DNA from: Escherichia phage vB_EcoM_011D4 | Sequence record: MT478991.1 | Reading direction: 5' to 3' (one strand) | DNA length: 64,000 bases | Shown here: positions 1 through 64,000 of the stretch, piece after piece | How the letters are laid out: each line of letters opens with the position of its first letter | Numbering within the stretch: the first letter of the stretch is position 1 | Program-made: the position numbers and the translations under genes | Notes under the pieces: generated by a model | What the model saw: the letters and a program-made list of their open reading frames with translations, nothing else | What the model was told of the DNA's origin: nothing | Database searches by the model: none

Positions 1-46
1 GCGGTCAACTTTATTAGCCTTTCCCTCTTCGGACGTCTTTAGAAAA

Positions 47-349
47 TCACTGAATTTCATGTTCTCGATTCTCCATATTATGCAACAGAACAAATTGTTG
101 TGCGGCATATCCCCCCATAATAAAACACTGCTTAGAATCCATACATTTACTACGAGCATACATCTTCATAATATGGGCATGAAATTTCTGGCTGGTTTCA
201 ATGGAAGGAGATATTTTGTTTACATATACTATCATTGCACCGTCGAAATAATCAGTAAAGTCACCAGTTGGATCATATTGATCAGCACTGACACTTCCGA
301 CCGCAGTCAAGCATATTGCCGCTGTTAGAGTTTTACGAATAAATGACAT
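47..349 (-). CDS. hypothetical secreted protein (N-terminal signal peptide)
   Basis: ORF 100 aa; hydrophobic N-terminus MSFIRKTLTAAICLTAVGSVSA typical of a Sec signal peptide; no recognisable catalytic motif. Confidence 0.45.
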   Translation of the reverse strand: MSFIRKTLTAAICLTAVGSVSADQYDPTGDFTDYFDGAMIVYVNKISPSIETSQKFHAHIMKMYARSKCMDSKQCFIMGGYAAQQFVLLHNMENREHEIQ

Positions 350-382
350 AAGTCATTCCCCCAGATTGAAAATATTCAGTTA

Positions 383-390
383 TATTTATA
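383..390 (-). promoter_or_regulatory. T4-type late promoter-like box (TATAAATA on minus strand)
   Basis: plus strand reads tatttata, about 34 nt upstream of the minus-strand ORF starting at 349. Confidence 0.3.
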
Positions 391-417
391 ATCTGGGGCT
401 TTATTTATGATTAACTC

Positions 418-1014
418 TTATTTGGTAGTACCGTCAATAAAATGTTTACGGCACACAGAAACATATTTATCCTCTGCACCAACTTCGATTTGAGCACCAT
501 CGCGAATAACATTACCATCTTTATCTACGCGAAGGACCATAGTCGCTTTCTTGCCACAATGACAAATACCCTTCATTTCGACCAGTTTATCAGAAAATGC
601 CATTAATGCCGCAGATCCTTCAAATAGATTGCCCTGAAAGTCAGTGCGAAGGCCATAGCACAGTACAGGGATATTTGCATCATCAACAAGCGCACACAAG
701 CCTAAAACATGCTCTTTAGTCATAAATTGGGCTTCGTCTACAAAAACTGCATCTGGACGCCATCGATCCGGTCTACGCTTACCTAACGATTCACGATAAA
801 CCAAGTCGAAAAGATCATCCGATTTAGTGAAGGTGATCGCTGGAGCACTTAGGCCAATTCGGGAAACAACTTCATTTTCTGAATCTCGATTATCAATCGC
901 TGGCTTAAGAATTAATACTCGCATATCACGTTCGGTATAGTTATAAGCACTTTGTAATAGGGAAGTTGATTTGCCAGCGTTCATAGATGCATAGTAGAAA
1001 TATAATTGCGCCAT
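418..1014 (-). CDS. tk: thymidine kinase
   Basis: 198 aa; P-loop YYASMNAGKST near N-terminus, C-terminal zinc ribbon (CHCGKKAT ... VCRKHF) typical of type II thymidine kinases; size matches T4 Tk. Confidence 0.9.
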   Translation of the reverse strand: MAQLYFYYASMNAGKSTSLLQSAYNYTERDMRVLILKPAIDNRDSENEVVSRIGLSAPAITFTKSDDLFDLVYRESLGKRRPDRWRPDAVFVDEAQFMTKEHVLGLCALVDDANIPVLCYGLRTDFQGNLFEGSAALMAFSDKLVEMKGICHCGKKATMVLRVDKDGNVIRDGAQIEVGAEDKYVSVCRKHFIDGTTK

Positions 1015-1307
1015 TAATTAATCTCCAAAAATCCAGCAAGACCTAAACCGATATAAGTCCAGATACCAATAAAAAAGATGTTAATGCTCATGGCAAGGAT
1101 AAACCCTTTCAGCGTTTTGGGATACCCAACCCAATATTCCCGACCATCTTCTAACCGGATCAGTTTATTTCCTTGAGAGTCCATATCAACTACAACATGT
1201 TTATTTCGAGATTGCAATAGATATTGTTTTACAATCTCAATACCCGCCATAATAACAATAACGAAAATAAAAGTCCACACAACAAGATTAATGATAGTCT
1301 CAAGCAT
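1014..1307 (-). CDS. small membrane protein, hypothetical
   Basis: 97 aa ORF with several hydrophobic segments; start overlaps upstream ORF, stop abuts tk. Confidence 0.45.
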   Translation of the reverse strand: MLETIINLVVWTFIFVIVIMAGIEIVKQYLLQSRNKHVVVDMDSQGNKLIRLEDGREYWVGYPKTLKGFILAMSINIFFIGIWTYIGLGLAGFLEIN

Positions 1308-1542
1308 TTTCTATCACCTCCACCCAATCAGGTGTTTCCTGAAAGACTCCTTCACCTTCATGATGGTCGCAACCTTTATTGCTGCAATACATCCACCAAT
1401 CCCACATTCCCCACGGTAAACGCTGCATATCGTCGTTACAGCAAGTGAAGATGATAGGCCAACCACATCTAACACATCGGCAGTTTTCCTTCATGTGAGC
1501 GGTATTAGGCTTCTTCATAGATGACTCCAATATAATCGACAT
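1300..1542 (-). CDS. Cys-rich small protein, hypothetical (possible metal-binding)
   Basis: 80 aa with CRCVRC and CC/CSNKGC clusters; overlapping ORF chain typical of T4 tk.x region. Confidence 0.4.
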   Translation of the reverse strand: MSIILESSMKKPNTAHMKENCRCVRCGWPIIFTCCNDDMQRLPWGMWDWWMYCSNKGCDHHEGEGVFQETPDWVEVIENA

Positions 1543-1745
1543 TTACATTTAGGGCAATGCGGTTCTTTAATATAATACCCGTCTGTCTTTGGAACACTAA
1601 CAGGAGCGGTTTTTATATTGTATTCAGTGAAACAACGAAAACAAGTTACGTTTTCTACAGACTGACGTTTCACCCAATCACCGGAATAGAGATCATTTTT
1701 ATTTGTCATATTCAACCACCACAATATTGATATCTGGAGTAGCAA
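1515..1745 (-). CDS. zinc-ribbon-like small protein, hypothetical
   Basis: 76 aa with CFRC ... CPKCKC paired cysteine motifs. Confidence 0.4.
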   Translation of the reverse strand: MLLQISILWWLNMTNKNDLYSGDWVKRQSVENVTCFRCFTEYNIKTAPVSVPKTDGYYIKEPHCPKCKCRLYWSHL

Positions 1746-2154
1746 TATTAATGATTTCTTCTACACATTCCCACTCAAGGCCACCGATACCGCAACCGAT
1801 TTTAGGAATATAGAAAGGCTGTATAGCACCCTCAAAAACATCATTAAGAGACTCAAATCCTTTCAGGATAGCACCATATTCAGCATTTGGACCCGGTCGG
1901 AATTGGGTATAGAGATTCACCCCGCACCAGTTATAACCATTAACTTGATGCGTCCAGATACTAAACCCACCCAGCTTTTCTACCTTACCGCGAGAAGTTT
2001 GCTTGTCAATCTCTAACGCTTGCGGGAACTCTTTTGCGATATCCGCAGCAATACCAGCGCCCATAGTATGAAAACAATTACAACCATGAATTAAATGACC
2101 GTTTCCTTGTTTAAACAGGGCGATGAGATCGCCCTTTACAGTATCAATAATCAT
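1699..2154 (-). CDS. macrodomain protein, TARG1/OARD1-like (putative ADP-ribose hydrolase)
   Basis: 151 aa; motifs VKGDL ... HGCNCFHTMGAGIA ... F and PKIGCGIGGLEWE resemble the TARG1/C6orf130 macrodomain signature as recalled from memory. Confidence 0.6.
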   Translation of the reverse strand: MIIDTVKGDLIALFKQGNGHLIHGCNCFHTMGAGIAADIAKEFPQALEIDKQTSRGKVEKLGGFSIWTHQVNGYNWCGVNLYTQFRPGPNAEYGAILKGFESLNDVFEGAIQPFYIPKIGCGIGGLEWECVEEIINIATPDINIVVVEYDK

Positions 2155-2169
2155 AATATAAACCTCTCA

Positions 2170-2529
2170 TTAGTCACGGGAAGACAACCCAGCCATAAAA
2201 CGGCTTAACAGTGTGTCGCGATAAGCAAAGCATAATTGCTTATCAGGGGCAGTATCACACAGGTTGCGTTTTGTTTTAGCAAAGCTGGCAATACTCAGAT
2301 CCCATGCTCGATTTTTTCGTTTTTCGTCTCGACCTTGTTTGTATGCTTCATCAAGTTCGAGCGCGATAAAATCACTACACATGTTATCATCATCACAGAA
2401 AGTTTTAATGATCTTTTTGTTGATCTCAAATCCTTTGTATTCAAACTTTGGATAAGGGCGCTCATTACTAGCAAGCGCACCAGCCGAGAACATCATAGCA
2501 ATCATAGCAATTATTGTCAACTTTTTCAT
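2170..2529 (-). CDS. hypothetical secreted protein
   Basis: 119 aa; signal peptide MKKLTIIAMIAMMFSAGALA; several Cys residues. Confidence 0.45.
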   Translation of the reverse strand: MKKLTIIAMIAMMFSAGALASNERPYPKFEYKGFEINKKIIKTFCDDDNMCSDFIALELDEAYKQGRDEKRKNRAWDLSIASFAKTKRNLCDTAPDKQLCFAYRDTLLSRFMAGLSSRD

Positions 2530-2536
2530 ATATTCC

Positions 2537-3127
2537 TCAATAGCGTTTAGTCTTAAGAATGCCTTTACTCTTTAGATGGTTAGCCTTTTTTAGTACGTCA
2601 TCAGCATAACCTAATCCGGCTTTATAGTTCCATCCAGCATTGTAAGAAGCTAGCGCGAGTCGGATATTACCGTTTCGAACATCCAGCCAGTATGCTAACT
2701 CATCCATCGCGTAGAATGCAGAAACCTCGCGATTCATGATAAAGTTGATAGTCTGGCGATCACTCATTTTAACACCGCGCTTTGCATTTTTCGCTTTCAC
2801 CGTTTTAAGGTAATTTTGAAATAATCCATAAGCATGATGATTTTTCTTTGGTGCTAAGTTTGCACCCGCGCTTGATTCTTGCCATGCGATACCCGCCAGG
2901 ATGTGGCCTAAACCCTTTCCGTTATAGCGAATATTCGGATGGTACTTTTTCAACTTACCGCTTTTCTCAAATTGCTCGCCGTATTGATAGGCGAAATGTA
3001 AATTATCTAGTTGGTGTGCTGTAAAGTTGTCTATCGGCGCTTTTTTGATCGGTGCGCTAGTCGATGCGTGTGTAGCACCAACGGCTAGTGACAGACTCAA
3101 TACTATCGCTTTTAGAACTTTTAACAT
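2537..3127 (-). CDS. secreted lytic transglycosylase (SLT domain)
   Basis: 196 aa; signal peptide; SLT-type motifs AWQESS ... YGLFQ ... YNAG. Confidence 0.65.
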   Translation of the reverse strand: MLKVLKAIVLSLSLAVGATHASTSAPIKKAPIDNFTAHQLDNLHFAYQYGEQFEKSGKLKKYHPNIRYNGKGLGHILAGIAWQESSAGANLAPKKNHHAYGLFQNYLKTVKAKNAKRGVKMSDRQTINFIMNREVSAFYAMDELAYWLDVRNGNIRLALASYNAGWNYKAGLGYADDVLKKANHLKSKGILKTKRY

Positions 3128-3212
3128 TAATTTCTCCTGTTTGGCTTAACTTTCTGATTCCATAATATAGCCCTATCACCAGAAAGTCAAGCATTATTTT
3201 AACCAATTTCCA

Positions 3213-3635
3213 TTATTGGTCTACTTTCAAAACAACCGCCGACATTTTACCCGCCAGTCGTTTTGGATTCTCTATAATCATTCGGCAGCATAGACCGTGA
3301 TACGGCTTACCCTCTTCGATTAGATCTACTGTCATCCCGATCCACATGTTACCGTCAGTAATTTCTAATCGATTAGGTCTGTCTTCCATTTTCAGGAAGT
3401 CGAAGATCTCCGGCAAACGAGTTTCTATCTTATTGAATAGTTCCATTGTCTTATGTTCATCGATATGACGATCGGTTAGACGGTCGATCATATGCGGACT
3501 AAAGCGAATGAAAATATACTCACCATAACCATCATTCAAGCACTTTTCTTTGATCTGTGCATTGGTTTTGCGCATTTCGGTTTCGAAGAATCTACGCAGC
3601 TTACTACGGCGAACATGTACGTTAATTGTTTCCAT
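3213..3635 (-). CDS. hypothetical early protein (regB position by synteny; assignment tentative)
   Basis: ORF track gives 3213..3677; an internal Met (METINVHVRRSKLRR) preceded by AAGGA is the likelier start; size and position relative to tk resemble T4 regB but the sequence could not be verified. Confidence 0.4.
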   Translation of the reverse strand: METINVHVRRSKLRRFFETEMRKTNAQIKEKCLNDGYGEYIFIRFSPHMIDRLTDRHIDEHKTMELFNKIETRLPEIFDFLKMEDRPNRLEITDGNMWIGMTVDLIEEGKPYHGLCCRMIIENPKRLAGKMSAVVLKVDQ

Positions 3636-3639
3636 TTTA

Positions 3640-3975
3640 TTATCCTTTCTTAAACAAATTGCGAAGCCAGTATACAAACGGGATTTCTTTAAACTTGAAT
3701 TTCTCGATAGTTAATTCTTTAGTAGCAAGATGAATACCATAAGCATCATGTGTCACGATATGCCATTTTCTATAGTCCAAATGTGAACAACCGTCTGGAT
3801 CTAGGTTAATAAGAGTTTCTCGCTCACTAGGATTATTTTTCCACAATTTTGTAATAGGATCGCACATAATTCGACCTAGCGTACCATGAATAATCTCACA
3901 ACGGTAAAGTTTTCCAGCAGTGAGATAGGCGCACCCGTCATAGTCGGTATAAACAAACACTTCTTTAACACTCAT
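3640..3975 (-). CDS. hypothetical protein, member of tandem paralog family (DGCSHL motif)
   Basis: 111 aa; shares (D/G)GCSHL and aromatic-rich motifs with the next two ORFs; own early promoter upstream. Confidence 0.5.
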   Translation of the reverse strand: MSVKEVFVYTDYDGCAYLTAGKLYRCEIIHGTLGRIMCDPITKLWKNNPSERETLINLDPDGCSHLDYRKWHIVTHDAYGIHLATKELTIEKFKFKEIPFVYWLRNLFKKG

Positions 3976-4003
3976 TTTAATACTCCTTTGTTGTTTCGAT
4001 GGG

Positions 4004-4037
4004 GGTGTATATTACTACCCCCGTTTTGTTGTGTCAA
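4004..4037 (-). promoter_or_regulatory. early sigma70-type promoter with stem-loop (PeSL-like)
   Basis: minus strand reads TTGACA-17 nt-TAATAT; inverted repeat GGGGGT/ACCCCC spans the -10; followed by leader and AGGAG. Confidence 0.5.
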
Positions 4038-4298
4038 CTACTTTTTCAAGATTTTTTTGAGTGCATTCCAAAGACCTTTATTCTCAGGTTGTTTTGGTTC
4101 TTCGATCAGTGTCCACGGACGGTCGTCTAAGTATGCACAGCTTTTCAGAGAAATAAAAAGTTTATATCCTTGATCATCTTTGATGTAACCGTAGGTAGAC
4201 ATTCTTTCATCTGGCGTAAACTTATACAGTTTATTTGGGGTGATGTAAGATCTACTACTATAAGGTGTCATCACATACATCATGGTACTAACTCCCAT
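4038..4298 (-). CDS. hypothetical protein, tandem paralog family
   Basis: 86 aa; motif TPxKLYKFTP ... GYIxDD ... paralogous to 4280..4474. Confidence 0.45.
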   Translation of the reverse strand: MGVSTMMYVMTPYSSRSYITPNKLYKFTPDERMSTYGYIKDDQGYKLFISLKSCAYLDDRPWTLIEEPKQPENKGLWNALKKILKK

Positions 4299-4474
4299 TT
4301 ATCACCGCGAAGATGAGAACATCCACCATCAAGAAGGATCGTAATACGAAACCCCACATCATCTTCAATATACCCGATAGTCGGTGGATGTTCGTCGTCT
4401 CGTGCCGGGGTAAAATCATACATCTTTCCCGGTGTGATATCATTGCCTTTATTGCTATTGGTATAAACTTGCAT
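4280..4474 (-). CDS. hypothetical protein, tandem paralog family
   Basis: 64 aa; motifs TPGKMYDFTP, GYIEDD, GGCSHL shared with neighbours. Confidence 0.45.
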   Translation of the reverse strand: MQVYTNSNKGNDITPGKMYDFTPARDDEHPPTIGYIEDDVGFRITILLDGGCSHLRGDKWELVP

Positions 4475-4495
4475 TTTCTTAATCTCCTATATTAA

Positions 4496-5194
4496 CTAAC
4501 CACGGGTATAGTGTTCCAGAACAACTGTCAGATGAATATATTCTAATAGATCTTTCCAAAAGTCAACATCTGGTTCTTCCGGCATACCGTTTTTCTTTGC
4601 CTCTTCACGCGCGAGTTTAACACGCTCGTAGAGATCTTTCAATTCTTCCCGCACATTATCAAAGGTTCTTTCTCCTAACTTACACGCTAAAATAGAAGAA
4701 CGTCGCGCGAGCGGGAATTGTAGATCACCAGTTTGATAGATTTCAAGTAGCTGATAACCAACACGCAGAGCATGAGAAAGATCTTTCCAGTTACTGAAAT
4801 ACTTTTCAGATTTTGTTACCTGTTTCTTGAGATAACCAGACAAACCCCACATACCAACATGATAGAATTTATCGCGATGTGTTCGGATGTATTCCCATTC
4901 TCTGGAGGATTCAACCAACATGTTACTAGGCGCGTGCACCATGTCAATAGCGCCGATATCGCCTTTACATGCCAGATTGATAAACCGTTTTAGACTGAAC
5001 ATATTAACATCAATATCGTCTTTGGTGTTCTTGATACCTTGACCGCTAGTGCTTTGGTCATAGTGTTCTTTCATCGATCCTAAGATAATTTCTTTAGCAG
5101 TCGGAACAAAGATACCACGATAATCTTTATCTGAATTTTCAGTATCAAGGCCGTACAAGTGAGATCCGAAGACCATTTTAACCATTGTATGCAT
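4496..5194 (-). CDS. predicted nucleotidyltransferase (minimal pol-beta-like fold)
   Basis: 232 aa; N-terminal GSHLYGLDTENSDKDYRGIF matches the GS ... D.D nucleotidyltransferase motif. Confidence 0.5.
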   Translation of the reverse strand: MHTMVKMVFGSHLYGLDTENSDKDYRGIFVPTAKEIILGSMKEHYDQSTSGQGIKNTKDDIDVNMFSLKRFINLACKGDIGAIDMVHAPSNMLVESSREWEYIRTHRDKFYHVGMWGLSGYLKKQVTKSEKYFSNWKDLSHALRVGYQLLEIYQTGDLQFPLARRSSILACKLGERTFDNVREELKDLYERVKLAREEAKKNGMPEEPDVDFWKDLLEYIHLTVVLEHYTRG

Positions 5195-5207
5195 AATTAA
5201 ACCCTCA

Positions 5208-5738
5208 TTAGTATTTTACGTTACGTCGAACGCCTTTTCGAATCTGACAAATAGCAGACGGTGAAACATTATATTTTCTTGCAAGTTCTACACCCTTCAT
5301 ATGGGGAGAAGATAAAATCTCTTCCACTTGGTCGTCGGTAAGTTTTGCGTTTCCGTGGTTCTCTCCCCAATTGTTGTTTAATCCTTCTTCCTTCGCATGA
5401 ACAAGATTTCGGGTATCTGTCGTCCATTCAAGATTATAAAGGTCATAGTTTTGTTTGTTTCCATCCTTATGATTAACTACACGGTAGTTATTTGGATTCG
5501 GAATAAACGCAACCGCCATAGCTTTATGCATGTTCACGGTTTTTCTAAATCCATCCGGCTTATAACATACTGTAAATTTAGAATAACCAGTTTTACCATA
5601 AACACTAATATAATTTCCGGTCTCTGTATTTCTAACCCTACCATGAGAGCTAATCTCAAATTGAGTGTAGGGCAACAGCGCATCAATCACTTTCCATTCT
5701 TCGACAGGATGGTCATCACAATATCTTTTAATCATCAT
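5208..5738 (-). CDS. HNH homing endonuclease (NUMOD4 + HNH + C-terminal HTH)
   Basis: 176 aa; FEISSHGRVRN (NUMOD4-like), NHKDGNKQNYDLYNLEW (HNH), C-terminal ARKYNVSPSAICQIRKG HTH. Confidence 0.8.
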   Translation of the reverse strand: MMIKRYCDDHPVEEWKVIDALLPYTQFEISSHGRVRNTETGNYISVYGKTGYSKFTVCYKPDGFRKTVNMHKAMAVAFIPNPNNYRVVNHKDGNKQNYDLYNLEWTTDTRNLVHAKEEGLNNNWGENHGNAKLTDDQVEEILSSPHMKGVELARKYNVSPSAICQIRKGVRRNVKY

Positions 5739-5754
5739 ATCACCTCATAAAAAT

Positions 5755-5785
5755 AAAGCCAACCCTTTCGGATTGGCTTAAAAAA
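5755..5785 (-). terminator. hairpin terminator downstream of GrcA-like gene
   Basis: inverted repeat aagccaa / ttggctt followed on the minus strand by a U-run. Confidence 0.45.
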
Positions 5786-6202
5786 TTACATTGCTTCCGT
5801 AAAGGTGCGCGAAATAACGTCACGTTGTTGGTCTGGAGTCAGACTATTGAATCTTACGGCATATCCGCTAACGCGAATGGTTAGTTGCGGATACTTATCA
5901 GGATTAGCAACCGCATCAAGAAGAAGATCGCGACTCATCACATTGATATTCGCGTGCTGACCACCTTCGACAACCGGAGCACCATTATCTACAATGACAG
6001 GACGGAAGCTAGTTGTGTGTAGTGCCAGCGAATCGACGTCTTCTGCGGTGATCACATGGTCTTCTGCGAAAGTTTTACTAACAATTACTTTAGCGCCGAT
6101 CAGTGCTTTCGGTTCGGATACCAGAATCATAGGCGCGAAGTGTCCACCAATAATAGTACCTTTATGCTCACCTTTCATGATTTGAATTGCTTTAAATTCC
6201 AT
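5786..6202 (-). CDS. autonomous glycyl radical cofactor (GrcA/YfiD-like)
   Basis: 138 aa; C-terminus [32 protein letters not shown] carries the glycyl-radical signature RVSGYA and closely resembles E. coli GrcA as recalled. Confidence 0.8.
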
Positions 6203-6337
6203 AATTCACCTCTTATAGATCAGGACGTTCGTCATTAATTTTACCAACCAAAACACCATAGAGTTTATCAGGTTGGACTTTGCGATTCTTTTTAATTGTA
6301 GCACGGAATCGACGTGCTACGCTATCTTTATTTTTCA

Positions 6338-6823
6338 TCAGTTGATACCTAAGCCAATGAAAATAGGTTGGTCTTCTACATTACCCATCCCAACACTAAG
6401 TCGATTTACTTCTAAAAACTGCAATACGCTGTCAGTAAATCCGCGCATGGTAGTATCTAGGATAAAAATTGTTTTGTCAAGACTACGACCTCGCCATGTG
6501 ATCGGATTCAGGAAAGTTCGGATAGACGTACAATCTACATTTGAAATATTTACATTTTCACCGCGACCGCGATCTCGGATCGTTTTGGCATGTTCCCGCG
6601 TCGTTGAAACGATAAAGACACTATAGCCTTTTCGCGTATAATGGTCATATAACTTGATTGTAGCGTCTGTATGCCCTGTCTGACGGCCTAAATTGATTGA
6701 GACGATGGAATCTAGGTCATCAGCAAAATTGCGTCGTTTACGGCGTTCTATGATGCCATTTACGGCAGAAATACACGCAGCATAAATCAAATCTTTACTT
6801 TCTAATTTTACATCAATATTCAT
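6338..6823 (-). CDS. hypothetical protein
   Basis: 161 aa; no confident motif (GRQTGHTD is not a canonical Walker A). Confidence 0.45.
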   Translation of the reverse strand: MNIDVKLESKDLIYAACISAVNGIIERRKRRNFADDLDSIVSINLGRQTGHTDATIKLYDHYTRKGYSVFIVSTTREHAKTIRDRGRGENVNISNVDCTSIRTFLNPITWRGRSLDKTIFILDTTMRGFTDSVLQFLEVNRLSVGMGNVEDQPIFIGLGIN

Positions 6824-6885
6824 GGTAAAGTCTCCAGTGAACGGGGAGAGATCCTTAGATTGTCTCCCCGTTGATGGTTAATATT

Positions 6886-7275
6886 TTATTTTGGATCTTG
6901 GTATTTGCTGTGTGGTAATTGTAGATGAGGACCATCTTTAAAACTAGTCCAATCCCCACCCCATTCAACAGGAACACCCAATTCTCGGCCAGCTTGTTTA
7001 AATGCATCAGCGATCATGCGGTAATATTTCATATTCCATGTATCCTTATCTTTCGGATACGCTACAACGTCAACCGCGAAACCGTGAAGATGACGAGATT
7101 TCATAGTCTTAGATTTACCTTCCGCAACATATTTCTTTTGCGTTGCGAGACTACGCACACCTTCTGTAATACCAAAATCGACCGGAGTCAGTTCTAACGC
7201 ACGATGAACGACTTTTACCAGGTCAGGATGCACACCAACAAGCCGATCTTTGCTTCTTTGAGATAATTTAAACAT
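6886..7275 (-). CDS. endolysin, peptidase M15 (VanY/L-Ala-D-Glu peptidase-like)
   Basis: 129 aa; zinc-ligand motifs SRHLHGFAVD and WGGDW ... DGPHLQL typical of M15 peptidoglycan peptidases; sits at the T4 e position. Confidence 0.75.
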   Translation of the reverse strand: MFKLSQRSKDRLVGVHPDLVKVVHRALELTPVDFGITEGVRSLATQKKYVAEGKSKTMKSRHLHGFAVDVVAYPKDKDTWNMKYYRMIADAFKQAGRELGVPVEWGGDWTSFKDGPHLQLPHSKYQDPK

Positions 7276-7303
7276 TATTCACCCCCTTTGTGAGTGATAA
7301 TAT

Positions 7304-7495
7304 TTAGATTCCGGTGATCCTGCATAGAGTTCTTGTATTAGCACCAATCAGGATCGCATTAACTACAACCATTCCCCAATCAACCCACGGATTATTATAA
7401 ATGCTAAATCCGTTTGAAAGACCAAATACAAGCATTCCGGTACACATACTCAGAGCAATAATCAACATCACGGTAAAACCAAATGCAAATCTCAT
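7304..7495 (-). CDS. small hydrophobic membrane protein
   Basis: 63 aa, predominantly hydrophobic. Confidence 0.4.
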   Translation of the reverse strand: MRFAFGFTVMLIIALSMCTGMLVFGLSNGFSIYNNPWVDWGMVVVNAILIGANTRTLCRITGI

Positions 7496-7496
7496 G

Positions 7497-7763
7497 TTAT
7501 TTTCCTTTTCTCTGTTTACGTTTATAAAAGTAATACATTACCTCATCGCGTCCGGTGATCCAACATGCTAGGGCGGTAAACAGGTTTACAATTCCCAACA
7601 CTCCTACTGACGCGGCGCTGTCAACAGACATAGGAACAGTAAAGGCCATAGCTAACATAGCAACGCCACAAATGACATTAAGCACCATTATAATAAGACC
7701 GAAGAAAACCATTGTCAATCCTCCCAAATAAGAAAACCAACAATCACGCCAGTGATAAGACAT
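7497..7763 (-). CDS. small hydrophobic membrane protein
   Basis: 88 aa, two hydrophobic segments, basic C-terminus. Confidence 0.4.
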   Translation of the reverse strand: MSYHWRDCWFSYLGGLTMVFFGLIIMVLNVICGVAMLAMAFTVPMSVDSAASVGVLGIVNLFTALACWITGRDEVMYYFYKRKQRKGK

Positions 7764-7906
7764 GATGCGCCGCTAATAAGACAACCCGCGCCAAGTGATT
7801 CCCACCAGATCAGGGAAGCGACAATAACACAGAATCCCCAGACTACCGCAATCACAACATAGGCAAGGGTCGCCCAAAACATATATTTGTTCATAATAAA
7901 CCACAT
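7715..7906 (-). CDS. small hydrophobic membrane protein
   Basis: 63 aa; hydrophobic; overlaps neighbours in a tight chain. Confidence 0.35.
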   Translation of the reverse strand: MWFIMNKYMFWATLAYVVIAVVWGFCVIVASLIWWESLGAGCLISGASCLITGVIVGFLIWED

Positions 7907-8079
7907 TCACCAAACAAATAAGAAAAAAGCCATATCAACAGAAACGAGGCAATTGATCCGGCAAGCAAAATGATATTAGAGAATCCACCGTCTATCCAGG
8001 CAACAAAACAGAATACGCTAGTATAGAAGCATAAACCCATTACAAAGCATACTATAAGCAACCATAGATAAAACGCCAT
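7891..8079 (-). CDS. small hydrophobic membrane protein
   Basis: 62 aa; hydrophobic. Confidence 0.35.
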   Translation of the reverse strand: MAFYLWLLIVCFVMGLCFYTSVFCFVAWIDGGFSNIILLAGSIASFLLIWLFSYLFGECGLL

Positions 8080-8140
8080 AGAAAGCCCTCCAGCGAGATA
8101 AATTAGTGCGGGTAGTACATTACCCTACCCGCATTGTTAA

Positions 8141-8299
8141 TCATCGCAGAGCGTGTTCTAGAACGATTCCAAACCATCCACAAACAACGCCCACACAGAC
8201 AGCGACCAGCAGATTCATTCTCTCTTTAGGGATCACAGCAATCATAACAACAACCATACAGAAAGCCATCACCATTGAAGTTAACATTTGTTCAACCAT
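8141..8299 (-). CDS. small hydrophobic membrane protein (52 aa, below ORF-track cutoff)
   Basis: hand translation MVEQMLTSMVMAFCMVVVMIAVIPKERMNLLVAVCVGVVCGWFGIVLEHALR; AAAGGTG upstream of ATG; preferred over opposite-strand ORF 8106..8321. Confidence 0.35.
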   Translation of the reverse strand: MVEQMLTSMVMAFCMVVVMIAVIPKERMNLLVAVCVGVVCGWFGIVLEHALR

Positions 8300-8301
8300 T
8301 A

Positions 8302-8640
8302 TCACACCTTTAAAGTCATAGACGCATAAACATTAATGCCAGGCCAGTTAGGATCGCAATTATACTCAACATCCCACAAATAAAGCGGTTTAGATGTATC
8401 AGCCAAGTTTTTAAAATCTTCTACCCACATTTCAATGCTATATGATGGATAAACTAGGCTGTCATATCCTCCGTAACGTTGGCCTACTGGTCGGTCAGTA
8501 AAAACTACATCAAGATCCGGTAATTCTTTTTCAAGGATAACCGCCAGCGCATAAATCAGACGGTCTTCCTTGTTACGCTGCCGAAGGACCGTTGTCAGTT
8601 GGTTTTTCCGGTTCACTAGCAAGCACCTCCACATTTTCAC
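8302..8640 (-). CDS. hypothetical protein
   Basis: 112 aa ORF; 68-nt overlap with upstream ORF, true start uncertain. Confidence 0.4.
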   Translation of the reverse strand: MKMWRCLLVNRKNQLTTVLRQRNKEDRLIYALAVILEKELPDLDVVFTDRPVGQRYGGYDSLVYPSYSIEMWVEDFKNLADTSKPLYLWDVEYNCDPNWPGINVYASMTLKV

Positions 8641-8893
8641 AGAATGAAATTTTCACAGACACAATTTTACCATAAGTGAAGAATGAATATACGTTATCGA
8701 TATATTCAACGTCACCTACAATCACATCAAACTGCGGATCAGCAACCGCCGCAACATATTCTACCAGTTCATCAAGAGAATGCAACTTAATTTCATCAAT
8801 TCGGCTGTATTTGGTTGCATCTTTGATTTTAAAACCACGTTGTTTCAGCTTATCAATTAGAATTTCACGCGGAGTTTCAAACAGTTTGCTCAT
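8573..8893 (-). CDS. hypothetical protein
   Basis: 106 aa ORF. Confidence 0.4.
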   Translation of the reverse strand: MSKLFETPREILIDKLKQRGFKIKDATKYSRIDEIKLHSLDELVEYVAAVADPQFDVIVGDVEYIDNVYSFFTYGKIVSVKISFCENVEVLASEPEKPTDNGPSAA

Positions 8894-8914
8894 AATATAA
8901 TCCTCACATTAAAT

Positions 8915-9115
8915 CTAAAATTTGTTAACGACGAATTGCATAATTAGACTAATCACAAACATTGCAAACCAAGTATAAATGCAACAGATAAAAGCTACAT
9001 ACAATTCAATCTGGTCAGAGAATACACCGGGTAAAAGCATTAGCAAAATAACAACAGTAAAGAAGCTAGCGATACCCGCAACAAAACCAATATCATTTTT
9101 ACTAATCGTCATCAA
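8915..9115 (-). CDS. small membrane protein
   Basis: 66 aa, two hydrophobic helices. Confidence 0.4.
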   Translation of the reverse strand: MMTISKNDIGFVAGIASFFTVVILLMLLPGVFSDQIELYVAFICCIYTWFAMFVISLIMQFVVNKF

Positions 9116-9309
9116 GTCACCGTTTTGTAAAGAAACACAATAAAATCCAAGACAAGAAAGACAGTGTAAATGATCATCGTCAAGACAGTAAACACTGTCA
9201 AATTTTCATCGTTAGTTAATTCATAGTCACCCATCCATACAATCACAAGATATAGCATTGAAAGAATGGAAGCACCTACGAAGTTAAAAACATATTCTTG
9301 AGCGTCATA

Positions 9310-9492
9310 TTAACAACCATCGCGGCTTAAGTCAACAGCAATTGCATACAGCATAATGAATATGCTAGCAGATCCAAGAATCAATACACCCTCACATTTT
9401 GAAACTCGCTCATCAAAATGTAACATTATCCATCCGAGGATGTTAAAGGCGCAGACCGCGCCTATGTTCGCTAACCAATTAATCTTTTTCAT
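9310..9492 (-). CDS. small membrane protein
   Basis: 60 aa, hydrophobic. Confidence 0.35.
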   Translation of the reverse strand: MKKINWLANIGAVCAFNILGWIMLHFDERVSKCEGVLILGSASIFIMLYAIAVDLSRDGC

Positions 9493-9500
9493 AATATACC

Positions 9501-9827
9501 TTAGAAAGAAACAGTTTTCAAGAAATCCAGATTTTCAGTACCGAAAACAGAAAAGTAGTGTTTTCCTTTTTCGGTTTTAGAGAAAGCGATTGTCTTCTCT
9601 ACATGGTGACGGAAGCCAGACAGACGATCACCCAGGTCAAGGCGGCAAGCGTAAGTAGTGCCGTTTTCGAAAGTAACCTCGATTTGAGTTTTGTCATATT
9701 CGCTTTCATAGGCTTTTTCTGCCGCTTCCAGTGCTTTACGCTCGAAGTCTTCGAAGTGGAATACTTCGTTTGCGTTAGCGAATACAGAAGATTCAGAGAA
9801 GATAACTTTAACAGATACTGGTTTCAT
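9501..9827 (-). CDS. hypothetical early protein
   Basis: 108 aa; AAGGAG 8 nt upstream of ATG and an early promoter immediately upstream. Confidence 0.5.
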   Translation of the reverse strand: MKPVSVKVIFSESSVFANANEVFHFEDFERKALEAAEKAYESEYDKTQIEVTFENGTTYACRLDLGDRLSGFRHHVEKTIAFSKTEKGKHYFSVFGTENLDFLKTVSF

Positions 9828-9864
9828 TTTGATACTCCTTAGTAGTTCGTGTTTCGTTTCGATG

Positions 9865-9898
9865 GGTGTATTATGCTATACACCCTCTCTCGTGTCAA
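9865..9898 (-). promoter_or_regulatory. early sigma70-type promoter with stem-loop (PeSL-like)
   Basis: minus strand TTGACA-17-CATAAT; inverted repeat GGGTGTA/TACACCC around the -10; conserved leader CCATCGAAACGAAACAC. Confidence 0.5.
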
Positions 9899-9906
9899 CA
9901 ACTTTT

Positions 9907-10095
9907 TTAGTCTTTTTTCATAATTTCTAGAGCAGTTTCTACCGCACCTTTCCAACCTTCCCACATAATGGACATAGTGATGAAGGTAAAGCACCCGCAG
10001 GAATCAGCCTTTTTAGAAATAAACCATTCTACAAACTCTTCGCTAATACCATGCTCTTTAGCGGATTCGCGTAATTGTTCAATTTTGTCTTCCAT
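9907..10095 (-). CDS. hypothetical small protein
   Basis: 62 aa ORF in ORFan cassette array. Confidence 0.4.
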   Translation of the reverse strand: MEDKIEQLRESAKEHGISEEFVEWFISKKADSCGCFTFITMSIMWEGWKGAVETALEIMKKD

Positions 10096-10104
10096 AGTAT
10101 CACC

Positions 10105-10305
10105 TCAACACTTAACGTTATTCAAACGATTTTGAAAGTACATATAGCAAGCATAATTTTGCTTTGGCTGTACCGTATCAGATAGACACGCTTTTGCAGC
10201 CTCGCGGTCCGATGGATCTACACCCTCAGCTTTAAGTAATGCTAAAATCTGGTTATAGCGTACTCTTAGCTGTACTAATGGTTTCTCTCCCATAAAACCC
10301 TCCAA
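10105..10305 (-). CDS. hypothetical small protein
   Basis: 66 aa ORF. Confidence 0.4.
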   Translation of the reverse strand: MEGFMGEKPLVQLRVRYNQILALLKAEGVDPSDREAAKACLSDTVQPKQNYACYMYFQNRLNNVKC

Positions 10306-10533
10306 TTAAAGTTGTTCTGCAATGTATGCGGTGCATTTGCGGAGTTTAGCCATAGCACCACCTTTCATGTCGCTTGCGCCTACAATGTTCATGATCTCTA
10401 AGCGATCAGCCGGATTCAGTCTAGTAGCCCAGATCTGGTTAGCCAGTTCCATTTTACCCATCTGCGGTTCCATCTCAAATAGTTCACGCTCAAAGTCGAT
10501 AATTTCTTTTGCTGCGTCTTTAAAGTTAATCAT
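10306..10533 (-). CDS. hypothetical small protein
   Basis: 75 aa; GGAG upstream; own early promoter. Confidence 0.45.
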   Translation of the reverse strand: MINFKDAAKEIIDFERELFEMEPQMGKMELANQIWATRLNPADRLEIMNIVGASDMKGGAMAKLRKCTAYIAEQL

Positions 10534-10557
10534 TTTGATTCTCCCGTTTCGTTGATG

Positions 10558-10591
10558 GTTGTATTGTAGGGGAGTTATCCTCCCCTGTCAA
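10558..10591 (-). promoter_or_regulatory. early sigma70-type promoter with stem-loop (PeSL-like)
   Basis: minus strand TTGACA-GGGGAGgataaCTCCCC-TACAAT; hairpin lies in the spacer. Confidence 0.5.
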
Positions 10592-10599
10592 CACTTTTA

Positions 10600-10785
10600 T
10601 CAGAAATATGCAATATAGTTTGCCAGTCCCACAGAGTCATCATTCGGCATTGCTTTTACTGCCAGTTCAAACCCTGCTTCAACTTTCTGTTTAGCGGATT
10701 CTTCGTTATAACCCCAGATTACCAGAATAGCTACTACGTTTTCTTTGCTTACTGCTTTCAGTGCTTTAGTGATGCGACGTGCCAT
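10600..10785 (-). CDS. hypothetical small protein
   Basis: 61 aa; GGAG upstream; own early promoter. Confidence 0.45.
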   Translation of the reverse strand: MARRITKALKAVSKENVVAILVIWGYNEESAKQKVEAGFELAVKAMPNDDSVGLANYIAYF

Positions 10786-10826
10786 AATTTGATTCTCCGT
10801 TTAAGAAAGTGTGTTTCGTTTCGATG

Positions 10827-10860
10827 GGTGTATTATGCTATAGGCCGGATCTGGTGTCAA
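10827..10860 (-). promoter_or_regulatory. early sigma70-type promoter (PeSL family, degenerate stem)
   Basis: minus strand TTGACA-17-CATAAT and the same conserved leader as the 9865 copy. Confidence 0.5.
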
Positions 10861-10884
10861 CAACTTTTTTAAAAAAATTTTAGG

Positions 10885-10912
10885 CAATAAAAAAGCCACT
10901 CCGAAGAGTGGC
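10885..10912 (-). terminator. rho-independent terminator (UUCG-type loop)
   Basis: minus strand AAGCCACTCTTCGGAGTGGCTT followed by a U-run. Confidence 0.55.
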
Positions 10913-11058
10913 TTATAGGGAAGGTAGCGAATCTTCCTTGTCTCCAACCTGCTAGCGGCCTAGCAAGTGAATGCTTTAGCGTACCGGATAGCCCACATAC
11001 GCTGTAATAAATGCGGCTAGGTGACGTCCAAATCATTCTAACCGCGCTGTCTTTAGTT
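10886..11058 (-). ncRNA. candidate small non-coding RNA (unknown family)
   Basis: about 170 nt between a late-promoter-like box and a strong terminator; several local hairpins; only ORF lacks a ribosome-binding site and would read through the terminator. Confidence 0.25.
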
Positions 11059-11063
11059 CACTA

Positions 11064-11282
11064 TTATTTATATCGCTTTCTCTCGCGACGTTTTTGATCT
11101 TCTTCCTTGATAGAGTTAAATGCATCAAAAAGACACATGACACTGATAATAAACATAACCGTATTTTCTACGATATCCCACGGCTTCGCATCAGTACAGA
11201 TCCCCCAAACGGTAAGAAATGCAAATAATGCAGAAGAGATCACAAGCATGATACTTGCTAAGATATAAAAAGTCATTTTCAT
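11064..11282 (-). CDS. small membrane protein
   Basis: 72 aa, hydrophobic core, basic C-terminus. Confidence 0.4.
   Translation of the reverse strand: MKMTFYILASIMLVISSALFAFLTVWGICTDAKPWDIVENTVMFIISVMCLFDAFNSIKEEDQKRRERKRYK
11065..11072 (-). promoter_or_regulatory. T4-type late promoter-like box (TATAAATA on minus strand)
   Basis: plus strand tatttata directly at the stop of upstream gene; no coding gene downstream before the terminator. Confidence 0.3.
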
Positions 11283-11473
11283 GGTTTTACCTCAATTCTT
11301 CGATATTCATCACACATCCACGCAGTAAGCAAGAATCCCAACACATAAGCAACAAAATACGTTAATGCTTCTTCTGGTTCCGTGCTATGTATCATCAGTA
11401 AACCAGCGAGAACAGTCTTAATAATTACATTTAAAATAATTAGCCACGCAAATAGTTTCATCGTATACCCCAT
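11279..11473 (-). CDS. small membrane protein
   Basis: 64 aa, hydrophobic. Confidence 0.4.
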   Translation of the reverse strand: MGYTMKLFAWLIILNVIIKTVLAGLLMIHSTEPEEALTYFVAYVLGFLLTAWMCDEYRRIEVKP

Positions 11474-11700
11474 TTCGGTCGAGTCTTTTCAAACTTATAC
11501 ATTCCGTAACAATCTCGAATCATCCACGTAACAAGAGCACCAGTCAACACAGACAACACACAGAAGAAGTAAAACGGTCCGGTTGCATTATCAACATGAG
11601 CAAGCCATGTAAAGAATACACATGCTAAGAATGTAAAGAACATCATAAAACACAAGAAAGCAAAATATTTTATGCTACTCATAGCGCCACCATACAACAA
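11458..11700 (-). CDS. small membrane protein
   Basis: 80 aa, hydrophobic. Confidence 0.4.
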   Translation of the reverse strand: MLYGGAMSSIKYFAFLCFMMFFTFLACVFFTWLAHVDNATGPFYFFCVLSVLTGALVTWMIRDCYGMYKFEKTRPKWGIR

Positions 11701-11785
11701 ATCATAAGAAACCCAAACGCAATTAGAATTGCATCAAATTTAGTGAACTCAGGTCCACCTATCAACATCATTCGTTCTATTTCGT

Positions 11786-12028
11786 TCATAGCGTACAAAG
11801 CCATTTAAAAGCACCACATAAAGCGAGCAGAATACTAGGTATAAACGAGACCATAACAAGTTTGCAAAAATCATCTAAGGTAACACCGGAATAGCTACCT
11901 ACTGTAACAACACCGATCATCAGACACAGAAAGAAAACAAATGCAATCATAAACAAAGTATTGCTAAACAGTTTAGTGATCATTAGACACCCCACGACGA
12001 TCAATTTCAAAAACTTTTTTACCATCAA
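11786..12028 (-). CDS. small membrane protein
   Basis: 80 aa, hydrophobic. Confidence 0.4.
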   Translation of the reverse strand: MMVKKFLKLIVVGCLMITKLFSNTLFMIAFVFFLCLMIGVVTVGSYSGVTLDDFCKLVMVSFIPSILLALCGAFKWLCTL

Positions 12029-12176
12029 CGAAGCATGTCACAACTGCCTCGTTGACTTCCGCAAATTGTTGTGTTACCCACTTAAGGTCAGAGCGAAACA
12101 ATGTTCTATTAATAACAAATGTTTTACCGCTCTTATCCTTACCCATAAATTTTGCTTTAACCATATCAAATTCCAT
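11973..12176 (-). CDS. hypothetical small protein
   Basis: 67 aa soluble ORF. Confidence 0.4.
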   Translation of the reverse strand: MEFDMVKAKFMGKDKSGKTFVINRTLFRSDLKWVTQQFAEVNEAVVTCFVDGKKVFEIDRRGVSNDH

Positions 12177-12185
12177 ATTATCACC

Positions 12186-12344
12186 TTATTTGCTAATCGC
12201 TAAACCCAATCCGAAGAGAGCACCCGACGCTACAGTATACCCGAAAGTTTCAAAGGCAGTAAAGATATCCAACCCACCAGCTAACAGAGTTGCAGTAAAC
12301 AGAGTACCAGCTACGAACATAAAAGTTTTACCGATAAATTTCAT
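12186..12344 (-). CDS. small hydrophobic peptide (52 aa, below ORF-track cutoff)
   Basis: hand translation MKFIGKTFMFVAGTLFTATLLAGGLDIFTAFETFGYTVASGALFGLGLAISK; GGAG upstream; early promoter just upstream. Confidence 0.35.
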   Translation of the reverse strand: MKFIGKTFMFVAGTLFTATLLAGGLDIFTAFETFGYTVASGALFGLGLAISK

Positions 12345-12370
12345 CTTGATTCTCCTTTCGTTTGTTTGTG

Positions 12371-12404
12371 GGGGTATCTTACTACCCCCGTTTCATGTTG
12401 TCAA
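12371..12404 (-). promoter_or_regulatory. early sigma70-type promoter with stem-loop (PeSL-like)
   Basis: minus strand TTGACA-17-TAAGAT; inverted repeat GGGGGTA/TACCCCC. Confidence 0.5.
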
Positions 12405-12410
12405 CTATTT

Positions 12411-12785
12411 TTAAGAATATTTTACTTCGTCTACAATGTCTTTCATGACATTGATTTCCATTCCGGTCAGAACACGTTGGAACATGTGCTGCACATACGC
12501 TTTCAGGTATTCATTTGATGGCTTGCTATCGAAAGTCTTTTTAGTGTAGTAGTCATCACCGAAAGCTACTGTAATTACATTTTCGTCGTCGTTCCAAGCG
12601 ATATAAGCAAATTTGCCGTTATCCCAGAAGCGAGCACTAATTGCTACTTTTGTTGAATCGAATCCTACTTCGCTGTGAGATTCAAGAACTACTTGCGTGC
12701 CAGTTTCTTTATGAATGTAGTAGCGGGATACTAAGTCAAAGTTACGGGTGTAGTGACATTCGAATTTATCTTTAAACATCATCAT
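12411..12785 (-). CDS. hypothetical early protein
   Basis: ORF track 12411..12854; start trimmed to the MMMFKD Met at 12785, which has GGAG upstream; the longer form would overlap its own promoter. Confidence 0.45.
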   Translation of the reverse strand: MMMFKDKFECHYTRNFDLVSRYYIHKETGTQVVLESHSEVGFDSTKVAISARFWDNGKFAYIAWNDDENVITVAFGDDYYTKKTFDSKPSNEYLKAYVQHMFQRVLTGMEINVMKDIVDEVKYS

Positions 12786-12817
12786 TTTGATTCTCCTAAG
12801 TGTGTTTCGTTTCGATA

Positions 12818-12851
12818 TGTGCATTATGCTATAGTCGTTTATGGTTGTCAA
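12818..12851 (-). promoter_or_regulatory. early sigma70-type promoter (PeSL family)
   Basis: minus strand TTGACA-17-CATAAT plus conserved leader. Confidence 0.5.
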
Positions 12852-12859
12852 CACATAAA

Positions 12860-12887
12860 AACAAAAAACCCCGAAAAATTTTCGGGG
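12860..12887 (-). terminator. rho-independent terminator
   Basis: hairpin ccccgaaaaattttcgggg followed on the minus strand by a U-run. Confidence 0.5.
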
Positions 12888-12894
12888 TATAAAA

Positions 12895-13365
12895 TTACAG
12901 TTTGGTCGTCCACTCCAGGTCTAGATCTTCGACATACTCATGAGATCGGACAATCTCTAAATCGAACTCTAGGTCAGTGCCAAATTTACGCGCACCAACA
13001 TCATAAGAAAGCGTGATATGCGGTACATATTCAGGATAATCCCACGTCGCACCTAAAGCAGTGCCGATATCGTGTCTGAATTGCATGTAGTCGCTTTCAA
13101 ATGCCAACACAAGCGCATTAGTACCGGATTGAGTTTCAAACACTTTCAGATGGCATAGAGAGCCTAAGAACTTCTCCCCTTCTTCTGGGATAAACGGAAC
13201 ATAGACACGAGAATATAAGATAGTGCTATGCAGTTTATCACGAGGAACAGCATTAGGCAGATCGTAGAACTCCTGCAATTTTTCAATGCGGTCTAGTGTA
13301 TCCTCAGTGAATTTAACCGCCGCATATGTACCTTTAACGGATTCTCGAAACGGGGTCATAATCAA
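12895..13365 (-). CDS. 2H phosphoesterase family protein (LigT-like; T4 57B position)
   Basis: 156 aa; two H-x-T/S-x motifs (HSTI and HITL) with spacing typical of 2H phosphoesterases. Confidence 0.5.
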   Translation of the reverse strand: MIMTPFRESVKGTYAAVKFTEDTLDRIEKLQEFYDLPNAVPRDKLHSTILYSRVYVPFIPEEGEKFLGSLCHLKVFETQSGTNALVLAFESDYMQFRHDIGTALGATWDYPEYVPHITLSYDVGARKFGTDLEFDLEIVRSHEYVEDLDLEWTTKL

Positions 13366-13628
13366 GCCTCCGTGATCAGTTCTACTTCCTCTTTAGCGTC
13401 TTCCGCTGCTTCGTCTTTAGGGAGAAGTGCTTTCACTTCTTCGACAATAGCATCAAGGGAAACAGTGCCGTTTTCGTCTGGCTGAATACCCAGAATGCGT
13501 ACCAGTTCCATCAATACACGCTCACGATCTTTCAGTTGGCCTTCTAAGAATGCGGCCTTTTCTTGAGTGTCAAACAGACGTACTTTCAGGACATTAATCA
13601 TTTGTTCATGCTGATTGGACATATTCAC
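13362..13628 (-). CDS. small acidic coiled-coil protein (T4 57A position, possible tail-fibre chaperone)
   Basis: 88 aa; assignment by size and position upstream of gene 1 only. Confidence 0.4.
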   Translation of the reverse strand: MNMSNQHEQMINVLKVRLFDTQEKAAFLEGQLKDRERVLMELVRILGIQPDENGTVSLDAIVEEVKALLPKDEAAEDAKEEVELITEA

Positions 13629-13654
13629 ATCTCCTACTTGTTGATAACTTTTTA

Positions 13655-14311
13655 TTAAATGTTCGCGAGAATCGCGCTTTCAAATTCTTCTAATGTACCA
13701 TTATTTATGATAATGGTTTCACCGTCAATAGGCAAAATTCCTTTTTCGGTGGAGTGAGTCGATACAATACCAGTATCACGCTGAATATGCAACACCTTAG
13801 CACCCATAGCACGCATGAGAGCAATTTCAATAGGCTGACGCACATCAACCACTACAAAATACCCTTCTTCATTTTTGCGCTTCATAAACTCATTCACGAA
13901 GAGATTACACCAATAAAGCGGATTGATCAAGTTAACCATTATATCAGTACCGAGAGTGGTTAACATGAGACGAATAGACCAGACGTTATTATGTTTTTCG
14001 CCAATCTCATTAACGACCTTGTAAATCTCAGCCAGACGATCACAAGTAAAGGAACTACCGCCATACTTCGAATCTAGCATAAGCAGACACTGAATAAACC
14101 ACTTATGCGCGGTATAGGTATCAATACCTAGATCGGATTCTCTGTCACGCCCTAACCCGTCAAAGTCAAGATAAGTCAGACCTAAGTCTGGTTGACATTC
14201 GCACAATATTTCTTTGATCGGTGCTGCCAGTTGATAACTATGTCCATCAATGATTAACGCGGCAGTGTCTTTTCCTACTCGCTTTTTACCACAAAGTGCA
14301 ATCAATTTCAT
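13655..14311 (-). CDS. 1: deoxynucleoside monophosphate kinase
   Basis: 218 aa; P-loop LCGKKRVGKDT and a C-terminal half closely resembling T4 gp1 as recalled. Confidence 0.85.
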   Translation of the reverse strand: MKLIALCGKKRVGKDTAALIIDGHSYQLAAPIKEILCECQPDLGLTYLDFDGLGRDRESDLGIDTYTAHKWFIQCLLMLDSKYGGSSFTCDRLAEIYKVVNEIGEKHNNVWSIRLMLTTLGTDIMVNLINPLYWCNLFVNEFMKRKNEEGYFVVVDVRQPIEIALMRAMGAKVLHIQRDTGIVSTHSTEKGILPIDGETIIINNGTLEEFESAILANI

Positions 14312-14326
14312 TATATAATCCTCTTA

Positions 14327-14917
14327 TTACTTTCTAAAAGCAGGGTGCATAGCTTTAATACCTTCCACCCTCTGACGATCCGCCGCCTGAATTGCAGGGC
14401 GAGGAACGATCAGCTGACCATCACGTTCAATGCTCATCGTTTTAAATGGAAGAATTGCAGTACATACCAGAGATTCATGCATATCATCGGTGTATGTTAA
14501 CTCAAGTTCCCCCAATTGTGAACACCAACAACCATAAAAGTTAAAAGTGCACACAATGTTACGGCGTTCGTTGTCCATCATGTGAACTTGAACGGCTTCC
14601 GGCATTGAATCCTTCCACGCTGTGGAGTTACCGTTATTGTAGTCTACTATAGAAAGCATCCATGTGTAAAGGTTTAGATAGCTTTCCAAATGCTCATCGA
14701 CAATAAACCGGACTACCAACGGGTCAAACTCCACATGACTAGACGGATAATCAGCGACCGCCAAACCATATTGACCAGCAACTTGCTTAGTCGGTGGAAT
14801 GGTTATAGCCGGAAGTGTAACACCTTGAGCATTTAAAGTAAAGCCTTTTGTTAGTTGACCATCTGGAATATTGATCTGCCAGTTGCTAGGGTTAGCATAG
14901 TTAAAGAGATTAGACAT
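14327..14917 (-). CDS. 3: tail completion / tail tube terminator protein (gp3-like, by synteny)
   Basis: 196 aa; sits between gene 1 and gene 2 as in T4; no independent motif. Confidence 0.5.
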   Translation of the reverse strand: MSNLFNYANPSNWQINIPDGQLTKGFTLNAQGVTLPAITIPPTKQVAGQYGLAVADYPSSHVEFDPLVVRFIVDEHLESYLNLYTWMLSIVDYNNGNSTAWKDSMPEAVQVHMMDNERRNIVCTFNFYGCWCSQLGELELTYTDDMHESLVCTAILPFKTMSIERDGQLIVPRPAIQAADRQRVEGIKAMHPAFRK

Positions 14918-15003
14918 TACTGATTCCTCAAATGAAAATATTTATTAACAATTGTCGCTTTGCGACGTGCCGGAGGCACTGACTATTTTTTAACCGAAAC
15001 AAA

Positions 15004-15050
15004 TTTTCTATATTCTAAAGATCTTTCTTCGTTTTGGTTATATTTTAACC
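15004..15050. repeat. 45-nt conserved intergenic repeat, copy A
   Basis: ttctaaagatctttcttcgttttggt core identical to copy B near 49.8 kb; contains a 10-nt palindrome aaagatcttt. Confidence 0.6.
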
Positions 15051-15106
15051 AATAACTATATTTTTATACAGTAATAAATAAAACGGGTACTATACGAGGA
15101 CTTCTT

Positions 15107-15361
15107 ATGACAGAAGACATTTTGTTAAAACTCTATGATCGTTTGGACAACGAATTGGCAACATTGCGGGGTGAAGTTCTCTATTTGTCTAAATGCAATA
15201 CAGATCTGCTTAAGCAGATTGCAGAAAGGGATGACCAAATAAAATCCCTTTCAGGTGCATTACGTGATCGCGACAAGGCATTAGAGATTTTACAGCGTGT
15301 AACCAATAAAGAAGAATTAAAAGACTTCTTACATGGTTATGCTCATGCCATCGATCTATAA
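15107..15361 (+). CDS. hypothetical coiled-coil protein
   Basis: 84 aa; GAGGA upstream; only plus-strand ORF between minus-strand genes 3 and 2. Confidence 0.4.
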   Translation: MTEDILLKLYDRLDNELATLRGEVLYLSKCNTDLLKQIAERDDQIKSLSGALRDRDKALEILQRVTNKEELKDFLHGYAHAIDL

Positions 15362-15363
15362 TA

Positions 15364-15390
15364 AAAAAGCCCGTCATTGACGGGCTTAAT
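15364..15390. terminator. hairpin terminator between convergent genes
   Basis: aagcccgtcattgacgggctt hairpin, A-run on one side; lies between the stops of 15107..15361 (+) and gene 2 (-). Confidence 0.5.
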
Positions 15391-15391
15391 G

Positions 15392-16213
15392 TTATGCATC
15401 CTTCCAAACTTTCCTTGCGTCGTATTTCTTGCCTTTTGACATAAACTGATATGTCGGCATATAGATAATATTGCTCCAGTCTTTCGGGCTAATTTCAACA
15501 AGTTTTGTTTTAATGTGTCCCGGTAGATATGCTTTGATCATGTGATCACTTCCACGCATACCTTTTACATCGCTCCATTTGATTTTTAAGCGTGTTTTAT
15601 TACTCAAGGTAGGAGTAGATGCATATTGCTTTAAAAGTGCCTCTAAAAACTGCTGACGGGCTTTAGGCGTTACATAGTGTAAGTTAAGACCCAGCATTAC
15701 AGTATTACCCGCCTTTGTCTTAGAATCACCCAGACAAATGATCAGCGGGAAAACATCCCAATATGGCAAAGTGTCTTTATACTTCGCATCATACATAAAG
15801 GTATAGATTCGCCCTACTTGCGGTTTTACAATCTGGTGTCCCTTTATTCCCGCTTTTATTGTTTTAGTAAACCACTCCTGTGATTTTTCTTTAGGACGAC
15901 TCTTTGATACAGCACGCATAGACGCACGAAAATCATTAATCATCATCATTGCGCGTTGCTGCTTATTGAGACCCTTTGCGCCTTTCCCTTTTAGTTTTTC
16001 AACTTCTATTGCTGTTTTAATTTCGCTGGCATAACGAGACATACTTTTAGTGAAAGTCGCATAGGCTATTCCCTTAGAATCTGCAAATGCTTTAGCTGTC
16101 ATGCCTTTGGCTTTTGCTTTCGCAAATTCTACACCCAATTCGACCCACTGTTTAGACTTTCGTTTTTGGGGAGACGGCTTTTCGTCTTCTGTGATTATTT
16201 CAAATACGCTCAT
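15392..16213 (-). CDS. 2: DNA end protector protein (gp2-like)
   Basis: 273 aa, Lys-rich; size and position match T4 gp2. Confidence 0.6.
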   Translation of the reverse strand: MSVFEIITEDEKPSPQKRKSKQWVELGVEFAKAKAKGMTAKAFADSKGIAYATFTKSMSRYASEIKTAIEVEKLKGKGAKGLNKQQRAMMMINDFRASMRAVSKSRPKEKSQEWFTKTIKAGIKGHQIVKPQVGRIYTFMYDAKYKDTLPYWDVFPLIICLGDSKTKAGNTVMLGLNLHYVTPKARQQFLEALLKQYASTPTLSNKTRLKIKWSDVKGMRGSDHMIKAYLPGHIKTKLVEISPKDWSNIIYMPTYQFMSKGKKYDARKVWKDA

Positions 16214-16224
16214 AATATTATCCT

Positions 16225-16698
16225 CTATTTGTTAAGCCCTTTAAAGCCAAACACTTTCTTTAATGCATGTTCGGTGATGATCTTAAACTCCATGTTATGC
16301 TTTTGGCATAATTTCACGGCAGCTAACCATTTTTCAGTATTTTTTGTGTATGTCCATACTTCATGCATATATCGTTGCTTTGTCTTCGCGGTCATTCTTT
16401 TTGGCTTTTCCGGTGGCCTTGTCTCTTTAGCTGGTTTAACTTCCCATAAATGCTCCTTGCCATCATCAAACTTAACGTAAAAATCCATAAAGTATCTGTG
16501 TCTTTTCCCGTCTGTCGATGACTCATAAGGAATTACTACGGTCTCAGATCCCCATTTTGCAACTCTAGGATTGCGGTCTAGCCACTGCATGATCCATCTT
16601 TCCCAGCTTGAACGGTATGTGATCTTACGTATATCCCCTTTATACTTTTCCTTATTCTCAGGAACATACTTGCCCTTATAAGTGTTAGATCCTCCCAT
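16225..16698 (-). CDS. 4: head completion protein (gp4-like)
   Basis: 157 aa; divergent from gene 53 as in T4. Confidence 0.6.
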   Translation of the reverse strand: MGGSNTYKGKYVPENKEKYKGDIRKITYRSSWERWIMQWLDRNPRVAKWGSETVVIPYESSTDGKRHRYFMDFYVKFDDGKEHLWEVKPAKETRPPEKPKRMTAKTKQRYMHEVWTYTKNTEKWLAAVKLCQKHNMEFKIITEHALKKVFGFKGLNK

Positions 16699-16713
16699 TT
16701 TAGCACCCTTTAT

Positions 16714-16721
16714 TATAAATA
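16714..16721 (+). promoter_or_regulatory. T4-type late promoter TATAAATA
   Basis: exact TATAAATA about 33 nt upstream of gene 53 start; flanked by inverted repeat tagcaccct/agggtgcta. Confidence 0.55.
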
Positions 16722-16753
16722 CATAATACTATTTATCAATTGAGGGTGCTAAA

Positions 16754-17308
16754 ATGCTCTTTTCTTTCTTCCCTGCCATTGAATACAATGGCAAGATGAT
16801 TACTGACATTGTGCGCAATTACCGCGCATATTTCAATGCAATAATTTCTGATTATAACATACAAACATATTACATTCAAGGTAGTCCACGACCGGAACAG
16901 GTTGCATATGAAGTATACGGAAACCAGCAACTTTATTGGATCTTGCTGATGCTTAATGACGTATACGATCCGTTTCATGACTGGATCACCGATCAAGAGA
17001 CAGCATATGAATCAGCCGAACAACGATATGCAAATGTAGGAGGAAATCAAGTATTATACCACGTTGATATTGACGGAAACAAGTATTGGAATCTTACCGA
17101 ATATCCGAAAGGATCAAGCAACTGGTATGATAAAGGGGATATTCATCACCGTTATTTGCAGTTTCATGGTGCACTGTCGGCAGTAGACACACTGGAAGAT
17201 GCGATCCTCCGTAATGAGGAACGACGCAAGATCAAGATCATAGATCCTACACAAATTAAACAATTTATTAACGCATTCATTCGAGAAATGGAAAAGGCTG
17301 ATGTGTAA
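16754..17308 (+). CDS. 53: baseplate wedge protein gp53
   Basis: 184 aa; N-terminal MLFSFF and YYIQGSPRPEQ ... LYW ... DPFHDWIT resemble T4 gp53. Confidence 0.8.
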   Translation: MLFSFFPAIEYNGKMITDIVRNYRAYFNAIISDYNIQTYYIQGSPRPEQVAYEVYGNQQLYWILLMLNDVYDPFHDWITDQETAYESAEQRYANVGGNQVLYHVDIDGNKYWNLTEYPKGSSNWYDKGDIHHRYLQFHGALSAVDTLEDAILRNEERRKIKIIDPTQIKQFINAFIREMEKADV

Positions 17309-17319
17309 GGTGATTAATT

Positions 17320-19119
17320 ATGCTAATGTTTAATAACTCCGTTAAATGGTTTACCGGAATTGTAGAAAACAGGGAAGACCCATTAATGCTGGGGCGTGTT
17401 CAGGTTAGGATTCATGGTATACATCCCTCGCTATCCGCACACGGTGACATTCAAGGTCTTCCAACCGAAGATCTATTATGGATTACGCCAGTACAAGATA
17501 TTACAAGCGCGGCGATCTCCGGTATAGGTCAAAGCCCTACTGGTATTGTTGAAGGTTCAATGGTATTTGGTTTGGCTTTAGATGAACGTTATTTAAACTG
17601 CGTTATTCTTGGTACTATTGCCGGACAATATACAGAGAAACCACTCACTACAGAAGGTTTTTGCGACCCTTCTGGTGCATATCCTCGTTATATTGGTAAT
17701 GATGTTAATATTCTTGCTCGTGGCGGTATTAACCCAGAAACCGGACAAACAACAAAACCTGATAGTGTCTATATTCGAGATGAAAACACTGGAGTTGCAG
17801 TAAATCCAGACGACGAGCCATTAGACCAAATTCCGGTTGATGATAATCCTGATTTTACAATAGAAAAAATGCTGCGGGGCGATGAGGGATATCGCGAGAA
17901 ATGGTATCTTGATTCAGAAGGATATCCGACAATAGGCATCGGGCATTTGATCATTTATAAGAAAACCAGTGATCTTGGTATTATCAATAATGAACTTTCT
18001 AAGCTGGTTGGGCGTGAAGTTACAAACGGAAGACTTACCGCCGAAGAAGTTAGTAAAGTATTTGCCGACGATATAGAAAAGACTCGTCGTGATATGCGCA
18101 AACATCCACGAATTGCACCTGTCTATAATAAATGTAATGCCTCACGTCGTATGGCATTAGAAAATATGGCGTTTCAAATGGGTGTTGGTGGATTGGGTAA
18201 ATTTAAGAATAGTCTTGCTGCGATGTTAGCGGAAGAATGGAAACAAGCCTATGATGGATTACGTCAATCGGTATGGGCTAACCAAACTCCAGGACGCTCC
18301 AGCCGTGTTTCTAAAATTATTTTAACTGGTAACTTAGAATCATATGGCGTAATTGCTCCAAAGAAAGAGGAATCAATTTCTGATGATCCGCGAGCACGTT
18401 TGAGAAATGCCCGTATTGCTGCCTATAAGACGCAGAGAGCAGAAGAAGACCCAGAAGCACCGTTTACCCCACAAGACACACGAATCATGTTTAAAGAGCC
18501 TAAGAGTTCGTATTCTGCTAGGTATCCTTATAACCATGTGTACGAGTCAGAGAGCGGTCATATTATCGAGATTGATGATACTCCTTCTCATGAGCGATAT
18601 CATCGTAAACATCCTTCGGGTACATTTGAAGAAACCAGACCGGACGGAACGAGGGTAGAAAAGATTGAAGGTGATGATTATCTGATCGTTAAACAAGGCC
18701 GGAAAGTAAACGTTAAGGGTAATTTGCAAGTTGTTGTTGAAGGTGACGCGCAAGTTTATTATATGGGTAATGTGATGCAAACCGTTGATGGTAACGTCAC
18801 TGAATTTATTCGTGGTAATGTTAATCAGACCGTTGAAGGTACTGCTAACATGCATGTTGTAGGTGATGTTACCGCTCAGCTTGACGCTAATTTGACGGCT
18901 AACGTCAAGGGTAATGCTGAATTAATGATCGAGGGTAACACGACCGAAACAATTAAAGGTAACTATGATTTAACCGTTGAGGGTAATTTTAATATGACCG
19001 TCAATGGCACTAAATCAGATCAGGTTAATGGTGACTGGTCCCGTAATTGTGGTGCAAGCGTTAAAGATATTGCATCTGGTACAGTTAAAATTGATGGTAG
19101 CCGTATTGATCTTGGGTGA
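17320..19119 (+). CDS. 5: baseplate hub / cell-puncturing protein gp5 with lysozyme domain
   Basis: 599 aa; central T4-lysozyme-like motif GYPTIGIGHL; C-terminal VxGxxxxxx repeats (beta-helix needle). Confidence 0.9.
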   Translation: MLMFNNSVKWFTGIVENREDPLMLGRVQVRIHGIHPSLSAHGDIQGLPTEDLLWITPVQDITSAAISGIGQSPTGIVEGSMVFGLALDERYLNCVILGTIAGQYTEKPLTTEGFCDPSGAYPRYIGNDVNILARGGINPETGQTTKPDSVYIRDENTGVAVNPDDEPLDQIPVDDNPDFTIEKMLRGDEGYREKWYLDSEGYPTIGIGHLIIYKKTSDLGIINNELSKLVGREVTNGRLTAEEVSKVFADDIEKTRRDMRKHPRIAPVYNKCNASRRMALENMAFQMGVGGLGKFKNSLAAMLAEEWKQAYDGLRQSVWANQTPGRSSRVSKIILTGNLESYGVIAPKKEESISDDPRARLRNARIAAYKTQRAEEDPEAPFTPQDTRIMFKEPKSSYSARYPYNHVYESESGHIIEIDDTPSHERYHRKHPSGTFEETRPDGTRVEKIEGDDYLIVKQGRKVNVKGNLQVVVEGDAQVYYMGNVMQTVDGNVTEFIRGNVNQTVEGTANMHVVGDVTAQLDANLTANVKGNAELMIEGNTTETIKGNYDLTVEGNFNMTVNGTKSDQVNGDWSRNCGASVKDIASGTVKIDGSRIDLG

Positions 19120-19127
19120 GGTAACTA

Positions 19128-19694
19128 ATGGTTGAAATTCTTCCGATGAGTTCAAAATTGGAGGATATCAGCGAGCGAGAAATCTTTGAGGTGGTGTTCT
19201 CTTATAAAGCAACGCCACCGGATGCAAATACCACATACACGATTAAAGAGTTTAAGATCAGCGAGTATCGCCCTAATAAGGGCGTTACCGTTGAAGAAAC
19301 TAAAATATCTGGTGAGTATCGGGATAGTTTTTCGCTTGGCGCGGATTCTCTTAAATATATAACGAAAGATAGAATTAAAAAATCTGCCGGAAGTTTTGAT
19401 GATTTACCAGATCCAACTACCGCAGATCTATATTATTTTAACGCTCCTACACGTCTACAGGAGGTTTATACTTATAAAGTAACCCTAACCTATATCCAAT
19501 CTGTTTCAGAGTCTTCTGGTGGTTCTGGTGAAGGAAATAGTGGTGGTTCCAATAGCCGAGAGGGTGCTGGTGAAACTAATCCTCCTCCGGTAGTAACCGA
19601 GCACACAATAGAGAAAGTTTATACTCAAACCGTTTTTGGAAATTGGGATGTGTGGGCGCAGCAACTAAGAGATTATGTACATAGGGGTGTTTAA
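19128..19694 (+). CDS. hypothetical protein (gp5.1 position)
   Basis: 188 aa ORF between gene 5 and the PAAR gene; Gly/Ser-rich segment. Confidence 0.45.
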
Positions 19695-19987
19695 TGGCTG
19701 GATTATCCTACGATAAAGCTAAAACTACAGGGCACGGAAACTACCCACCTACGGTAATTAATGCAACTCAATCTAAGGTATTTGTTGAGGGTATCCCTGT
19801 ATTAGTCGAAGGAGACCCAATTACACCACACACAAAAACAACAAAGCCTTATGATACACACGGGGGAACTACGGTCGCCAGTACCCCGAAAGTATTTGTT
19901 ACCGGAAAGAAAGCAATTCAAATGGCAGATCGTATTAGCTGTGGCGATACCGTCGCTATGGCATCACCGAAGGTATTCATAAAATGA
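19694..19987 (+). CDS. 5.4: PAAR-repeat spike tip protein (gp5.4-like)
   Basis: 97 aa; three PAAR-like segments (VFVEG, PKVFVTG, SPKVFI); same size as T4 gp5.4. Confidence 0.7.
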
Positions 19988-21888
19988 CAAAGCAAAAGAT
20001 TACACAAATTCCTGATATTTTTAATGCTGCTACATTCGATGAAATTAAAAGCGCATTAACAGACTGGATGAGAAACCAGGAAGAATTTAAAGATTTTGAT
20101 TTTAATGGTGCTGGTATTAACGTATTGATGGACTTGCTCGCATATAACACTCTGTATATTCAGCAATTCGCTAACGCCGCGCTATATGAATCTTTTATCA
20201 GAACGGCAATTAAGCGTAGTTCAGTTGTTCAAGCCGCGCAAGATTTAGGATATTTGCCAGCGAGTAAAACTAGTGCATCAACTACTATTATGTTGCACGT
20301 ATCACATCCACGAAATCCGGCAAGTATTCGAATCCCACGAGGAACTAAATTTATTGCAAGTGTGGATCGCCAGACTTCTTACCCGTTTGTTACTACCGAG
20401 GATGTTGTAAGCGTTTTGGGTTCAAATGGTTTATATACGCCTATGCTTAAAGTCGCACAAGGTCGTATCGTTCGTACAGAGATGTTATTTAATCCGAAGA
20501 AACAAATTCTGATCCGCGATCCTGATATTGACCGCGCTCAGGTTAAGTTGTGGGTGGACGGTGCTGAATGGAAAGACTGGACGCGAGAAAGTATTGTTAA
20601 TGCAACTGGTGCAAGCAATATTTTCTATATGCGTGAAACCGTAGACGGACATACTGAAATTTTCTTTGGTGAGGGTGAATCAACTTTATCTGCTGCTGGC
20701 GGTGCACTGGAAGCAAATTATATCGGTGGACTTAAGCCGTCAACTGGTGCTAATATTGTTATCGAATATATCAGCACTAAGGGCGCGGAAGCAAACGGTT
20801 CAGTTAATTTCACATACGCGGATACCCTTGCATCTATCTCTATTGTTAAAATTATTGAGAATCCGACAAATGATCGTGATTATGTCGGTGCAGATGGTGG
20901 TGGTGATCCTGAATCAATCGAACGTATCCGTGAACTTGCTCCGGTAATGCGTGAATCTCAGCGTCGTTGTGTAACTGCTTCCGACTATGAGGCTTTTGTA
21001 TCTAGCCGTTTTGGTAGTATTGTTCAGGCGGTACAATGTTTCACCGACCGAGAAAAGCCAGGTTATGCTTTTGTTGCTGTTAAGCCGAAATCTGGCTTGC
21101 GCTTGACAACTGTTCAAAAAGAAGATATGCGGGATTATCTGGCAAAATATAATCTTGCCCCTATCACACCGAGCATCATTGACCCTAACTATCTGTATAT
21201 TAAACAGAATATTAAAGTTTCATATTCAATCAATGACTTGTCTGAATCAGAACAGTGGCTGCGCGGTGCGGTTATTGATCAGATTGATGCATATTATAAC
21301 GACGAAGTGGAAATTTTTAACCAGACCTTTAGTAAGTCTAAAATGCTTGCGCGTATTGACAAAGCTGATGTATCTGTGATAGGTTCTAGTGCAGAAATCG
21401 AGATGGTGCGAGAGATCGACAACTTCTATAAAGCACCGATGGCTGGAATCAAGTTTTTAAACCAGTATAAGAGCGGAATCAAGTCTAGTTCATTCAACTT
21501 CGAAAAGGACGACAAGCAATATCCGATCCATTATGTAAGTACAGAAATGAACAAAGAATCCGGTTTAGCTAAATTGCTGGTTGGACCTTTCCCTGTTGAT
21601 TCTACAATCGCTTTACCGCACTATTCCGGCACTGATTTTGATAAAGAGGTTATCGACGGTGCGGACCTATACTTTGAGGTTGGAGAGGTTAAGCATTATG
21701 ACGACCTTATTTCATGGGATCTGGGTAAACTGAATATCAATAGCGATCGCTTTACTGGTTCATATATTGAGTTGACAGCTAAACCGATTGCTGATAACAT
21801 CTTTACTAAAGACGGTTCTTTGATCGTGTTTGAAAACGATCTCCGTCCTCAGTACACAACTATTAGTCTGGAGGCAATTGCTCAATGA
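19984..21888 (+). CDS. 6: baseplate wedge protein gp6
   Basis: 634 aa; position and size match T4 gp6; overlapping start/stop with neighbours. Confidence 0.8.
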
Positions 21889-24800
21889 TTAAAGCGCCTA
21901 GTGTAACTAGCTTGACAATAGAAAAATTGTCTGCTAATCAGGCGTATATCACATGGGATGACGTAGGCGAAAACTTCTTTTATTTTGTGGAGTTAGCCGA
22001 AACCAGAACACGAGACGGGGAGATCATCCCCGTCGATGAGTTAAGCTGGGTAAACCTGGGATATACTGCCGAACAAAACTGGTTTGAGGATAAAAACCTT
22101 TTTCCAGAATATTATTACAAGTTTCGTGTAGCAGTAGCCGCAGAAGGATTTGAACAAAGTAAATGGGTTGAAACAGAAGAGTTTCAGACATTTAAAACAA
22201 ACGCATATAATTTTTCTATGATGCGAGAGTTCAACCTTGCAAATGAGTTTATAAAGGAAAAATTTACATACGATAATCGAGAGTATGTCAAGTTTAATAC
22301 TGACCTGATTCAAGCATCATTGATGAAGGAAGATTTTGTCTTTAGTCCTGAATATGCAAACATGACAAATATCTCAAACTACATTGTAGTTGATGAGAAC
22401 TTTCATGAAATACAGGATCACATAGAAAAAGTTTGTATTGATATAAACCGCACTATGTTAGCGGAAATGAACGGTGTTTTGTACCTTTTCGAACGGTTCC
22501 AGCCGATCGTGAAAGTGTCAAATGATAAAGGTCAATCATGGAAAGCATACAAGGCTTTTAATGACCGTGTAGGCAATCCGGTTTCCCGTACATGCGTTTA
22601 TCAGTCTAAAACAACTACTTACGTTTTAGGTTATGACCGAATCTTTTACGGACGACAAGCGAGCGATACTCGATGGAGCGCGGACGATGTTCGATTTAGT
22701 GATGATACGATCACTTTTGCAAAGGTTGGTGACGAGAACGATTTAGGGTTTGACGTTGAGGTATTTGGCGTATTTTCCCGATTAACAGGCGACACCACAA
22801 AATACGCCGAAGCGATGGCGTGTAGTGACGATTATTTGTGGGTTGGTGCTAAGGATGTTATTCGCAGGATTCGCCTTAAGAATACTCCGGTCGATACCGT
22901 ACAGGGTTCGCCTACGTTTGGAGAAAAAATATTCGATCCTGATGTTATCCGAGTAACAGGAAATGATAAAGCTGTCATTCAGAAAATGGATGTGATCGAC
23001 GGTAAATTGCTTGTATTTGTTACGGGTGAAGTTAAACAGCGTTATCAAGATCCAACTAAACCAGAAAACGTTGTTCCGTCAGATGATGCGGGTGTATACT
23101 TAATAGGGAGTGATGGTCTGTCTTTTCAGAGAGTATTTGGCAACACTCCGCAGGAAAGGGAATATATTCAGCATGGGTTCAGTAATATGTCAACCAATGG
23201 TGATGAGGTGTTCATAAGCCATTATAATCATCACTTCGAAAGCATTTTACCTGATCCAGAAACTGCCGCGAAATATGAATTAGGCGAAGCTGTGAAATAT
23301 TCTCAGGAGCCAACTTATCTAACTGATAAGAAAATACATCAAACTACTTTCAGAGCAAGTTATGATGATTTGCGTATTTGGGAGTTGGGACCGCAAGCGT
23401 ATTATAATGAGGCTGATTATACATGGATGCGTCGAAACGGTGTCCGTGTGTGGATCACAAATGATAATCGCCCGTTGGTTGTTTATCCAGAGGTTATCTA
23501 TACTCAAGAAGTTGATACGTCCGGCATTCTTGATCAAAATAGGGTCAACCGAGAAGTTTATGATAAAGGGACCGTGACCTGTTATCTTAACAATGTTAAA
23601 TTTGAAGGATTCAAACAATATGCATCCGGTGTAATGTTCCATAAAAACACGGGAGAGATCATAGGATTCTATCAATTTAACTATCGCGTTCGTGATCAGG
23701 TTGGTGTATATTGGAAACCTACAAATGTAGCATTTGTTGCTGAATTGCAAAATCAGGTTCGAGAGGTTCCCTGGGTTCCGGTTCACTACGATCGAGAGCA
23801 AGATCCAGATTTGCGACCTTTACTGAATAAGATGACACCTGATAGCTTTTTACTTGAGAACGAAAATTTCAGAAAATTCTCTGAATATTATCTGCAATTC
23901 TTAAGTGATGGTTCAGGAACATATTATAATAAACTAAAAAATCTGATTAAAAACAAATATCCACGCGAGCAAGATGCATATGAGTATCTTTGGTCAGAGA
24001 TGAACAAACGAAACATCTATGCAGATAAAAACAAGCGAGATGCGGTAGTAAGATTCTTTGAATCCCGCAAATCAGATTTTTATTCCACTAAGGGCGTGGA
24101 GGCTTCTTATAAGTTCTTGTTTAAGTTACTTTATAATGAAGATGTGGAAATTGAGGTTGAATCACAAGCCGGACTAGAGTATGATATTGTTGTTAGTTCA
24201 ACGAACATTGACGAGGATATCGTAGGTCGCACGATTTATACTCCAACCGGACGGGCTAACGTGACGTATCTTGAAAGGGAATATGAAGGTGGTCGCCTAC
24301 GCTGGCGAGTAACCATTCATAACCTGATCGGGCGGTTCGAAGAAGGTCAAGTGATCAAATCAGAGAAAACAGCGTTTGAAGGGATGATCCTTGTTGGTGT
24401 ACGTGGTAAAGAGTTGTTGAGTAGTTCAATCGACTATATCAACCGCTCACGAAGCCAATACACCATGAAGATTAAAAGTGCATTGCCAGTTTCTCGCTAT
24501 GCAAATGATGTAATGCGATTCGTTCATCCTGTCGGCTTTGGGTTTATCGGTGTTACCCTGCTTACGATGTTCATTAACAGCGGGTTAAGCATGAAACACA
24601 CAGAGACGATAATTCAATCTCTAAAAAATTATAAGTTTGACAGCGGATTGCCTAGCGTGTATCCTGATCGGGTGGCAGACCTTGACGTTGACGGAAACAT
24701 TAAGAAAGACCCGCTTACCGGAAAAGCATTATACTTAACGTCACCGACAATGGGCGAAGAGTTCCCCGTTCCTCCTGAATATGATCAGGAGAACAGCGAA

Positions 24801-24971
24801 TTGTTCCACGGACTTAAAGCAAGCGAACGAAGATTTGCAATGAGTCCACTGTTTGACCAGTCGGCGGTAACATTCTCTATGTTCCGTGAACTTGTAGATA
24901 AACGGTTGAAGGATAATATAGGGAATCCACGCGATCCGAAGAATCCGACACAGAGGAAAATTAATGGCTAA
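21885..24971 (+). CDS. 7: baseplate wedge protein gp7
   Basis: 1028 aa, matching T4 gp7 size and order. Confidence 0.8.
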   Translation: MIKAPSVTSLTIEKLSANQAYITWDDVGENFFYFVELAETRTRDGEIIPVDELSWVNLGYTAEQNWFEDKNLFPEYYYKFRVAVAAEGFEQSKWVETEEFQTFKTNAYNFSMMREFNLANEFIKEKFTYDNREYVKFNTDLIQASLMKEDFVFSPEYANMTNISNYIVVDENFHEIQDHIEKVCIDINRTMLAEMNGVLYLFERFQPIVKVSNDKGQSWKAYKAFNDRVGNPVSRTCVYQSKTTTYVLGYDRIFYGRQASDTRWSADDVRFSDDTITFAKVGDENDLGFDVEVFGVFSRLTGDTTKYAEAMACSDDYLWVGAKDVIRRIRLKNTPVDTVQGSPTFGEKIFDPDVIRVTGNDKAVIQKMDVIDGKLLVFVTGEVKQRYQDPTKPENVVPSDDAGVYLIGSDGLSFQRVFGNTPQEREYIQHGFSNMSTNGDEVFISHYNHHFESILPDPETAAKYELGEAVKYSQEPTYLTDKKIHQTTFRASYDDLRIWELGPQAYYNEADYTWMRRNGVRVWITNDNRPLVVYPEVIYTQEVDTSGILDQNRVNREVYDKGTVTCYLNNVKFEGFKQYASGVMFHKNTGEIIGFYQFNYRVRDQVGVYWKPTNVAFVAELQNQVREVPWVPVHYDREQDPDLRPLLNKMTPDSFLLENENFRKFSEYYLQFLSDGSGTYYNKLKNLIKNKYPREQDAYEYLWSEMNKRNIYADKNKRDAVVRFFESRKSDFYSTKGVEASYKFLFKLLYNEDVEIEVESQAGLEYDIVVSSTNIDEDIVGRTIYTPTGRANVTYLEREYEGGRLRWRVTIHNLIGRFEEGQVIKSEKTAFEGMILVGVRGKELLSSSIDYINRSRSQYTMKIKSALPVSRYANDVMRFVHPVGFGFIGVTLLTMFINSGLSMKHTETIIQSLKNYKFDSGLPSVYPDRVADLDVDGNIKKDPLTGKALYLTSPTMGEEFPVPPEYDQENSELFHGLKASERRFAMSPLFDQSAVTFSMFRELVDKRLKDNIGNPRDPKNPTQRKING

Positions 24972-25959
24972 TGAAAATAGTGTGATCTATCGCTCAATAA
25001 TTACTAGTAAATTTAGAACGGAAAAACTTCTGAATTTCTATAATTCTGTAGGCGATGAGGCAAATCAAATTACAATTTATGGAACGTTTGGACGTTCGGA
25101 GCCGTGGTCAGAAAACGAAAAAGAGGTGGGCTTTGCCCCACCTTATCCGACCGATTCAACGGCTGGTGTTGTTGACATGTGGACCCATATGATGGGGGCG
25201 GTTAAGATTAACAAATCACTTCTTGATGCGGTTATCCCTCGTAAAGATTGGGGTGATACCGGACAGGATAACCCGCGCACATTCTTTATCAATGACATTG
25301 TTGTTGTAAACTCAGCACCATATAACCGTACAGATGTTGGTAGCGGCTGGATGGTGTATCGCGTAACCGATGTTCCTGATCGCGGTTACTGCTCGATTTC
25401 AAGCATTGATGCTAAAGTAGAGTGTTTGAAGTTGGGCGGAAAGTGGACCCCCACTCATGAATCAATTGCGCCACCTGTAGGAAAGGGCGATTCTATTGAT
25501 ATGGGTGATGGGTATCGTTGGGAATATCTGTACACAATTCCACCTGATGCGGCGATCAACCGTTGCACCAATGAACATATTGTTGTACCGTTCCCCGATG
25601 AACTGCGACAAGATCCGGCGCGTTGGGGCTATGACAATGTGATCACCTGGTATAATGACTATAATCTGCTTTATCGGCTGAAAGTAGTAACTTTGCGTTT
25701 TCAGGCTTATATGGACTCTGCGCAATTCCCAACTACCGCGTTAGTGGGTAATACTGGTTTCCGTCAGTTAAGCATTATCCTTAACCCATTGGAAAAGAAA
25801 GCACGCCCTAGCGATCCAGACGTTAAAGCGGTTAACGATAAGTACCGACCGCAAGACTTAGAGCCACACTCAGGAGAAATGATCTACATGGAAAACCGAC
25901 AACCTATCGTTCGGTCATTAGATCAAACAGAACTTGTTTCTGTATTGTTTGAGTTCTAA
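24964..25959 (+). CDS. 8: baseplate wedge protein gp8
   Basis: 331 aa; position and size match T4 gp8. Confidence 0.8.
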   Translation: MANENSVIYRSIITSKFRTEKLLNFYNSVGDEANQITIYGTFGRSEPWSENEKEVGFAPPYPTDSTAGVVDMWTHMMGAVKINKSLLDAVIPRKDWGDTGQDNPRTFFINDIVVVNSAPYNRTDVGSGWMVYRVTDVPDRGYCSISSIDAKVECLKLGGKWTPTHESIAPPVGKGDSIDMGDGYRWEYLYTIPPDAAINRCTNEHIVVPFPDELRQDPARWGYDNVITWYNDYNLLYRLKVVTLRFQAYMDSAQFPTTALVGNTGFRQLSIILNPLEKKARPSDPDVKAVNDKYRPQDLEPHSGEMIYMENRQPIVRSLDQTELVSVLFEF

Positions 25960-25971
25960 GTGTATGATTTA

Positions 25972-26000
25972 AAAGCCAATTCGAGAGAGTTGGCTTTTTC
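25972..26000 (+). terminator. rho-independent terminator after gene 8
   Basis: hairpin aaagccaa-10 nt loop-ttggcttt followed by a T-run. Confidence 0.55.
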
Positions 26001-26011
26001 TATTTTGGGTG

Positions 26012-26040
26012 TTGACAGTCTTGTCTGGTAAAGGTATAAT
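26012..26040 (+). promoter_or_regulatory. consensus sigma70 promoter (TTGACA-17-TATAAT)
   Basis: exact TTGACA at 26012-26017, 17-nt spacer, exact TATAAT at 26035-26040; about 30 nt upstream of the ORF at 26070. Confidence 0.7.
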
Positions 26041-26069
26041 GCTCACATCTAAACAACGGAGGATAAATT

Positions 26070-26327
26070 ATGGCACGTCGTAAATTTACAGATAATTGTG
26101 AAGCAATTCAGGTATCCCCTTGCGGTTGGGATGTGATCGCGAACGGTGAAAAGATCGGCGAGATCATCGATCATACTCATTCATCACTAGCCGATTACAC
26201 CGATGAACTATGGGAGGGTATCAACTTCATGAATGACACTAAACGATTCAAGACTATCGACGAAGCTATCTATTTTGTGTATAATCCAACTTTCGGTATG
26301 TGGGGAACTAGAAAATGGCACGCGTAA
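26070..26327 (+). CDS. hypothetical protein (first gene of inserted cassette)
   Basis: 85 aa; GGAGG upstream; no recognisable motif. Confidence 0.5.
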   Translation: MARRKFTDNCEAIQVSPCGWDVIANGEKIGEIIDHTHSSLADYTDELWEGINFMNDTKRFKTIDEAIYFVYNPTFGMWGTRKWHA

Positions 26328-26647
26328 ATATTAAATTGCATTACACAATGAATAAAGCTAAGTTCCCAATGCAAAAGCATTACTATGGTCTACGTGCACA
26401 AGATCCTAAACTCTATGGTACTCATTGGTTTTGTAAACATGATAACCAATGGCACACATACGAAGAAATGCACGAGATGATGAAACAGGGTATTGAATTT
26501 AGTTATTCTAATTATGACCATCGTATAACTTGCATTCGAAAATTGAAACGATGGATTCGTAAGAATCCGCAATTTAAAAACTTTGTGTTCTTTATGTCTC
26601 ATGTTTATTTGGGGCATAGCGTTACCGTCACAGCAAAGGTTAAATAA
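26315..26647 (+). CDS. hypothetical protein (second gene of cassette)
   Basis: 110 aa, His/Tyr/Trp-rich; overlaps upstream gene by 13 nt and downstream gene by 1 nt. Confidence 0.5.
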   Translation: MARVNIKLHYTMNKAKFPMQKHYYGLRAQDPKLYGTHWFCKHDNQWHTYEEMHEMMKQGIEFSYSNYDHRITCIRKLKRWIRKNPQFKNFVFFMSHVYLGHSVTVTAKVK

Positions 26648-27486
26648 TGGCACGACTTTCTAAACAAGAACAAAAATTACACGACCGAGCAATGGAGTTG
26701 ATTAATTCAGATCGCCCATTGACATATGAAGAAAAAGAATTTTGCTATAATAACTATCATGGCGATGGGCTAGGTGGTTCCGGTGCATTCTTTACCCCAG
26801 AAGGGCTTGCATGGGATTTTACCATCGATGCACATTGCACAGGAAAAGTATTGGATCTTTGTGCTGGGATCGGTCGCTTATCTTTTTGTATGTTACATCG
26901 TTGTAAGCCAGAAAAGATCGTATGCGTCGAACTCAATCCAGAATTTGCGCGGATTGGCAAGCGACTATTACCGGAAGCAGAATGGATCACCAGCGATGTA
27001 TTCGAATTTGAGTCAAACGAAAAATTCGATGTTGTAATTAGCAATCCACCTTTCGGGAAAATCAATACAACCGACACAAAGGATGTATTTGAGTACACTG
27101 GCGGCGAATTTGAATTTAAGGTTATGACGCTAGGGCAAAAGTTTGCCGATGTTGGCTATTTTATTGTTCCTGTGGGTTCCGCTGGTTTTGCTTATTCCGG
27201 CAGACCTTATTATGACGGGACCATGAAGTCTAATAAATATCTAAAATGGAGCAAACAAACTGGTTTGGTGACTTATGCCGGATGTGGGATCGATACATCA
27301 ATCTATCGCGATGAATGGCACAGTACCAACGTTTTAACAGAAGTGGTTGAGGTTCGGTATTACGAGAAAGAAGCCGTAGAAGCGCCTAAATCGCGTCCTA
27401 ACGAACAAATAGAAGAAAGTAAGGAGATTACCTTACCGAAACAGGAAAGCGAGTCTGGGACGCTCTCAGATTTGTTTGACATTTAA
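26647..27486 (+). CDS. putative N6-adenine DNA methyltransferase (gamma-class amino-MTase motifs)
   Basis: 279 aa; motif X GAFFTPEGL, motif I VLDLCAGIGRL, motif IV VISNPPFGK in N-to-C order. Confidence 0.6.
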   Translation: MARLSKQEQKLHDRAMELINSDRPLTYEEKEFCYNNYHGDGLGGSGAFFTPEGLAWDFTIDAHCTGKVLDLCAGIGRLSFCMLHRCKPEKIVCVELNPEFARIGKRLLPEAEWITSDVFEFESNEKFDVVISNPPFGKINTTDTKDVFEYTGGEFEFKVMTLGQKFADVGYFIVPVGSAGFAYSGRPYYDGTMKSNKYLKWSKQTGLVTYAGCGIDTSIYRDEWHSTNVLTEVVEVRYYEKEAVEAPKSRPNEQIEESKEITLPKQESESGTLSDLFDI

Positions 27487-27489
27487 TTA

Positions 27490-27518
27490 TAAGCCGTCCT
27501 TGTGGGCGGCTTTTTTGT
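27490..27518 (+). terminator. rho-independent terminator after methyltransferase cassette
   Basis: hairpin aagccgtccttgtgggcggctt followed by tttttt. Confidence 0.6.
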
Positions 27519-27526
27519 ATGTATTT

Positions 27527-27534
27527 TATAAATA
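27527..27534 (+). promoter_or_regulatory. T4-type late promoter TATAAATA
   Basis: exact TATAAATA about 28 nt upstream of gene 9 start. Confidence 0.55.
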
Positions 27535-27561
27535 ATACATCATAACATGAGGAATTAAACA

Positions 27562-28416
27562 ATGGCACAAGTTCCAAAGAAAAGAATAGACACAGGTACT
27601 GTCGGCAATCCATCGACTGGCGATATCTTATATGATGGCGGCAATAAAATTAACGATAACTTTGATTCAATATATGACGCATTTGCTGATCAGCGGTTTA
27701 AAGACGTAGACCACGGTGTGGGAAGAATGGTTATTCATGCAACCGGATACTATCAGAAGCATCCACGTCAAAGCTACGCGGGTTCCGCTGTTGAGATTGG
27801 GAGTCTACACGATATCGATACAACTCAAGGCGCACTTATTGCTATTCTACCTAAAGCAAAGGTCGGCGAGGGTGTTGTATTCATAAATAGTAACGGTAGC
27901 CTTTCAACGACGACACCGCTCAATATTCGAACTCAAGCAGGTGATTCTATTAGCGGTTATTCCGGTGATGCTACAATAACACAACCATTTTCAAAAGTCA
28001 CTGTTTGGTGTACTGCCGTTGAAGGTAGTCGCGTAACGTGGCGATTGGGTATCGAAAGTATGTTTACCGATACAACAACGCCATTAGATAAAACAGTTAA
28101 CGTAACTGGAGTAGCAACAAACGTTGCTATTGCCGCAAAAACAGAATACGTTTCCATCAAATTATTAACTACCGCTAGCAATACATCCGGTTCAAAAATG
28201 CGTTCAAGTGAAACGCTACTGATGATTGATTCTAAAGCCGGAAAAGTTTATGCGACGGAATATGCAGTTTTACAGAAGACAGAAGATGAACTATACACGG
28301 TTCGTTATTTCATCGGTTCCGGCGATAAAGTATATGCAGAGTATAAGGCTACTGGCGAAAATATTCGTTTAGCAGTTAAAGCCGTAGACACTATTAAAAT
28401 CGGGGTTGCTACATGA
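27562..28416 (+). CDS. 9: baseplate wedge tail-fibre connector gp9
   Basis: 284 aa; position and size match T4 gp9. Confidence 0.8.
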   Translation: MAQVPKKRIDTGTVGNPSTGDILYDGGNKINDNFDSIYDAFADQRFKDVDHGVGRMVIHATGYYQKHPRQSYAGSAVEIGSLHDIDTTQGALIAILPKAKVGEGVVFINSNGSLSTTTPLNIRTQAGDSISGYSGDATITQPFSKVTVWCTAVEGSRVTWRLGIESMFTDTTTPLDKTVNVTGVATNVAIAAKTEYVSIKLLTTASNTSGSKMRSSETLLMIDSKAGKVYATEYAVLQKTEDELYTVRYFIGSGDKVYAEYKATGENIRLAVKAVDTIKIGVAT

Positions 28417-30215
28417 AACAATTAATTAATATCGGTAACGTTGTTGATGACGGTACAGGTGATTATCTAAGAAAAGGCGGTCAAAAGATTAATGACAACT
28501 TTTCTGAACTTTATACTAAGCTGGGGGATGGTGATATCCCTCATGCATCCGGCGCGTGGAAAACTCACACACAACCAGTATTAAAACCAAATTTTGGTGA
28601 TGCATGGGCGATTAATACAACGAACAACGCTGTTTCTGTTGAATTGCCTAAAGGAAGCGTGAGCGATTATAATAAAACAATTAAACTTCGTGATGTTTGG
28701 CGCTCATGGGCTGCACATAACGTAACGTTGAAGCCAGCACAAGGTGATACCATTAAGGGATCTCCAATCGACCGTGAGTTGTATAAAGATTTCATGGATG
28801 TTGAATTGGTTTATTGTGCGCCTGGACGTTGGGAATATGTCGAAAATAAACGAGTAGATACTATCACCACTTCCGATTTAAGCACAGTTGCCAAAGAAGT
28901 TTATATTGCAACCGAAGGACAAACAGACTTCCCTAATGTGTTTGGTTCCAATACTTACAATATTCGAAATGTTGAAGTGTATTATCGCGGTAACTTGCTT
29001 TATTATGGCAAGGATTTAACCGATGATTCTAACTATGGATCAATCGGTGAAAACGGTGATATTGTTCCGCTGGACGGTAAAAGCATTAAATTACGCTTCC
29101 CTTGTTCGGCTGGTGATACCATTCAAATCATCACTTATATGGACGGTATCGCATCTTTCCGGTCAAGCTATATTACTCATACAATCCGCGTTTATGAAAC
29201 AGGAATGACCACTTTGGAATCCATCCCTGGTGAAGTTTGGGTCGGTGAACTAGCTAATAAGAAAGAATTTACTAATGCTGAATTAGGCGTAAGTAAGCGA
29301 GATCTTATTAATCCAAATTCATTTGAATTGCTGATCAACGGCACACAAATGATTAAAGCGGGTGATGCGGATTTACCTTCCTTTATTTGTGAAGGCGCTG
29401 ACGGTGAAACGGAAGAAACCTGCGTACTTGCTGGCGGTCAATGGGTGGAATCTGGGGAAGATTATTCATTGATGTTCGACGAAAACAGCGTGGTGACTGG
29501 TATTAAATTATCTAAAGCACTAGATAACCGAGATACTATCACAATTCGCTGGTTTAATAATGATATCGGAACATTAATGGAATGGGACGGTGTAGGCGGT
29601 ATTAAAGAAAAAGCAGATAAAATCTATCTTAATAACGAAGATGAAGTTACTCTGACAAATCGAATTGAATATACCGATTTCCAGAATCCAAGCCAAGCAA
29701 CTAAACGCCCAATGGAAGATTATACAGGTCGTGTGATGGATATCTATTCCATATTCGATATTTTCTATCCTATAGGCACAATTTATGAAAATGCGCATAA
29801 CCCAGCTAACCCAGCGACATATATGGGATTTGGTACATGGGTACGTTATGCAGAAAAAGAATTTTTAGTTGGTTGGTCTTCTGACGCAAGCGATCAAAAC
29901 TTCGCACTAAACAACAACGATCTTGATACACATGGTCAACCTACACACACCGCAGGGGGTAACGGTGGTGATGTTGCATACCAGATCAAGAAAAATATGA
30001 TTCCTGAATTACAGAGCGACGATCGAGTTCTTGTAAAAGATGATAACGGAAATATTATTATCGGTGGTTGTCAGGTAGATCCTGATGCAGTAGGTCCAGC
30101 GTTTACCAAATATCGCGAAGATAATGTTAAAGTTAATCAGGGAAATACCGACCCGTCAATGATTGGTATTCTTCCTCCATACAGAACTGTCTATCGTTGG
30201 CTAAGGGTAGGTTAA
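28413..30215 (+). CDS. 10: baseplate wedge protein gp10
   Basis: 600 aa; N-terminus shares motif with gp9 N-terminus (G..TGD....GG.KINDNF) as expected for gp9/gp10. Confidence 0.8.
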   Translation: MKQLINIGNVVDDGTGDYLRKGGQKINDNFSELYTKLGDGDIPHASGAWKTHTQPVLKPNFGDAWAINTTNNAVSVELPKGSVSDYNKTIKLRDVWRSWAAHNVTLKPAQGDTIKGSPIDRELYKDFMDVELVYCAPGRWEYVENKRVDTITTSDLSTVAKEVYIATEGQTDFPNVFGSNTYNIRNVEVYYRGNLLYYGKDLTDDSNYGSIGENGDIVPLDGKSIKLRFPCSAGDTIQIITYMDGIASFRSSYITHTIRVYETGMTTLESIPGEVWVGELANKKEFTNAELGVSKRDLINPNSFELLINGTQMIKAGDADLPSFICEGADGETEETCVLAGGQWVESGEDYSLMFDENSVVTGIKLSKALDNRDTITIRWFNNDIGTLMEWDGVGGIKEKADKIYLNNEDEVTLTNRIEYTDFQNPSQATKRPMEDYTGRVMDIYSIFDIFYPIGTIYENAHNPANPATYMGFGTWVRYAEKEFLVGWSSDASDQNFALNNNDLDTHGQPTHTAGGNGGDVAYQIKKNMIPELQSDDRVLVKDDNGNIIIGGCQVDPDAVGPAFTKYREDNVKVNQGNTDPSMIGILPPYRTVYRWLRVG

Positions 30216-30216
30216 T

Positions 30217-30861
30217 ATGATTTCGAAAACACGTTCAAAAGCTAGTGTATTTTCCAGCGATGCGGCGTTTATTTCATACGATCCAGGATCGAAAGATCCT
30301 GTTATCGGTGGTTCTCGTCCTATCGGTGGTGTTAATGTCGATCAATCAAGAAAAGGTTCCTATGTAAGCAACGTTCAATCTGCAATTGATGACCTTTATT
30401 CATTGTCAATGATCCGAATTGGTGATGTGTTGGTTACAACCAACTCAACTCCACCACAAGCCGCAGGACAGATTGAAACTCTGTCATTTTCTGGTTCTGT
30501 TAACAATCAGCATAATCCAGACGCAAACAAAGTATTAATTGATGTTTTGGGTTATCCATTTATTGTTGATGTTGGGTCTTCCGGCGTTTCTCTATGTGAG
30601 AAAGTAACGGAAAAATTTACCGAACTAATGAATAAAAACATTATGTTCAAAGAAGTAAAAAGAAAAGGAAGTAGCAACGACCAATTAGAAATTCATTATA
30701 TCGATTCTCTTGAACATCCACCAACCGATATTAACAAGTACGGAATTACAATCACAGGAAATGTTGATTCTCCTGCTCGTGTTGGTTATGGTTCATGGTC
30801 TCGAATGGGTACAGAAGAGAAATTTGGAACTACCCTATATTATTTCAAACGTATTGCATAA
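30217..30861 (+). CDS. 11: baseplate wedge protein gp11
   Basis: 214 aa; position and size match T4 gp11. Confidence 0.75.
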   Translation: MISKTRSKASVFSSDAAFISYDPGSKDPVIGGSRPIGGVNVDQSRKGSYVSNVQSAIDDLYSLSMIRIGDVLVTTNSTPPQAAGQIETLSFSGSVNNQHNPDANKVLIDVLGYPFIVDVGSSGVSLCEKVTEKFTELMNKNIMFKEVKRKGSSNDQLEIHYIDSLEHPPTDINKYGITITGNVDSPARVGYGSWSRMGTEEKFGTTLYYFKRIA

Positions 30862-30872
30862 GGTGATGTATA

Positions 30873-32273
30873 ATGGCAAACAATACTATTAACCATGTAA
30901 AAGACGATGCTCAATACGTCAAGTTTAACCCTGTAAATGATTGGCCTCAAAGCATTACCAACGTACAAGCGGCTTTAGCCGCTATTAATGGCTTTGCCGT
31001 AAATGGATTACCGGACGCTACGGAAGATACAGCCGGGATCGCTGCAATCGCAACTCAGGAAGAAGTAAACGACGGGACAGTAGACAATAAGATCGTGACT
31101 CCAAAAACACTGGCTGTTAAAATGTCACGTCCAGATGCCACAAAAGAAGTAAAAGGCATTACCCGATTTGCCACGATGGAAGAATCGCTGCAAGAGAGCA
31201 ACGAGAACATAGCAATCGGTCCAGACACACTAAACCATTACTTCACCACTAAAAAGGCGTCAGAGAGCGTTCAGGGGACTATTAAGATATGTTCTCTTGA
31301 GGCGGCAAAGATTGGCAGTGATGACACAATGGCAGTAACACCGAAAAAGATGCACACTGCCATTGCACAGATTGTACCTGGATTAATTCCAGATCAAAAC
31401 ACAGCAACCGAAAGCGCACAGGGTTTAGTTCAGTTAGCAACCAGTGCGCAAGTTTTACAAGGCCAGATTCGAGAAGGTTTTGCAATTAGTCCTTATGCAT
31501 TTGCAAATGCTCGCGCCAATGAGAATCAGGCGGGTACTGTTAAGATCGCCAGTCAGTCACAGATGAATGCTGGTTCAGATGATACTGTAGTTGTTTCTGC
31601 TAAGAAGTTTGCAAGCACTAAGGCAACAACGTCTCAATACGGTATTGTTAAACTACGAGACACCGTAGGAAGTGAGGCTAACGCTGCATTATCAGCAAAT
31701 GCTAAGGTTCTTCCTAGCACTGGCGGTACGGTAAGCGGAAACGTCTATAAAGGTTCAAACTCAGACGGCAACCAGTTTGTTACTAAAAATGAATTAGCGA
31801 ATCACGCAATGCCAATTGGTGGTATTATCCTTTCTGGATTCAATGCCGATCGAGGTGACTTTCTGATCTGTAATGGTCGTTCGCTGAATAAAAATCAATA
31901 TCCGCAATTATTTTCTGCGATTGGTTATACCTTTGGTGGTTCAGGTGACAATTTTAACATTCCTGATATGCGCGGTTTAGTTGCTCGTGGTTGCGATCAT
32001 GGAAGAAACCTTGATCCAGGTCGTCGATTTGGTTCTTATCAAGAAGACGCAATGCAGAGAATTACTGGTAAATTCCCTGTAGCTGACCGCTGGCGCGGTT
32101 GGTATGGTGGAGCATTTACTGCACAGCGCGGTCAATGGAGCACGAACTATAAAAACGGTGGTGGTGATGATTGGGGTACTACTGTTAACTTTGACTCAGG
32201 AAGATCCGTAAGAACGGCTAACGAGACTCGCGTCAAGAGTCTGGCATTAAACTATATCATAAGGGTGCGCTAA
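30873..32273 (+). CDS. 12: short tail fibre protein gp12
   Basis: 466 aa; repetitive segments (IAIGPDTLNHY, FAISPYAFANA) and position after gene 11. Confidence 0.75.
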   Translation: MANNTINHVKDDAQYVKFNPVNDWPQSITNVQAALAAINGFAVNGLPDATEDTAGIAAIATQEEVNDGTVDNKIVTPKTLAVKMSRPDATKEVKGITRFATMEESLQESNENIAIGPDTLNHYFTTKKASESVQGTIKICSLEAAKIGSDDTMAVTPKKMHTAIAQIVPGLIPDQNTATESAQGLVQLATSAQVLQGQIREGFAISPYAFANARANENQAGTVKIASQSQMNAGSDDTVVVSAKKFASTKATTSQYGIVKLRDTVGSEANAALSANAKVLPSTGGTVSGNVYKGSNSDGNQFVTKNELANHAMPIGGIILSGFNADRGDFLICNGRSLNKNQYPQLFSAIGYTFGGSGDNFNIPDMRGLVARGCDHGRNLDPGRRFGSYQEDAMQRITGKFPVADRWRGWYGGAFTAQRGQWSTNYKNGGGDDWGTTVNFDSGRSVRTANETRVKSLALNYIIRVR

Positions 32274-34042
32274 TGATTGAACAATTAAACATCCACGAGA
32301 TCCCACATGTTGACGGTGTACCAAGCGAAGGACAGCACCGTATTAACTGGATCAAGAATGGCGAATGTTTAAGCGCAGCAACGACACAGACTGGCAATGA
32401 CGGGACGCTTAACCGCGCCCCTGTTGCAATTCAAGAAAACGTTGCACGCGTAAACGAAAACGCAAAATCAACCGTCGCTAAAGTTAACGAGGTTGTAACG
32501 GCGGTTAACGATATTAAAACAACTTTAGGGGTAATTTCTGACGGAAGTATCATTGATGTGGTTAACCAGACTGTCGCAAAAGTTGAATCCGTCGAAGAGA
32601 ACTTAGGAGAAACAGCAAGAACTCTGCAAACAACGGTAGACGCTGTATCAGAACTTAACATCAAGATTGGTGATCGCCCCGCTGCCGATCCTAGCACAAG
32701 AACAATCTATGATGACATTTCTTTCATCAAACAAGAAATGGGTTCTTATCCTAACTTTAATATCAATGGTTCCCCTGATGCTGGCAGTTCCGGTTCTGGC
32801 ATCAAATACCGAGTTATTCAGAATACCGCAGCATTAAATGACCACGGTCGCCGAATCGTTCAGCTTGAAAACGACTGGCAAGATTCTGACGTAGGCGAGT
32901 TAACAAGACAAGTTAACAAAATGCGCAGTGAGATCGGCGACACGTCTCTTGCAACACAAGAAAATGTGTATGTTCGTCTCCGCACCAACGCAAGAAACAT
33001 TGCTAACTTATCAAACGAAGTTCTAGAAGTCAAGAAAGCAATTTTGTTTGATTCAATCCCTGATATCGGGACTAAAGTCACTACGCTGGGAACTAATTAT
33101 GAACGTCTAAACAATGATGTTAATGGTGTAGATTCCGGTATTCGTCCTCGTCTTCTGGCTGTCGAGAATAAGATCGGAACGCCTCAATCGGCTGGAAGCA
33201 TTGATTATCGATTAACCAACACAGAGCGAGAATTTTTAGATCTTAAACAGGTTGTTGGTGTAAGCGGTGCTGACGGTTTGCGCGGTGAAGTTGTTCGACT
33301 TTCCAATGAGATTGGCACTGACAGCGATCGACATACTCTAGCCGGACGTATTAAAGTTGTAGAAAACACTCAGGGTCGGTTAGAAGCAAGCGTACAGGAC
33401 ATGGAACAGCTTGTAGGTGATCGCGAATCAGGTTTGACCGCTGGCGTTATTAAACTATCAAGTGATATCTATGGCGATGATGGTTCAGAAGATCCATTTA
33501 CTCAGAAAGGCGTGATTAAAATCGTCAAAGAGCTACAAACATCTAACGGAAACAAAGTAGATGATGTACCTGATGACGGTTTTCATTATCTGCGTAAGCA
33601 CGGCGAATGGGTGCAAGTTGCATATGCTGCTGGAGCATTTAAAAATACCGCAGATATTACGGTTGAACTTGACGAACAGGATGTTTATAAACCGATTCCG
33701 CTAAACGATATGACCGAAGAAGTTCCTGCGCGTGGAATGGTTAAGAGCGAATCTCTTGTTACGGTTAACGACAAAGGCTTATTCCGTTGTGATTTCCGTT
33801 GTTCTGTAAATGCGGCACATAACGCTACTTTCGTAGTCGGTATTGCTAAAAATGGTCTGATTGTACATGAGGTACGAAATGGTCATTATGGAGCTGATGA
33901 TTTAATTAGCTATTCTACCAGTGCTTTCCTAAATATTGAAAAGGGCGACCGGATCGATATTCGCATTAAGGGCGTATCCGAAGAAGCATTAGCGCAACAG
34001 CTACAAATTAAAGAGTTCCTCTTTGGAATTTCTCCGGTATAA
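32273..34042 (+). CDS. wac: fibritin (neck whiskers)
   Basis: 589 aa, long coiled-coil-like repeats; position between gene 12 and gene 13. Confidence 0.7.
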   Translation: MIEQLNIHEIPHVDGVPSEGQHRINWIKNGECLSAATTQTGNDGTLNRAPVAIQENVARVNENAKSTVAKVNEVVTAVNDIKTTLGVISDGSIIDVVNQTVAKVESVEENLGETARTLQTTVDAVSELNIKIGDRPAADPSTRTIYDDISFIKQEMGSYPNFNINGSPDAGSSGSGIKYRVIQNTAALNDHGRRIVQLENDWQDSDVGELTRQVNKMRSEIGDTSLATQENVYVRLRTNARNIANLSNEVLEVKKAILFDSIPDIGTKVTTLGTNYERLNNDVNGVDSGIRPRLLAVENKIGTPQSAGSIDYRLTNTEREFLDLKQVVGVSGADGLRGEVVRLSNEIGTDSDRHTLAGRIKVVENTQGRLEASVQDMEQLVGDRESGLTAGVIKLSSDIYGDDGSEDPFTQKGVIKIVKELQTSNGNKVDDVPDDGFHYLRKHGEWVQVAYAAGAFKNTADITVELDEQDVYKPIPLNDMTEEVPARGMVKSESLVTVNDKGLFRCDFRCSVNAAHNATFVVGIAKNGLIVHEVRNGHYGADDLISYSTSAFLNIEKGDRIDIRIKGVSEEALAQQLQIKEFLFGISPV

Positions 34043-34044
34043 GA

Positions 34045-34075
34045 AATTAAAGGGGCGTTAAGCCCCTTTTTCGTT
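34045..34075 (+). terminator. rho-independent terminator after wac
   Basis: hairpin aggggcgttaagcccct followed by ttttt. Confidence 0.55.
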
Positions 34076-34088
34076 TATAGGTGATATT

Positions 34089-35021
34089 ATGTCAGGATAT
34101 GTAACAAATAACCCAAGAGAATTAAAAGACGCTATTCTGCGTCGTTTAGGCGCACCAGTAATTAACGTAGAAGTAACAGAAGACCAGATTTACGATTGTA
34201 TTCAGAGAGCATTAGAACTCTATGGGGAATATCATTTCGATGGTGTGAATAAAGGATATAAAGTATTTCGTGTTAGTGCAGAGCAAGCGCAACACGGGGT
34301 ATTTGATTTAAGCGATTCTGGGGTATTCGCAGTAACTAAAATAATTAGAACAAACGTAGGTAGCGCGGCTACGATGGATGGCACTGCCGTTTATCCGTGG
34401 TTTACTGACTTTCTGTTGGGTTTAGCTGGTGTAAATGGCGGTTTAGGATCTGGATGTAGTAAATTTTATGGTCCAAATGCAATGGGCGGTGATCTAGGAT
34501 ATTTCGAACAGCTTATGAGCTATCGAGCCACTATGCAAAATATGCTTAATCCACTGCCAGACTATTGGTATAATAGCGCAAACGGACAACTTAAGATTAC
34601 AGGAAACTTCCGAGAAGGTGATCTCATTGTTGTTGAATTATATGTTAAAAGCTATGTAGACGTTCCTGATATGATCGGCGCGGTTGCTGGTTATGCTCAT
34701 GCTGGAGGATGTTCTACCGCTGGCGGGATTAGCGCCGTTTATGATAATCCAACTGCTGGTTTAAGCGGGATTGTTGCTGGCATGGGACCGATCAGTGAGA
34801 ACAAGCAGGGCGCATATAATAACCGTTGGGTTAAAGACATGGCAACCGCTTTCACTAAGGAGGTGTGGGGGTCCATCATGGCTAAACATCAAGGTCTGCA
34901 ATTACCCGGCGGTGTCACTGTTGATGGTATCCGAATCATTGAAGAAGCACGCGCCGACATTGAGAAATTGCGACAAGAACTAGAATTATTAGATCCTCCG
35001 TTCGGCATCCTCATGATTTGA
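34089..35021 (+). CDS. 13: neck protein gp13
   Basis: 310 aa; position and size match T4 gp13. Confidence 0.8.
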
Positions 35022-35023
35022 TT

Positions 35024-35050
35024 TATTGGGGGAGTATTCCCCCATTTGGA
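35024..35050 (+). terminator. hairpin (weak terminator or attenuator) after gene 13
   Basis: gggggagtattccccc hairpin with a short T-run. Confidence 0.3.
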
Positions 35051-35057
35051 GTAACAT

Positions 35058-35798
35058 ATGTTTAACAACACTCTTTTTGCTCGCCTTGAATCGCAAAAGG
35101 ATTATGAGAATACACGACAAACAGAGATTCTTAATCCTTATGTGAACTTTCACAAATATACAAATACTCAGACGTTAGCCGACGTTATGGTCGCCGAAGC
35201 TATTCAGATGCGAGGTGTAGAATTATATTACATCCCTCGTGAATTTGTCAAACCAGATATGATCTTTGGTGAGGATGTTCAAAGCAAATTTACTAAAGCA
35301 TGGAAATTTGCGGCTTATATTAACTCATTTGATGGGTATGAAGGAGCGGGTAATTTCTTCTCTAGTTTCGGGTATCAAGCTAATGATGAACTAACTTTTA
35401 CGGTTAACCCCAACCTATTCAAGCATCAAGTAGATGATCAAGAGCCAAAATCAGGTGACTTAATTTATATTCCAATGAGTAATGATCTCTTTGAAATTAA
35501 TTACGTCGAGCCATATCAGCCGTTTTTTCAGGCTGGCAAAAATGCCATGCGTAAAATTATTGCAGAGAAATTCGTGTATAGCGGTGAGGAATTGCGACCA
35601 GAATTACAACGCAATGAGGGAATTAATGTTGATGAGTTTGCGGATCTGGATCTTGCACCGATCACTAATCTGGACGGGTTAACAGATATCAACTTAGATC
35701 AGTACAAAGAAGATAAGCAATTCAGAAGCGAAGGACAAGATTTTATTGATCCGTTTGATCCTATTAATGGCACTGGTTCACCTTTTGCTAATTTTTGA
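35058..35798 (+). CDS. 14: neck protein gp14
   Basis: 246 aa; position and size match T4 gp14. Confidence 0.8.
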
Positions 35799-36658
35799 TA
35801 AATACTCATAAACAAGGGGGTCAAATGTTTGGATGGCACTACAATTCGTCACTACGAAGATATATTGTATTGCTGGGTAATTTATTCTCCGGCGTACAAA
35901 TTAAAAGGGTGCGTAGTGACGGTGAGCGGTTTATTAAAGTTCCTATCACCTACGCAAAGAAAGAAAAATTCATGATGAGTCTGGACAAATATAACAATAT
36001 CTCAAGTGAGGAAGACGTAGCAAAGGTAGAAACTATTTTACCTCGTATGTGTCTTTCTTTGATTGATATGACATACGCCCAGAACTTTAAAACCAATATT
36101 GCAAATAAGACAGTACCAAAATATACAGCGGATGGAATCAGGAGCGTAACACAATATAATCCTGTACCATATAAGTTTACTTTCGAGTTAGGGATTTATA
36201 CGCGTAACGAAGATGATATGTTTCAGATAATTGAACAGATTCTTCCTTACTTCCAGCCTCATTTTAACTGTAAGATTAAAGAACTACACGGTAATGATGT
36301 ATGGATTGATCGAGATATTCAGGTCACAATTAGTTCTATTACTCCAGATGAACAGGTAGGCGAAGATAAGTTTTCTCGTCGTCGTCTTGAGTGGACCATT
36401 ATGTTTGAGTTCATCGGGTTTATCTATCCTCCAGCTACCGACGTTAAGGGGGAAATTAGAACGATTTATCTTGATTTTCATGCCAATTCTCGTGAATTGA
36501 ATCCTAGCGGTAATTTTGAATCTGTGGATCACGAGGTCGTTAAACGTGACGTCGAGCAAGAAGAATGGGACGGAACTATCAAAGAATCATATTCTAGTGA
36601 TATTCCAATACCAGTTGCACCGACTCCACCAGGTCCACGTATTGTAAGAGAATTTTAA
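35795..36658 (+). CDS. 15: tail sheath stabiliser / tail completion protein gp15
   Basis: 287 aa; position and size match T4 gp15. Confidence 0.8.
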
Positions 36659-36671
36659 GAGGTAATTTATT

Positions 36672-38992
<2,321 letters not shown>

Positions 38993-39023
38993 CGATAATG
39001 CATAAAAAGATGAGGAAATTCTA

Positions 39024-41024
39024 ATGACTCTATTATCACCGGGTTTCGAAACGAAAGAAACTACTCTCTCCACTACCATTGTGCAATCTGCGACTGGTCG
39101 CGCGGCACTGGTGGGTAAATTCCAATGGGGTCCAGCTTTCCAGATTATTCAAGTAACTAATGAAGTTGAATTAGTTAATAAATTTGGTCAGCCGGATAAT
39201 AACACCGCAGACTATTTCATGAGCGGGGCTAACTTCCTCCAGTACGGTAATGACCTGCGTGTTGTTCGTGTATTGAATAAAGAAAAAGCAAAAAACGCAA
39301 CTGCCCTAGCTGGTAACGTTGAGTTTGAAATCACAAACGAAGGTTCAAACTATGAAGTAGGCGATACCATCAAGATTAAACATAACCGTCAAGATATTGA
39401 AACGGCTGGTAAAGTAACTAAAGTTGATGGTGATGGTAAAGTTAAGGGCGTATTTATCCCAACTGGTAAAATTATCGCTCACGCTAAAGCAATCGGTGTA
39501 TATCCAGAACTTGATGGCGGTTGGACGGCAGAGTTCAATTCTTCGTCAGGTAACGGTAGTGCGGCGCTGTCAGTAACTAAAATTGTTACTGATTCCGGTC
39601 TTCTGTTAACGGATCTGGAAACTTCCCGCGCCAATATCACAAATCAAACTTTCTTGACTAAACTCCAGAAGTATGATATGCCAGCGGTAAGCGCGATCTA
39701 TGCTGGTGAGATTGGCAACTCGCTGGAAGTTGAAATTCTGGCACGTAGTGCGTTTAAGAACACTGCACCGGATCTGACCATGTATCCTTATGGTGGCGAG
39801 CGCACCGCAGCACGCAACCTGATTCCATATGCACCGCAGAATGATAATCAATATGCATTTATTGTTCGTCGCGATGGTGTTGTGGTAGAATCCTATGTAC
39901 TGTCTACTCTGAAAGGGGATAAAGACGTATACGGCAATTCTATCTACATGGACGACTTCTTTGCTCGTGGTTCTAGCCAGTACATCTATGCAACCGCTCA
40001 AGGGTGGGTAGATGGTTTCAGTGGTATTATCTCTCTTGCTGGTGGTGTTTCTGCTAACGAAGCAACGACTGCTGGTGTTGGTGCTGATCCGTTCATCGGT
40101 GCGATGATGCAAGGTTGGGATCTGTTTGCTGAACGAGAATCTATTCACGTAAACCTGTTGATCGCTGGTGCATGTGCTGGCGAAGGCGATGCGTTCTCTA
40201 CCGTACAGAAACATGCTGTTTCCATCGGTGATGAGCGTCAGGATTGCTTAGTAATGGTTTCTCCGCCGCGTAGCACTGTTGTTAATATTCCGGTGACTAC
40301 CGCAATTGATAACCTGATTGCATGGCGCGAAGGTTCAGGAAACTATAATGAAAACAACATGAACATTAATACCACTTACGCTGTTATTGATGGTAACTAC
40401 AAATATCAGTATGACAAATACAACGACGTAAACCGTTGGGTTCCGTTGGCTGCTGATATTGCTGGTTTGTGCGCTCGTACTGATGCTGTATCCCAGCCGT
40501 GGATGAGTCCGGCAGGTTATAACCGTGGTCAGATCATGAACGTGGTTAAACTGGCAATTGAGCCTCGCAAGGCGCACCGCGATCGTCTGTATCAGGCCGC
40601 AATTAACCCGGTAATCGGTGCTGGTGGTGAAGGGTTTATCCTGATGGGTGATAAAACCGCTACGACTGTTCCTAGCCCGTTTGACCGCATTAACGTTCGT
40701 CGTCTGTTTAACATGCTGAAAAAGAATATCGGCGATTCAAGCAAATACAAACTGTTTGAAAACAACGATAACTTTACTCGCGCTTCCTTCCGTATGGAGG
40801 TTTCGCAATATCTCAGCACGATTCGCTCTCTGGGTGGAATTTATGACTTCCGAGTACAATGCGACACCACGAATAACACGCCGGATGTAATTGATCGTAA
40901 CGAATTTGTTGCTAGTATGTTCATCAAACCAGCAAAATCGATCAACTATATCATGCTCAATTTCACTGCTGTTGCAACTGGTTCTGATTTTGACGAAATT
41001 ATCGGTCCAGCTAACCAGGCATAA
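39024..41024 (+). CDS. 18: tail sheath protein gp18
   Basis: 666 aa; position and size match T4 gp18. Confidence 0.9.
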   Translation: MTLLSPGFETKETTLSTTIVQSATGRAALVGKFQWGPAFQIIQVTNEVELVNKFGQPDNNTADYFMSGANFLQYGNDLRVVRVLNKEKAKNATALAGNVEFEITNEGSNYEVGDTIKIKHNRQDIETAGKVTKVDGDGKVKGVFIPTGKIIAHAKAIGVYPELDGGWTAEFNSSSGNGSAALSVTKIVTDSGLLLTDLETSRANITNQTFLTKLQKYDMPAVSAIYAGEIGNSLEVEILARSAFKNTAPDLTMYPYGGERTAARNLIPYAPQNDNQYAFIVRRDGVVVESYVLSTLKGDKDVYGNSIYMDDFFARGSSQYIYATAQGWVDGFSGIISLAGGVSANEATTAGVGADPFIGAMMQGWDLFAERESIHVNLLIAGACAGEGDAFSTVQKHAVSIGDERQDCLVMVSPPRSTVVNIPVTTAIDNLIAWREGSGNYNENNMNINTTYAVIDGNYKYQYDKYNDVNRWVPLAADIAGLCARTDAVSQPWMSPAGYNRGQIMNVVKLAIEPRKAHRDRLYQAAINPVIGAGGEGFILMGDKTATTVPSPFDRINVRRLFNMLKKNIGDSSKYKLFENNDNFTRASFRMEVSQYLSTIRSLGGIYDFRVQCDTTNNTPDVIDRNEFVASMFIKPAKSINYIMLNFTAVATGSDFDEIIGPANQA

Positions 41025-41049
41025 TCAGTAAATTAGCATAGATTAAAAG

Positions 41050-41080
41050 TTAAATCAAGCGGGGAGAAAATCCCCGCTCT
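41050..41080 (+). terminator. hairpin terminator after gene 18
   Basis: agcggggag-aaaa-tccccgct hairpin. Confidence 0.4.
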
Positions 41081-41097
41081 ATTAAGGAATATCAATT

Positions 41098-41592
41098 ATG
41101 GCACTCGATTTGAATGATATTACACGCGGTTTCGAGTCTGGCGATTTTGCTCGTCCTAACCTGTTTGAAGTTGAGATCCCGTATCTGGGGCAAAACTTTA
41201 AGCTGATGTGTAAGGCTGCGACTGTCCCGGCTGCTACCGTAGAAAAAATTGCTATAGGCTATCAAAACCGTAAAATTAACATCGCTGGCGACCGTGTATA
41301 CGACGACTGGACCATCACTGTATTCAACGATGACGCACACAAGATCCGTGATGCTATCGTTGCATGGAGCGATCAGACACACGGCACTGGTTCGGCGATC
41401 ACTGGTGCAACTCCTGCACAATATAAGAAACAAGCTATTGTTCGTCAACTTAACCGTAACACCGAATCAACTAGCGAAAAAACATTGTACGGTATTTTCC
41501 CTACCAACGTTGGTGAAGTAACCCTCGATTGGGAACAAAACAACGAAGTTGAAACGTTTGAAGTTACTTTTGCTATCGATTGGGTAGAATAA
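41098..41592 (+). CDS. 19: tail tube protein gp19
   Basis: 164 aa; FESGDFARPNLFEVEI and QTFEVT motifs closely match T4 gp19 as recalled. Confidence 0.9.
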   Translation: MALDLNDITRGFESGDFARPNLFEVEIPYLGQNFKLMCKAATVPAATVEKIAIGYQNRKINIAGDRVYDDWTITVFNDDAHKIRDAIVAWSDQTHGTGSAITGATPAQYKKQAIVRQLNRNTESTSEKTLYGIFPTNVGEVTLDWEQNNEVETFEVTFAIDWVE

Positions 41593-41599
41593 ATATATT

Positions 41600-41625
41600 A
41601 TCATGCGGGGAGAAGTTCCCCGCCT
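41600..41625 (+). terminator. hairpin terminator after gene 19
   Basis: gcggggagaagttccccgc hairpin followed by a T-rich stretch. Confidence 0.4.
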
Positions 41626-41650
41626 AATTTCTCCCAATTCGAGGTGAATA

Positions 41651-43216
41651 ATGTTTAGTAGATTAAAAATGCTTGCGCGTTGGGCTGATTTTGACAACGA
41701 CAAATACGAAGAACAAATTAAAGATAAAGCAGAGTCTATCGCCGCACCTAAAAACAATGATGGTGCTACGGAAGTAGAAATTAACGATAATTTACCTGCT
41801 AGCGCGTGGAACTCTCTTACCCAGCAATTTTACAGCACCGACCAGAAAATCAGCACAACTAAGCAATTAGTTAACACATATCGCGGTTTGATGAATAACC
41901 ATGAAGTCGAAAACGCTGTACAAAATATCGTTAACGATGCGATTGTATTTGAAGAAGGTCATGAAGTTGTTTCATTAAATCTTGAGGCGACTGGCTTTAG
42001 TGAATCTGTAAAAGAGCGCATTCATGAAGAATTTAAAGATCTTTTAAACACTATCCAGTTTGATAGGCGCGGTCAGGATATGTTCCGTCGCTGGTATGTC
42101 GATTCGCGTATTTTCTTCCATAAAATCATCGGCAAAAATCCAAAAGATGGTATCGTAGAATTACGCCAGCTTGACCCACGAAATCTTGAATATGTTCGCG
42201 AGATCATTACAGAAGACACACCGGAAGGTAAAATTTATAAAGCAACGAAAGAATATTTCATTTACACTGTAGGCAATAGCTCTTATTGCGCAGGTGGTCA
42301 AGTATTCTCTCCTAACAGTCGCGTTAAAATCCCGCGTAGTGCTATTACATACGCTCACAGCGGCTTGATGGATTGCGATGATAAATATATCATTGGTTAT
42401 TTGCATCGGGCGGTTAAGCCAGCAAACCAGCTTAAATTGTTGGAAGACGCAATGGTCGTTTATCGTATCACGCGTGCACCGGAACGCCGAGTGTTCTTTA
42501 TTGATACCGGAAACATGAACAACCGCAAGGCTGCACAGCACATGAACTCAGTGGCACAGTCTTTTAAAAACCGCGTTGTTTATGATGCATCGACTGGTAA
42601 ACTTAAAAACCAGCAAGCAAATCTATCAATGACAGAGGACTACTGGTTACAGCGTCGAGATGGTAAAGCAATCACCGACGTTACTACTTTACCCGGTGCA
42701 TCCGGTATGAGTGATATCGATGATATTCGCTACTTTAACCGTAAATTGTATGAAGCGTTGCGTGTGCCATTGTCACGCAGCAATCTCTCCGATGCTAATA
42801 TGGTGATCGGTGGTGACGGTTCAGAAATTACTCGCGATGAGTTGGAATTTTCGAAATTCATTAGAACTCTGCAATCACAGTTTTCGGAAGTATTGCGCGA
42901 TCCTCTGAAATATAATCTGATTCTCAAAAATGTAATTACGGAAGACGATTGGGATCGTGAAATAAATAATATCAAGGTGGTTTTCCATCGGGACTCTTAC
43001 TATACAGAAGTTAAAGACGCGGAAATTTTAGAACGTCGAATCGGTCTAATCGAACGTATTACACCTTACATTGGTAAATATTTCTCTAACCAGACAGTGA
43101 TGCGTGACATTCTGAAATATACCGATGACCAGATGGACACCGAGAAGAAACAGATCGAAGAAGAAGCGAACGATCCGCGCTTTAAACAAACTCCCGATGA
43201 AATAGAGGATTTTTAA
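41651..43216 (+). CDS. 20: portal vertex protein gp20
   Basis: 521 aa; position and size match T4 gp20. Confidence 0.9.
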   Translation: MFSRLKMLARWADFDNDKYEEQIKDKAESIAAPKNNDGATEVEINDNLPASAWNSLTQQFYSTDQKISTTKQLVNTYRGLMNNHEVENAVQNIVNDAIVFEEGHEVVSLNLEATGFSESVKERIHEEFKDLLNTIQFDRRGQDMFRRWYVDSRIFFHKIIGKNPKDGIVELRQLDPRNLEYVREIITEDTPEGKIYKATKEYFIYTVGNSSYCAGGQVFSPNSRVKIPRSAITYAHSGLMDCDDKYIIGYLHRAVKPANQLKLLEDAMVVYRITRAPERRVFFIDTGNMNNRKAAQHMNSVAQSFKNRVVYDASTGKLKNQQANLSMTEDYWLQRRDGKAITDVTTLPGASGMSDIDDIRYFNRKLYEALRVPLSRSNLSDANMVIGGDGSEITRDELEFSKFIRTLQSQFSEVLRDPLKYNLILKNVITEDDWDREINNIKVVFHRDSYYTEVKDAEILERRIGLIERITPYIGKYFSNQTVMRDILKYTDDQMDTEKKQIEEEANDPRFKQTPDEIEDF

Positions 43217-43459
43217 ATGAAACAATTTATCGAAGCAATTAAAACTCGCGATCTAACGCTGATCGAAAAAGAATTTGATAAGATCATGGAGGCTAAAAAA
43301 GCCCAGATCATCGAATCCCAGCGTGTCGAAATCGCATCCAGTATCATGATCGAAGGTGAAGAAGAAAAAGACCGCGATGATGAAGAAGATATGGAAGATG
43401 AGGACGACGAAGACGAAGATCGCAAAGACGATAAAAAAGACAAAGAAGACGACGAATAA
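43217..43459 (+). CDS. 67: prohead core protein gp67
   Basis: 80 aa with highly acidic C-terminus, same size and position as T4 gp67. Confidence 0.7.
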   Translation: MKQFIEAIKTRDLTLIEKEFDKIMEAKKAQIIESQRVEIASSIMIEGEEEKDRDDEEDMEDEDDEDEDRKDDKKDKEDDE

Positions 43460-43471
43460 TAGGAAGCCAAC

Positions 43472-43879
43472 ATGATTAAAGATTTTACTCCTAAAGCTGA
43501 CTTAGAAACTTTTCTGCCGGAAGCACAGGAAAAATTGGACATGTTGGCTATGTTTGAGTCAGAAGAACTATTGAAAATCGTTGAAGGTATCTCCGAGGAT
43601 GAGCCGGAACTGGCGGTAGCAATGCTGTCTATCATCGACGGAATTACTGTAAATGAAGCAATGGTTAAACATGTAAACGCACGCGGGGAAGTTGCACGTA
43701 AGAAAGATCGCAAAACCCGTGAGCGTAATGCTTACATGACTACTGGCCTAAGCAAAGCTAAACGCCGTCAAATTGCCCGTCGTGCTGCAAAAACCAAACG
43801 TGCAAATCCATCTATCGAACGTCATGCGGAACGTAAGCGCAAAAAAGCAATGCGTAAACGTAAGGCGTTAGGATTATAA
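43472..43879 (+). CDS. 68: prohead core protein gp68
   Basis: 135 aa, basic C-terminus; position between 67 and 21. Confidence 0.7.
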   Translation: MIKDFTPKADLETFLPEAQEKLDMLAMFESEELLKIVEGISEDEPELAVAMLSIIDGITVNEAMVKHVNARGEVARKKDRKTRERNAYMTTGLSKAKRRQIARRAAKTKRANPSIERHAERKRKKAMRKRKALGL

Positions 43880-43890
43880 CAGGAAACAAC

Positions 43891-44586
43891 ATGGAAAAGA
43901 ACGAATTACTGATCGAACAATGGGGCGTTCCTTGTGCTCGCGGTAGTTCGTCATTGCTTGAATCATTTGATGATAAGGCTACAGGAAATCTCTATATTCA
44001 AGGGATTTTCCTGCAAGCCGAAACAGTAAACCGCAATAAACGCTGGTATCCTCGCAGTGTTCTAGAAAATGCGGTTACTAAATACATACATGAACAAGTT
44101 GAGACACATCAAGCTCTAGGCGAACTTAATCACCCAACAAGAGCAATGCCAGATCCATCTAATGCTTGCATCATAATTGAAAAATTATGGTGGGAAGGTA
44201 ATAACGTGATGGGTAAAGCCCGTGTTATTGAAGGGGATAAAGGCGCAGGTGATAAACTTGCTGCACTGATTCGCGCTGGCTGGATTCCTGGCGTTTCCTC
44301 CCGTGGGTTGGGTCGGTTGAAAGACTCTGGTCGCGGATACAATATTGTACAGGAAGGTTTTGTGTTGACGGTTGGTGTTGATGTTGTTTGGGGTCCGAGC
44401 GCACCAGATGCGTGGGTAACTCCTGTGGTTGAGTCAACGGATAGCGATTCTAGCGCGTCAGACGCACCAGAAAGCGATAAAACCGAAAAAGTGACTAACC
44501 CTACAGCCCCACAACAAAACATCGTAGAATCGAATAATAGCGCGTTTATGGCGCTCGCAGAAGCGTTATCTAAACGCTATAAATAA
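43891..44586 (+). CDS. 21: prohead core protease gp21
   Basis: 231 aa; LLIEQWG, GELNHP, ARVIEGD, IRAGWIPGVSSRGLG, VWGPSAPDAWVTP resemble T4 gp21 as recalled. Confidence 0.85.
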   Translation: MEKNELLIEQWGVPCARGSSSLLESFDDKATGNLYIQGIFLQAETVNRNKRWYPRSVLENAVTKYIHEQVETHQALGELNHPTRAMPDPSNACIIIEKLWWEGNNVMGKARVIEGDKGAGDKLAALIRAGWIPGVSSRGLGRLKDSGRGYNIVQEGFVLTVGVDVVWGPSAPDAWVTPVVESTDSDSSASDAPESDKTEKVTNPTAPQQNIVESNNSAFMALAEALSKRYK

Positions 44587-44617
44587 TAACGTCGTTATCA
44601 ACAAGAAGGTTATAACC

Positions 44618-45412
44618 ATGCTTAAAGAAATGCTGCTCGAAGAAGCAAAACAGATCACCGTAGACGTTGCTCTCGATGACCTGTTTGAATCCGTCGAACT
44701 GTCGCCGGAAGTAAAAGAAAATTTTGGTGCTATCTACGCTCAGGCGGTAAAAGCTAATGCTGTTGCTCTGGCAGAAAGCCACATTGAAAAAATCGCCGCT
44801 AAAGCCGATGAACTGGTAGAATCAAAGGTCGAAGAAGCACGCACCGAGATTGAAACCAAACTGTACGAAGATGCAGATAAATTCCTGAATCACTTAGGCG
44901 CTAAATGGCTGGCAGAAAATAAAGAAGCCGTCACCCGTAATATTAAAGCGGATCTGTGTGAATCCCTGATTGGTTCTCTGAAAGATGTTTTCGTTACTCA
45001 CAATGTTGTAGTACCGGAAGAATCTGTAGACGTTGTTGCTGAACTTGACGAAGCACTCAAAGAAGAAAAAGAAAAAACCTCTGAACTCTTTGATGCCAAA
45101 CTGCAACTTGAAAGCGAAATTCGTGGCATGAAGCGCGAACAAGCGATCAATGAAAGCACTCGTGATCTTTCCGATACTCAGAAAGAAAAAGTAACCGCGC
45201 TGATTGAAGGTCTGGAATATAGCGAAACTTTCGATAAGAAATTAACTGCAATTGTCGAAATGGTTGCTAAGAAAGAAGACAAACAAGCGAAGATTGAAGA
45301 ATCACTAAATACTGATGCCGACAAGCTGAATGTTATTGCAGAAAATGTCGAAAAATCAGATAAAAAGGCAACTGTAGATTCCGGCGTATCCCGCTACCTG
45401 AATTTCATCTAA
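44618..45412 (+). CDS. 22: prohead scaffolding core protein gp22
   Basis: 264 aa, acidic alpha-helical; position between 21 and 23. Confidence 0.8.
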   Translation: MLKEMLLEEAKQITVDVALDDLFESVELSPEVKENFGAIYAQAVKANAVALAESHIEKIAAKADELVESKVEEARTEIETKLYEDADKFLNHLGAKWLAENKEAVTRNIKADLCESLIGSLKDVFVTHNVVVPEESVDVVAELDEALKEEKEKTSELFDAKLQLESEIRGMKREQAINESTRDLSDTQKEKVTALIEGLEYSETFDKKLTAIVEMVAKKEDKQAKIEESLNTDADKLNVIAENVEKSDKKATVDSGVSRYLNFI

Positions 45413-45430
45413 TGTAATTCAAATCTACTT

Positions 45431-45438
45431 TATAAATA
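45431..45438 (+). promoter_or_regulatory. T4-type late promoter TATAAATA
   Basis: exact TATAAATA about 34 nt upstream of gene 23. Confidence 0.6.
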
Positions 45439-45471
45439 CTTTAGGTTAACAACAAACAAGGTTTAAAGAAC

Positions 45472-47055
45472 ATGAAAACTACCAAAGAACTGATGGAAAA
45501 ATGGTCCCCGCTGCTGGAGAACGAAAAACTGCCGGAAATCGCAACTGCGTCTAAGCAGAAACTGGTTGCTAAAATTCTGGAATCTCAGGAAGCGGATTTT
45601 GCTGTAGACCCGATCTATAAGGATGAAAAAGTTGTTGAAGCATTCGGTGGCTTTATCGCAGAAGCCGAAGTTGCTGGCGACCACGGTTATGACGCATCTA
45701 ATATCGCGGCTGGTCAGACTACCGGTGCAATCACCAACGTAGGTCCGGCTGTTATCGGTATGGTTCGCCGTGCTATCCCTAACCTGATCGCATTTGATAT
45801 TTGTGGTGTTCAGCCGATGAGCACTCCGACTAGCCAGATCTTTGCAATCCGTTCTGTATACGGTGGCGACCCGCTGGCAAGTAATGCTCGTGAAGCATTC
45901 CATCCGATGTATGCGCCTGATGCTTTCCATAGCTCTCTTGCTGCTAAAGGTGCAACCACAAGCTCTCCGGCTGGTACTCCGTTTAGCAAACTGACTGCTA
46001 GCCAGGCTATCAATACGGGTGATATCGTATATCACGTATTCGAACAGACTGGTATTGCATATCTGCAAAACGTAACATCTGGCACTGTAACTCCTACTCA
46101 GGATGGCGATACCCTCGATGAATGCGTAATGAAACTGATCGAAAAAGGTGATCTGGCAGAAATCGCAGAAGGTATGGCTACTTCCATCGCTGAATTGCAG
46201 CAAGGGTTTAATGGTTCTCAGAATAACCCGTGGAACGAAATGTCAATGCGTATTGACAAACAGGTTGTTGAAGCGAAATCTCGCCAATTGAAAGCCCGTT
46301 ACTCTATCGAAGTTGCGCAGGATCTGCGTGCTGTACACGGTATGGACGCTGACGCTGAACTGAATGCGATCCTGGCTAACGAAGTTCTGCTTGAAATCAA
46401 CCGTGAAATCGTTGATGTAATCAACTTTACCGCTCAGGTTGGTAAAACTGGTATGACTCAGACCGTTGGTTCTAAAGCTGGTGTATTTGACCTGCAAGAC
46501 CCGATCGATACTCGCGGTGCTCGTTGGGCTGGTGAATCCTTCAAATCTCTGATCTACCAGATCGACAAAGAAGCTGCGGAAATCGCTCGTCAGACTGGTC
46601 GCGGTGCTGGTAACTTTATTATCGCTTCCCGTAACGTTGTAAACATTCTGGCTTCTGCTGATCAGGGTATCAGTCTTGCTATGCAGGGTGCTGCACAGGG
46701 TCTGAATACCGACACCACTAAAGCTGTTTTCGCTGGTGTTCTGGCTGGTAAGTACAAAGTATTCATCGACCAGTATGCTCGTCAGGACTACTTCACCGTA
46801 GGTTACAAAGGCGACAACGAAATGGATGCTGGTATCTACTATGCTCCGTATGTTGCTCTGACTCCGCTGCGTGCAACTGATCCGCAGTCTTTCCACCCGG
46901 TTCTGGGCTTCAAGACTCGCTACGGCATCGGTATTAACCCGTTTGCAGACAGCAAATCCCAGGCACCGTCCGCTCGCATCACCTCCGGTATGTTGAGCAA
47001 AGACAGCGTAGGTAAAAACGCATACTTCCGTCGTGTATGGGTTAAAGGTTGCTAA
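45472..47055 (+). CDS. 23: major capsid protein gp23
   Basis: 527 aa; near-identical blocks to T4 gp23 as recalled (PLLE ... LPEIA, GGDHGY ... NIAAGQT, RRAIPNLIAFDICGVQPM, DAGIYYAPYVALTPLR). Confidence 0.95.
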   Translation: MKTTKELMEKWSPLLENEKLPEIATASKQKLVAKILESQEADFAVDPIYKDEKVVEAFGGFIAEAEVAGDHGYDASNIAAGQTTGAITNVGPAVIGMVRRAIPNLIAFDICGVQPMSTPTSQIFAIRSVYGGDPLASNAREAFHPMYAPDAFHSSLAAKGATTSSPAGTPFSKLTASQAINTGDIVYHVFEQTGIAYLQNVTSGTVTPTQDGDTLDECVMKLIEKGDLAEIAEGMATSIAELQQGFNGSQNNPWNEMSMRIDKQVVEAKSRQLKARYSIEVAQDLRAVHGMDADAELNAILANEVLLEINREIVDVINFTAQVGKTGMTQTVGSKAGVFDLQDPIDTRGARWAGESFKSLIYQIDKEAAEIARQTGRGAGNFIIASRNVVNILASADQGISLAMQGAAQGLNTDTTKAVFAGVLAGKYKVFIDQYARQDYFTVGYKGDNEMDAGIYYAPYVALTPLRATDPQSFHPVLGFKTRYGIGINPFADSKSQAPSARITSGMLSKDSVGKNAYFRRVWVKGC

Positions 47056-47139
47056 TATAAGCCATTCCTGAAAACTCCTGTCGGGTGCAATGCCCGACTT
47101 ATCATAAACCTTATGACAGTGTAAAGTGTTAATTCCAAA

Positions 47140-47168
47140 GGGAAGACTCGAAAGGGTCTTCCCTTTTT
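47140..47168 (+). terminator. rho-independent terminator after gene 23
   Basis: hairpin gggaagac-tcgaaag-gtcttccc followed by ttttt. Confidence 0.6.
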
Positions 47169-47445
47169 GCGTATTATATCAAGTTATAAATAGGGTTGCA
47201 AGCCTATATTCTATTGGGAGCGAAAATAGATACACACAACAAACATTTCCACCAATTTTCGTAGTAACTGCATGACAAAGGGACCAATGAATGAAATGAG
47301 CGTTCATGTTGATATTGGGTCGGATAGATTTGGTAGATATACAGATCTGCCTTGTTATGACATTCCAGCGTGACGCTAGCGGTAATTTTTGGTTTTGGTA
47401 CGCTGTTCCCTGAATTAACCCAAAATTCTCCATAAGGAGGAATGC

Positions 47446-47598
47446 ATGAGTAAGAAAGAAAACAGCTATGTTATGACTCGTAAGGAATACAACGAATTGA
47501 TGTTAGCATTAGCTTATGCAATTATTCGTTCTGATCATGCAATTAATCTGGTAAACAAAGTTAACCGTAGCGTTGATAATGTTTCTAGGAAGAAGTAA
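47446..47598 (+). CDS. hypothetical small protein (50 aa, below ORF-track cutoff)
   Basis: AAGGAGG 6 nt upstream of ATG; followed by a hairpin terminator; occupies the T4 segD position. Confidence 0.35.
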   Translation: MSKKENSYVMTRKEYNELMLALAYAIIRSDHAINLVNKVNRSVDNVSRKK

Positions 47599-47603
47599 GT
47601 TTA

Positions 47604-47632
47604 TTTTTGGAATCCTTCGGATTCCTTTTTCT
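47604..47632 (+). terminator. hairpin terminator (UUCG loop)
   Basis: ggaatcc-ttcg-ggattcc followed by a T-run. Confidence 0.5.
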
Positions 47633-47637
47633 TTTTG

Positions 47638-47645
47638 TATAAATA
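47638..47645 (+). promoter_or_regulatory. T4-type late promoter TATAAATA
   Basis: exact TATAAATA about 38 nt upstream of the likely gene 24 start. Confidence 0.55.
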
Positions 47646-47682
47646 TGATATATCCATTAAGGCAAATACAGGATTCATAAAC

Positions 47683-48924
47683 ATGACTCATATTTTTACT
47701 GAACTGTTGCGGGAATCTACTTCCTCAGTAGCTAACCAGACAGCGCGACCGCAACTATTATCATTAACTCGCGCGGTAAACAACCTGATTTTCTCTGATC
47801 TGGTAGCAATCCAGCCAACGGATCAACCAGTATCTGCATTGTACGGCCTACGTTATCTTAATCGTGATGGTCAGATGACTTTCCGAACTGCTACAACCTA
47901 CGGTGGCGCGGCTGGTGATCGCACAGAGATTGAAGAGTTTTCAAAAGAAAAATCTTATGACGAAGGCGCACTGTTCAAATCAGACAATGTTGTATACGAA
48001 GTTGTGACCGCTGGTACAGTCGGTGCAGATGCCGAAACTCCAGAAGCTGCAATCTTTAAAGGCGTAATGACAAACAAAATTCGTTTCTATAGCGATTGTG
48101 CATCGGTAGAATACTTTGAAGATAAAAACACCGAAATTTCGTCTACCTCTATGCAGTTTGATAAATGGCAGGTTAATGTAGGTTCTCGTAAACTGAAAAC
48201 CTCATTCACGACCGAATTAATGCAGGATCTTGAGGCAAGCCAAATCAACTCTGAAAACTCTGTAATTGATCTTCTGGCTACTGTTGCTTCCGAAGAGATC
48301 AACAAAGATATTATTCAGAAGTTGATCACTGTATCATCTCGCTATAAAATTAAAGGGATCACCCCTGATGGCGTACTTTCTCTCGTTAGCGTTCAGGATG
48401 CACCAACACAAGCGCGTGAACTTTACCGCTATGCTTGCGAAATGAGCAATCAAATGTTGCGGACTTCCTCCTTTGCTGGTACATACGTTTTGGCGTCTTC
48501 TCGCGTGGTTGGCCTCCTGCAATCTACCGGTTGGATGGAAGAAACCGACAATGCTCTAAGTGAAGGTCGTCTGCGTTGCGGTCTGGAAGTGTACGCAGAC
48601 ACGACGACACCTTTCGATTATATGCTCGTTGGTTGTAAGCACATGATCGGTGATATGGAGAGTGTAGGTTCTCTGTTCTACTCCCCATATACAGAAGCCG
48701 ACGGCGCTGGCGCGTATAAGAGCGTAATTGACCCTAATAGCTTCCAGCATCATGTAGCTATTATGAATCGTTATTCACTCTCTGTCAACCCATACACATC
48801 AAAAGTTGATCAGGAAGAACACCAGGTCATCAAGGGTGACGATTGGGGTAAAATGGCTGGACGTTCAGAAATGTCCTACATTTTAGGAATCGAACTGCCA
48901 CCGCTTGAGATTGACAACGCTTAA
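47683..48924 (+). CDS. 24: capsid vertex protein gp24
   Basis: ORF track starts at 47635; the Met of MTHIFTELLRESTSS at 47683 is the likelier start because T4 gp24 begins similarly (ELLRES) and the late promoter lies inside the longer form. Confidence 0.85.
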   Translation: MTHIFTELLRESTSSVANQTARPQLLSLTRAVNNLIFSDLVAIQPTDQPVSALYGLRYLNRDGQMTFRTATTYGGAAGDRTEIEEFSKEKSYDEGALFKSDNVVYEVVTAGTVGADAETPEAAIFKGVMTNKIRFYSDCASVEYFEDKNTEISSTSMQFDKWQVNVGSRKLKTSFTTELMQDLEASQINSENSVIDLLATVASEEINKDIIQKLITVSSRYKIKGITPDGVLSLVSVQDAPTQARELYRYACEMSNQMLRTSSFAGTYVLASSRVVGLLQSTGWMEETDNALSEGRLRCGLEVYADTTTPFDYMLVGCKHMIGDMESVGSLFYSPYTEADGAGAYKSVIDPNSFQHHVAIMNRYSLSVNPYTSKVDQEEHQVIKGDDWGKMAGRSEMSYILGIELPPLEIDNA

Positions 48925-49512
48925 CTAAATATCTAACCAAGACAAGTCAGATCCGCCCAAGATTTTTTCGACGGCGGATCTATTTTCTTGATGATATAAG
49001 TTAAAACATGGTATCCCATGTCTACGGGCAACATAAACAGCAATTCGAGTTCCTCCAGAAACAATCCCATTAACTTCTTTCGCCCAAAATAACACACAAT
49101 CTACAGGATCATCAAGTGTCTCACCTAAGACTTGAGCAACATTTCTAGAAAACAGATTTTGCATGTATAACGGTATAGAACGAGGATTATCATAAACGTG
49201 TTCTAATTCATCCATCGCCAGATTTTTTTGTTCTAAGGTTTGCCATGCAATCACATCATGACCGTTATGCTTGTGGTCATAAAACTTCCAATTTGGAATG
49301 AAAATTTTTCTATAATCTGGATCGTAATACTTCATGAAAGCATTGTCCATACCGTAAGCCCCTCCAGAATGCGCTACAACGCGATTTTCTGACAATACCC
49401 TCCCAATGGTACTAGCCATTATCAAAATGTCGCTAGGCGCTTTTCTAGAGCCGATTAAAGCACATCTACGAAGTGGTTTTACTCCAAATAGATCTTGTAA
49501 CTGGTCAAACAT
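48925..49512 (-). CDS. DprA/SLOG-like Rossmann-fold protein (putative)
   Basis: 195 aa; IGSRKAPSD ... VVAHSGGAYGMDNAF resembles the DprA/Smf GSR ... SG.A.G.D motif; GGAGG upstream. Confidence 0.45.
   Translation of the reverse strand: MFDQLQDLFGVKPLRRCALIGSRKAPSDILIMASTIGRVLSENRVVAHSGGAYGMDNAFMKYYDPDYRKIFIPNWKFYDHKHNGHDVIAWQTLEQKNLAMDELEHVYDNPRSIPLYMQNLFSRNVAQVLGETLDDPVDCVLFWAKEVNGIVSGGTRIAVYVARRHGIPCFNLYHQENRSAVEKILGGSDLSWLDI
48949..48986 (+). terminator. hairpin terminator after gene 24 (overlaps the 3' end of the convergent minus-strand gene)
   Basis: agatccgcc-15 nt loop-ggcggatct followed by a T-rich stretch. Confidence 0.4.
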
Positions 49513-49648
49513 AATATTTCCTCCATAGAAAGCAATATCATACTACAAGTTAATAACAAATACAAGTATCCGCGTAGCGGAAGCGAGCACAGCGAGCAAT
49601 AAAAACACTTCCAGTAATTGATTAATAAATGTTCGAAACAAATTTTTA

Positions 49649-49690
49649 TTATTCTATAAGATAAGTCTTCGTTTTGATCATAATTTAATC
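49649..49690. repeat. conserved intergenic repeat, copy C (degenerate)
   Basis: ttctataagataagtcttcgttttgatcataatttaatc aligns to copies A and B. Confidence 0.5.
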
Positions 49691-49792
49691 ATACATGTAA
49701 AAACTACACAAAAGGATATCGCTTCGCGAACTCCTACGGAGTATAACATTTGTGTTACAATATGTAGTGATTAATAATTAACCAAAGATACA

Positions 49793-49839
49793 TTTTCTAT
49801 GTTCTAAAGATCTTTCTTCGTTTTGGTCATAATTTAATC
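49793..49839. repeat. conserved intergenic repeat, copy B
   Basis: ttttctatgttctaaagatctttcttcgttttggtcataatttaatc; about 41 of 45 positions identical to copy A. Confidence 0.6.
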
Positions 49840-49890
49840 AAACAGTATTAATATTGTGCACATGTAAACTAAAATTATGTTAATAACAGA

Positions 49891-49920
49891 TACAAAAAAG
49901 CCGCCCAGAAGGACGGCTAA
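49891..49920 (-). terminator. rho-independent terminator
   Basis: hairpin agccg-cccagaagga-cggct with a minus-strand U-run. Confidence 0.5.
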
Positions 49921-49926
49921 TGTTAA

Positions 49927-50364
49927 TTATTTGTTGATAACGATCTGATTTCGGCGAATGGTAACATTACTCTTAGAGATGATCAGATCATCCGGCACTA
50001 CGTTAGTTTTGTATGGCTGGAAGCGAACAAGCATCTGATTGCGTTTAGACCCTTCCTTAATCTTGATTTCCATCTGGATATTGTTGCCTACGTGAGCAAC
50101 CGCAATTTCACCTTTATTCTCATAGACCCACTTGCTGGTAACGTCTCCAGCAAAAGCCTTAATAACTTGCAATGCTTCGTCATATGCGGTAGAGCTGTGA
50201 ACTTTCAGAAGACCAGCCGTAGCAAGACGGGAGCAGGTGATCGCCGGAGATTGCCAAACATCAACATTAATTTGCTCAATCAGAGTAACACCGCCCTGAT
50301 CAACTGCTTTGAATGCTTCGAACATTGCCTTTTTCATTGCTACGTGGTTTTTACGGAATTTCAT
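49927..50364 (-). CDS. hypothetical protein
   Basis: 145 aa ORF, no recognisable motif. Confidence 0.45.
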   Translation of the reverse strand: MKFRKNHVAMKKAMFEAFKAVDQGGVTLIEQINVDVWQSPAITCSRLATAGLLKVHSSTAYDEALQVIKAFAGDVTSKWVYENKGEIAVAHVGNNIQMEIKIKEGSKRNQMLVRFQPYKTNVVPDDLIISKSNVTIRRNQIVINK

Positions 50365-50410
50365 AATTATTCACCTCTATTGATTAGTTATTCAGAATAT
50401 TAATTACAAA

Positions 50411-50686
50411 TCAGGACATTGCCCGTTTGAATGCGTCCATTATAACAGTGTTATTTGGCTTGTCAACACGTTTTTGAACTTTATTTTTAAATTTTTTGTT
50501 GATGTGGTGTTTACGATAAACAACCTTTTCACGGCTGGCGTAAGCCTCGCGTGCATCTTTTACCATCAACCATGCCTTAGCCGCATCTTGTCCGCTGATC
50601 CCGCCAATCTTCTTAGCAATATCAACAAAATTAAGACCGTGGTCTTCGCGTAGCATGTAAACCATTAACGCTGTTTTCTTGTCCAT
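50411..50686 (-). CDS. hypothetical small basic protein (possible DNA-binding)
   Basis: ORF track 50411..50794; trimmed to the internal Met (MDKKTAL) whose ATG overlaps the stop of the upstream ORF by 1 nt; weak HTH-like segment and Lys-rich C-terminus. Confidence 0.35.
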   Translation of the reverse strand: MDKKTALMVYMLREDHGLNFVDIAKKIGGISGQDAAKAWLMVKDAREAYASREKVVYRKHHINKKFKNKVQKRVDKPNNTVIMDAFKRAMS

Positions 50687-50883
50687 CACTTCGCCCCATT
50701 GACGATTAACAGGATAGTGATCAGTACCGGAAACTGGATCATGACAGTACCAATAAACCGGATAAACGCATTTTCTGACTTCCACACATGACATGCGACT
50801 AGCTGATAGACCATTGTTGCAACCAAAGCCAGAAAATACATCTCGATAGGTGCTTCTTTGATCAATCGTACAATCTCATTCAT
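50686..50883 (-). CDS. small membrane protein
   Basis: 65 aa, two hydrophobic helices; GAGGTGA upstream. Confidence 0.4.
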   Translation of the reverse strand: MNEIVRLIKEAPIEMYFLALVATMVYQLVACHVWKSENAFIRFIGTVMIQFPVLITILLIVNGAK

Positions 50884-51010
50884 ACTTCACCTCATACATT
50901 CATAAACACAACAACGAATAGGACAGTAACAGTTATTAAAGCCATTTTCAACCCCATATTCATAATATTTTCTTCGCCTCACTATGACAGTAGCATGTCG
51001 ATGCGTGCCA

Positions 51011-51037
51011 TTATAGGCATCTAAATCGCTCTGTCAA
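51011..51037 (-). promoter_or_regulatory. sigma70-type early promoter (TTGACA-15-TATAAT)
   Basis: minus strand exact TTGACA and TATAAT with a short 15-nt spacer, upstream of the 50883 gene block. Confidence 0.4.
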
Positions 51038-51041
51038 GCAC

Positions 51042-51073
51042 TAAAAACAAAAAAGCCACCCCGAAGGATGGCT
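51042..51073 (-). terminator. rho-independent terminator after hoc
   Basis: hairpin agccaccccgaaggatggct with a minus-strand U-run. Confidence 0.5.
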
Positions 51074-51084
51074 GATAGATTTCA

Positions 51085-52299
51085 TTAAGCAGGATGCGTT
51101 TCACGAATGCGTAGAACTCGCTCTAACGTATCTCGGTCCAGTTTATGTAACTCTTTGGAATGATACATGAAACCATTGCGAGATTCCATGCAAGTGCAAT
51201 CACTATATTTTTCTTCCGCTGCCGCGATCGTCTCCAGATCTTTGGCGTACTTGCTGGTAGAATAAACTTCTCGGTCACGCCACTCTAACCCAGCCTCATT
51301 GAATTTAACAATCTCGTCAAATACCCACCATCCAATGTAGATAAATGAAGTTTTGCGCCACGGGATCGGGTGTACGTAACGAAACATTTTAACAACTTCA
51401 ATGGAACATTTTCTGCTTGTACTTGCTGCAACTTCTACTGTTTCATCTTCGATCTGTTGATATAGTTTAGCAACACACCAGAATTTGGCTGTGTCATCGT
51501 AAGTAGCACTCTCTTTGAACAGATGACCGTCTGGCATGATAGAAAATCCTTCCAGTGCTTCGCCGTCCTCACTACCGATTAGAGTCGGTGACGGTTGCCC
51601 TTCGCGCTGCAAATACCAGTTATGTTTGATCGTCAATTCAGGCATACCGCTAGAATCGCCTACAATGTCCTCTGATACAACATAATTAAGTAAGATCTCA
51701 TTACCTAGTGCCACGGTCTTTGATTCCACCACATCCTGATCTACGTTCATTGTTGCCAGCATGATTTTAGTCGATGCGCTATTGGCTGAATTTTCCGACT
51801 CACCCCACACTTTTACAGTATACACGCCGTTTTTATCTGCTGTAAATTCTTGGATTGTAATATCCTGTTTTGTGTCTATAACTTCTTCGCCCTTACTCCA
51901 ACTATAATGTAGTTCATAGTTGTCTGCTGGAGTCTTCCCACCCGAAAATTTTACTGTTGCATGTAATTCTACGTCTTTTTGTGATGATACGTAGAAATGC
52001 GGCGGTTCGGTGATGTTTACGATTAATTCCGCTTCTTCCATGAGGAAAACTTCAGATTCTACTGATGCCATCGTATCGGTATCTTGTACCGTGACTTTAT
52101 AGCTACCAGCATTTTCACTTGTTGCGTCTGCTACAGTTAGCGTAGCTGTGTTATTTTCATGCTGTTGGTCGTCTTTTGTCCATGTATATGTCAAATTGCT
52201 GGGTAATGGTTCGTCACCCGTTACAGTCGCCGTTAAGGTGAAACCATCGCCAGCAAGAAAACATCTTTTGTCAGATTTAATTGATACTGTGAAAGCCAT
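51085..52299 (-). CDS. hoc: highly immunogenic outer capsid protein Hoc
   Basis: 404 aa; N-terminal MAFTVSI, Ig-like repeats, C-terminal YVHPIPWR ... GWWVFDEI ... ESRNGFMYH matching the T4 Hoc capsid-binding region as recalled. Confidence 0.85.
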   Translation of the reverse strand: MAFTVSIKSDKRCFLAGDGFTLTATVTGDEPLPSNLTYTWTKDDQQHENNTATLTVADATSENAGSYKVTVQDTDTMASVESEVFLMEEAELIVNITEPPHFYVSSQKDVELHATVKFSGGKTPADNYELHYSWSKGEEVIDTKQDITIQEFTADKNGVYTVKVWGESENSANSASTKIMLATMNVDQDVVESKTVALGNEILLNYVVSEDIVGDSSGMPELTIKHNWYLQREGQPSPTLIGSEDGEALEGFSIMPDGHLFKESATYDDTAKFWCVAKLYQQIEDETVEVAASTSRKCSIEVVKMFRYVHPIPWRKTSFIYIGWWVFDEIVKFNEAGLEWRDREVYSTSKYAKDLETIAAAEEKYSDCTCMESRNGFMYHSKELHKLDRDTLERVLRIRETHPA

Positions 52300-52468
52300 A
52301 TAAAGCCACTCCCATAGAAAATCCGAATTTAATTAATTGAAATAGTTGATTGTCATCAACCAGATAACCATTGCGAGATTCCAATATATGAGTATTAGAA
52401 TAGTGATGCAACGAGGCCGAAATAGTATCGATCTCGTCTGGGTATTTGTTCTGTTTGATGTAATACAT
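52277..52468 (-). CDS. small protein resembling the Hoc C-terminal segment
   Basis: 63 aa; KYPDEIDTISASLHHYSNTHILESRNGYLV aligns with Hoc KYAKDLETIAAAEEKYSDCTCMESRNGFMYH; overlaps the hoc start by 23 nt. Confidence 0.4.
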   Translation of the reverse strand: MYYIKQNKYPDEIDTISASLHHYSNTHILESRNGYLVDDNQLFQLIKFGFSMGVALYGFHSIN

Positions 52469-52564
52469 TGATTTTGTTAGACATGTAGTATCCTCTTTTT
52501 AATTGCATAACGGAACTACAATTAAAATTATAACAAATATTTCACAACTTTTATCACCCAAAAA

Positions 52565-53290
52565 TTACTTGAGTGTGTGGAATTGGCTATGTTTAGTCTC
52601 TCGCACCTTGACAGACCCATCGCGTTTGATATAATAGATCAGTGACTTGAGGGTGTCGTGTACATACGCGTGCGGGAAACGCTCTGGATACTTCTTCCAA
52701 TCTGGAGTATTAACGATCCAGTCGAAAATCCACCACGGGCAGGAGTAGTAACCACGACCGCCACCGATCAAGCAAATGGTCGGACGGAAGCCAGTAAGAT
52801 CGCAAAATGAATCAGTGTCATGTGCTGGGGAACGATGCTCTGCTTCGTTAGAGAAAATGTTGGCTACCGGAGATTCCACTTTAACTTCCGGTGCTTCTTC
52901 AACATCTGACTTAACTTCTTCGACCACTGGTTCAACTGCTGGAGATTCTTCTTTTGTTTCTTCAATGACGATCTCAGGTTCTTTCATTGCTTCAACCAGA
53001 GACGGATCAACTTCGTCGAATACCACTTTATCATCTGCGGTGTCTGCTGCCAGAATAAGATCGTTAATACTGGTTCCTTCTGCCGGAGTTTCTTCTTCCA
53101 TTTCGGAAGCCAGTTTAGTTAATTCGGTTTCTACGAACTCGATCATGTTCTCTAGGGATAAAGTCTTTTTGACCTTAATATCAAATTGTTTTGCGTAGTC
53201 AGCTAATTCTGTTTTAGCTGTTTTCTGTGCTTCTTTGTCGTCGGACGCCGCAATAGCGCGGAGTTCTTCGAAATATTCTTTATCAAACAT
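52565..53290 (-). CDS. Inh-like capsid-associated protein (putative; T4 inh position)
   Basis: 241 aa; acidic middle; C-terminus carries WWIFDWIV and PHAYVHD motifs resembling Hoc. Confidence 0.4.
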   Translation of the reverse strand: MFDKEYFEELRAIAASDDKEAQKTAKTELADYAKQFDIKVKKTLSLENMIEFVETELTKLASEMEEETPAEGTSINDLILAADTADDKVVFDEVDPSLVEAMKEPEIVIEETKEESPAVEPVVEEVKSDVEEAPEVKVESPVANIFSNEAEHRSPAHDTDSFCDLTGFRPTICLIGGGRGYYSCPWWIFDWIVNTPDWKKYPERFPHAYVHDTLKSLIYYIKRDGSVKVRETKHSQFHTLK

Positions 53291-53317
53291 GTTATTCTCC
53301 TGATTGGGGGGTGTTTG

Positions 53318-53325
53318 TATAAATA
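53318..53325 (+). promoter_or_regulatory. T4-type late promoter TATAAATA
   Basis: exact TATAAATA about 22 nt upstream of uvsW. Confidence 0.5.
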
Positions 53326-53346
53326 TTTGTATACTGTATTTATTGA

Positions 53347-54864
53347 GTGAGGCTATTCGCTATGCAAGATATTAAAATTCACTTTCTGAACTACTCCCAT
53401 GTTCAAATTGAATGTAGCGATTCAATTTTATTAGAAATGCGAGATTATTTTAGTTTTGAAGTCGAGGGAGCGCGGTTTCAAAAAAGATTTAAGTATGGTG
53501 GATGGGATGGGCGTATTCGTCTTTTAGATTACAACGGAAAGCTGCCAATCGGCCTAACTAAAACCGTGGGAATCTTCGCTAAAAATATGGGCTATAGCGT
53601 ATGGGTAGATCCTCGCTTATTCGAAAAAGAACAAGTTACAGAAGAAGAAATTACAAAATGGTGTAATGACTTAGAATTATATTCCGGTGCTAACAGGATC
53701 ACCCCGCATTGGTATCAATCAAAGGCCGTCTTTGAAGGTATTCATCATAAACGCCGTATGTTAGTTTTGCCTACGTCCGCTGGTAAATCTGCGATTGCTT
53801 GTATGTTGTCTCGCTGGTACTTAGAGAACTACGAAGGGAAAGTGCTGATCATCGTTCCTACCACGTCGCTAGTGCTGCAAATGCGTGATGACTTTGTTGA
53901 TTATCGCCAGTTTCCTTATGAAGCAATTCATACTATCATGAGCGGTACTAGTAAACACGTAGGTGATCGCCTGATCGTTGTTAGTACGTGGCAATCAGCA
54001 TGTAAACAGCCTCGTGAGTGGTTCCAACAATTCGGGATGGTTATTGTTGACGAATGTCACAAAGCCACTGCTAAAAACCTGCTAAACATCGTTACTGATA
54101 TGGATCATTGCCAATTTAAGATCGGCATGACTGGTTCACCTCGTGACGGGAAAGCTAACATGATGCAGTATGTCGGGCTTTTCGGTGATATTTCTAAGAT
54201 CGTGAGTATTGACCGCCTGATGGAAGAAGGGCAGGTGACAAAACTGAAAATTAACTGTCTTTTCCTTCGTTATACCGATGAGGAATGTAGCGCGGTTAAG
54301 GGTAGAGAATATGCGGAAGAGATCAAGTATATTACGTCTAACCCACGACGAAATAAGTTTGCTTGTAATTTGGCGCTAAAACTCGCTAAGAAGGGCGAAA
54401 ACGTATTCCTTATGTTCCGCAATACTAAGCACGGAAAACTTATGTATGACGCGTTACAGAAGGTACACGACAAGGTTTATTATATTGACGGTGGAGTTAA
54501 GACAGAAGAACGTGATGAATTTAAGAAAATGGCGGAGGGTGACACCGGGATCATTTGTGTTGCGTCTTATGGTGTATTCTCTACTGGTGTTTCAATTAAG
54601 AATTTGCATCATGTTATTTTCGGTCATCCAGTGAAGGAATCAACTATCGTTCGTCAGAGTATCGGTCGTGCATTGCGTAAACATGGTTCGAAAGACATTG
54701 CAACGGTCTGGGATCTTATAGATCATCTGGCGGTGAAGACAAAGAGCAAGAATGCTAAGAAACAGTTTAGCCACCTTAATTATGCTCTTAAACACGCGCT
54801 TGAAAGAATAAAAATTTACAACACCGATCGATTCGAATATGTCACGAAAACAATCGAGATCTAA
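53347..54864 (+). CDS. uvsW: UvsW DNA/RNA helicase (SF2)
   Basis: 505 aa; N-terminus IKIHFLNYSHVQIECS ... FSFEVEGARF ... WDGRIRLLDYNGKLP resembles T4 UvsW; Walker A PTSAGKS, DEAH-like VIVDECH. Confidence 0.85.
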   Translation: MRLFAMQDIKIHFLNYSHVQIECSDSILLEMRDYFSFEVEGARFQKRFKYGGWDGRIRLLDYNGKLPIGLTKTVGIFAKNMGYSVWVDPRLFEKEQVTEEEITKWCNDLELYSGANRITPHWYQSKAVFEGIHHKRRMLVLPTSAGKSAIACMLSRWYLENYEGKVLIIVPTTSLVLQMRDDFVDYRQFPYEAIHTIMSGTSKHVGDRLIVVSTWQSACKQPREWFQQFGMVIVDECHKATAKNLLNIVTDMDHCQFKIGMTGSPRDGKANMMQYVGLFGDISKIVSIDRLMEEGQVTKLKINCLFLRYTDEECSAVKGREYAEEIKYITSNPRRNKFACNLALKLAKKGENVFLMFRNTKHGKLMYDALQKVHDKVYYIDGGVKTEERDEFKKMAEGDTGIICVASYGVFSTGVSIKNLHHVIFGHPVKESTIVRQSIGRALRKHGSKDIATVWDLIDHLAVKTKSKNAKKQFSHLNYALKHALERIKIYNTDRFEYVTKTIEI

Positions 54865-54869
54865 TAAAT

Positions 54870-54893
54870 AGGGGCTTTAATGCCCCTTTATTC
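54870..54893 (+). terminator. rho-independent terminator after uvsW
   Basis: hairpin aggggc-tttaat-gcccct followed by a T-rich stretch. Confidence 0.5.
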
Positions 54894-54907
54894 TACGGAG
54901 ATTAAAA

Positions 54908-55144
54908 ATGATTAGCTTTAAACGTTTTTTGGTTGAGGCCGCTATTGACGGTTTCATGCGTAAGATTTATTCTTGTAATACTATCGAGGGATTAAATGAA
55001 CTTGAGGCATATTATGAGAAGCGCAAGAAAGAAACAGAATTGAAACCTGCTGATGATATTTCGATCCGTGATGCCATCGCTGGACGCCGTAAGCAATTGG
55101 AAGCGGACAACGAGCCAGAAGAGGAGCCGGAAGAGGATTTTTAA
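54908..55144 (+). CDS. UvsW.1-like small protein
   Basis: 78 aa acidic ORF immediately after uvsW as in T4. Confidence 0.5.
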   Translation: MISFKRFLVEAAIDGFMRKIYSCNTIEGLNELEAYYEKRKKETELKPADDISIRDAIAGRRKQLEADNEPEEEPEEDF

Positions 55145-55150
55145 GATATA

Positions 55151-55176
55151 AAAAAGCCCCATCATTGATGGGGCAA
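55151..55176 (-). terminator. hairpin terminator (minus-strand U-run)
   Basis: gccccatcattgatggggc hairpin with A-run on the plus side. Confidence 0.45.
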
Positions 55177-55207
55177 AATAAACCAATTAAAATCGGTTAT
55201 CAACAAA

Positions 55208-55384
55208 TTACATTAACAGCATTGTTTGCTCTACGAGTTGTTCTTGTTCTTCGCCGTTCGCATCTTCACTAATCGAACGTTCTGTTACTAGCTGTAAGCA
55301 GTAGCCAGTGTGAACAACGCCGTTTTCTGTCTGGACGGCTAACGCATCCTCGACAGGTTGTTTACAACAAATACAGATTTTCAT
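55208..55384 (-). CDS. small Cys-containing protein (58 aa, below ORF-track cutoff)
   Basis: hand translation MKICICCKQPVEDALAVQTENGVVHTGYCLQL...; AGGAGG 8 nt upstream; T4 uvsY.-1/-2 position. Confidence 0.35.
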   Translation of the reverse strand: MKICICCKQPVEDALAVQTENGVVHTGYCLQLVTERSISEDANGEEQEQLVEQTMLLM

Positions 55385-55405
55385 AAAAATTCCTCCTGCA
55401 TGTAT

Positions 55406-55813
55406 TTAGCGACCAGATTCCAGCATACGCAATTCTATAGCATTCTTGATCGCAAAGCCACGAGATTTAACGATATCAAGTGCGCGACCAGCGAAATCCA
55501 TTACCATCTGGTAATATGCAATTTTCGTATCAAGTGGCAAGATCTCGTCGTCTGCTGCCATGACAACTTTCAATTCTGATTTCTCGTACTCTGCGCGACA
55601 CCAGTCATCACTACGGTTAGTATAAAAATCAAGACGATTTTTCATAGCCTTTTTCTTTTTAGCCTCAAGTGCAATCGTCTCTCGCTTCGCCTCGCTGTAA
55701 ATCCTTAACCACTTTGAGTATACTACCGGATTATTCAGCGCCTCCCATTGCAACTTAGTCGCATCGATCTTCATGTCAGCTTCTAATTGTTCTTTCAAAT
55801 CGTTTAGGTCCAT
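55406..55813 (-). CDS. uvsY: UvsY recombination mediator
   Basis: 135 aa; KLQWEALNNP ... YSKWL ... YEKSELK ... KSRGFAIKN resembles T4 UvsY as recalled. Confidence 0.85.
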   Translation of the reverse strand: MDLNDLKEQLEADMKIDATKLQWEALNNPVVYSKWLRIYSEAKRETIALEAKKKKAMKNRLDFYTNRSDDWCRAEYEKSELKVVMAADDEILPLDTKIAYYQMVMDFAGRALDIVKSRGFAIKNAIELRMLESGR

Positions 55814-55860
55814 AATATCCCCTTATTCACACTAAGACCTATATCATATCACACACAAAA

Positions 55861-56259
55861 TCACTTTGCAAGTCTTATGCGTAGTTGTTCAAGATCATCT
55901 GGGTTATCTATTACTGAAAAGTAGATTGATACTATGATTGAGTTATCGTCGTACTGCGGAGTTACTTCTACTGTCAGGTTTCGGACCCGTGGTTCATAGT
56001 TTCGGATCGCCTCATTAATGTTTTTTGATAAGGTATCCACTGTCAGTGGGTTCATGTTCTCAAACAGTGATTTATTGAGATCGCATCCAAACAGTGGATC
56101 AAATGGACGAGATCCCTTGCGAGTAGTAACGATCAGTAGAATCGAATCCTTAACCGCTTTAATTCCTATGTTCTTTTTAACGTCGTTATTCCATGATCTG
56201 GATATATTGAGATCCAAATCAGTATACATCTGATTAATAGTTGCCATGTTATACCTCAA
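55861..56259 (-). CDS. 25: baseplate wedge protein gp25 (gpW/lysozyme-like)
   Basis: 132 aa; identical size and position to T4 gp25. Confidence 0.8.
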   Translation of the reverse strand: MRYNMATINQMYTDLDLNISRSWNNDVKKNIGIKAVKDSILLIVTTRKGSRPFDPLFGCDLNKSLFENMNPLTVDTLSKNINEAIRNYEPRVRNLTVEVTPQYDDNSIIVSIYFSVIDNPDDLEQLRIRLAK

Positions 56260-56885
56260 AGAATTTTAAGGAAACTGGATAGACCTGATAATGAATATAC
56301 ACCAGATTCCCCGCATTCGCATTTGATCGGTACTGCCAGCGTGATTTGATTTCTTGTTAGCTCGTCGATCACTTCTTCCACTTTATCCGTGGTAAGCATA
56401 TCCAGCACGCGGTCAAAGTCCTGTGCGTTCAGGTCGTCTATATTGAATTGCTGATCGCCGATCACGATATATTCGATACATGCAATTACCATCTGCATAA
56501 TATCAACATCTTCTGTAAACTTAGGTTGACGAAACTTGATTTTTACTTGTCCTAAGTCCAGAATATACGGTTCAACTTCTGGTATCTGTGTGCGTGAAAC
56601 ATCAAGAGAATATACTTTCTCTTTATTGCATACACCGCATACCCAAGTAGCATCAATTTTCATCTTATTGAGGCTGTGACACCATAAGAGAAGAAAAATA
56701 TATTCTGCTTCGCATTTCTCTAGCTCTAATGCATTGATCCCCGTACATTCATGTATGATCTCTATAACAACCTCTGACAGCTTGCCAGTCTCTTTTGCTG
56801 CTACCAGTTTTTGAAATTCGCCGAAGGTGAAAGCACGGGCGTGTATCAACTTTTCGCCTAATTGGATCTTGAAAAAGTATTGCAT
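56256..56885 (-). CDS. 26: baseplate hub protein gp26
   Basis: 209 aa; position and size match T4 gp26; start overlaps gp25 stop. Confidence 0.7.
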   Translation of the reverse strand: MQYFFKIQLGEKLIHARAFTFGEFQKLVAAKETGKLSEVVIEIIHECTGINALELEKCEAEYIFLLLWCHSLNKMKIDATWVCGVCNKEKVYSLDVSRTQIPEVEPYILDLGQVKIKFRQPKFTEDVDIMQMVIACIEYIVIGDQQFNIDDLNAQDFDRVLDMLTTDKVEEVIDELTRNQITLAVPIKCECGESGVYSLSGLSSFLKIL

Positions 56886-56927
56886 AATAAAACACCCTTT
56901 ATAAACACATAGAATTATTTAGTATTT

Positions 56928-56935
56928 TATAAATA
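56928..56935 (+). promoter_or_regulatory. T4-type late promoter TATAAATA
   Basis: exact TATAAATA about 21 nt upstream of gene 51 in the divergent 26/51 intergenic region. Confidence 0.5.
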
Positions 56936-56955
56936 CCCGAAAGGGGGATTATACC

Positions 56956-57726
56956 ATGAATATTATCCGAATAAAACTACCGGAAGGTGTGCAGAGATTT
57001 AAACCATTCACGGTAAAAGATTATAGAGATTTCCTTCTGGTGTCAACTGAAATTAAGATGAATCCAGAAGAAGAACAAACGATTCTTGATGAGCTATTAG
57101 AAGAAATATATCCAGAAGTAGATCCTGCATTTCGTGAATATATTTTCCTGAATGTCTTTACTAGTTCAATTGGTAAAACTAAGATACCGCTTTGTTTTAC
57201 TTGCCCGACTTGCAACAAAGAAAGAAAAATGTTGCTTAACTTACAGATTGAAGCACTAAAACCAATCGTTCTGGAGGCCGCAGGGCTTAAAATAACTTTC
57301 CGGTATGTGAAACCATCAACCGACTATGCAAAAACGTTTCTAGATGCGATAGAGCGTGTATCTGATGGTATTAATGATTATCTATGGACTGAATTACCGG
57401 AAGAAGTTAGAGAACAGGTTATCGATTCAATCTCATTTGCTGAATTTGAAGAAGTTGTTAAGCAGATGCACACGATCAAGATCGAACAAAAGATATCTTG
57501 TTGTGAAAGTCATGATCTAAAATACATAGGTCTTCTTCCATTATTCAAATTGTTGTTGAATCCAGATGAGTTATTCATCTTTTATCGAATAAACCATCTA
57601 TTGGCAAAATCAAATTATTCTATCAGTGATCTTATGGATATGTTACCGATTGAGAGAAACATTGCATTGACACTGGTCGAGAAAGACGTAAAAGAGGCAA
57701 ACAATGCAAAGAACGGGGTTTCCTAA
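56956..57726 (+). CDS. 51: baseplate hub assembly catalyst gp51
   Basis: 256 aa; position and size match T4 gp51. Confidence 0.7.
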   Translation: MNIIRIKLPEGVQRFKPFTVKDYRDFLLVSTEIKMNPEEEQTILDELLEEIYPEVDPAFREYIFLNVFTSSIGKTKIPLCFTCPTCNKERKMLLNLQIEALKPIVLEAAGLKITFRYVKPSTDYAKTFLDAIERVSDGINDYLWTELPEEVREQVIDSISFAEFEEVVKQMHTIKIEQKISCCESHDLKYIGLLPLFKLLLNPDELFIFYRINHLLAKSNYSISDLMDMLPIERNIALTLVEKDVKEANNAKNGVS

Positions 57727-58813
57727 TGTCTCAATAAAACTTTATCAGGATTATGAGGCGTTTCTAAATCATCGCTTTATAGAGTTGGGTGCTACCTTTG
57801 TTACAATGACTCTGCGTGATTCGATCCGTGGGGTCAATGAAGGATTGTTGCAATTCTATGATAATAAAGCGATGCATACAAAATTAAACGGACGAGAGAT
57901 TATTCAGATTTCGCTATCCACTGCCAACACAGATGAAGTGTTCAACCGAATCTATGGGATCTCTCATAGTAATGTAACTATTGACCAAAAATCTGACAAC
58001 ATTTTAACATTCCAGTTAAAGAGCTATCACGAAACACTAAACCTTAAATTTTCTCGCGCATTGACAAATAACGCTGTTAATAACGTAACCAGTATGATTG
58101 ATGCCATCTATAAGGAAGTTCCTTTATGGAAACCTACTATAAAGGGCGATAACGTTGTTATTCCTCGTTGCCCGTGGGTTAGTACCATAAATGACTATAT
58201 GGATTTTGTTAGGGCATACGGGCAAAGCGTAGAAACCGAGTCTTTCGTGTATTGCTGGGAAGATTTTGATGGTATAACGATCGCTGGACACGATACAATA
58301 TTAAAAAATGAGCCAATACCAGCTATAATCTGTGAGCCTAGACTCATGGGGCAATTTATTGATATGTCGCCTAATCTGATGGTTTTTAATTTCGAGTGGC
58401 AGACTAAGAGCAATGCTAAAGTTAAAAATTCATTTAGCAATGTGACATACACAACTATTGATTTTGTTACTAAGCAGTATAATAAAATTGTTGTTGGTAA
58501 TGGGGATAATATTGCACACTTTGCTCATGGTGGCGCTTATGGTAATTTAACTTATAAGAATGCGTTTTTGGAAGGTTCTAAACTTGCCACAATAGAACAA
58601 TATGATTCATATGCTACCGCCGTGTGTCACGGTAATTTTTCGTTGCGCCCCGGTATGGTTATTCGATTCTTTGATGAGAAACAACAAGCACGCAATGATT
58701 TTATTGTTGACGAAGTTGTGCATGAAATTAGCCGAGAGCAATCATTAACTCACCTGTATATGATCGGTAACAGCGAAGAATTACAGGAAGTCAAATTTGA
58801 AGGTAAGATATAA
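57704..58813 (+). CDS. 27: baseplate hub protein gp27
   Basis: 369 aa; position and size match T4 gp27. Confidence 0.8.
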   Translation: MQRTGFPNVSIKLYQDYEAFLNHRFIELGATFVTMTLRDSIRGVNEGLLQFYDNKAMHTKLNGREIIQISLSTANTDEVFNRIYGISHSNVTIDQKSDNILTFQLKSYHETLNLKFSRALTNNAVNNVTSMIDAIYKEVPLWKPTIKGDNVVIPRCPWVSTINDYMDFVRAYGQSVETESFVYCWEDFDGITIAGHDTILKNEPIPAIICEPRLMGQFIDMSPNLMVFNFEWQTKSNAKVKNSFSNVTYTTIDFVTKQYNKIVVGNGDNIAHFAHGGAYGNLTYKNAFLEGSKLATIEQYDSYATAVCHGNFSLRPGMVIRFFDEKQQARNDFIVDEVVHEISREQSLTHLYMIGNSEELQEVKFEGKI

Positions 58814-59331
58814 TGACAGAAACTAAACCTATGTTAAAATTTGTTGTTCCTGTAAAAAAATTAGAGATAAACGGGAAACATATTAAGATCCCAAAAATGG
58901 GGATTAAGCAACATCGATTATTAAAAGATGTTCGTAGCTGTGATGAAACATTAAAGATTCTTCTTGATTCAATCTGTCCTGGGTTAAACGCTGCCGAGTC
59001 TGAATTGGTTATGCTTAACCTTTGTGCGTTTAATGGTAAGTGTCTGGAAGAAAAAGATGGTCTTAAGCTGTCTGATGTGTATATTTGTACAGAGACCGAA
59101 TTTACTTTAAATGGTAAAGTCTTTAAATTTAAAAATCCAATGTATACTTCTGACCCCATTATCGATGACGCTGATTTCTTGAGTCATCATTATCACGATC
59201 CTAGCGTAGACTTCCATGATTTCCCAGCTTTTATTATGGATTGGGCTACAGGATTAAGAAAAACTATTGCACTGGATACACCGGAAGGTACTATCTATGG
59301 TGGAATTAACATATTGGATCGCCTATCATGA
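58813..59331 (+). CDS. 28: baseplate hub distal subunit gp28
   Basis: 172 aa; position and size match T4 gp28. Confidence 0.7.
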   Translation: MTETKPMLKFVVPVKKLEINGKHIKIPKMGIKQHRLLKDVRSCDETLKILLDSICPGLNAAESELVMLNLCAFNGKCLEEKDGLKLSDVYICTETEFTLNGKVFKFKNPMYTSDPIIDDADFLSHHYHDPSVDFHDFPAFIMDWATGLRKTIALDTPEGTIYGGINILDRLS

Positions 59332-61061
59332 ATGACGCATTAACATCATTTCGCGGGATGCGCAAGGAAGCGGAAGAAAACCCGATTGATAAACTTAACA
59401 AGTTAGATAAACTTGATTCTATTGATAATTTGCAAGCCGCTACCGAATTGGTGGCAGAGACAGTAGAACAAAAATCTAATGAAGTTGTTGGTGCGGTAGA
59501 GGATAACACCGCAGCCAATGAATTGACGGCAGAGAATACCCAATCTACCGCTGGCAATACCCAAAAAACTTATGAAGAATTGCAAAAACTCAATAATTTC
59601 TCTTCTCAGATGAATGAGAAATTACGTGGTTTTGGTGTTATGATGGAACGTAGATTTGGTGTTGTCAGTAAAATGGCTAGCGGTATTGGTGCGATTGAAG
59701 AAGCACTGAAAAAACCGGAACAACCGCAAACAATGCCATCACCTCAGCCAGTTTTGCCTACTGTACCGGAACAGCCTAATAATGACAACTATCAAGGTCT
59801 TCCAAAGAAAAAACCAGATGTTGAGGAACGGAAGAAAAAGAACGCCGCAGATAAGCGTAATGCGGATTCTATGGAAAATCTTCTTAAAGTTGTTCGTGGA
59901 GGATTTAAAGAAACCATAGGCATCTCTAATAAGGTCTTAGGGATGTTATTTAAGATCACCTTGACCGCTATGGCAGAAGCCGCAAAATGGGGCGCTATTT
60001 TGATGGGTATTGTTTTTGCCATCGATACCCTTATGATTCATTTCAGATATTGGAGTGATTTATTCGAAACACAATTCGATGAATTTATGGATAAGGCCGG
60101 AGAATGGGCTGGACCAATTAGTGATATTCTAACAACTATTCGTCAAGTTCGAGATTATTGGTCTAAAGGTGAATATGGAGAATTAATTAAATCGCTGGTT
60201 ATGGGTATTGGTGATGCATTCTATAAAACCTTTATCCAACTTGATCGAATTATCACTACTGGTATTGCTAAAATTCTTCGCATGATCCCTGGTATGGGTG
60301 ATTATGCCGATAAGTTAGAATATGGTGCTTTAAAATCTGCTGTCGCTCAAGGCTATACGCCAAATGAAAGAGAACTCGAATTAATGGATAAGGTCGAGTC
60401 TGAACACGAAGAGGACAAATACGGGGAGCGCACAGGGTGGACCGGAAAAGCCCGTGATATTGGCGAAGCTATTGGGGATTCTATTAAGGATAAAGTTAAC
60501 GAAGGTCTTGTTAGTCTGGGTTGGAGAGATCAAAAGGATGTTGACGCAGAGAAACGACAAGAAGAGTTAAAGCGCGGGGAATACAAGTCTGTTTCTGCTG
60601 AACAACGATCTGCTAGTCGTAAACTTAAAATTAAAAGCGAGGGAGCGATCAATAATATTAATGAAGTTATGGAGAATTTGAGCGGTGACTATGACAAAGA
60701 AAGAATGGGAGAGTTGAAAAAGGATATTGATGTTTACCGTGAGAAAGTTCAAGATCCTACATTAGTTGAAAGTGATCGTTCTCAGTTAGAGCGTCTTATT
60801 GAAAAATTTGATGAGATGTATGCTGATAAAACTAAGGGTGTTGTGCAAACACAGCCAGTTCCGGCAACTGAAACGGAAACAGCAAAACAAGCGGAGCGTA
60901 CTGAACAAATGCAGAAACAAGCTGCAATCCAGCAACAAACGACAAATCAGACCTCAAACGTAAATAATACACAAATTGTAACAAACAATAGAACTATTAA
61001 ACAGGGTGCACCAACAACTAGAATTGATGCCCCCGGTACAATTAATATGGGGAACTTTTAA
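59328..61061 (+). CDS. 29: baseplate hub / tail length determinator gp29
   Basis: 577 aa, long alpha-helical with hydrophobic segment; position and size match T4 gp29. Confidence 0.75.
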   Translation: MNDALTSFRGMRKEAEENPIDKLNKLDKLDSIDNLQAATELVAETVEQKSNEVVGAVEDNTAANELTAENTQSTAGNTQKTYEELQKLNNFSSQMNEKLRGFGVMMERRFGVVSKMASGIGAIEEALKKPEQPQTMPSPQPVLPTVPEQPNNDNYQGLPKKKPDVEERKKKNAADKRNADSMENLLKVVRGGFKETIGISNKVLGMLFKITLTAMAEAAKWGAILMGIVFAIDTLMIHFRYWSDLFETQFDEFMDKAGEWAGPISDILTTIRQVRDYWSKGEYGELIKSLVMGIGDAFYKTFIQLDRIITTGIAKILRMIPGMGDYADKLEYGALKSAVAQGYTPNERELELMDKVESEHEEDKYGERTGWTGKARDIGEAIGDSIKDKVNEGLVSLGWRDQKDVDAEKRQEELKRGEYKSVSAEQRSASRKLKIKSEGAINNINEVMENLSGDYDKERMGELKKDIDVYREKVQDPTLVESDRSQLERLIEKFDEMYADKTKGVVQTQPVPATETETAKQAERTEQMQKQAAIQQQTTNQTSNVNNTQIVTNNRTIKQGAPTTRIDAPGTINMGNF

Positions 61062-62119
61062 TGAAAATTAGTGTTATCAATGATGCCGTTGATAGCTTTA
61101 AAGCGGGGGTTAAAACCTCCGCTGGTTTTACCTCAAAAAATAAAGGGAAAACATTAACCGCTCAATTCCCCGCTGAACGTGCTAGCGGTAATGATGCTAG
61201 CGGTTATTATATCAACGACTTATATAATAATGGTCTGTTATTCACTGCATACGATTATACATCTCGTACTACTGGATCGTTGCGTGATTTCAGGAAAAAG
61301 AAAAATGTTGCTAGCGGTTTTGGCGGTAGCGTTAATATCGCTGGTTTTGATTTAAATTTGGGTGGGAGAAATGCTGCATTTGACCGAGAGGCAATTGCTA
61401 ATATTCTTCTTCCTCGTAGTCAATCTGACGTTGACGCTGCTAGCCATAAGTTTAATGATGTTGGTGAATCTGTCATTTCTCGCGGCGGTGGTACTTTAGG
61501 CGGTGCTCTTTCTAATATGGCATCTACTGCCGTTTTTGGTGGTATCGAAAGTATTACTGGTGGATACCTTGCCGATCACGGTGAACAGATTTATAATACT
61601 GCGCGAAGCATGTATGCGGGTGCTGACGCACGAACTAAAAACTACGTATGGCATCTAACCCCACGTAGTATTGAAGACCTTCGCAATATTCTGATCATAT
61701 ACGAAACGTTTTTAGAATTGTCTTATGGTTCTAGTGGTATTTCCAGCACCGCAAAAGAATTAAAAGCGGAAGTTGATGCGTGGTATAAAAAAACACTATT
61801 GAGAAAATCCACCCCAGAGGAAGCGAAGAGAAATGATACTCTGTTTGAAGGGATCACCGATTTTCTATCAAACGCAATTACTGTATCTAACCCGACAATA
61901 TGGATGATCTCTAACTTCGGTAAGCGTACATCGTTTGAAGGGCGTAGCGATGCATTTGGTCCCGCTCAGATCTCAAGTGTACGTCTGGACAAGTCGCCTG
62001 ATGGTAAGTTTAATGGCCTTGCTATTTCTCCTAACTTGCCGAGTACCTTTGTTCTGGAAGTATCATTTAGAGAGATCTTGACACTTTCCCGTGGTACTAT
62101 ATTTGGGAGTGCGGCATAA
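61061..62119 (+). CDS. 48: baseplate-tail tube junction protein gp48
   Basis: 352 aa; position and size match T4 gp48. Confidence 0.75.
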   Translation: MKISVINDAVDSFKAGVKTSAGFTSKNKGKTLTAQFPAERASGNDASGYYINDLYNNGLLFTAYDYTSRTTGSLRDFRKKKNVASGFGGSVNIAGFDLNLGGRNAAFDREAIANILLPRSQSDVDAASHKFNDVGESVISRGGGTLGGALSNMASTAVFGGIESITGGYLADHGEQIYNTARSMYAGADARTKNYVWHLTPRSIEDLRNILIIYETFLELSYGSSGISSTAKELKAEVDAWYKKTLLRKSTPEEAKRNDTLFEGITDFLSNAITVSNPTIWMISNFGKRTSFEGRSDAFGPAQISSVRLDKSPDGKFNGLAISPNLPSTFVLEVSFREILTLSRGTIFGSAA

Positions 62120-63051
62120 TGTTTGATTTAAATGACTTTAACGAACAAGCCGCTAACCTTGACTTTCAGCGATCTAACTTATTCAGCGTGGCATTTGCCA
62201 CCACTCCAAGTAATAAGACACAAGCGATCCTAGAAAGTATGGGCGGTGCGGTATATGATATTATACCAAATGCATTAAATGACTATTTCGGGATTACTCG
62301 TGGTGATTATACTGACGCATTAACAAATCTTGCTGTACAGGGTGTTAGGCGTGCTGTTGATTCATCCGGTGTCAAAAAGTATCTTTTAGGTGCAATGTCA
62401 TCCCGCGTAGTTCAATCTCTTCTGGGGCAATTTGATGTTGGTACGTATGCGCTTGACTGGTTCAATATGGCATATAAGACAAGCGGTCTTCTGGTGTATG
62501 CTGTTAAGGTTCCAGAAAACAGATTGAATTATGAAATGGACCGTAACCACAATGCGCCAAACATTCGAATTACCGGACGTGATTTTGATCCGCTTGTATT
62601 GAGCTTTAGAATGGACTCTAGCGCATCAAACTATAGAGCAATGCAGGATTGGGTTAACTCAGTAGAAGACCCCGTTACAGGGCTTCGTGCGCTTCCTGTT
62701 GACGTTGAAGCAGATATTCAGGTCAACTTACATAACCGAATGGGAGTTCCTCACACGATCATGATGTTTAATGGTTGTGTTCCTGTTGGTGTGAGTGCAC
62801 CGGAATTAAACTATGAAAACAACAACGAAATCACAACATTCGATGTTACTTTCGCATATCGTTCTATGCAAACTGGTGCTGTAGGAGAGCAAGCCGCGCG
62901 AGAATGGATTGAGGATAAGGCAATAAACGCAATAACAAACACGTTCGGCAATAATTTACTTGATAGTGGGTTATCTGCTGCTGGTAATGCTTTATCGCGT
63001 CTAAATGGCGTTGGTGGGCGTGTGGTGAATACTGTCACTAACTGGTTCTGA
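62119..63051 (+). CDS. 54: baseplate-tail tube initiator gp54
   Basis: 310 aa; position and size match T4 gp54. Confidence 0.75.
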   Translation: MFDLNDFNEQAANLDFQRSNLFSVAFATTPSNKTQAILESMGGAVYDIIPNALNDYFGITRGDYTDALTNLAVQGVRRAVDSSGVKKYLLGAMSSRVVQSLLGQFDVGTYALDWFNMAYKTSGLLVYAVKVPENRLNYEMDRNHNAPNIRITGRDFDPLVLSFRMDSSASNYRAMQDWVNSVEDPVTGLRALPVDVEADIQVNLHNRMGVPHTIMMFNGCVPVGVSAPELNYENNNEITTFDVTFAYRSMQTGAVGEQAAREWIEDKAINAITNTFGNNLLDSGLSAAGNALSRLNGVGGRVVNTVTNWF

Positions 63052-63057
63052 TAAGCG

Positions 63058-63084
63058 AAAGGCGGGGATAATCCCCGCCTTTTT
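63058..63084. terminator. bidirectional rho-independent terminator
   Basis: hairpin ggcgggg-ataa-tccccgcc with T-run on plus; lies between convergent gene 54 (+) and lipoprotein gene (-). Confidence 0.6.
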
Positions 63085-63598
63085 ATTTGATTAAATCATC
63101 ACATTGTTTGCGTAGTTTATAGCGATACTGTTTTGATTGTAGCAATTGAAGTTTTTCATAATCCCCTTCCTCATATGCAGCCGAAAGATCATCTTGATAT
63201 GCTGCTTCCGTCCCGATTACACATACTCCAAATTTTCTACGACGGTCGGCATCTTCCATTGCTTTGCGATTCATTTCTTCAATTGAATTTTCATGACCAT
63301 AATAATATTCGTAAATGCGTTTCTTCTCTGCTTCTTTATCTGCCTTAATCTTTGCGATCTGTTCTGCTGATTCCGGTTGACGACCTAAACGCTGTAATGA
63401 GGCGTCTTTCTTTTCAAGGTAGTCAATAACGCAATCTTCAACGCTATTAAATGGAAAACGTGACTCTTTCTGCCATCGTTCACATGACCGTACAAACTCG
63501 TGTGTATTCTTAGATGCAAGTGCCAGATCATGCACAGCGCACCCATTAAGCATAGCCACTAAAGCCGCAGCAAGACCAATCAGTTTAATCATTTTCAT
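63083..63598 (-). CDS. putative lipoprotein
   Basis: 171 aa; signal peptide with lipobox-like LNGC; Lys/Glu-rich helical body; start ATG overlaps the stop of the upstream ART gene. Confidence 0.5.
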   Translation of the reverse strand: MKMIKLIGLAAALVAMLNGCAVHDLALASKNTHEFVRSCERWQKESRFPFNSVEDCVIDYLEKKDASLQRLGRQPESAEQIAKIKADKEAEKKRIYEYYYGHENSIEEMNRKAMEDADRRRKFGVCVIGTEAAYQDDLSAAYEEGDYEKLQLLQSKQYRYKLRKQCDDLIK

Positions 63599-64000
63599 TT
63601 AGTCACCTCACCGAAAATTGTAAATTGTCTACGATTCTCATCACCGAAAGATTCTACTACGTCGTTTACCTTGACGCAAGTCCCGCGCGGTAAAATTACT
63701 TCACATTCGCAAGGATTCCATGCAATTGACCCAACAACAAAACCTTTATGATCTTTTACGTCAATTACCCACGATACATTACAAGAATGTTGCATCTTTC
63801 CGGTCATGGATTCATATCGATTCTCACAATAAAGGCTAGTGCTGTTTGATAGCCAGCCTCCAAAGATGATCGGTGTCATGCTGGTTGACACAAAGTTTTT
63901 AAAGGTAAATTCCTTATCTTCAATAATACGCTCTATTGTCTGAATGTCAAGATGTTGACCGCGATAAAGAGTACCGTTTAACTTTTCGGTTTTATCCATG
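63595..64000 (-). CDS. ADP-ribosyltransferase domain protein (R-S-E fold; possibly 5'-partial at window edge; T4 alt position)
   Basis: at least 134 aa; LYRG (Arg), STS and CECEV (E-x-E) in the order and spacing of the ART R-S-ExE catalytic triad; ATG at 63997-63999 but the ORF may continue beyond the window. Confidence 0.55.
   Translation of the reverse strand, partial: MDKTEKLNGTLYRGQHLDIQTIERIIEDKEFTFKNFVSTSMTPIIFGGWLSNSTSLYCENRYESMTGKMQHSCNVSWVIDVKDHKGFVVGSIAWNPCECEVILPRGTCVKVNDVVESFGDENRRQFTIFGEVTK

What the first reader, a model, noticed from the sequence alone, without database searches (positions are those of the whole stretch)
4496..5194. Minimal nucleotidyltransferase in the early region
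The GS ... D.D motif (GSHLYGLDTENSDKDYRGIF) marks a pol-beta-superfamily nucleotidyltransferase of about 230 aa. Such enzymes modify nucleotides, RNA ends or proteins and occur in toxin-antitoxin and signalling contexts. Its substrate here is unknown and it is not a T4 gene.
Basis: partly seen in the sequence, partly recalled or inferred. Interest (0 to 1): 0.5.

Follow-up and report, generated by a model that had tools for sequence, protein, structure and literature searches.

The report
Phage copy of T4 nrdC.11 nucleotidyltransferase

Summary
The ORF is real: window 4496..5194, minus strand, 232 aa. Its GS(10-11)…D22xD24 motif sits in a confidently predicted nucleotidyltransferase fold (pLDDT 91). 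It matches Pfam PF10127 (RlaP) at 54 bits against a cut-off of 23, and PHROG 388 at 5e-79.

The window is a Krischvirus (RB49/JSE/Whisky-like). In RefSeq this gene is already labelled "nrdC.11 nucleotidyltransferase".

It is a short form. T4-type proteins (336 aa) carry a ~105-residue alpha/beta insert that is absent here. Only 6 of 267 relatives lack it, in at least three lineages. The short form matches the Pfam profile without a break.

The gene is under strong purifying selection (dN/dS 0.02-0.07), and all conserved acidic residues are present.

A 2025 preprint showed that Pseudomonas RlaP enzymes add 1-2 NMP to RNA 3'-OH ends and prefer cleaved-tRNA mimics. By inference, this enzyme restores nucleotides lost from nuclease-damaged host tRNA before PseT and RnlA reseal it. 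Both genes are present in all 58 Krischvirus genomes, though not adjacent to nrdC.11.

No phage member has been assayed. Verdict: known gene, known family, low interest.

The parts
4496..5194 (-). Coding sequence of the NrdC.11 orthologue (RlaP-family nucleotidyltransferase), 232 aa plus stop
   Evidence: ORF list. Pfam PF10127 54.3 bits. PHROG 388 5e-79. Annotated nrdC.11 in JSE NC_012740. dN/dS 0.02-0.07 within the genus.
4859..5194 (-). N-terminal nucleotidyltransferase (Pol-beta type) alpha/beta domain, residues 1-112
5162..5167 (-). G10-S11 of the hG[GS] nucleotide-binding motif
   Evidence: Translation check. G10 conserved in 267/267 and S11 in 264/267 relatives.
5123..5131 (-). D22-K-D24, the two metal-binding carboxylates (DxD)
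   Evidence: Translation check. D22 in 266/267 and D24 in 265/267. At the start of strand 24-30 in the model.
5009..5017 (-). D60-I-D62, candidate third catalytic carboxylate(s) at the start of strand 62-67
   Evidence: D60 in 262/267 and D62 in 264/267 (the other 3 are E). Invariant also against a canonical RlaP and the Bacillaceae group. Which of the two is the third catalytic Asp is inferred, not shown.
4943..4945 (-). D84, a further conserved acidic residue (AIDMVH)
   Evidence: D in 255 and E in 9 of 267. E in the canonical RlaP and the Bacillaceae group.
4787..4813 (-). Junction K128-SEKYFSN-W136, where T4-type proteins carry a ~105-aa alpha/beta insert
   Evidence: Alignments A1 and BLASTP. 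The T4-type model shows the insert as helix-strands-helix, residues ~131-240. Insert length is 80-130 in 261 of 267 relatives and under 20 in 6.
4499..4849 (-). C-terminal all-helical domain (residues 116-232) with the conserved K137, H141, R144 and K172
5202..5206 (-). Shine-Dalgarno GAGGG for the gene, in the 13-nt gap after the homing endonuclease stop codon
   Evidence: Sequence read directly.

Best explanation
The gene encodes a short-form NrdC.11, a phage member of the RlaP (PF10127) branch of Pol-beta nucleotidyltransferases. The proposed mechanism has three steps. (1) The N-terminal domain binds NTP and two divalent ions (Mn2+ in the characterised relatives) through D22, D24 and D60/D62. 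[quoted passage not shown] (3) The enzyme transfers one or two NMPs to the RNA 3'-OH without a template. The proposed biological role is to replace nucleotides trimmed from host tRNA by anticodon nucleases of the RloC type. This would occur after phage PseT (Pnkp) has converted the 2',3'-cyclic phosphate end to 3'-OH and before phage RNA ligase 1 (RnlA) reseals the loop. Shown here: family membership, intact catalytic residues, fold, purifying selection, and co-occurrence with pseT and rnlA. Taken from the literature on bacterial relatives: RNA 3'-OH as acceptor, addition of 1-2 nt, and Mn2+ preference. Inferred: that this phage enzyme does the same, and that its target is damaged tRNA.
For: Family: only PF10127 matched among Pfam families, at 54.3 bits against a cut-off of 23, aligned without a break over profile positions 24-198; PHROG 388 at 5e-79. 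Catalytic residues are conserved at 96-100% in 267 relatives and all are present here. Fold: nucleotidyltransferase domain plus helical domain, pLDDT 91, the same two-domain description given for the PfRlaP crystal structure (PMC12776372); TM 0.7-0.83 to many phage nucleotidyltransferase models. Functional gene: dN/dS 0.016-0.068 among Krischvirus copies and <=0.19 to a 57%-identical relative with the same synteny. Biochemistry of the family: PfRlaP and PaRlaP label only RNA, need a 3'-OH, add 1-2 NMP, prefer the 5' half of a cleaved-tRNA mimic, and partly restore aminoacylation of a tRNA that lacks one nucleotide. T4 NrdC.11 is placed in the same family network, cluster 5. Partners: pseT and rnlA are present in all 58 Krischvirus records that carry this locus, and RnlA needs exactly the 3'-OH end that RlaP produces. 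RNA-repair neighbours of relatives: in Campylobacterota a CCA-adding/poly(A)-polymerase-type gene is directly adjacent in 7 loci (an eighth match is ~4.7 kb away) and RtcB is adjacent in 3. Ro60/TROVE lies directly upstream in L008, a second canonical RlaP follows in L009, and a metallophosphoesterase lies upstream in L017 and L061. RNA ligase and a Ro-like protein lie within 7 kb in Gordonia phage Rabbitrun. In jumbo phages RlaP distribution mirrors that of RNA ligases (PMC7824862).
Against: No phage RlaP, including T4 NrdC.11, has been assayed; the preprint calls the T4 protein 'of unknown function'. This clade is only about 17% identical to a canonical RlaP. In this genome the gene is not linked to pseT/rnlA (about 77 kb apart in JSE), and neither lies in the window. 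Many cellular and phage relatives have no RNA-repair neighbours. T4 nrdC.11 is dispensable in the laboratory, which is compatible with a conditional role but gives no positive support. The best solved structural neighbour is HalB, a DNA-oligomer synthase, not an RNA enzyme. The PfRlaP structure is not in the PDB copy, so no direct superposition was possible. The preprint itself is not peer reviewed and its in vivo model is untested.
Confidence: 0.6

Rival explanations
1. tRNA acceptor-end or other RNA 3'-end repair rather than anticodon-loop repair. The enzyme would restore nucleotides nibbled from 3' termini (for example the CCA end) of host tRNAs or other stable RNAs attacked during infection, independently of the ligase.
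For: The chemistry is the same as the family's demonstrated activity (addition to any RNA 3'-OH, little NTP specificity). The most frequent neighbour of long-form relatives in Campylobacterota is a CCA-adding-type enzyme with an HD domain. The gene is unlinked to rnlA in this genome. The phage encodes no tRNAs of its own, so it depends entirely on host tRNA.
Against: RlaP showed little nucleotide specificity, which fits CCA restoration poorly. On a cleaved-tRNA mimic it preferred the broken anticodon-loop end over the acceptor-side 3' end. The host already has a CCA-adding enzyme (established knowledge).
Confidence: 0.12
2. RNA tailing for decay or shut-off. The enzyme would add short 3' tails to host or early phage mRNA fragments, such as those made by the nearby RegB endoribonuclease, to change their stability.
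For: In Krischvirus the gene lies four genes upstream of regB on the same strand. The family accepts generic single-stranded RNA 3'-OH ends.
Against: The regB proximity is not conserved: in T4 nrdC.11 lies between nrdC.10 and mobD. Only 1-2 nt are added by the assayed relatives. RNA-repair genes, not RNases, are the recurrent neighbours.
Confidence: 0.08
3. HalB-like template-independent synthesis of (deoxy)oligonucleotides, possibly protein-primed. The products would serve as a decoy or signal, for example to keep an oligo-dA-gated Hailong channel closed.
Against: Only 12% identity and no sequence-level match to HalB, even with a profile. TM-scores of 0.4-0.5 show a shared superfamily fold only. 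No HalA-like partner is adjacent. The sequence family is PF10127, whose assayed members do not extend DNA and stop after 2 nt. The position of the HalB priming tyrosine could not be compared.
Confidence: 0.05
4. Nucleotidylation of a small molecule or a protein, as in aminoglycoside nucleotidyltransferases or MNT antitoxins that AMPylate HEPN toxins.
For: Fold similarity to ANT(4')/kanamycin nucleotidyltransferase, LinB and AadA, and of the C-terminal bundle to HEPN domains.
Against: No Pfam match to those families at E<=10. PADLOC gave only noise, E 0.02. No HEPN toxin gene lies nearby. PfRlaP and PaRlaP did not label E. coli proteins.
Confidence: 0.04
5. A decaying remnant: the loss of about 105 residues relative to T4 has inactivated the gene.
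For: It is about 30% shorter than nearly all close relatives.
Against: dN/dS is 0.02-0.07. All catalytic and conserved basic residues are kept. The model is confident and compact. The short form equals the canonical Pfam architecture. The same short form persists at 57% identity in a distant relative.
Confidence: 0.01

Closest known systems
Bacteriophage T4 NrdC.11 (NP_049709.1) and its Tequatrovirus orthologues (e.g. RB14)
   Same: Same gene family and gene name in public annotation. BLASTP E 4e-52, about 48% identity over the shared core, and identical motif set (GSHLYG, SDxD, KNTKDDID, IDM.H, WK.LSHA.R). An HNH homing endonuclease gene lies on its 5' side in both.
   Different: T4-type is 336 aa, with a ~105-aa alpha/beta insert between the two domains that is absent here. 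The map position differs: regB/vs.6 here, nrdC.10/mobD in T4. The flanking endonucleases are unrelated in sequence. Neither protein has been assayed.
RlaP (PF10127) of Pseudomonas fluorescens and P. aeruginosa (Carruthers, Fatma and Huang, bioRxiv 2025; PMC12776372)
   Same: Same Pfam family, above its gathering score. Same two-domain layout of nucleotidyltransferase plus helical domain with conserved aspartates. Similar length, with no insert (a canonical RlaP in L009 is 254 aa).
   Different: Only about 17% identity to a canonical RlaP. The preprint puts T4 NrdC.11 in a different network cluster (5 rather than 1a). The Pseudomonas genes sit inside rtcB-rtcA operons, whereas this gene is unlinked to any ligase. 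The activity (1-2 NMP onto RNA 3'-OH, Mn2+) is shown for them and only inferred here.
Hailong HalB (PDB 9dbh, 9dbj)
   Different: 12% identity and not detectable by sequence. HalB is a tyrosine-primed poly-dA synthase paired with the HalA channel in a host defence system. There is no such partner here and the setting is a phage.
Kanamycin nucleotidyltransferase ANT(4') and related antibiotic nucleotidyltransferases (1kny, 6un8, LinB, AadA)
   Different: TM-score only about 0.4, no sequence-family match, and small-molecule acceptors.
Class II CCA-adding enzyme / poly(A) polymerase
   Same: Template-independent addition of nucleotides to RNA 3'-OH by a Pol-beta fold. Genes of this type lie next to relatives of this protein in Campylobacterota.
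   Different: Much larger, with head, neck and body domains and strict nucleotide selection. Only weak fold matches (rank 48).

Membership tests
RlaP / Pfam PF10127 | Sequence match to the family profile above its curated gathering score | tested here: met
   54.3 bits against a cut-off of 23, E 2e-14, one contiguous stretch (residues 7-191 on profile positions 24-198 of 249). No other Pfam family matched at E<=10.
RlaP / Pfam PF10127 | Pol-beta catalytic signature: hG[GS], DxD and a third conserved Asp | tested here: met
   G10-S11, D22-x-D24 and D60/D62 are present, conserved at 98-100% in 267 relatives, and invariant against a canonical RlaP.
RlaP / Pfam PF10127 | N-terminal nucleotidyltransferase domain plus C-terminal helical domain, as in the PfRlaP crystal structure | tested here: met
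   The AF2 model at pLDDT 91 shows exactly this layout. The description of PfRlaP is in PMC12776372. A direct superposition was not possible because PfRlaP is not in the PDB copy.
RlaP / Pfam PF10127 | Gene neighbourhood with an RNA ligase (typical of some members and the source of the name; not required by the Pfam definition) | tested here: inconclusive
   No ligase lies within the window. JSE rnlA and pseT lie about 77 kb away but co-occur in 58 of 58 Krischvirus genomes. The gene labelled 'RNA ligase' (57B) in JSE is Acb1.
RlaP / Pfam PF10127 | Adds 1-2 NMP to an RNA 3'-OH, with Mn2+ preferred | not testable with these tools
   Shown only for PfRlaP and PaRlaP.
T4 NrdC.11 orthologue group | Closest T4 protein is NrdC.11, with high-significance full-core alignment | tested here: met
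   E 4e-52 to NP_049709.1. Named nrdC.11 in the JSE and RB49 records.
T4 NrdC.11 orthologue group | T4-type architecture with the ~105-aa insert (about 300-345 aa in total) | tested here: not met
   The insert is absent. Only 6 of 267 relatives lack it.
T4 NrdC.11 orthologue group | Conserved map position between nrdC.10 and mobD | tested here: not met
   Here and in JSE the gene lies between regB plus three small ORFs and a homing endonuclease plus vs.6.
Hailong HalB | Sequence relationship to HalB and an adjacent HalA transmembrane effector | tested here: not met
   No sequence hit to HalB with a single sequence or a profile. 12% identity in the structural alignment. The neighbours are a homing endonuclease and ORFs of 64-111 aa.
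MNT-HEPN toxin-antitoxin or other defence nucleotidyltransferases | Match to defence-system profiles and a partner toxin gene | tested here: not met
   PADLOC best E 0.019, which is not significant. No HEPN or toxin family was found in the neighbours scanned.
Aminoglycoside nucleotidyltransferases (ANT) | Match to ANT sequence families | tested here: not met
   No Pfam match. Only superfamily-level fold similarity, TM about 0.4.

The most novel reading that the evidence does not exclude
The NrdC.11 clade may not be an RNA-repair enzyme at all. It is only about 17% identical to the assayed RlaPs, its nearest solved structure is the poly-dA synthase HalB, and it is unlinked to the ligase in T4-like phages. 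It could instead be a phage counter-defence enzyme that makes short untemplated (deoxy)oligonucleotides, or nucleotidylates a host factor, for example to supply a decoy ligand that keeps an oligonucleotide-gated defence channel such as Hailong HalA shut. On this reading the short Krischvirus form would be the minimal catalytic core.
Probability: 0.05. Interest if true: 0.75.

Novelty: already known. Interest (0 to 1): 0.2.

Why it matters
The finding changes little. The gene, its name and its nucleotidyltransferase assignment have been public since the RB49 and JSE genome papers (COG3541 assignment in 2006, PMC1524935). The family was named RlaP in 2016 and characterised biochemically in 2025.

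The residual value is practical. T4's PseT/RnlA pathway is the founding example of RNA repair. How phages cope with nucleases such as RloC, which also remove a nucleotide, is still untested. NrdC.11 is the obvious candidate.

The Krischvirus protein is a naturally minimal version (232 aa) under strong purifying selection. It has no insert domain and its predicted model is compact and confident. This makes it a convenient construct for testing that idea biochemically and genetically. It would also help to find out what the T4-type insert adds.

Tried and rejected
- **Solved-structure search by sequence.** I tried the single protein, a 34-sequence profile and a canonical RlaP, and found only noise. 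The PfRlaP crystal structure is therefore not in the PDB copy, and no direct comparison was possible.
- **NCBIfam.** No match.
- **PADLOC.** Only insignificant matches, so the defence-system or toxin-antitoxin reading was dropped.
- **AFDB fold search.** The library was unavailable.
- **Burroughs and Aravind 2016.** The paper that named RlaP is not held in the library. Its content is cited only through PMC12776372 and PMC7824862.
- **Original Hailong paper.** Not held, so the position of the HalB priming tyrosine could not be compared with Y14.
- **RNA ligase inside the window.** The JSE gene 57B is labelled 'RNA ligase' but is Acb1, the anti-CBASS phosphodiesterase. pseT and rnlA give no tblastn hit in the window.
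- **Phage tRNA genes as a possible substrate.** None were found in the window or in JSE positions 1-49,000 and 62,000-161,800.
- **Mycobacteriophage Faith1 neighbourhood.** No RNA-repair genes near its nucleotidyltransferase.
- **Pseudogene or remnant reading.** Rejected by dN/dS.
- **Window endonuclease as a homologue of T4 mobD.** Rejected: no similarity.

Full report
**1. What is at the coordinates**

Window 4496..5194 holds one uninterrupted ORF on the minus strand, ATG at 5194 and TAA at 4496-4498, 232 aa. A GAGGG ribosome-binding site lies at 5206..5202, in the 13-nt gap after the stop codon of the upstream gene. All neighbouring genes are on the same strand.

**2. Which genome, and what the gene is called**

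The 5-kb surroundings are 96-97% identical to Krischvirus phages: Whisky, JSE, RB49 and 55 more records. In the JSE RefSeq record the gene is annotated 'nrdC.11, nucleotidyltransferase'.

T4 itself has nrdC.11 (NP_049709.1, 336 aa, annotated nucleotidyltransferase). It aligns with the window protein at E 4e-52, with 106 identical residues over the shared core. A 2006 comparison of T4-like genomes that included RB49 already assigned nrdC.11 orthologues to the COG3541 nucleotidyltransferase domain (PMC1524935).

The statement 'it is not a T4 gene' is therefore wrong. What differs is the map position and the length. In Krischvirus the gene lies between regB plus three small ORFs on one side and a homing endonuclease plus vs.6 on the other. 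In T4 it lies between nrdC.10 and mobD.

**3. Family**

Against Pfam the only match at E<=10 is PF10127 'RlaP, RNA repair pathway DNA polymerase beta family'. It scores 54.3 bits against a gathering cut-off of 23, and residues 7-191 align without a break to profile positions 24-198. PHROG 388 (nucleotidyltransferase) matches at 4.8e-79. NCBIfam has nothing, and PADLOC shows only noise at E 0.02. An exhaustive HMMER scan of 1.84 billion representative proteins found 3565 relatives at E<=1e-3.

**4.

Conservation was measured on an alignment of 267 relatives:

| Residue | Conservation |
|---|---|
| G10 | 100% |
| S11 | 99% |
| D22 | 100% |
| D24 | 99% |
| D60 | 98% |
| D62 | 99% (the rest E) |
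| D84 | 96% (plus 3% E) |
| K137, H141, R144, K172 | at least 99% each |

The window protein has every one of these. G10, S11, D22, D60, D62 and K137 are also invariant when a canonical RlaP (L009, full-length PF10127 match at 5.9e-81) and a Bacillaceae group are added.

An AlphaFold2 model built from a 34-sequence alignment is confident (pLDDT 91.4, pTM 0.88). It shows two parts:
- an N-terminal alpha/beta nucleotidyltransferase domain, with GS after strand 1, DxD at the start of strand 2 and D60/D62 at the start of the strand at 62-67;
- a C-terminal helical domain, residues 116-230.

This matches the published description of the PfRlaP crystal structure: a nucleotidyltransferase domain, a helical domain, and a last helix packing back on the first domain.

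No solved structure is detectable by sequence. The PfRlaP coordinates are therefore not yet in the PDB copy, and a direct superposition was impossible.

**5. The one unusual feature: a short form**

T4-type proteins are about 300-345 aa. The window protein lacks about 105 residues between K128 and W136.

A model of a T4-type protein (P0016, pLDDT 87) shows that this segment, residues ~131-240, is a separate module. It consists of a helix, two short strands, a helix, a three-stranded sheet and a long helix.

Of 267 relatives, 261 carry an insert of 60-130 residues and only 6 have fewer than 20. The short forms fall in at least three lineages:
- the Krischvirus-like pair (window protein/P0001 and P0002);
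- P0153, whose closest relatives are long forms at 56% identity;
- P0142 and P0238.

Their junctions differ, and some still keep the 'KYG.KG' start of the insert. The insert has therefore been lost repeatedly.

The short form equals the canonical Pfam architecture. It has a contiguous profile match, whereas the T4-type match stops at profile position 142, and the canonical RlaP of L009 is 254 aa. 'Minimal' is thus true relative to T4, but ordinary relative to the family.

**6. Is it functional?**

| Comparison | Differences | dN/dS |
|---|---|---|
| window vs JSE | 16 nucleotides, 1 amino acid | 0.016 |
| window vs phiS | — | 0.068 |
| vs the 57%-identical short form on metagenomic contig L069 (synonymous sites saturated) | — | <=0.19 |

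Contig L069 has the same gene order: M15 endolysin, vs.8, vs.6, HNH endonuclease, RlaP. This is strong purifying selection and rules out a decaying remnant.

**7. What the family does**

[quoted passage not shown] I cite this through PMC12776372 and PMC7824862.

Carruthers, Fatma and Huang (bioRxiv, December 2025) studied two Pseudomonas RlaPs and reported the following:
- they label RNA but not DNA or protein;
- they require a 3'-OH;
- they add one or two NMPs with little base specificity, and also accept dATP;
- they prefer Mn2+;
- they favour the broken anticodon-loop end of a cleaved-tRNA mimic;
- they partly restore aminoacylation of a tRNA lacking one nucleotide.

The authors place T4 NrdC.11 in the family network (cluster 5) but call it 'of unknown function'. 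T4 nrdC.11 can be deleted in the laboratory (PMC9825161).

**8. Context evidence gathered here**

JSE encodes PseT (polynucleotide kinase/phosphatase) and RnlA (RNA ligase 1) about 77 kb from nrdC.11. The pseT-rnlA segment is present at 95% identity or more in 58 phage records, the same number as carry the nrdC.11 locus. Neither gene lies in the window.

The phage has no tRNA genes, so any tRNA substrate would be host tRNA.

Among 62 cellular loci encoding relatives, contexts are mixed. The recurrent neighbours, however, are RNA-end enzymes:
- a CCA-adding/poly(A)-polymerase-type protein with an HD domain in 8 Campylobacterota loci, directly adjacent in 7, and RtcB adjacent in 3;
- Ro60/TROVE directly upstream in L008;
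- a second, canonical RlaP directly downstream in L009;
- a metallophosphoesterase upstream in L017 and L061.

In Gordonia phage Rabbitrun an RNA ligase, the nucleotidyltransferase and a Ro-like protein lie within 7 kb. In mycobacteriophage Faith1 there are no such neighbours.

**9. Most likely mechanism**

- **Shown:** an intact RlaP-family nucleotidyltransferase under selection, in a phage lineage that always also carries the Pnkp/Rnl1 tRNA-repair pair.
- **Inferred from the assayed relatives:** it uses two metal ions held by D22, D24 and D60/D62 to transfer one or two NMPs from NTP to an RNA 3'-OH bound in the cleft lined by K137, H141, R144 and K172.
- **Inferred biology:** a host anticodon nuclease cuts a tRNA and also removes a nucleotide (RloC type). 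PseT then heals the ends. This enzyme adds a nucleotide back, and RnlA seals the loop, because RnlA needs the 3'-OH that RlaP leaves.

I put about 0.95 on family membership, about 0.65 on RNA 3'-end addition as the chemistry, and about 0.45 on the specific tRNA-repair role. The overall figure is 0.6.

**10. Rivals**

- Repair of acceptor or other RNA 3' ends without the ligase: 0.12.
- Short tailing of mRNA fragments linked to RegB: 0.08.
- HalB-like oligonucleotide synthesis as a decoy: 0.05.
- Nucleotidylation of small molecules or proteins: 0.04.
- Inactive remnant: 0.01.

Evidence for and against each is listed in the structured fields.

**11. Verdict**

The 'not a T4 gene' claim is wrong, and 'substrate unknown' has been overtaken by the literature at the family level.

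The gene is publicly annotated and belongs to a named family that has recently been characterised. The only modest addition here is that the Krischvirus protein is one of a few independently derived insert-less forms. Interest is low (0.2). The remaining value is as a compact construct for the still-missing functional test of phage RlaP.

Noticed in passing
window 5208..5738 (-): A free-standing HNH homing endonuclease gene (weak HNH_3 and NUMOD4 matches) lies directly upstream of nrdC.11. At the protein level only 3 phage records hold it at >=99% identity (Whisky and the two JSE records) and 3 more at 60-80%. RB49-type genomes lack it (about 90% coverage of the 5-kb query). T4 has a different, unrelated HNH endonuclease (mobD, target unknown) at the same flank of nrdC.11. 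The 5' side of this gene therefore seems to be a recurrent homing site.
   Followed up: partly
window 5756..5779 (-) and 5734..5762 (-): A terminator-like hairpin (10 bp stem, 5 GC pairs, T-rich tail) lies between vs.6 and the homing endonuclease, overlapped by a promoter-like site. It may insulate or regulate the endonuclease, as described for other T4 free-standing endonucleases.
   Followed up: no
window 5786..6202 (-): vs.6 carries a C-terminal glycyl-radical domain (PF01228, 4.7e-15) with the RVSGYAV motif. It is a GrcA/YfiD-like spare part for oxygen-damaged pyruvate formate-lyase.
   Followed up: partly
window 3640..3975, 4038..4298, 4280..4474 (-): Three tandem small ORFs (111, 86 and 64 aa) just downstream of nrdC.11 are paralogues of one another (BLASTP 3e-13 and about 1e-4). 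They share a GK(L/M)Y...G.I.DD...C(S/A)(H/Y)L pattern and have no Pfam match.
   Followed up: partly
window 12895..13365 (-): The gene that JSE RefSeq and PHROG 755 label 'RNA ligase' (T4 57B) is Acb1, the anti-CBASS cyclic-nucleotide phosphodiesterase (PF23474, 1.5e-51). The 'RNA ligase' label is a legacy of its 2H/LigT-like fold.
   Followed up: yes
L070 8439..9446 (T4 NC_000866 nrdC.11): The T4 reference protein has N at the position of D60, which is conserved in 98% of 267 relatives and is D in RB14. It also contains an ambiguous codon (X101). This could be old sequencing error or a laboratory-strain variant of a near-catalytic residue.
   Followed up: no
L045 4559..8600; also L040 and L055: In Sulfurovum/Campylobacteraceae genomes a long-form NrdC.11-like RlaP sits between a CCA-adding-type nucleotidyltransferase with an HD domain and RtcB. 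This looks like a compact three-gene RNA-end repair cassette.
   Followed up: partly
L009 6001..7727: A deltaproteobacterial MAG carries a long-form NrdC.11-like gene immediately followed by a canonical 254-aa RlaP (PF10127, 5.9e-81). Two divergent family members therefore sit in tandem.
   Followed up: no
window 2537..3127 (-) and 6886..7275 (-): vs.1 has an SLT lytic-transglycosylase domain and a signal-peptide-like N-terminus. The phage endolysin here is an M15-type L-alanyl-D-glutamate peptidase rather than a T4 e-type lysozyme.
   Followed up: no

Follow-up and report, generated by a model that had tools for sequence, protein, structure and literature searches.

A conserved candidate structured RNA upstream of a PeSL terminator in RB49-like phages

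A stretch of about 150 nt between two small genes of an RB49-like (T4-like) Krischvirus may specify a structured RNA. In the explanation that we consider best, and to which we give about half of our confidence, this would be a lineage-specific RNA, present early as the 3' end of the dmd-operon transcript and probably also late, as a discrete RNA of ~170 nt. The element is present in every Krischvirus record and is found only in that lineage. Its body is a new candidate, and the terminator-promoter part that follows it is already known.

The phage DNA examined here is a window of 64 kb, the whole stretch that was analysed. Within it, the element and its terminator are set between ORFan genes near dmd. 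A gap of 278 nt, the length reported in an earlier note on this DNA and confirmed by the ORF coordinates, separates homologues of ORF118c and ORF117c (hereafter ORF118 and ORF117). Read on the minus strand, the gap contains a TATAAATA box, ~150 nt with four local hairpins, and a UUCG-loop terminator with its U-run. Homologues of dmd and 55.3 and DUF7421 genes are neighbours of the element. The gap carries no annotation in the RB49 and GEC-3S records, and the ORF118 protein family consists of just 6 clusters, all Krischvirus-like. The features of the locus are as follows.

11064-11282, minus strand: upstream ORF (ORF118c homologue), 72 aa, ending TAT AAA TAA.
11065-11072, minus strand: TATAAATA box (T4-type late promoter -10 element), exact match.
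10915-11060, minus strand: candidate RNA body, ~146 nt, between the inferred late start and the terminator base.
11013-11045, minus strand: hairpin H1, GCGGUUAG..UGAU-UUGGAC-GUCA.CUAGCCGC, 12 pairs including 2 G-U.
10978-11003, minus strand: hairpin H2, 7-bp lower stem and short GG/CC upper stem, z=-1.4.
10986-10996, minus strand: hypervariable H2 tip; 25 sequences show 9 versions of it, including indels of 1 and 2 nt.
10943-10971, minus strand: hairpin H3 (inverted repeat I2), core CUUGCUAG-GCCG-CUAGCAGG at 10947-10968, possible 4-bp extension.
10918-10940, minus strand: hairpin H4, GGAAG / CUUCC, MFE -4.8 kcal/mol, z=-2.3.
10887-10914, minus strand: predicted intrinsic terminator (terminator scan), AAGCCACTC-TTCG-GAGTGGCTT followed by T6.
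10832-10886, minus strand: AT-rich stretch and early sigma-70 promoter of the PeSL cassette, driving ORF117; outside the RNA.
10869-11036, minus strand: ATG ORF in the gap, 55 codons.
10801-10947, minus strand: TTG ORF overlapping the ATG ORF, 48 codons.
Start at 10785, minus strand: downstream ORF (ORF117c homologue), 61 aa.

We found the element in all 58 Krischvirus records, at an identity of at least 95%, and also in metagenomic contigs recovered through the neighbouring gene or with an element-derived pattern. Divergent metagenomic relatives, whose ORF118 differs from that of the window by a pS of ~0.3-0.6, still hold it at 94-97%. Two pattern scans of IMG/VR gave 25 hits, of which 2 were real loci on Krischvirus-type contigs; the others were coincidences in coding sequence (such as a FEN/RNase H motif). 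A metagenome scan yielded 2 loci. The element was absent from 185,579 species genomes (two scans) and from E. coli genomes and plasmids.

The body is also highly conserved at the level of single sites. With the H2 tip set aside, 6 of its 135 sites are variable compared with 11 of 61 third positions in ORF117, a roughly 4-fold difference (p=0.004); for third positions of ORF118 the count is 39 of 72. The H2 tip itself varies at 5 of 11 sites, which is comparable to or above third-codon-position variability. Against the PeSL promoter region, the conservation of the element is not significantly higher (p=0.13).

Several local inverted repeats had been noticed on the minus strand before, and they correspond to H1-H4. 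H1 (MFE -13.2 kcal/mol, z=-3.75), H3 (-13.1 kcal/mol, z=-3.1) and the terminator (-14.8 kcal/mol, z=-6.0) are significantly more stable than shuffles. For the full 187 nt z=-3.2, compared with z=-1.55 for the body without the terminator, so that much of the fold signal of the whole region comes from the terminator. The H1 stem is invariant in all homologues, with a single C to U change in the loop. The H3 core is likewise invariant; a C to A change in 2 phages breaks its predicted extension. H4 is mutually exclusive with a long-range closing helix (11055-11063 with 10925-10934) that turns up in both the MFE and the alifold consensus structures, and an A to G change in one homologue (L047) keeps a G-U pair in H4. 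The minus-strand fold holds seven G-U pairs, and the plus strand folds nearly as well.

Covariation support is confined to one hairpin, H2. All four substitutions in its lower stem keep pairing, and no pair is broken: pair 71:94 is G-C in 13 sequences, G-U in one and A-U in two; pair 70:95 is A-U in 13 and G-U in three; and pair 73:92 is G-C in 15 and G-U in one. These changes, running from G-C through G-U to A-U, fit a minus-strand RNA. The 42 predicted pairs outside the covarying helix never vary, and the covariation score of the whole structure was matched by 12 of 500 shuffles. Conservation of structure among related phages, whose absence the earlier note had named as a refutation, is seen for H2 alone; the other stems offer no variation by which to judge it.

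The 5' end of a discrete transcript would be set by the TATAAATA box. In T4, RNA polymerase with gp55 recognises a box of this type without other elements. The box at 11065-11072 is made of the last codons of the upstream gene, TAT-AAA-TA(A); it had been described as abutting the upstream stop codon, and it is indeed present but overlaps that codon. The window has 11 TATAAATA boxes, compared with 5.7 +/- 2.5 in shuffles. Each of the other 10 lies ~25-50 nt upstream of a Shine-Dalgarno sequence and an ATG, so the motif is essentially confined to promoter contexts in this genome. It is because all 10 occupy promoter positions that a late-promoter role is plausible for the box at 11065-11072, the sole copy in the window with no gene after it. 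The box is kept in 24 of 25 aligned homologues. The exception, L059, is a natural variant that has lost the box by deletion and retained the element, so either an independent late transcript is not essential or the L059 contig is defective.

The predicted 3' end is the terminator, which the earlier note had called strong and which the terminator scan and its z-score bear out. Its hairpin (10893-10914) has a 9-bp stem, a UUCG loop and a U6 tail; it is invariant among homologues, with a U-run of 5-7, and is annotated as a terminator in GEC-3S and Makalu phages. It is not private to the candidate RNA. Together with the TTGACA promoter downstream it makes up a known cassette, the PeSL (promoter-early stem-loop) of RB49/phi1-type phages (Arbiol et al. 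2010, PMC2839356; Comeau et al. 2014, PMC4122927). Since the terminator is the PeSL stem-loop, the same RNA segment would also serve as the 3' UTR of the early operon upstream.

The features of a PeSL are all found at this locus: an AT-rich stretch with a strong early promoter, an adjacent predicted terminator stem-loop, an intergenic position in a hyperplastic region of small ORFan genes, and a repeated motif. The promoter, TTGACA-17-CATAAT, matches at 11 of 12 positions and is preceded by TTTTTTATTGCCTAAAATTTTTTTAAAAAAG. The promoter segment (10832-10886) recurs 6-11 times per Krischvirus genome, and second copies were seen in loci L001, L002 and L004. An nhmmer search of the window for paralogues returned just the element itself and a PeSL-type terminator at 51048-51078; the 150-nt body, unlike the repeated PeSL part, is single-copy. 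Two differences set the locus apart from the described PeSLs: the body upstream of the stem-loop belongs to none of them, and the stem, which carries a UUCG loop, lacks a GGGG...CCCC tract.

A scheme can be proposed for how the RNA might be made and used. Early in infection, the segment would be transcribed as the 3' untranslated end of an RNA from an early promoter near 12404, which would cover a 52-aa ORF, dmd and five small, mostly hydrophobic ORFs. Late, the TATAAATA box would start a discrete RNA near 11058-11060 that stops at 10887-10892, giving ~170 nt. The most likely mechanism would be that of a trans-acting RNA working through its invariant parts, namely the H1 and H3 hairpins and the single-stranded linkers AUUUAUUAC, CUAAAGCAUUCAC and CCUUCCCUAUA, by which it would bind a protein or base-pair with mRNA. 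The terminator hairpin and U-tail would confer stability and possibly serve as an Hfq-type 3' module, and H2 would act as a structural spacer arm, with no constraint on the sequence at its tip. Sequence features of Hfq-type sRNAs are present: the U6 tail (5-7 in relatives) and the AU-rich linkers AUUUAUUAC and CUAAAG. A crude duplex scan for base-pairing targets in the 5' regions of window genes did no better than shuffles (0.18).

Two groups of small RNAs are among the closest known systems. The first is the pair of T4 RNAs rnaC (species 1) and rnaD (species 2), which are 139 and 119 nt long, are expressed late and have no known function (PMC9697503); by analogy they may be a precedent for late small RNAs. 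The phages are of the same type, the sizes are similar, and the candidate has a late-type promoter. However, the T4 RNAs sit in a tRNA cluster and are matured with the tRNAs, whereas ARAGORN found no tRNA or tmRNA gene in the window (nor had a cloverleaf been recognised in the gap before), and the locus is therefore not equivalent to the T4 tRNA region, contrary to what had been proposed; dmd and 55.3 homologues adjoin it instead. Moreover, rnaC has a tRNA-like T-arm, which the candidate lacks, the predicted 3' end here being an intrinsic terminator. Searches with blastn and nhmmer for similarity to rnaC and rnaD gave chance-level matches only, which leaves the comparison drawn by the earlier note as an analogy. 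The second group is that of terminator-bounded bacterial and phage sRNAs derived from 3' UTRs (reviewed in PMC9438474). Like them, the candidate lies at an operon 3' end, shares the operon's intrinsic terminator and may have an internal promoter where the upstream CDS ends; it also combines AU-rich linkers with a U-tail and sequence conservation. It is larger and more structured than most (~170 nt, four hairpins).

In the window, Rfam 15 gave 0 matches at the gathering threshold, and Rfam likewise failed to detect genuine ToxI; the best sub-threshold hits (E<=10) were terminator-driven and reached 24 bits against a gathering threshold of 100 and, for RNAI, 23 against 47. The same scan returned no CRISPR-DR family. 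Mimicry of CRISPR repeats (types I-E and I-F) was rejected, the alignment scores being reached by 20-248 of 500 shuffles. A RegB/S1 site was also set aside: GGAGACAAGGA fits GGAGRAYARAA poorly, with a C at position 6. CsrA-type GGA motifs are as numerous as chance predicts in a simple count. Literature searches for small RNAs or transcriptomes of RB49 or Krischvirus found nothing.

We weighed five other explanations. The strongest, which we nevertheless hold to be rather unlikely, is that the segment is a passive 3' untranslated spacer whose low variation reflects recent PeSL-mediated exchange of a block among co-infecting Krischviruses and not selection on an RNA. Any contribution of the hairpins would then be no more than generic, such as a delay to 3' exonucleases or insulation of the dmd operon from the promoter that follows. 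The block does look mosaic. Element, terminator, promoter and ORF117 are 93-100% identical where flanking genes are 75-87% identical; pS is only 0.07-0.14 for ORF117 compared with 0.33-0.59 for ORF118; and divergence jumps abruptly at the ORF118 stop codon, a step for which a single old recombination event would be enough. PeSLs have been documented as sites of recombination (PMC2839356). Because the element lies in this less-diverged block with the PeSL and ORF117, its conservation may partly reflect recent exchange. The comparison with the PeSL promoter and the weak z-score of the body point the same way. Against a passive spacer, however, the body varies 4-fold less than the third positions of ORF117 in the same block, and the H2 tip is as variable as neutral sites, a contrast inside 150 nt that would be unexpected from hitch-hiking. 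The pair-preserving substitutions of the H2 lower stem also argue for an RNA. Furthermore, a non-coding insert of 150 nt is unusual in so tightly packed a genome, where a crude ORF tiling finds only 7 gaps of at least 120 nt in 64 kb. Linkage of the element to ORF117 was considered and rejected, as T1-like phages have the promoter and ORF117 cassette without the element.

A regulatory leader or attenuator is a far less probable account. The late promoter would then express ORF117 and downstream genes late, through partial read-through of the terminator, with the 170 nt as leader. The TATAAATA box is directed towards ORF117, genes of T4-type phages are often served by an early as well as a late promoter, and the intrinsic terminators of PeSLs have been described as terminators or attenuators. 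But the terminator is strong (9 bp, UUCG loop, U6) and invariant, and no conserved alternative pairing would sequester its 5' arm: we looked for antiterminator or riboswitch-like pairing and rejected it, since the one complementary stretch falls in the variable H2 tip, where it is not conserved. A near-consensus promoter of its own, 30 nt downstream, serves ORF117, and the same gene works in T1-like phages without such a leader.

We see only a slim chance that the element acts as DNA, with the imperfect palindromes and CTAG arms of H1 and H3 serving as sites for a DNA-binding protein of phage or host or as part of an origin or recombination site. Three CTAG and two similar CTAG(G)CCGC motifs do fall within ~70 nt, a recombination-prone PeSL adjoins, and H1 and H3 are invariant in sequence and do not covary. 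Yet the seven G-U pairs of the stems would be mismatches in DNA cruciforms, and the H2 changes through G-U intermediates make sense only for a minus-strand RNA. The region 10880-11080 contains no iterons or direct repeats, and the motif occurs nowhere else in the window.

A more specific idea, and a long shot, is that the RNA is an anti-defence factor partnering Dmd in an 'anti-toxin operon': a diverged, non-repetitive decoy related to the type III antitoxin ToxI, neutralising a ToxN-type endoribonuclease after host shut-off, or a decoy for another RNA-binding nuclease of the host. Such an RNA would be made early as the operon 3' end and late from its own promoter, and the rapid change at the H2 tip would be the mark of an arms race or of pressure to avoid a host nuclease or restriction site (some tip variants have GATC and others do not). 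The lead comes from a 13-nt string, GATTCGCTACCTT, at 10921-10933 inside H4, which matches the core of the hairpin in a plasmid-borne ToxI repeat variant from E. coli (L069) at 13 of 13 positions and classical ToxI at 12 of 13. A ToxI-unit HMM run over the 64-kb window has its top match in the element, with the strand correct. The promoter-RNA-terminator layout is that of toxI, and the early operon also contains dmd, the gene of a protein antitoxin. Identical ToxI repeats were found on 49 plasmids of E. coli, so that host ranges overlap, and a phage pseudo-ToxI is a published precedent (PMC3475682).

The similarity to ToxI is, however, statistically marginal (HMM E=0.43-0.8), and once gaps are permitted the element does not stand out from 3,192 windows of the genome. 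The family was picked after the sequence had been seen, so the match is post hoc. ToxI has tandem repeats of about 36 nt, of which genuine toxI loci show 3-5.5. Its ToxN-binding 3' tail includes C27/U28, which are essential for binding (Blower et al. 2012, PMC3475682); the element has no tandem repeats in 10880-11080, and in the alignment the 3' half of the unit, including the GCUAGAA tail, is not in register, a terminator arm standing in its place. We regard the ToxI match as a weak but intriguing lead.

The last alternative, a small protein gene (a 55-aa ATG ORF or a 48-aa TTG ORF), is effectively refuted, because the 55-codon frame is intact in just 2 of 19 homologues, 1- and 2-nt indels destroying it in the other 17, and indels in T/A runs shorten the TTG ORF to <=25 aa in the other homologues. 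The earlier note had described a sole ORF of 52 codons that lacks a ribosome-binding site and reads through the terminator; the frame has 55 codons and a second ORF overlaps it, but both do lack a Shine-Dalgarno sequence and both run through the terminator and the promoter. An automatic CDS call is found in the gap of three deposited genomes, but all three differ and one is on the opposite strand. A search of 5.8 billion proteins gave no homologue of the 55-codon ORF apart from one automatic annotation. Judged by its sequence, then, the 150-nt stretch does not code for protein, in line with the reading that the earlier note preferred.

We return to the preferred reading, a lineage-specific structured RNA. 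Virulent T4-type phages are known for the proteins with which they take over the host, and very few non-coding RNAs have been described in them; T4 RNAs C and D are still without a function. If it is not functional, the segment is merely a well-conserved 3' untranslated region, which would be an ordinary finding. If it is real, it offers a tractable candidate, a conserved, single-copy, terminator-bounded RNA in all RB49-type phages, several of which are used or proposed for therapy. It is short, dispensable-looking and easy to delete, and it adjoins dmd, a known counter-defence gene. A functional RNA at this position could explain why the spacer survives in a region that is otherwise shuffled freely by PeSL recombination, and might show that the phage regulates host systems, or protects itself against them, at the level of RNA.

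By its sequence, the window belongs to an RB49-like, T4-type myovirus of the genus Krischvirus. When 511 nt around the element, the minus-strand stretch of about 150 nt at 10915-11060, are used as query, 58 phage records match from end to end at 95-99.6% identity, RB49, Phi1, JSE and GEC-3S among them. The gap between coding genes that holds the element measures 278 nt, as the earlier note had claimed; it is unannotated in RB49, and in GEC-3S only a terminator and a promoter are marked. The observation is confirmed, and the features described for this gap are all present. Homologues of RB49 ORF118c and ORF117c (hereafter ORF118 and ORF117) flank it. Upstream, on the same strand, lie a dmd homologue and five small ORFs, mostly hydrophobic, which likely encode membrane peptides and gave no Pfam match where tested.

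Features of the locus
10600-10785, ORF117c homologue, 61 aa, Pfam DUF7421; one flank of the element
10600-10863, minus strand, cassette of early promoter, 5' leader and ORF117; in the window and at loci L006-L021
10914-10887, minus strand, terminator AAGCCACUC-UUCG-GAGUGGCUU followed by U6, from a terminator scan
11064-11282, minus strand, ORF118c homologue, 72 aa, hydrophobic; the other flank
11065-11072, minus strand, TATAAATA box, made of the upstream gene's last codons, TAT-AAA-TA(A)
11279-12028, minus strand, five small, mostly hydrophobic ORFs of 41-80 aa, between dmd and the element
near 12404, early promoter of the dmd-containing operon, preceding the dmd homologue and the five small ORFs

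In a crude ORF tiling, AT-rich gaps (GC 0.30) with no ORF of at least 40 codons also occur at 49513-49926 (414 nt) and 14918-15106 (189 nt).

The strong UUCG-loop terminator with its U-run was recovered by the terminator scan, and its hairpin is very stable against shuffles (z=-6.0). A near-consensus early promoter (TTGACA-17-CATAAT) lies downstream. Terminator, AT-rich stretch and early promoter together are a promoter-early stem-loop (PeSL), a repeated regulatory cassette of RB49 and phi1 that mediates modular shuffling (PMC2839356). The promoter part occurs 6-11 times per genome; the 150-nt body is single-copy in the window and therefore lies outside the PeSL. Because the terminator is part of the PeSL, the candidate RNA shares its 3' boundary with the upstream early operon, whose terminator this is, and the segment necessarily doubles as that operon's 3' untranslated end.

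Another PeSL is found on the minus strand at 51048-51078, where a second UUCG-loop terminator (GCCATCCTTCGGGGTGGC plus T-run) precedes a TTGACA...TATAAT promoter and very small ORFs. Five metagenomic contigs (L003, L048, L049, L050 and L051) end within or just past the PeSL beside the element, as expected if assemblers fail at a repeated cassette. Four Proteus phages and one Pseudomonas phage of about 58 kb match 45 nt of this PeSL's AT-rich and -35 part (10850-10894) at 89-91% identity, in stretches that carry no annotation.

At the other boundary, the late-promoter-type box TATAAATA is present at the end of the upstream gene. The window holds 11 copies against 5.7 expected, and the ten others (383, 16714, 27527, 38985, 44578, 45431, 47185, 47638, 53318 and 56928) are all followed, about 25-50 nt downstream, by a ribosome-binding site and ATG, so the box seems to be avoided at non-promoter positions in this genome. 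T4-type late transcription requires this box alone, which makes plausible a late RNA of about 170 nt that starts near 11058-11060 and ends at the U-run. In one metagenome contig (L059, MAVA01000028.1, 3330-3352; window about 11061-11074), a 14-nt deletion takes out GATATAAATAATAG and one additional A in an A-run shifts the ORF118 frame, but the element is retained. This points either to a dispensable box or to a defective contig; deletion and frameshift could be natural variation or sequencing error.

There is good support for the non-coding reading. The ORF in the gap, given as 52 codons in the earlier note, has 55; only the window and RB49 have it whole, and indels of 1 or 2 nt break it in 17 of 19 homologues. 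Among 5.8 billion proteins its sole match is an automatic annotation in phage UPWr_E1. With the frame broken and no other match, we reject a protein-coding reading. An overlapping TTG ORF is truncated in homologues through length changes in T/A runs, and three deposited genomes each call a different CDS in the gap. No tRNA was found by ARAGORN in the whole window, in agreement with the first reading. Rfam gave nothing at gathering score, and at E<=10 only sub-threshold, terminator-driven matches.

The local inverted repeats resolve into four hairpins between box and terminator: H1 (11013-11045), H2 (10978-11003), H3 (10943-10971) and H4 (10918-10940). Against shuffles, the 187 nt as a whole fold better (z=-3.2), the body without the terminator only slightly so (z=-1.55); taken singly, H1 (z=-3.75) and H3 (z=-3.1) are significant. 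The plus strand folds nearly as well as the minus, so thermodynamics alone settles neither function nor strand. In the RNAalifold consensus a closing helix (11055-11063 with 10925-10934) is followed by H1, H2, H3 and the terminator, and H4 (GGAAG/CUUCC) is a competing alternative to that helix.

Covariation, offered earlier as a check, bears out the structure in part. Among the predicted stems, variation is confined to H2, and there pairing is kept: pair 71:94 is G-C (13 sequences), G-U (1) or A-U (2), pair 70:95 is A-U (13) or G-U (3), and pair 73:92 is G-C (15) or G-U (1). No change breaks the lower stem; at the tip a GG/CC mini-stem is retained while the loop changes freely. Read from the plus strand, or as DNA, the G-U intermediates would turn into A-C mismatches, so this pairing, if it matters, matters in minus-strand RNA. 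The remaining 42 predicted pairs never vary and are thus uninformative for or against structure, and the whole-structure covariation score was equalled by 12 of 500 shuffles. A C to A change in two phages disrupts a predicted extension of H3.

The main rival, which we consider rather unlikely, is an ordinary 3' untranslated region, passively conserved in a recently exchanged block. Element, PeSL and ORF117 do form a block less diverged than its neighbours (pS 0.07-0.14 in ORF117 against 0.33-0.59 in ORF118), and the abrupt shift in divergence at the ORF118 stop codon can be put down to one old recombination event. ORF117 synonymous sites are therefore the fair comparison. In eight genomes spanning the whole region, with the H2 tip and one contig's deletion left out of the body, 6 of 135 body sites vary, against 11 of 61 third codon positions in ORF117 (Fisher p=0.004); the figures are 39/72 for ORF118 third positions and 11/107 for the PeSL promoter region. 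Measured against ORF117, the conservation signal is real but modest.

ORF118 falls into two deeply diverged allele groups (pS 0.33-0.59, pN about 0.05-0.11), whose divergence ends abruptly about 9 nt before the stop codon; downstream, identity is 94-100%, a sharp mosaic boundary. More than 100 T1-like siphoviruses of about 50 kb, Shigella phage SH6 among them, have ORF117 together with its promoter, at an identity of 71-78% in nucleotides and 77-80% in protein. That similarity begins at the -35 region, the element is absent from those phages, and the pattern looks like horizontal exchange of the cassette between myovirus and siphoviruses at the PeSL boundary.

We collected 25 versions of the element: that of the window, those of 14 GenBank phages, and the rest from contigs in IMG/VR, ENA, Logan and JGI, which were recovered through the upstream protein or DNA patterns. 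All 25 are Krischvirus-type; nothing resembling the element was found in E. coli genomes, plasmids or one genome for each of 185,579 species. The H2 tip (10986-10996) varies at 5 of 11 sites and has nine versions, indels included, among the 25 sequences. CGATCC and TGATCC tips carry GATC (a Dam and restriction site); CTATCC, TAATCC and TGACCC do not.

That the element is a ToxI-like antitoxin RNA we regard as very improbable. Two things alone make the lead attractive: the operon also contains dmd, a protein antitoxin mimic, and a pseudo-ToxI has already been published for a phage (PMC3475682). GATTCGCTACCTT (10921-10933, in H4) is identical at 13 of 13 positions to the hairpin core of a ToxI repeat from an E. 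coli plasmid and at 12 of 13 to classical ToxI, and it is the best match to a ToxI-unit HMM anywhere in the window, with the strand correct, though at E=0.43. Once gaps are allowed, the element is unexceptional; it lacks tandem repeats, and ToxI's ToxN-binding tail (C27, U28) is not in register. Dozens of small mobilizable plasmids from E. coli, Salmonella and Klebsiella (L068-L070) carry the classical 36-nt repeat (Pectobacterium pECA1039) without any change, and these genuine toxI arrays match no Rfam 15 family at E<=0.01.

The tests run identified no partner for the element: a RegB/S1 site fits poorly, a CRISPR-repeat mimic is unsupported, an antiterminator showed no conserved pairing, and a crude duplex scan of gene starts in the window did no better than shuffles.

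A lineage-specific structured minus-strand RNA is the most likely explanation of the element, and we hold it with middling confidence. The element appears in no database or paper searched here; its kind, phage small RNAs and 3'-UTR elements, is already known. The comparison drawn earlier with T4 small RNAs stands as analogy and fails as homology: T4 late RNAs C and D are the closest parallel, their function likewise unknown (PMC9697503), and rnaC and rnaD from the T4 record show no similarity to the element. Such an RNA would arise early, at the 3' end of the dmd operon transcript, and probably again late, as a discrete species; the parts through which it acts would be the hairpins and linkers that stay invariant.

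Follow-up and report, generated by a model that had tools for sequence, protein, structure and literature searches.

An AT-rich intergenic cassette repeated in Krischvirus genomes and shared with an Escherichia coli prophage: a putative regulatory module

Described cassettes, promoters and repeats

Promoter-early stem-loops (PeSLs) have been described in phages RB49 and phi1 (Arbiol et al. 2010, PMC2839356; Comeau et al. 2014, PMC4122927), and one PeSL subclass, reported for this genus, has its stem-loop upstream of the -35 element (PMC2839356; PMC4122927). The repeat analysed here belongs to the same genus and resembles PeSLs in being a short repeated intergenic cassette that combines a GC-rich stem-loop, an AT-rich tract and a rightward promoter-like box. 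As in PeSLs, a stable stem-loop stands beside the AT-rich cassette, one of the four copies (A to D, see below) precedes a gene of unassigned function inside a virion module, copies recombine with one another, and similar cassettes occur in other phages. It differs from PeSLs in that their defining sigma70 consensus, TTGACA-17-TATAAT, is absent from the cassette, in that its four copies, the full complement, lie in late-gene regions and not in hyperplastic regions, and in that the cassette is itself a 73-bp dyad. Nor does an ORF(an) with Shine-Dalgarno sequence and start codon regularly occupy the 3' end: copies B, C and D have no ORF.

Phage T4 offers two further comparisons. The T4 MotA box, (a/t)(a/t)(a/t)TGCTT(t/c)A, is centred at -30 and lies 11-13 bp from the -10 element, while T4-type late promoters carry TATAAATA (in RB49, WATAAATA) at -13 to -6. 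Like the MotA/AsiA-dependent middle promoters, the cassette has a -10 of the TAnnnT form, a conserved block near -30 and no -35 hexamer, and a class of this kind would fill a gap, RB49 having been reported without a middle class. However, positions -35 to -26 read TAAAGAT(C/A)(T/C)T in all copies, which is not a MotA box, and for RB49 there is no motA orthologue and no middle consensus, with AsiA orthologues listed for other phages only (Nolan et al. 2006). Moreover, the cassette, supposing that it works, would have to do so in a temperate phage that has no T4-type factors. The T4 origins oriF and oriG provide the second comparison. Both consist of a promoter without -35 element followed by AT-rich DNA, and both the origins and the cassette are present in few copies in late regions at roughly comparable map positions. 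The two are nevertheless dissimilar in sequence, and copy D is followed by a GC-rich hairpin with hardly any AT-rich DNA in between; the likeness is one of sequence layout and map only.

Small bacterial palindromic repeats such as Correia and ERIC can carry outward promoters and RNA-processed hairpins. With these and with MITE-like repeats the cassette shares the size class (70-130 bp), imperfect terminal inverted repeats, discrete boundaries and an intergenic location beside terminators. It differs from them in having neither target-site duplication nor presence/absence polymorphism, in its very low copy number, in being phage-borne, and in that we know of no transposase partner. It is best filed as a variant of the 'mobile regulatory cassette', with neither the consensus promoter of a PeSL nor the target duplications and empty sites of a MITE.

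Extent, copies and surroundings of the cassette

The 64,000-nt stretch of DNA analysed (the window) derives, to judge by its sequence, from a Krischvirus, an RB49-like T4-type coliphage. Around the repeat it is 97.5-98.6% identical to RB49, phi1, JSE, ECD7 and 50-odd other members of the genus; in RB49 coordinates it begins near 47.8 kb. A first-pass annotation of the window had reported a near-identical 45-nt repeat at 15004-15050 and 49793-49839, with a degenerate third copy at 49649-49690. The two 47-nt stretches indeed agree at 43 of 47 positions. The window contains exactly two occurrences of their 26-nt core, TTCTAAAGATCTTTCTTCGTTTTGGT, one at 15013 and the other at 49802, each on the plus strand; 100 dinucleotide-preserving shuffles yielded no match (chance expectation none). 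The third copy was likewise upheld (nhmmer, E = 3.6e-17), and an HMM built from copies A, B and C recovers all three with E values of 1e-17 to 1e-20. The length required correction: full homology between copies covers 72-73 nt, ending in TGAyTA...TAAyCA, and this cassette has a GC content of 19-23% vs 40.7% for the window.

Copy A occupies positions 14980-15051 on the plus strand (TGACTA...TAACCA). It comprises a left arm (14980-15000), a conserved core (approximately 15010-15038) and a right arm (15031-15051), inside which lies a TAnnnT hexamer, TATATT (15039-15044). Copy C (49619-49691, plus strand; TGATTAATAAATG...TTTAATCA) has a degenerate core and the best arm pairing among all copies, and copy B (49768-49840, plus strand; TGATTAATAATTAACC...TTTAATCA) contains the hexamer CATAAT at 49828-49833. 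A genome-wide search for further copies, which the annotation had recommended, was productive. The HMM of the three window copies located a fourth, D, outside the window, at RB49 150000-150075 on the minus strand; D is inverted relative to A, B and C, and the gap that it occupies, 203 nt long, separates the tail-fibre genes 35 and 36. A weak fifth nhmmer match falls inside the RB49p194 coding sequence and was judged to be due to chance.

Four intergenic places are occupied in each of the 58 Krischvirus records (blastn, word 11, 85-nt region), and the other 50,639 of 50,697 phage records, T4 included, contain no credible match in blastn at word 11. In pattern scans of IMG/VR, JGI metagenomes and GTDB genomes, only two cassette families were found, that of Krischvirus and one in an E. 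coli prophage (see below). These searches establish the cassette together with its boundaries, copy number and distribution. No ORF of at least 30 aa is present on either strand within the cassette, and the proposal of a conserved non-coding element stands: the copies are neither coding nor confined to a single genome. The literature searched contained neither a Krischvirus transcriptome nor the core sequence itself. In genome engineering, four dispersed repeats, one of them inverted, are potential recombination points.

Copy A lies in a gap of 189 nt bounded on one side by gene 3, which starts at 14918 on the minus strand, and on the other by a plus-strand ORF of 84 aa, beyond which comes gene 2 (minus strand); this ORF is, as had been noted, the sole opposite-strand ORF between genes 3 and 2. 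The small ORF (RB49p130, phrog_17832; 15107-15361) has no assigned function, has no homologues outside Krischvirus and is the sole cargo found after any copy. It starts 55 nt after copy A, with a late-type box, AATAAATA, in between (15073-15080, plus strand), just outside the cassette and 27 nt upstream of the ORF. The small ORF does not, therefore, need the cassette as its promoter. The same box is found on the minus strand at 14939-14946, where it precedes the start codon of gene 3 by 21-28 nt, and diverges from copy A. A hairpin terminator at 15367-15387 serves gene 2 and also closes the small ORF. Copies C and B share a 414-nt ORF-free gap (49513-49926) downstream of gene 24, between the DprA-like ORF164 and ORF165, both on the minus strand. 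About 55 nt downstream of B lies the terminator (49899-49918, minus strand) of a 145-aa ORF (49927-50364, minus strand), which is homologous to the terminator beside D. At all four Krischvirus copies, the sense strand of the flanking genes is the reverse strand of the cassette.

Every copy is preceded, at a distance of 0-45 nt, by one or two GC-rich stems of 4-6 bp with three-base loops. Directly upstream of A are two such mini-hairpins, gtcgcTTTgcgac and gtgccGGAggcac (14954-14979, plus strand), which are shared with D, the loop bases alone differing. Copy C has the triloop hairpin tccgcGTAgcgga upstream (49569-49581), and two more, tcgcTTCgcga and actccTACggagt (49719-49742, plus strand), separate C from B. 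The hairpin sequences differ between contexts and the hairpins themselves are always present, as would fit a generic insulator of the kind seen in one PeSL subclass.

Some features of the C/B gap and of the block around D deserve mention in their own right. The gap accommodates two cassettes and three triloop hairpins, is ORF-free in an otherwise compact genome and is nearly invariant in five strains. A candidate sigma70 promoter for ORF164, TTGTAT-17-TATGAT, lies on the minus strand at about 49533-49561. The stretches between the cassettes in 49513-49926 might encode small RNAs, although their fold z-scores are only -1.3 to -1.4. The terminator, copy D and its two hairpins are together flanked by a direct repeat, TTAACATT (RB49 149965-150115), and the terminator of this block is nearly identical to one in an early cassette at RB49 159.77 kb.

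When 27 distinct copies are aligned, they define an invariant block consisting of ATTCTAAAGAT, three variable bases and TCTTCGTTTTG, followed by a variable hexamer and then TTTAAyCAA. The hexamer exists in eight forms (TATATT, TATGTT, TACATT, TACGTT, TATAAT, CATAAT, GATGAT and GATGGT), in which only A at position 2 and T at position 6 are invariant, position 1 being T, C or G; copies B and C both have CATAAT. The 10-nt palindrome AAAGATCTTT, to which attention had been drawn, is present in A, B and D and missing from C and from the prophage homologue; it is therefore not a defining feature. Copies A, B and D have one and the same 26-nt core, which hardly varies from strain to strain. Since intergenic and coding DNA are equally similar within the genus, within-genus variation adds little. 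What changes there are in A and D (4-7 strains) are nearly confined to five places, made up of the loops of the hairpins, the third position of TAnTTT in the left arm, the TTTTCTAT run and, in the right arm, hexamer positions 3-5. The B/C gap is nearly invariant. The rare hexamer TACGTT is common to copies A and D of one genome and absent from other genomes, suggesting gene conversion between copies.

None of the 58 records lacks a copy or carries extra cargo at B, C or D, and the B/C and D regions align in a single piece in essentially every Krischvirus record. The only indel near A is a homing-endonuclease gene beside gene 2. An association with ORF presence or absence across relatives, envisaged at the outset, was not borne out: no such polymorphism is tied to the cassette at any of the four sites. 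Each Krischvirus locus shows the arm-flanked segment in one orientation in all genomes examined, unlike an inverton, an invertible promoter switch of which both orientations occur at a single locus. A side observation concerns the endonuclease gene: about 1 kb long and annotated as such in ECD7, FL37, FL38 and G2248, it lies between the small-ORF terminator and gene 2 (window 15388-15395 region; 1894-2928 of the ECD7 extract) and is absent from the window and from RB49.

This arrangement raises the question of whether the cassette is a selfish or neutral palindromic repeat of the MITE type, or a recombination scar, spread and homogenised by recombination among phages of the same host and devoid of function, with B, C and D being cassettes minus cargo. 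Its sharp boundaries coincide with the inverted-repeat ends in four unrelated flanks, it is found in terminator-promoter gaps only, and the gene conversion suggested by TACGTT is as expected from such homogenisation. The terminators after A (past the ORF), B and D are related, and AATGTTA comes directly after each of them. Both A and D are followed by an A-rich late-like box, and gene 36 has TATAAATA between D and its start codon; since it has the same two hairpins, the late-like box (in D a remnant) and a terminator homologous to that of A, D resembles an A cassette minus its ORF. Yet no target-site duplication is seen beside A, B, C or D or beside the prophage copy, the direct TTAACATT repeat bracketing a larger block around D only. 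There is also no empty site and no difference in copy number among the 58 Krischvirus genomes, and we know of no transposase for the cassette. The identity of the core in A, B and D and its near-invariance across strains likewise speak against a lack of function, as does the cost of dispersed repeats in a hyper-recombinogenic T4-type genome, which argues for selection. All considered, a functionless repeat seems unlikely.

Promoter tests and dyad symmetry

The best sigma70 PWM score at the cassette loci, on either strand, is at most 8.6. This is background level (best scores per 180 nt have a median of 6.9, and a score of 8.5 is attained in 23% of windows), and seven real RB49 early promoters score 12-16.5. 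The cassette contains no -35 hexamer, and none of its loci is matched by an HMM built from 32 early promoters of RB49 (nhmmer, E > 100 throughout). None of the 51 early promoters predicted for RB49 (Nolan et al. 2006) is located at A, B/C or D. The RB49 late box, WATAAATA, is absent from the inside of every cassette, the boxes near A lying outside it. The cassette is therefore neither a canonical early, nor a late, nor a MotA-type promoter, in keeping with the initial claim that it matches neither the early nor the late pattern of the window.

Several other promoter assignments were considered and discarded. A canonical sigma70 promoter, TTGGTT-17-TATATT, fits copy A only; in the prophage its spacer varies between 15 and 17 nt and position 6 of the -10 is not T. 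The pairing TTGATG-N-TATGAA is excluded because its spacer would vary between 15 and 17 nt across 29 prophage variants. A PeSL-like promoter in the left arm, TTGCGA-18-TATTTT, whose spacer would contain a hairpin, scores weakly with the PWM and is not supported by the HMM, and a reverse-strand promoter gives PWM scores at background. To our knowledge, and by eye, there is no convincing match to the sites of sigma28, 32, 54, E or S, or of FNR, CRP, LexA, Fur/Zur, PhoP, ArcA, IHF, RcsAB or BaeR. Separately, the reverse complement of the core, ATAACCAAAACGAAGAAAGA (window 15023-15050, reverse strand), resembles the 5' leaders of RB49 early mRNAs, ATACCGAAACGAAAGGAGA. The cassette might have descended from a decayed early promoter-leader, although the early-promoter HMM gives this no support.

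Taken on its sequence features, the repeat is a copy of a hairpin-shaped, AT-rich non-coding cassette, which would most likely be an unusual promoter or regulatory module exchanged by these phages. The particular form that we tentatively prefer is a PeSL-like regulatory cassette of stem-loop plus promoter, acting at the DNA level through a non-canonical promoter without -35 hexamer. Host RNA polymerase would use the TAnnnT hexamer of the right arm (TATATT at 15039-15044 in A, CATAAT in B and C). In place of a -35 hexamer, recognition would come from the invariant upstream core (ATTCTAAAGAT..TCTTCGTTTTG, at about -14 to -38), from the UP-like AAACAAATTTT tract or from a putative bound factor. 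Transcripts would begin rightward at about 15051 (A) or 49840 (B), and the GC-rich mini-hairpins would insulate the cassette from incoming transcription. We take the cassette to have multiplied within the genome and to have been traded, through recombination, with a temperate phage of E. coli, its copies being homogenised by gene conversion. We infer the promoter identity of the cassette, its direction and any factor dependence from the following features. In four context types, homology stops a few bases past the hexamer and indels occur immediately downstream, as expected at a transcription start. The sigma70 signature consists of -11A and -7T, read as flipped-out bases, and a hexamer invariant only at A2 and T6 matches it.

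A number of points count against the promoter reading. Besides the missing -35 hexamer, the background PWM scores, the negative early-promoter HMM and the absence from the 51 predicted promoters, the one ORF that follows a copy is preceded by a late-type box of its own, and B, C and D lead into terminator or antisense sequence only. A TAnnnT hexamer arises easily in DNA of 80% A+T, and its invariant A also pairs in the dyad described below. Dyad symmetry with covarying pairs is not explained by a promoter alone.

Krischviruses are thought to have two promoter classes only, early (sigma70) and late (gp55), and no MotA. A bolder extension of the preferred reading would make the cassette a third, -35-independent class: a four-member regulon whose core is read by a host or phage factor and which drives short non-coding or antisense transcripts in late regions, possibly R-loop primers like those of oriF/oriG, in a form portable to the control of a temperate phage. 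We regard this extension as improbable. Were the cassette an active promoter or a protein site, it would add a regulatory class to a genus of therapy-cocktail phages believed to run a simple two-stage programme, and would mark three unexplained transcription or replication landmarks in late regions.

The symmetry of the cassette is that of a long imperfect dyad, in which alignment columns 6-12 pair with 72-78 and 17-26 with 58-67, with an additional inner helix of 4 bp. Across the 27 distinct copies, the 21 proposed pairs are formed in 85% of cells, vs 35-57% when the partner is slid by 1-3 columns; pairing amounts to 78% for columns 6-12/72-78 and 84% for 17-26/58-67. This comparison establishes the dyad. 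Some pairs vary in a coordinated manner: pair 18-66 is C-G in 12 copies, A-U in nine and G-C in two (three Watson-Crick types), and a competing local pair, 64-76, is A-U in 14, G-C in nine and G-U in four, never A-C. The minimum-energy fold predicted for A, B, C, D and the prophage copy has one and the same long-hairpin topology on both strands.

It is conceivable on these grounds, if doubtful, that the cassette is a structural hairpin element, largely independent of orientation, serving either, within read-through transcripts, as a site of RNA processing or stability (an RNase III-type target, for example) or as a cruciform or single-strand DNA hairpin. RNase III-type hairpins have a near-continuous duplex of about 20 bp or more in a transcribed intercistronic region; the fold of the cassette has 17-21 AU-rich pairs broken by loops. 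The shared topology, the excess of formed pairs over the slid controls and the covariation all speak for such an element, as does the constant relation of the cassette's reverse strand to the sense strand of the flanking genes. The late-type boxes of genes 3 and 36, however, lie downstream of the cassette, so that late mRNAs would exclude it. The predicted fold is, in addition, of marginal stability (-9 to -15 kcal/mol, z-scores of -0.9 to -2.0). The core, which is the most conserved part, sits in an unpaired asymmetric loop. Many copies have mismatches at pairs 19-65, 20-64 and 26-58; mismatches are of both the G-T and the A-C type, so that neither strand is favoured, and the covariation stems from few independent events. 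Rfam returned no family, either at the gathering threshold for the whole window or in E-value mode for both loci and the prophage region, and a tRNA scan found no tRNA.

The homologue in an E. coli prophage

Apart from Krischvirus contigs, the metagenome and IMG/VR pattern scan identified about 40 contigs with a diverged copy of the cassette, scoring 39-43 bits against the Krischvirus model. This copy is carried by an uncharacterised prophage, about 37 kb long, that occupies the ycdX gene of E. coli and has a large serine recombinase, a gpA-type terminase and a lambda-type portal; an example is found in strain PSJ-22 at 1177.6-1215.3 kb of the chromosome. The nearest relative of its terminase is 43% identical, and megablast revealed no similar phage or plasmid. 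The prophage cassette, which is single-copy, was found in 53 of 5,426 complete E. coli genomes; its site is a control region of 1.4 kb that contains no ORF, and it is directed at an ORF150-ORF110-Rha-terminase-portal operon. About 480 nt from the cassette, the same region contains nine TTTTGCCCCTGAAA iterons; it also has two perfect leftward sigma70 promoters, and motifs resembling the core (TTCTAGAAAGAT) recur in it. Its identity is 95% or more in 52 of these 53 genomes and 90-95% in the remaining one, and identity in the surrounding 1 kb drops to 60-90% in 23 of 58, which points to a stronger constraint on the cassette than on its flanks. Such conservation speaks against a functionless repeat. 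Together with the four copies in all 58 Krischvirus records, the lack of a match in the other phage records searched and a prophage homologue directed at an operon, it was counted in favour of the stem-loop-plus-promoter model.

Homology between the prophage and Krischvirus cassettes begins and ends exactly at the arm ends. The two phages have further DNA in common: a uvsW-type helicase gene, 79.6% identical over 1,375 nt (about 79% at both the amino acid and nucleotide levels) with patches near 100%; a gp37-type tail fibre gene, 73% identical over 2.7 kb of nucleotide sequence; and an ORF of phrog_6147. This sharing points to genes having passed between a temperate phage and a virulent one of the T4 type. 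A 24-nt terminator hairpin, gccactcttcggagtggctttttt, is identical in the window (10889-10912) and the prophage (36720-36743 of the PSJ-22 extract), and in Krischvirus it belongs to a typical terminator-plus-early-promoter cassette. Together with the other shared DNA, the identical terminator demonstrates directly that small regulatory modules are exchanged between the two phages. Whatever its function, the cassette is a clear case of a non-coding module of less than 100 bp traded between a virulent T4-type phage and a temperate phage of one host, along with uvsW, a tail-fibre gene and a terminator, and it carries the idea of a 'mobile regulatory cassette' beyond T4-like phages. Its occurrence in two otherwise unrelated phages that share these sequences would also be accounted for by the spread of a MITE-like repeat. 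The first-pass annotation had offered a protein-binding site, a recombination or mobility sequence, or a distinct regulatory class. The recombination and mobility part of this proposal is supported, the cassette being present in an unrelated prophage that shares other DNA and copies A and D sharing variants within a genome; the choice among the three is beyond what sequence alone can decide.

Divergent relatives of the prophage are informative as to which parts of the cassette are kept. In the STEC1575 relative (270-350 of the extract) the arms are retained and the core is replaced by unrelated sequence. In the FDAARGOS_1267 relative (235-330 of the extract) the core is inverted, as a fixed strain difference (nhmmer match on the opposite strand, E = 3e-5). 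Both relatives retain a rightward GTTTTG followed by TACTTT or TATAAT, at an unchanged distance from a conserved downstream leader, ATGAAGGAGG-hairpin-GACTGAAT. This retention of GTTTTG plus TAnnnT was counted for a rightward promoter. Across 29 prophage variants, indels start immediately past TTAATCAAA, the point at which a transcript would be expected to begin. Inversion or replacement of a core between arms resembles the hairpin-loop inversions known from other genomes. The inverted core has the typical footprint of template switching at a hairpin or inverted repeat and favours the structural hairpin to that extent; core replacement and inversion would also suit a MITE-like repeat. That one relative tolerates an inverted core suggests that the orientation of the cassette may not matter, which tells against a promoter. 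A further argument against the promoter model is that no factor common to the two phages was found: neither tblastn of all prophage ORFs against the Krischvirus genome nor Pfam and PHROGs searches with 20 prophage proteins, the small ORF and RB49p194 revealed a shared DNA-binding factor.

The control region also bears on a last explanation, namely that the arms and core are a binding site for a host or phage protein, or that the cassette is an origin in which a -35-less promoter and an AT-rich unwinding element provide an R-loop primer, as in T4 oriF/oriG. The iterons close to the prophage cassette, the recurrence of core-like motifs in the control region and the similarity of the UvsW-type helicases would all be in line with such a function. 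So would the very AT-rich sequence downstream of A and B and the position of the Krischvirus loci (genes 3/2, 24/hoc and 35/36), which we take to lie within 2-5 kb of the positions of T4 oriE, oriF and oriG. The positional argument is weak, however, as late regions have few intergenic gaps, and a GC-rich terminator hairpin follows only about 15 nt past D. With no credible cassette match outside Krischvirus among the phage records, and hence none in T4, and with neither an initiator nor a shared DNA-binding protein found in the searches above, an origin or protein site appears very unlikely, and the stem-loop-plus-promoter cassette remains our preferred reading.

Two minor observations may be added. 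A 15-nt string, gatgatttaatcaaa, at window 63081-63095 (minus strand) is identical to the right arm of the prophage cassette; it lies at the 3' end of a coding ORF (63083-63598), and the match is probably due to chance. The prophage control region (2036-3412 of a separate extract) also contains repeated AACTrGTTACTA...TGATTCTAGA units and two copies of an AGGAGG-triloop hairpin-CGACTG element, in which the stem of the hairpin persists although its sequence differs from variant to variant.

Follow-up and report, generated by a model that had tools for sequence, protein, structure and literature searches.

In vB_EcoM_011D4, a Krischvirus (RB49/Phi1-like), baseplate genes 8 and 9 are separated by a 1.6-kb unit. 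In our best overall explanation, which we hold to be probable, it is transcribed early from a sigma-70 promoter and its core is a predicted clamp-tethered orphan N6-adenine DNA methyltransferase (MTase). The point that appears to be new is a match in sequence between the C-terminal tail of the MTase and the putative clamp-binding end of the phage's own DNA polymerase, gp43. We studied the unit within a 64-kb stretch of phage DNA, referred to below as the window. An earlier sequence-only reading had described a self-contained early cassette of two small proteins and an N6-adenine MTase, and all of the sequence features it listed are present where it placed them. The insulated sigma-70 unit with an N6-adenine MTase stood up to further analysis, but the role it gave the small proteins as partners of the enzyme did not.

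An insulated transcription unit at the gene 8/9 junction

From 5' to 3', the unit consists of a terminator, a perfect sigma-70 promoter, three overlapping ORFs, a second terminator, and the late promoter of gene 9 (Table 1). ORF1 and ORF2 overlap by 13 nt, and ORF2 and the MTase gene overlap at TAATG. All three proteins begin with MAR, as had been observed, but this start does not serve as a signature of the cassette, since MA[RK]L[ST]K is a feature of the MTase family in relatives. The promoter is the sole perfect match to TTGACA-17-TATAAT in the window. Sites with at most one mismatch to the consensus number 8, against 0.87 expected, and the cassette promoter is the only one of them on the plus strand. 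These signals uphold the claim of an insulated, sigma-70-driven insert inside a late structural operon. A search by composition for a recent foreign origin found a GC content of 0.36 to 0.43, which resembles the flanks.

Table 1. Features of the gene 8/9 junction, in window coordinates
Feature	Position	Strand	Remarks
Gene 8, baseplate wedge subunit, upstream flank	24964..25959	+	ORF; annotated gp8 in 58 Krischvirus records; 88% aa identity to L101 gp8
Intrinsic-terminator-like hairpin and T-run, closing the gene 6-8 late transcript	25971..25998	+	12-pair stem; annotated as terminator in TB34; same element in L101
Sigma-70 promoter TTGACA-17-TATAAT, 12/12	26012..26040	+	Both hexamers kept in RB49 (spacer 16) and L101
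Ribosome-binding site GGAGG of ORF1	26058..26062	+	
ORF1, 85 aa, acidic, pI 5.2, ORFan, phrog_16603	26070..26327	+	
ORF2, 110 aa, basic, pI 9.9, invariant Cys/His set, ORFan, phrog_12630	26315..26647	+	
Divergent patch within ORF2, two old alleles	26344..26523	+	60-80% nt identity to RB49 vs 95-100% background
Gamma-class N6-adenine MTase, 279 aa, phrog_3820, RB49ORF143w	26647..27486	+	
Motif X, FFTP, aa 48-51	26788..26799	+	Invariant in homologue alignment
Motif I, SAM-binding loop VLDLCAGIG, aa 68-76	26848..26874	+	LCAGIG (aa 71-76) invariant
Motif IV, catalytic NPPF, aa 133-136	27043..27054	+	N, P, F and following G invariant
Acidic disordered linker, aa 240-271, pI 4.3	27364..27459	+	AF2 pLDDT <50 at residues 245-273; sequence variable among Krischviruses
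C-terminal peptide TLSDLFDI, proposed gp45 sliding-clamp-binding epitope	27460..27483	+	Likeness to Phi1 gp43 end SLTDLFDI
Intrinsic-terminator-like hairpin and T-run, cassette end	27491..27512	+	Annotated as terminator in TB34; analogous element in L101
T4-type late promoter TATAAATA of gene 9	27527..27534	+	Also in L101
Gene 9, baseplate tail-fibre connector, downstream flank	27562..28416	+	

In T4, gene 9 follows gene 8 directly (63 bp separate the gene 8 end at 87155 from the gene 9 start at 87219), and the junction is uninterrupted in T4 and about 95% of T4-like records (n = 1477). The unit was found in 58/58 Krischvirus records with its ORFs and signals intact, a fixation that rules out a sporadic cassette. 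L101, a Krischvirus-like metagenomic phage, carries terminator, promoter, MTase, and terminator at the same junction, with no small ORFs. Unrelated inserts occupy the junction in Edwardsiella phage PEi20 and Acinetobacter phage 133. We think it likely that the cassette is an insulated transcription unit driven by the host RNA polymerase and fixed in the genus Krischvirus. Early timing is predicted from the promoter consensus alone; the 12/12 promoter is conserved in RB49 and L101, and terminators flank the unit.

A gamma-class adenine methyltransferase

The third protein carries FFTP, VLDLCAGIG, and NPPF in the gamma-class order of motifs X (FxTP), I (FxGxG-like), and IV ((D/N)PP(Y/F)), as first described. 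FFTP, LCAGIG, and NPPFG are invariant in an alignment of 35 homologues. The AF2 model (pLDDT 84; core >90) has a Class I Rossmann-like MTase fold. Its catalytic domain is compact (about 240 aa), and an acidic linker of some 32 aa, predicted to be disordered, joins it to the terminal TLSDLFDI. Based on its profiles and invariant motifs, the protein is a gamma-class N6-adenine MTase of the widespread phage family phrog_3820, in agreement with the sequence-only reading. No cognate nuclease or specificity subunit adjoins the gene, whose neighbors are baseplate genes and two ORFans, and none lies beside the MTase in prophage, Pseudotevenvirus, and Rhizobium-phage contexts; we therefore regard the family as orphan. 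In Pseudotevenvirus and Slopekvirus, the MTase is located in the early region, in the genes 41/61 interval, next to unrelated small genes.

The profile searches proposed earlier as a check on the protein family gave a divided answer. The best outside sequence profile was the MADS DNA MTase mad2 (4.8e-17, 59.9 bits), with numerous profiles of Type II DNA MTases next in rank, all from PADLOC. Pfam and NCBIfam ranked RNA and protein MTase families first; Pfam Eco57I (PF07669) scored 27.4 bits (gathering cut-off 25.3) in an alignment of only 72 residues, and N6_Mtase (PF02384) scored 16.7 bits (gathering cut-off 20.4). Several GenBank records annotate the enzyme as an rRNA m6A/m2G or release-factor glutamine MTase. 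On that reading it would be an RNA or protein MTase that modifies the host translation apparatus early in infection, its tail likeness being incidental. We consider this improbable and favor DNA as the substrate, because of the clamp-binding-type tail and the PADLOC DNA MTase profiles. The PrmC/HemK release-factor glutamine MTase annotation found in several records was rejected, as the cut-off of the NCBIfam equivalog TIGR03534 (199.1 bits) is not reached.

A putative clamp-binding tail

The MTase ends in ESGTLSDLFDI and the Phi1 polymerase gp43 in KVASLTDLFDI; gp55 of Krischvirus ends in PSLDQFYEIEN. In a six-frame scan of about 93% of one Krischvirus genome, the only real genes with the tail motif at their C-terminal end were the three for gp43, gp55, and the MTase. 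Among Krischviruses, the last nine residues of the MTase are fixed while the linker varies. In T4, gp43, gp33, and gp55 each bind gp45 through a C-terminal epitope; these epitopes can stand in for one another, and they sit on linkers that are variable and unstructured (PMC2988020). The T4 gp43 tail, EKASLDFLFG, is a known epitope, and it and the LDFLF motif of T4 ligase bind gp45 (PMC6212786; for gp43 also PMC2988020). The MTase likewise has a C-terminal hydrophobic-acidic peptide that resembles the cognate gp43 tail, on a variable linker that is predicted to be unstructured. These features argue for TLSDLFDI as a putative gp45-docking peptide and for recruitment of the enzyme by the clamp. 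Given the near-identity of the two tails, methylation of phage DNA during copying is probable. Our literature search found no earlier description of a phage or bacterial MTase with a clamp-binding motif, and no MTase is among the gp45 partners named in PMC2988020 and PMC6212786.

Tail types across the family

We compared the tails of 73 unique phrog_3820 relatives. The canonical bacterial beta-clamp motif in terminal position, Q-x-[SD]-L-F plus two to four residues (QLSLFDAA, QLDLFGMAA, QASLFGDAA) was found in 27/73, versus 1/3526 other ORFs of the same loci. One of them, ending in GQLSLFGDAA, is the MTase of Rhizobium phage RHph_N28_2; this phage is temperate, and its genome contains a repressor gene, an att site, and genes for DnaA-like replication. 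A T4-type tail was seen in 11 more, which come from T4-like phages that supply the clamp themselves. The co-variation of MTase and polymerase tails was followed in four lineages: Krischvirus, Pseudotevenvirus (NLFTFTIE on the MTase, SLNTLFGDDW on the polymerase), Slopekvirus (SDLFTFTIE and SLNDLFGDW), and the L043 contig (TFDFRIE and SLSDLFDF). In Pseudotevenvirus and Slopekvirus, only the LF core is common to the two tails of the same phage.

The tail is missing from 26/73 relatives, mostly enterobacterial prophage copies but also a few virulent phages, e.g. GAP32 and Aeromonas AS-zj. Since some phages with a clamp gene of their own have a tail-less member (phiM12, Aeromonas AS-zj, and GAP32), clamp tethering is not obligatory for the family. 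T4-type tails occur in two clades that do not group as sisters in a neighbor-joining tree built on the core domain, which suggests independent gains. As far as sequence comparison can show, tail type tracks replisome type across phrog_3820. We lean somewhat toward the broader view that the family comprises widespread phage orphan adenine DNA MTases, many of them clients of sliding clamps, whose peptide would have been repeatedly gained or exchanged to match the replicating clamp: gp45-type in T4-like phages, QL[SD]LF where a temperate phage relies on the beta clamp of its host, and no such peptide in many others, the enterobacterial prophage copies among them.

The same tails could instead serve mainly to occupy the clamp, competing with the polymerase, gp33, and gp55 so as to modulate replication or the early-to-late switch, with methylation secondary or lost. 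The near-identity of the MTase tail to the polymerase epitope would fit this, as would the fact that gp45 is also an activator of late transcription whose ligands compete for one site (PMC2988020). However, the catalytic and SAM-binding motifs are invariant family-wide, tailed members included, and tail-less members keep the same core. The beta-clamp motif on the same architecture in temperate phages also fits recruitment better than inhibition. We thus give clamp occupation little credence.

Two small ORFans of probably separate history

The two upstream proteins had been said to belong to no recognizable family, and this held: neither has a Pfam, NCBIfam, PADLOC, or PDB sequence match, and they match only PHROGs of unknown function (phrog_16603 and phrog_12630). 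Word-index homologue searches returned only their own clusters (five for ORF2, one for ORF1), and an exhaustive HMMER profile search with ORF2 against 1.84 billion representatives gave four matches, all to the same family or its fragments. The AF2 model of ORF2, built from a three-sequence alignment, is of low confidence (pLDDT 64), and Foldseek against viral structures retrieved its own orthologue only; neither gave ORF2 a fold assignment. Recent positive selection on the divergent patch of ORF2 was rejected: synonymous sites are saturated and omega is ~0.18, so the patch is an old allele moved by recombination.

The proposal that the small proteins are specificity or regulatory partners of the MTase, the three together forming one counter-defense system, draws on their translational coupling under one promoter and on the conservation of the trio in cultured Krischviruses. 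ORF1 is acidic and ORF2 basic, so the two could form a complex. Nevertheless, L101 has an MTase-only unit at the same site, and in the Vequintavirus FV3 the two small genes occur with no MTase. Most Vequintaviruses carry ORF2 without ORF1 (88 vs 61 records), ORF1 is frameshifted in RB49 by an 11-bp deletion, and other genera have unrelated small genes beside the MTase. A joint system is therefore unlikely. By the same comparisons, ORF1 and ORF2 are narrow ORFans rather than conserved MTase partners. They probably represent a separate mobile two-gene module, put between promoter and MTase and dispensable for the enzyme. This frames them as an independent mobile module common to two unrelated coliphage groups.

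A neutral selfish insertion (moron) of no benefit at a permissive intergenic site, though in keeping with the inserts in PEi20 and phage 133 and with recombinational mosaicism in ORF2, is very improbable given fixation in 58/58 records with ORFs and signals intact, purifying selection on ORF2 (omega ~0.18), and a tail motif that stays invariant while the linker drifts.

Proposed mechanism and methylation records

From the regulatory signals, catalytic motifs, fold, disordered linker, likeness to the gp43 tail, and link between tail and replisome, we infer the following course for the clamp-tethered MTase. Host sigma-70 RNA polymerase would transcribe the unit soon after infection. The MTase, with a tail that nearly equals the peptide by which the phage's gp43 should dock on gp45, would then bind clamps loaded on replicating phage DNA. 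It would thereby be concentrated on the nascent duplex and would methylate adenines, presumably within a target sequence, in the unmodified-cytosine genome of Krischvirus. The most likely benefit would be progeny DNA resistant to some host restriction systems, and a putative anti-restriction or counter-defense role, as suggested by the earlier reading, is plausible.

Our literature search found no biochemical or methylome evidence for any phrog_3820 member. For TB34, a Krischvirus with the same cassette, HPLC/MS reported no detectable modified nucleosides (PMC13390438; adenine methylation is not discussed), which argues against bulk, non-specific methylation. This close relative is still restricted by Salmonella BREX (PMC11341690). 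As to Krischvirus methylomes, the Durham-collection papers give only cytosine modifications and host BREX methylation, and the KP15/KP27 paper covers Dam and Dcm only.

Comparison with known systems

Orphan MTases of the T4 Dam type are thought to shield phage DNA from restriction. Like T4 Dam and other phage orphan N6-adenine MTases, the cassette enzyme is phage-encoded, lacks a partner nuclease, and is predicted to be expressed before or during replication. Krischvirus also has a dam gene. Dam is alpha-class, however, whereas the cassette MTase is gamma-class (X-I-IV), and the Phi1 Dam and ORF189 MTases are without the clamp-binding-type C-terminal tail that it has. With the gamma-class enzymes of Type I (HsdM) and Type IIG/IIL (MmeI, Eco57I), M.TaqI, and MADS Mad2, it has the motif order, NPPF catalytic loop, and fold in common. 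Unlike them, it is without a separate target-recognition domain, specificity subunit, or nuclease partner, and its core is only ~240 aa. It differs from the rRNA m6A MTases METTL5/PH1948 (16-24% identity) in having no TRMT112-type partner, and the family's tails and DNA MTase profiles point to DNA.

Among known clamp clients, the MTase most resembles T4 gp43, gp33, and gp55, as its C-terminus is a short hydrophobic-acidic peptide and the linker before it is variable and predicted to be unstructured; T4 ligase has its LDFLF motif internally. It differs from the T4 epitopes in that its motif sits on a DNA-modifying enzyme and that its gp45 binding is predicted from sequence. Clients of the bacterial beta clamp with the QL[SD]LF motif include Pol III alpha, Pol IV, MutS, and Hda; the window MTase carries the T4-type version instead. 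If our explanation is true, a DNA-modifying enzyme joins the partner lists of gp45 and the beta clamp, and the last 8-10 residues of the MTase provide a simple sequence rule that predicts a phage's replisome.

The usual view of phage orphan MTases is that they float free. If clamp tethering holds for many of them, this would explain how methylation is completed before packaging despite hundreds of genome copies made in minutes. For Krischviruses, which have unmodified cytosine and are therapy candidates, the MTase gene would be a likely determinant of the restriction systems escaped. A parallel is DNMT1 and PCNA, in which a DNA MTase is recruited to newly replicated DNA by a clamp-binding peptide, the PIP box (PMC9690074), as we propose for phrog_3820; in the clamp-partner table of that article, the prokaryote column of the DNMT1 row is empty. 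DNMT1 maintains C5-cytosine methylation and has its PIP box at the N-terminus, whereas the cassette enzyme, a small adenine MTase, has its motif at the C-terminus, of gp45 or beta-clamp type within its family. If the proposal holds, viruses and bacteria would have an equivalent of the replication-coupled methylation by DNMT1 and PCNA.

A conserved cassette between genes 8 and 9

The cassette that the sequence-only reading described between baseplate genes 8 and 9 is real: its features lie where they had been placed, and three ORFs stand between annotated gp8 and gp9 in all 58 Krischvirus records, which include RB49, Phi1, JSE, JEP8, and TB34. Over 25000-28400 the window shares 97.5-98.9% identity with the best 30 of these 58 records and at least 90% with the other 28. 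As claimed, T4 has no insert here, only a 63 bp gap. A chimeric query joining the end of gp8 to the start of gp9 matched 1477 T4-like records, and the junction was contiguous in 1403; the 76 surplus "places" are about the number expected from 58 Krischviruses and a few others. Smaller, unrelated inserts of hypothetical genes occur at the junction in Edwardsiella phage PEi20 (NC_028683.1 92814-94368) and Acinetobacter phage 133 (HM114315.1 83333-84430), and accessory genes appear to have settled here repeatedly in T4-like phages. The cassette has already been sequenced in many genomes, where its annotation is loose; its methyltransferase (MTase) is RB49ORF143w in a 2006 T4-like genome comparison, which recorded no more than a match to the "methyltransferase small domain" (PMC1524935).

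The regulatory description was also accurate, with both terminators, the sigma-70 promoter, and the gene 9 late promoter located by scan, and the overlapping stops and starts were confirmed. When up to one mismatch is allowed, the 64-kb window holds eight matches to TTGACA-N17-TATAAT (0.87 expected). Seven are in the early-gene orientation, on the minus strand; the cassette promoter is the sole perfect match and the sole plus-strand one. Its RB49 counterpart retains both hexamers with a 16-nt spacer. The minus-strand sites, three of which share an extended −10 region, TATAGCATAAT, are probably early promoters of small-ORF clusters flanking the structural block.

Cassette features and near-consensus promoters (window coordinates)
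Feature	Position	Strand	Remark
Gene 8 end	25959	+	ORF call
Hairpin and T-run, terminator-like	25971-25998	+	Consensus scan
Sigma-70 promoter, 12/12	26012-26040	+	Consensus scan
ORF1	26070-26327	+	13-nt overlap with ORF2
ORF2	26315-26647	+	Overlaps MTase in TAATG
MTase	26647-27486	+	Start within TAATG shared with ORF2
Second hairpin and T-run, terminator-like	27491-27512	+	Consensus scan
Late-promoter box TATAAATA	27527	+	Between second terminator and gene 9
Gene 9 start	27562	+	ORF call
Seven other near-consensus sigma-70 promoters	2492-2520, 7690-7718, 9870-9898, 10563-10591, 10832-10860, 12823-12851, 48760-48788	minus	

Identity of the methyltransferase

The earlier amino-methyltransferase call was upheld. 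Across 35 aligned MTase homologues, FFTP, LCAGIG, and NPPFG never vary, and the AlphaFold2 model built from this alignment is confident (pLDDT 84, core >90). By its modeled fold, the protein is an N6-adenine amino-methyltransferase, and fold alone does not decide between DNA and rRNA. Profile searches place the protein in phrog_3820 "DNA methyltransferase" (2e-117). Its strongest outside match, in PADLOC, is to Mad2, the MADS DNA methyltransferase (4.8e-17, 59.9 bits), ahead of many Type II DNA methyltransferases; Pfam matches were weak and mixed (MTS 1e-9, Eco57I 4e-6, N6_Mtase 0.005). The NCBIfam PrmC score, 37.6 bits, fell below the cut-off of 199, so the label "release factor glutamine methyltransferase" on several records is unsupported. 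Krischvirus has three methyltransferase genes; the other two are annotated in Phi1 as dam (39544-40356 of the fetched locus) and ORF189 (7297-8013 of another locus).

A clamp-type tail in Krischvirus

Residues 245-273 of the MTase are disordered in the model and acidic (pI 4.3), and the protein ends in ...ESGTLSDLFDI. The Phi1 DNA polymerase, gp43, ends in ...KVASLTDLFDI, and the late sigma factor, gp55, in PSLDQFYEIEN. Six-frame scanning covered Phi1 1-50 kb and 110-164 kb together with the window, or about 93% of a Krischvirus genome; within it, these three were the only real genes with a clamp-type C-terminal motif, and dam and ORF189 did not have one. The C-termini of T4 gp43 (EKASLDFLFG), gp33, and gp55 are interchangeable epitopes that bind the sliding clamp, gp45, on variable unstructured linkers (PMC2988020, PMC6212786), and the MTase, judged from its sequence and model, has exactly the same architecture. 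Its linker differs among Krischvirus variants (KQESESG, EQETASG, EDKSPSG), whereas the final nine residues, GTLSDLFDI, are constant. The final 15 nt of the MTase gene and gene 43 are identical at 14 positions; capture of the tail from gene 43 is possible, and convergence could also account for the likeness. The N-terminus of Phi1 RNase H (rnh, 23763-24707 of the fetched locus) contains TLNDFFDD, which resembles a clamp-binding peptide and fits the interaction proposed between T4 RNase H and gp45 (mentioned in PMC6212786).

Tail switching across the family

From 80 viral contigs encoding MTase relatives we took 73 unique proteins and grouped them according to how they end. The canonical motif for the bacterial beta clamp (QLSLFDAA, QLDLFGMAA, QADLFGVAA, QASLFGDAA, QMDLFGEAA) closes 27 of them, after proline/alanine/glutamate-rich linkers of 16-46 residues, with near variants on about seven others; the strict pattern ends only 1 of 3526 other ORFs of at least 80 aa in the same loci. 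The cultured carriers that were checked are temperate Rhizobium phages. In one of them, RHph_N28_2 (...GQLSLFGDAA), an S24 repressor and an att site are present along with replication genes (DnaA-like and DUF1376), and another DNA methyltransferase adjoins the MTase relative.

T4-type tails (11/73) belong to T4-like phages with a clamp gene of their own. The MTase and polymerase tails are, respectively, QNLFTFTIE and SLNTLFGDDW in Pseudotevenvirus, SDLFTFTIE and SLNDLFGDW in Slopekvirus, and ATFDFRIE and SLSDLFDF in a T4-like contig, L043. A further 26 relatives have no tail. The majority are enterobacterial and lie at the extreme end of lambdoid prophages, beside tail-tip and lysozyme genes, where lysogenic-conversion genes (morons) typically sit; virulent phages (GAP32, Aeromonas AS-zj) supply the rest, and the phiM12 protein, checked separately, had no tail. 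One tail-less prophage sequence is present on 887 Citrobacter freundii contigs. On Citrobacter and Enterobacter chromosomes, the tail-less gene (8001-8729 of the fetched loci) abuts host genes, with a SegE-like GIY-YIG gene also nearby.

In a neighbor-joining tree of the catalytic core, built without bootstrap, Krischvirus and the tail-less enterobacterial prophages form sister clades and the Pseudotevenvirus/Slopekvirus clade lies elsewhere; with the two apart, T4-type tails seem to have arisen at least twice. We regard this family-wide pattern as the strongest argument for clamp binding. When a short terminal peptide switches between gp45-type and beta-type with the phage replisome while its linker drifts, the simplest interpretation is a handle for clamp binding, and on that reading the substrate would be DNA.

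The small ORFs

The "three-protein system," with the small proteins as MTase partners, was not supported by comparison. In L101, a Krischvirus-like metagenomic phage with gp8 88% identical to that of the window, the junction runs terminator, TTGACA-16-TATAAT, MTase (255 aa, tail TLDFVDFSEI), terminator, TATAAATA, gene 9, and both small ORFs are absent. Conversely, Vequintavirus FV3 has ORF1 and ORF2 adjacent (70% and 60% identity) amid other small genes of its early region, without the MTase, and ORF2 occurs in 88 records versus only 61 for ORF1. RB49 also argues against partnership: there an 11-bp deletion frameshifts ORF1 (1103-1349 of the RB49 locus, window 26070-26327) and splits it into RB49p140 and RB49p141; either ORF1 is dispensable in that strain or the record has a sequencing error. 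Pseudotevenvirus and Slopekvirus, too, place the MTase between genes 41 and 61, where it follows unrelated small genes for a membrane protein of 77 aa and an acidic one of 131 aa. These comparisons indicate that ORF1 and ORF2 are not conserved partners of the MTase.

Two annotations deserve mention. In Pseudotevenvirus and Slopekvirus (CfP1, Miro, and leE), a conserved 163-167-aa protein lies downstream of the MTase; its label in Miro, "major capsid protein," looks wrong given its small size and early-region position. The FV3 ORF1 homologue (FV3_00023, 3755-4258 of the locus) is annotated as 167 aa, of which only the last 84 residues match the 85-aa Krischvirus protein; the start was probably called too far upstream.

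ORF1 (85 aa, pI 5.2) and ORF2 (110 aa, pI 9.9) match only PHROGs of unknown function, and an ORF2 profile, searched exhaustively against 1.84 billion representatives, found nothing beyond its own family. Invariant residues (C40, H42, H47, H69, C73, H96) and a basic helix hint that ORF2 binds metal and nucleic acid. Structure prediction gave a model of ORF2 by itself, which was weak (pLDDT 64) and had no neighbor but its own orthologue in a search of viral structures. Two ORF2 alleles exist within Krischvirus, differing over 26344-26523 (60-80% nucleotide identity against a background of 95-100%). The divergent patch is, on the sequence evidence, an old allele exchanged by recombination; its saturated synonymous sites and omega of ~0.18 speak against a recent burst of positive selection.

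Proposed mechanism and relation to known systems

We propose that host RNA polymerase would transcribe the cassette early in infection from its consensus promoter, with the terminators separating it from the late transcripts of genes 6-8 and of gene 9 onward. The MTase tail would then dock on gp45 clamps on replicating DNA, and the docked enzyme would methylate adenines in nascent phage DNA. Krischviruses are without hydroxymethylcytosine pathways and TB34 DNA has ordinary cytosine (PMC13390438), making methylation a sensible route to restriction evasion; we infer that it protects phage DNA from restriction. HPLC/MS of TB34 detected no modified nucleosides, in a report whose discussion does not extend to adenine methylation (PMC13390438), and TB34 is restricted by BREX (PMC11341690). 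These results make non-specific methylation in bulk unlikely; the enzyme more probably targets a particular motif that occurs at moderate frequency.

Our literature search found no published description of a phage or bacterial methyltransferase with a clamp-binding tail; the value added here is such a tail, predicted on a phage MTase, together with tail switching across its family. A 2022 review of clamp partners lists a methyltransferase-clamp pair, DNMT1-PCNA, under eukaryotes, with the prokaryote column of that row blank (PMC9690074). We view the MTase as one of the orphan phage DNA methyltransferases, a known kind, among which a clamp-binding tail would set it apart; the comparative evidence for this view is strong.
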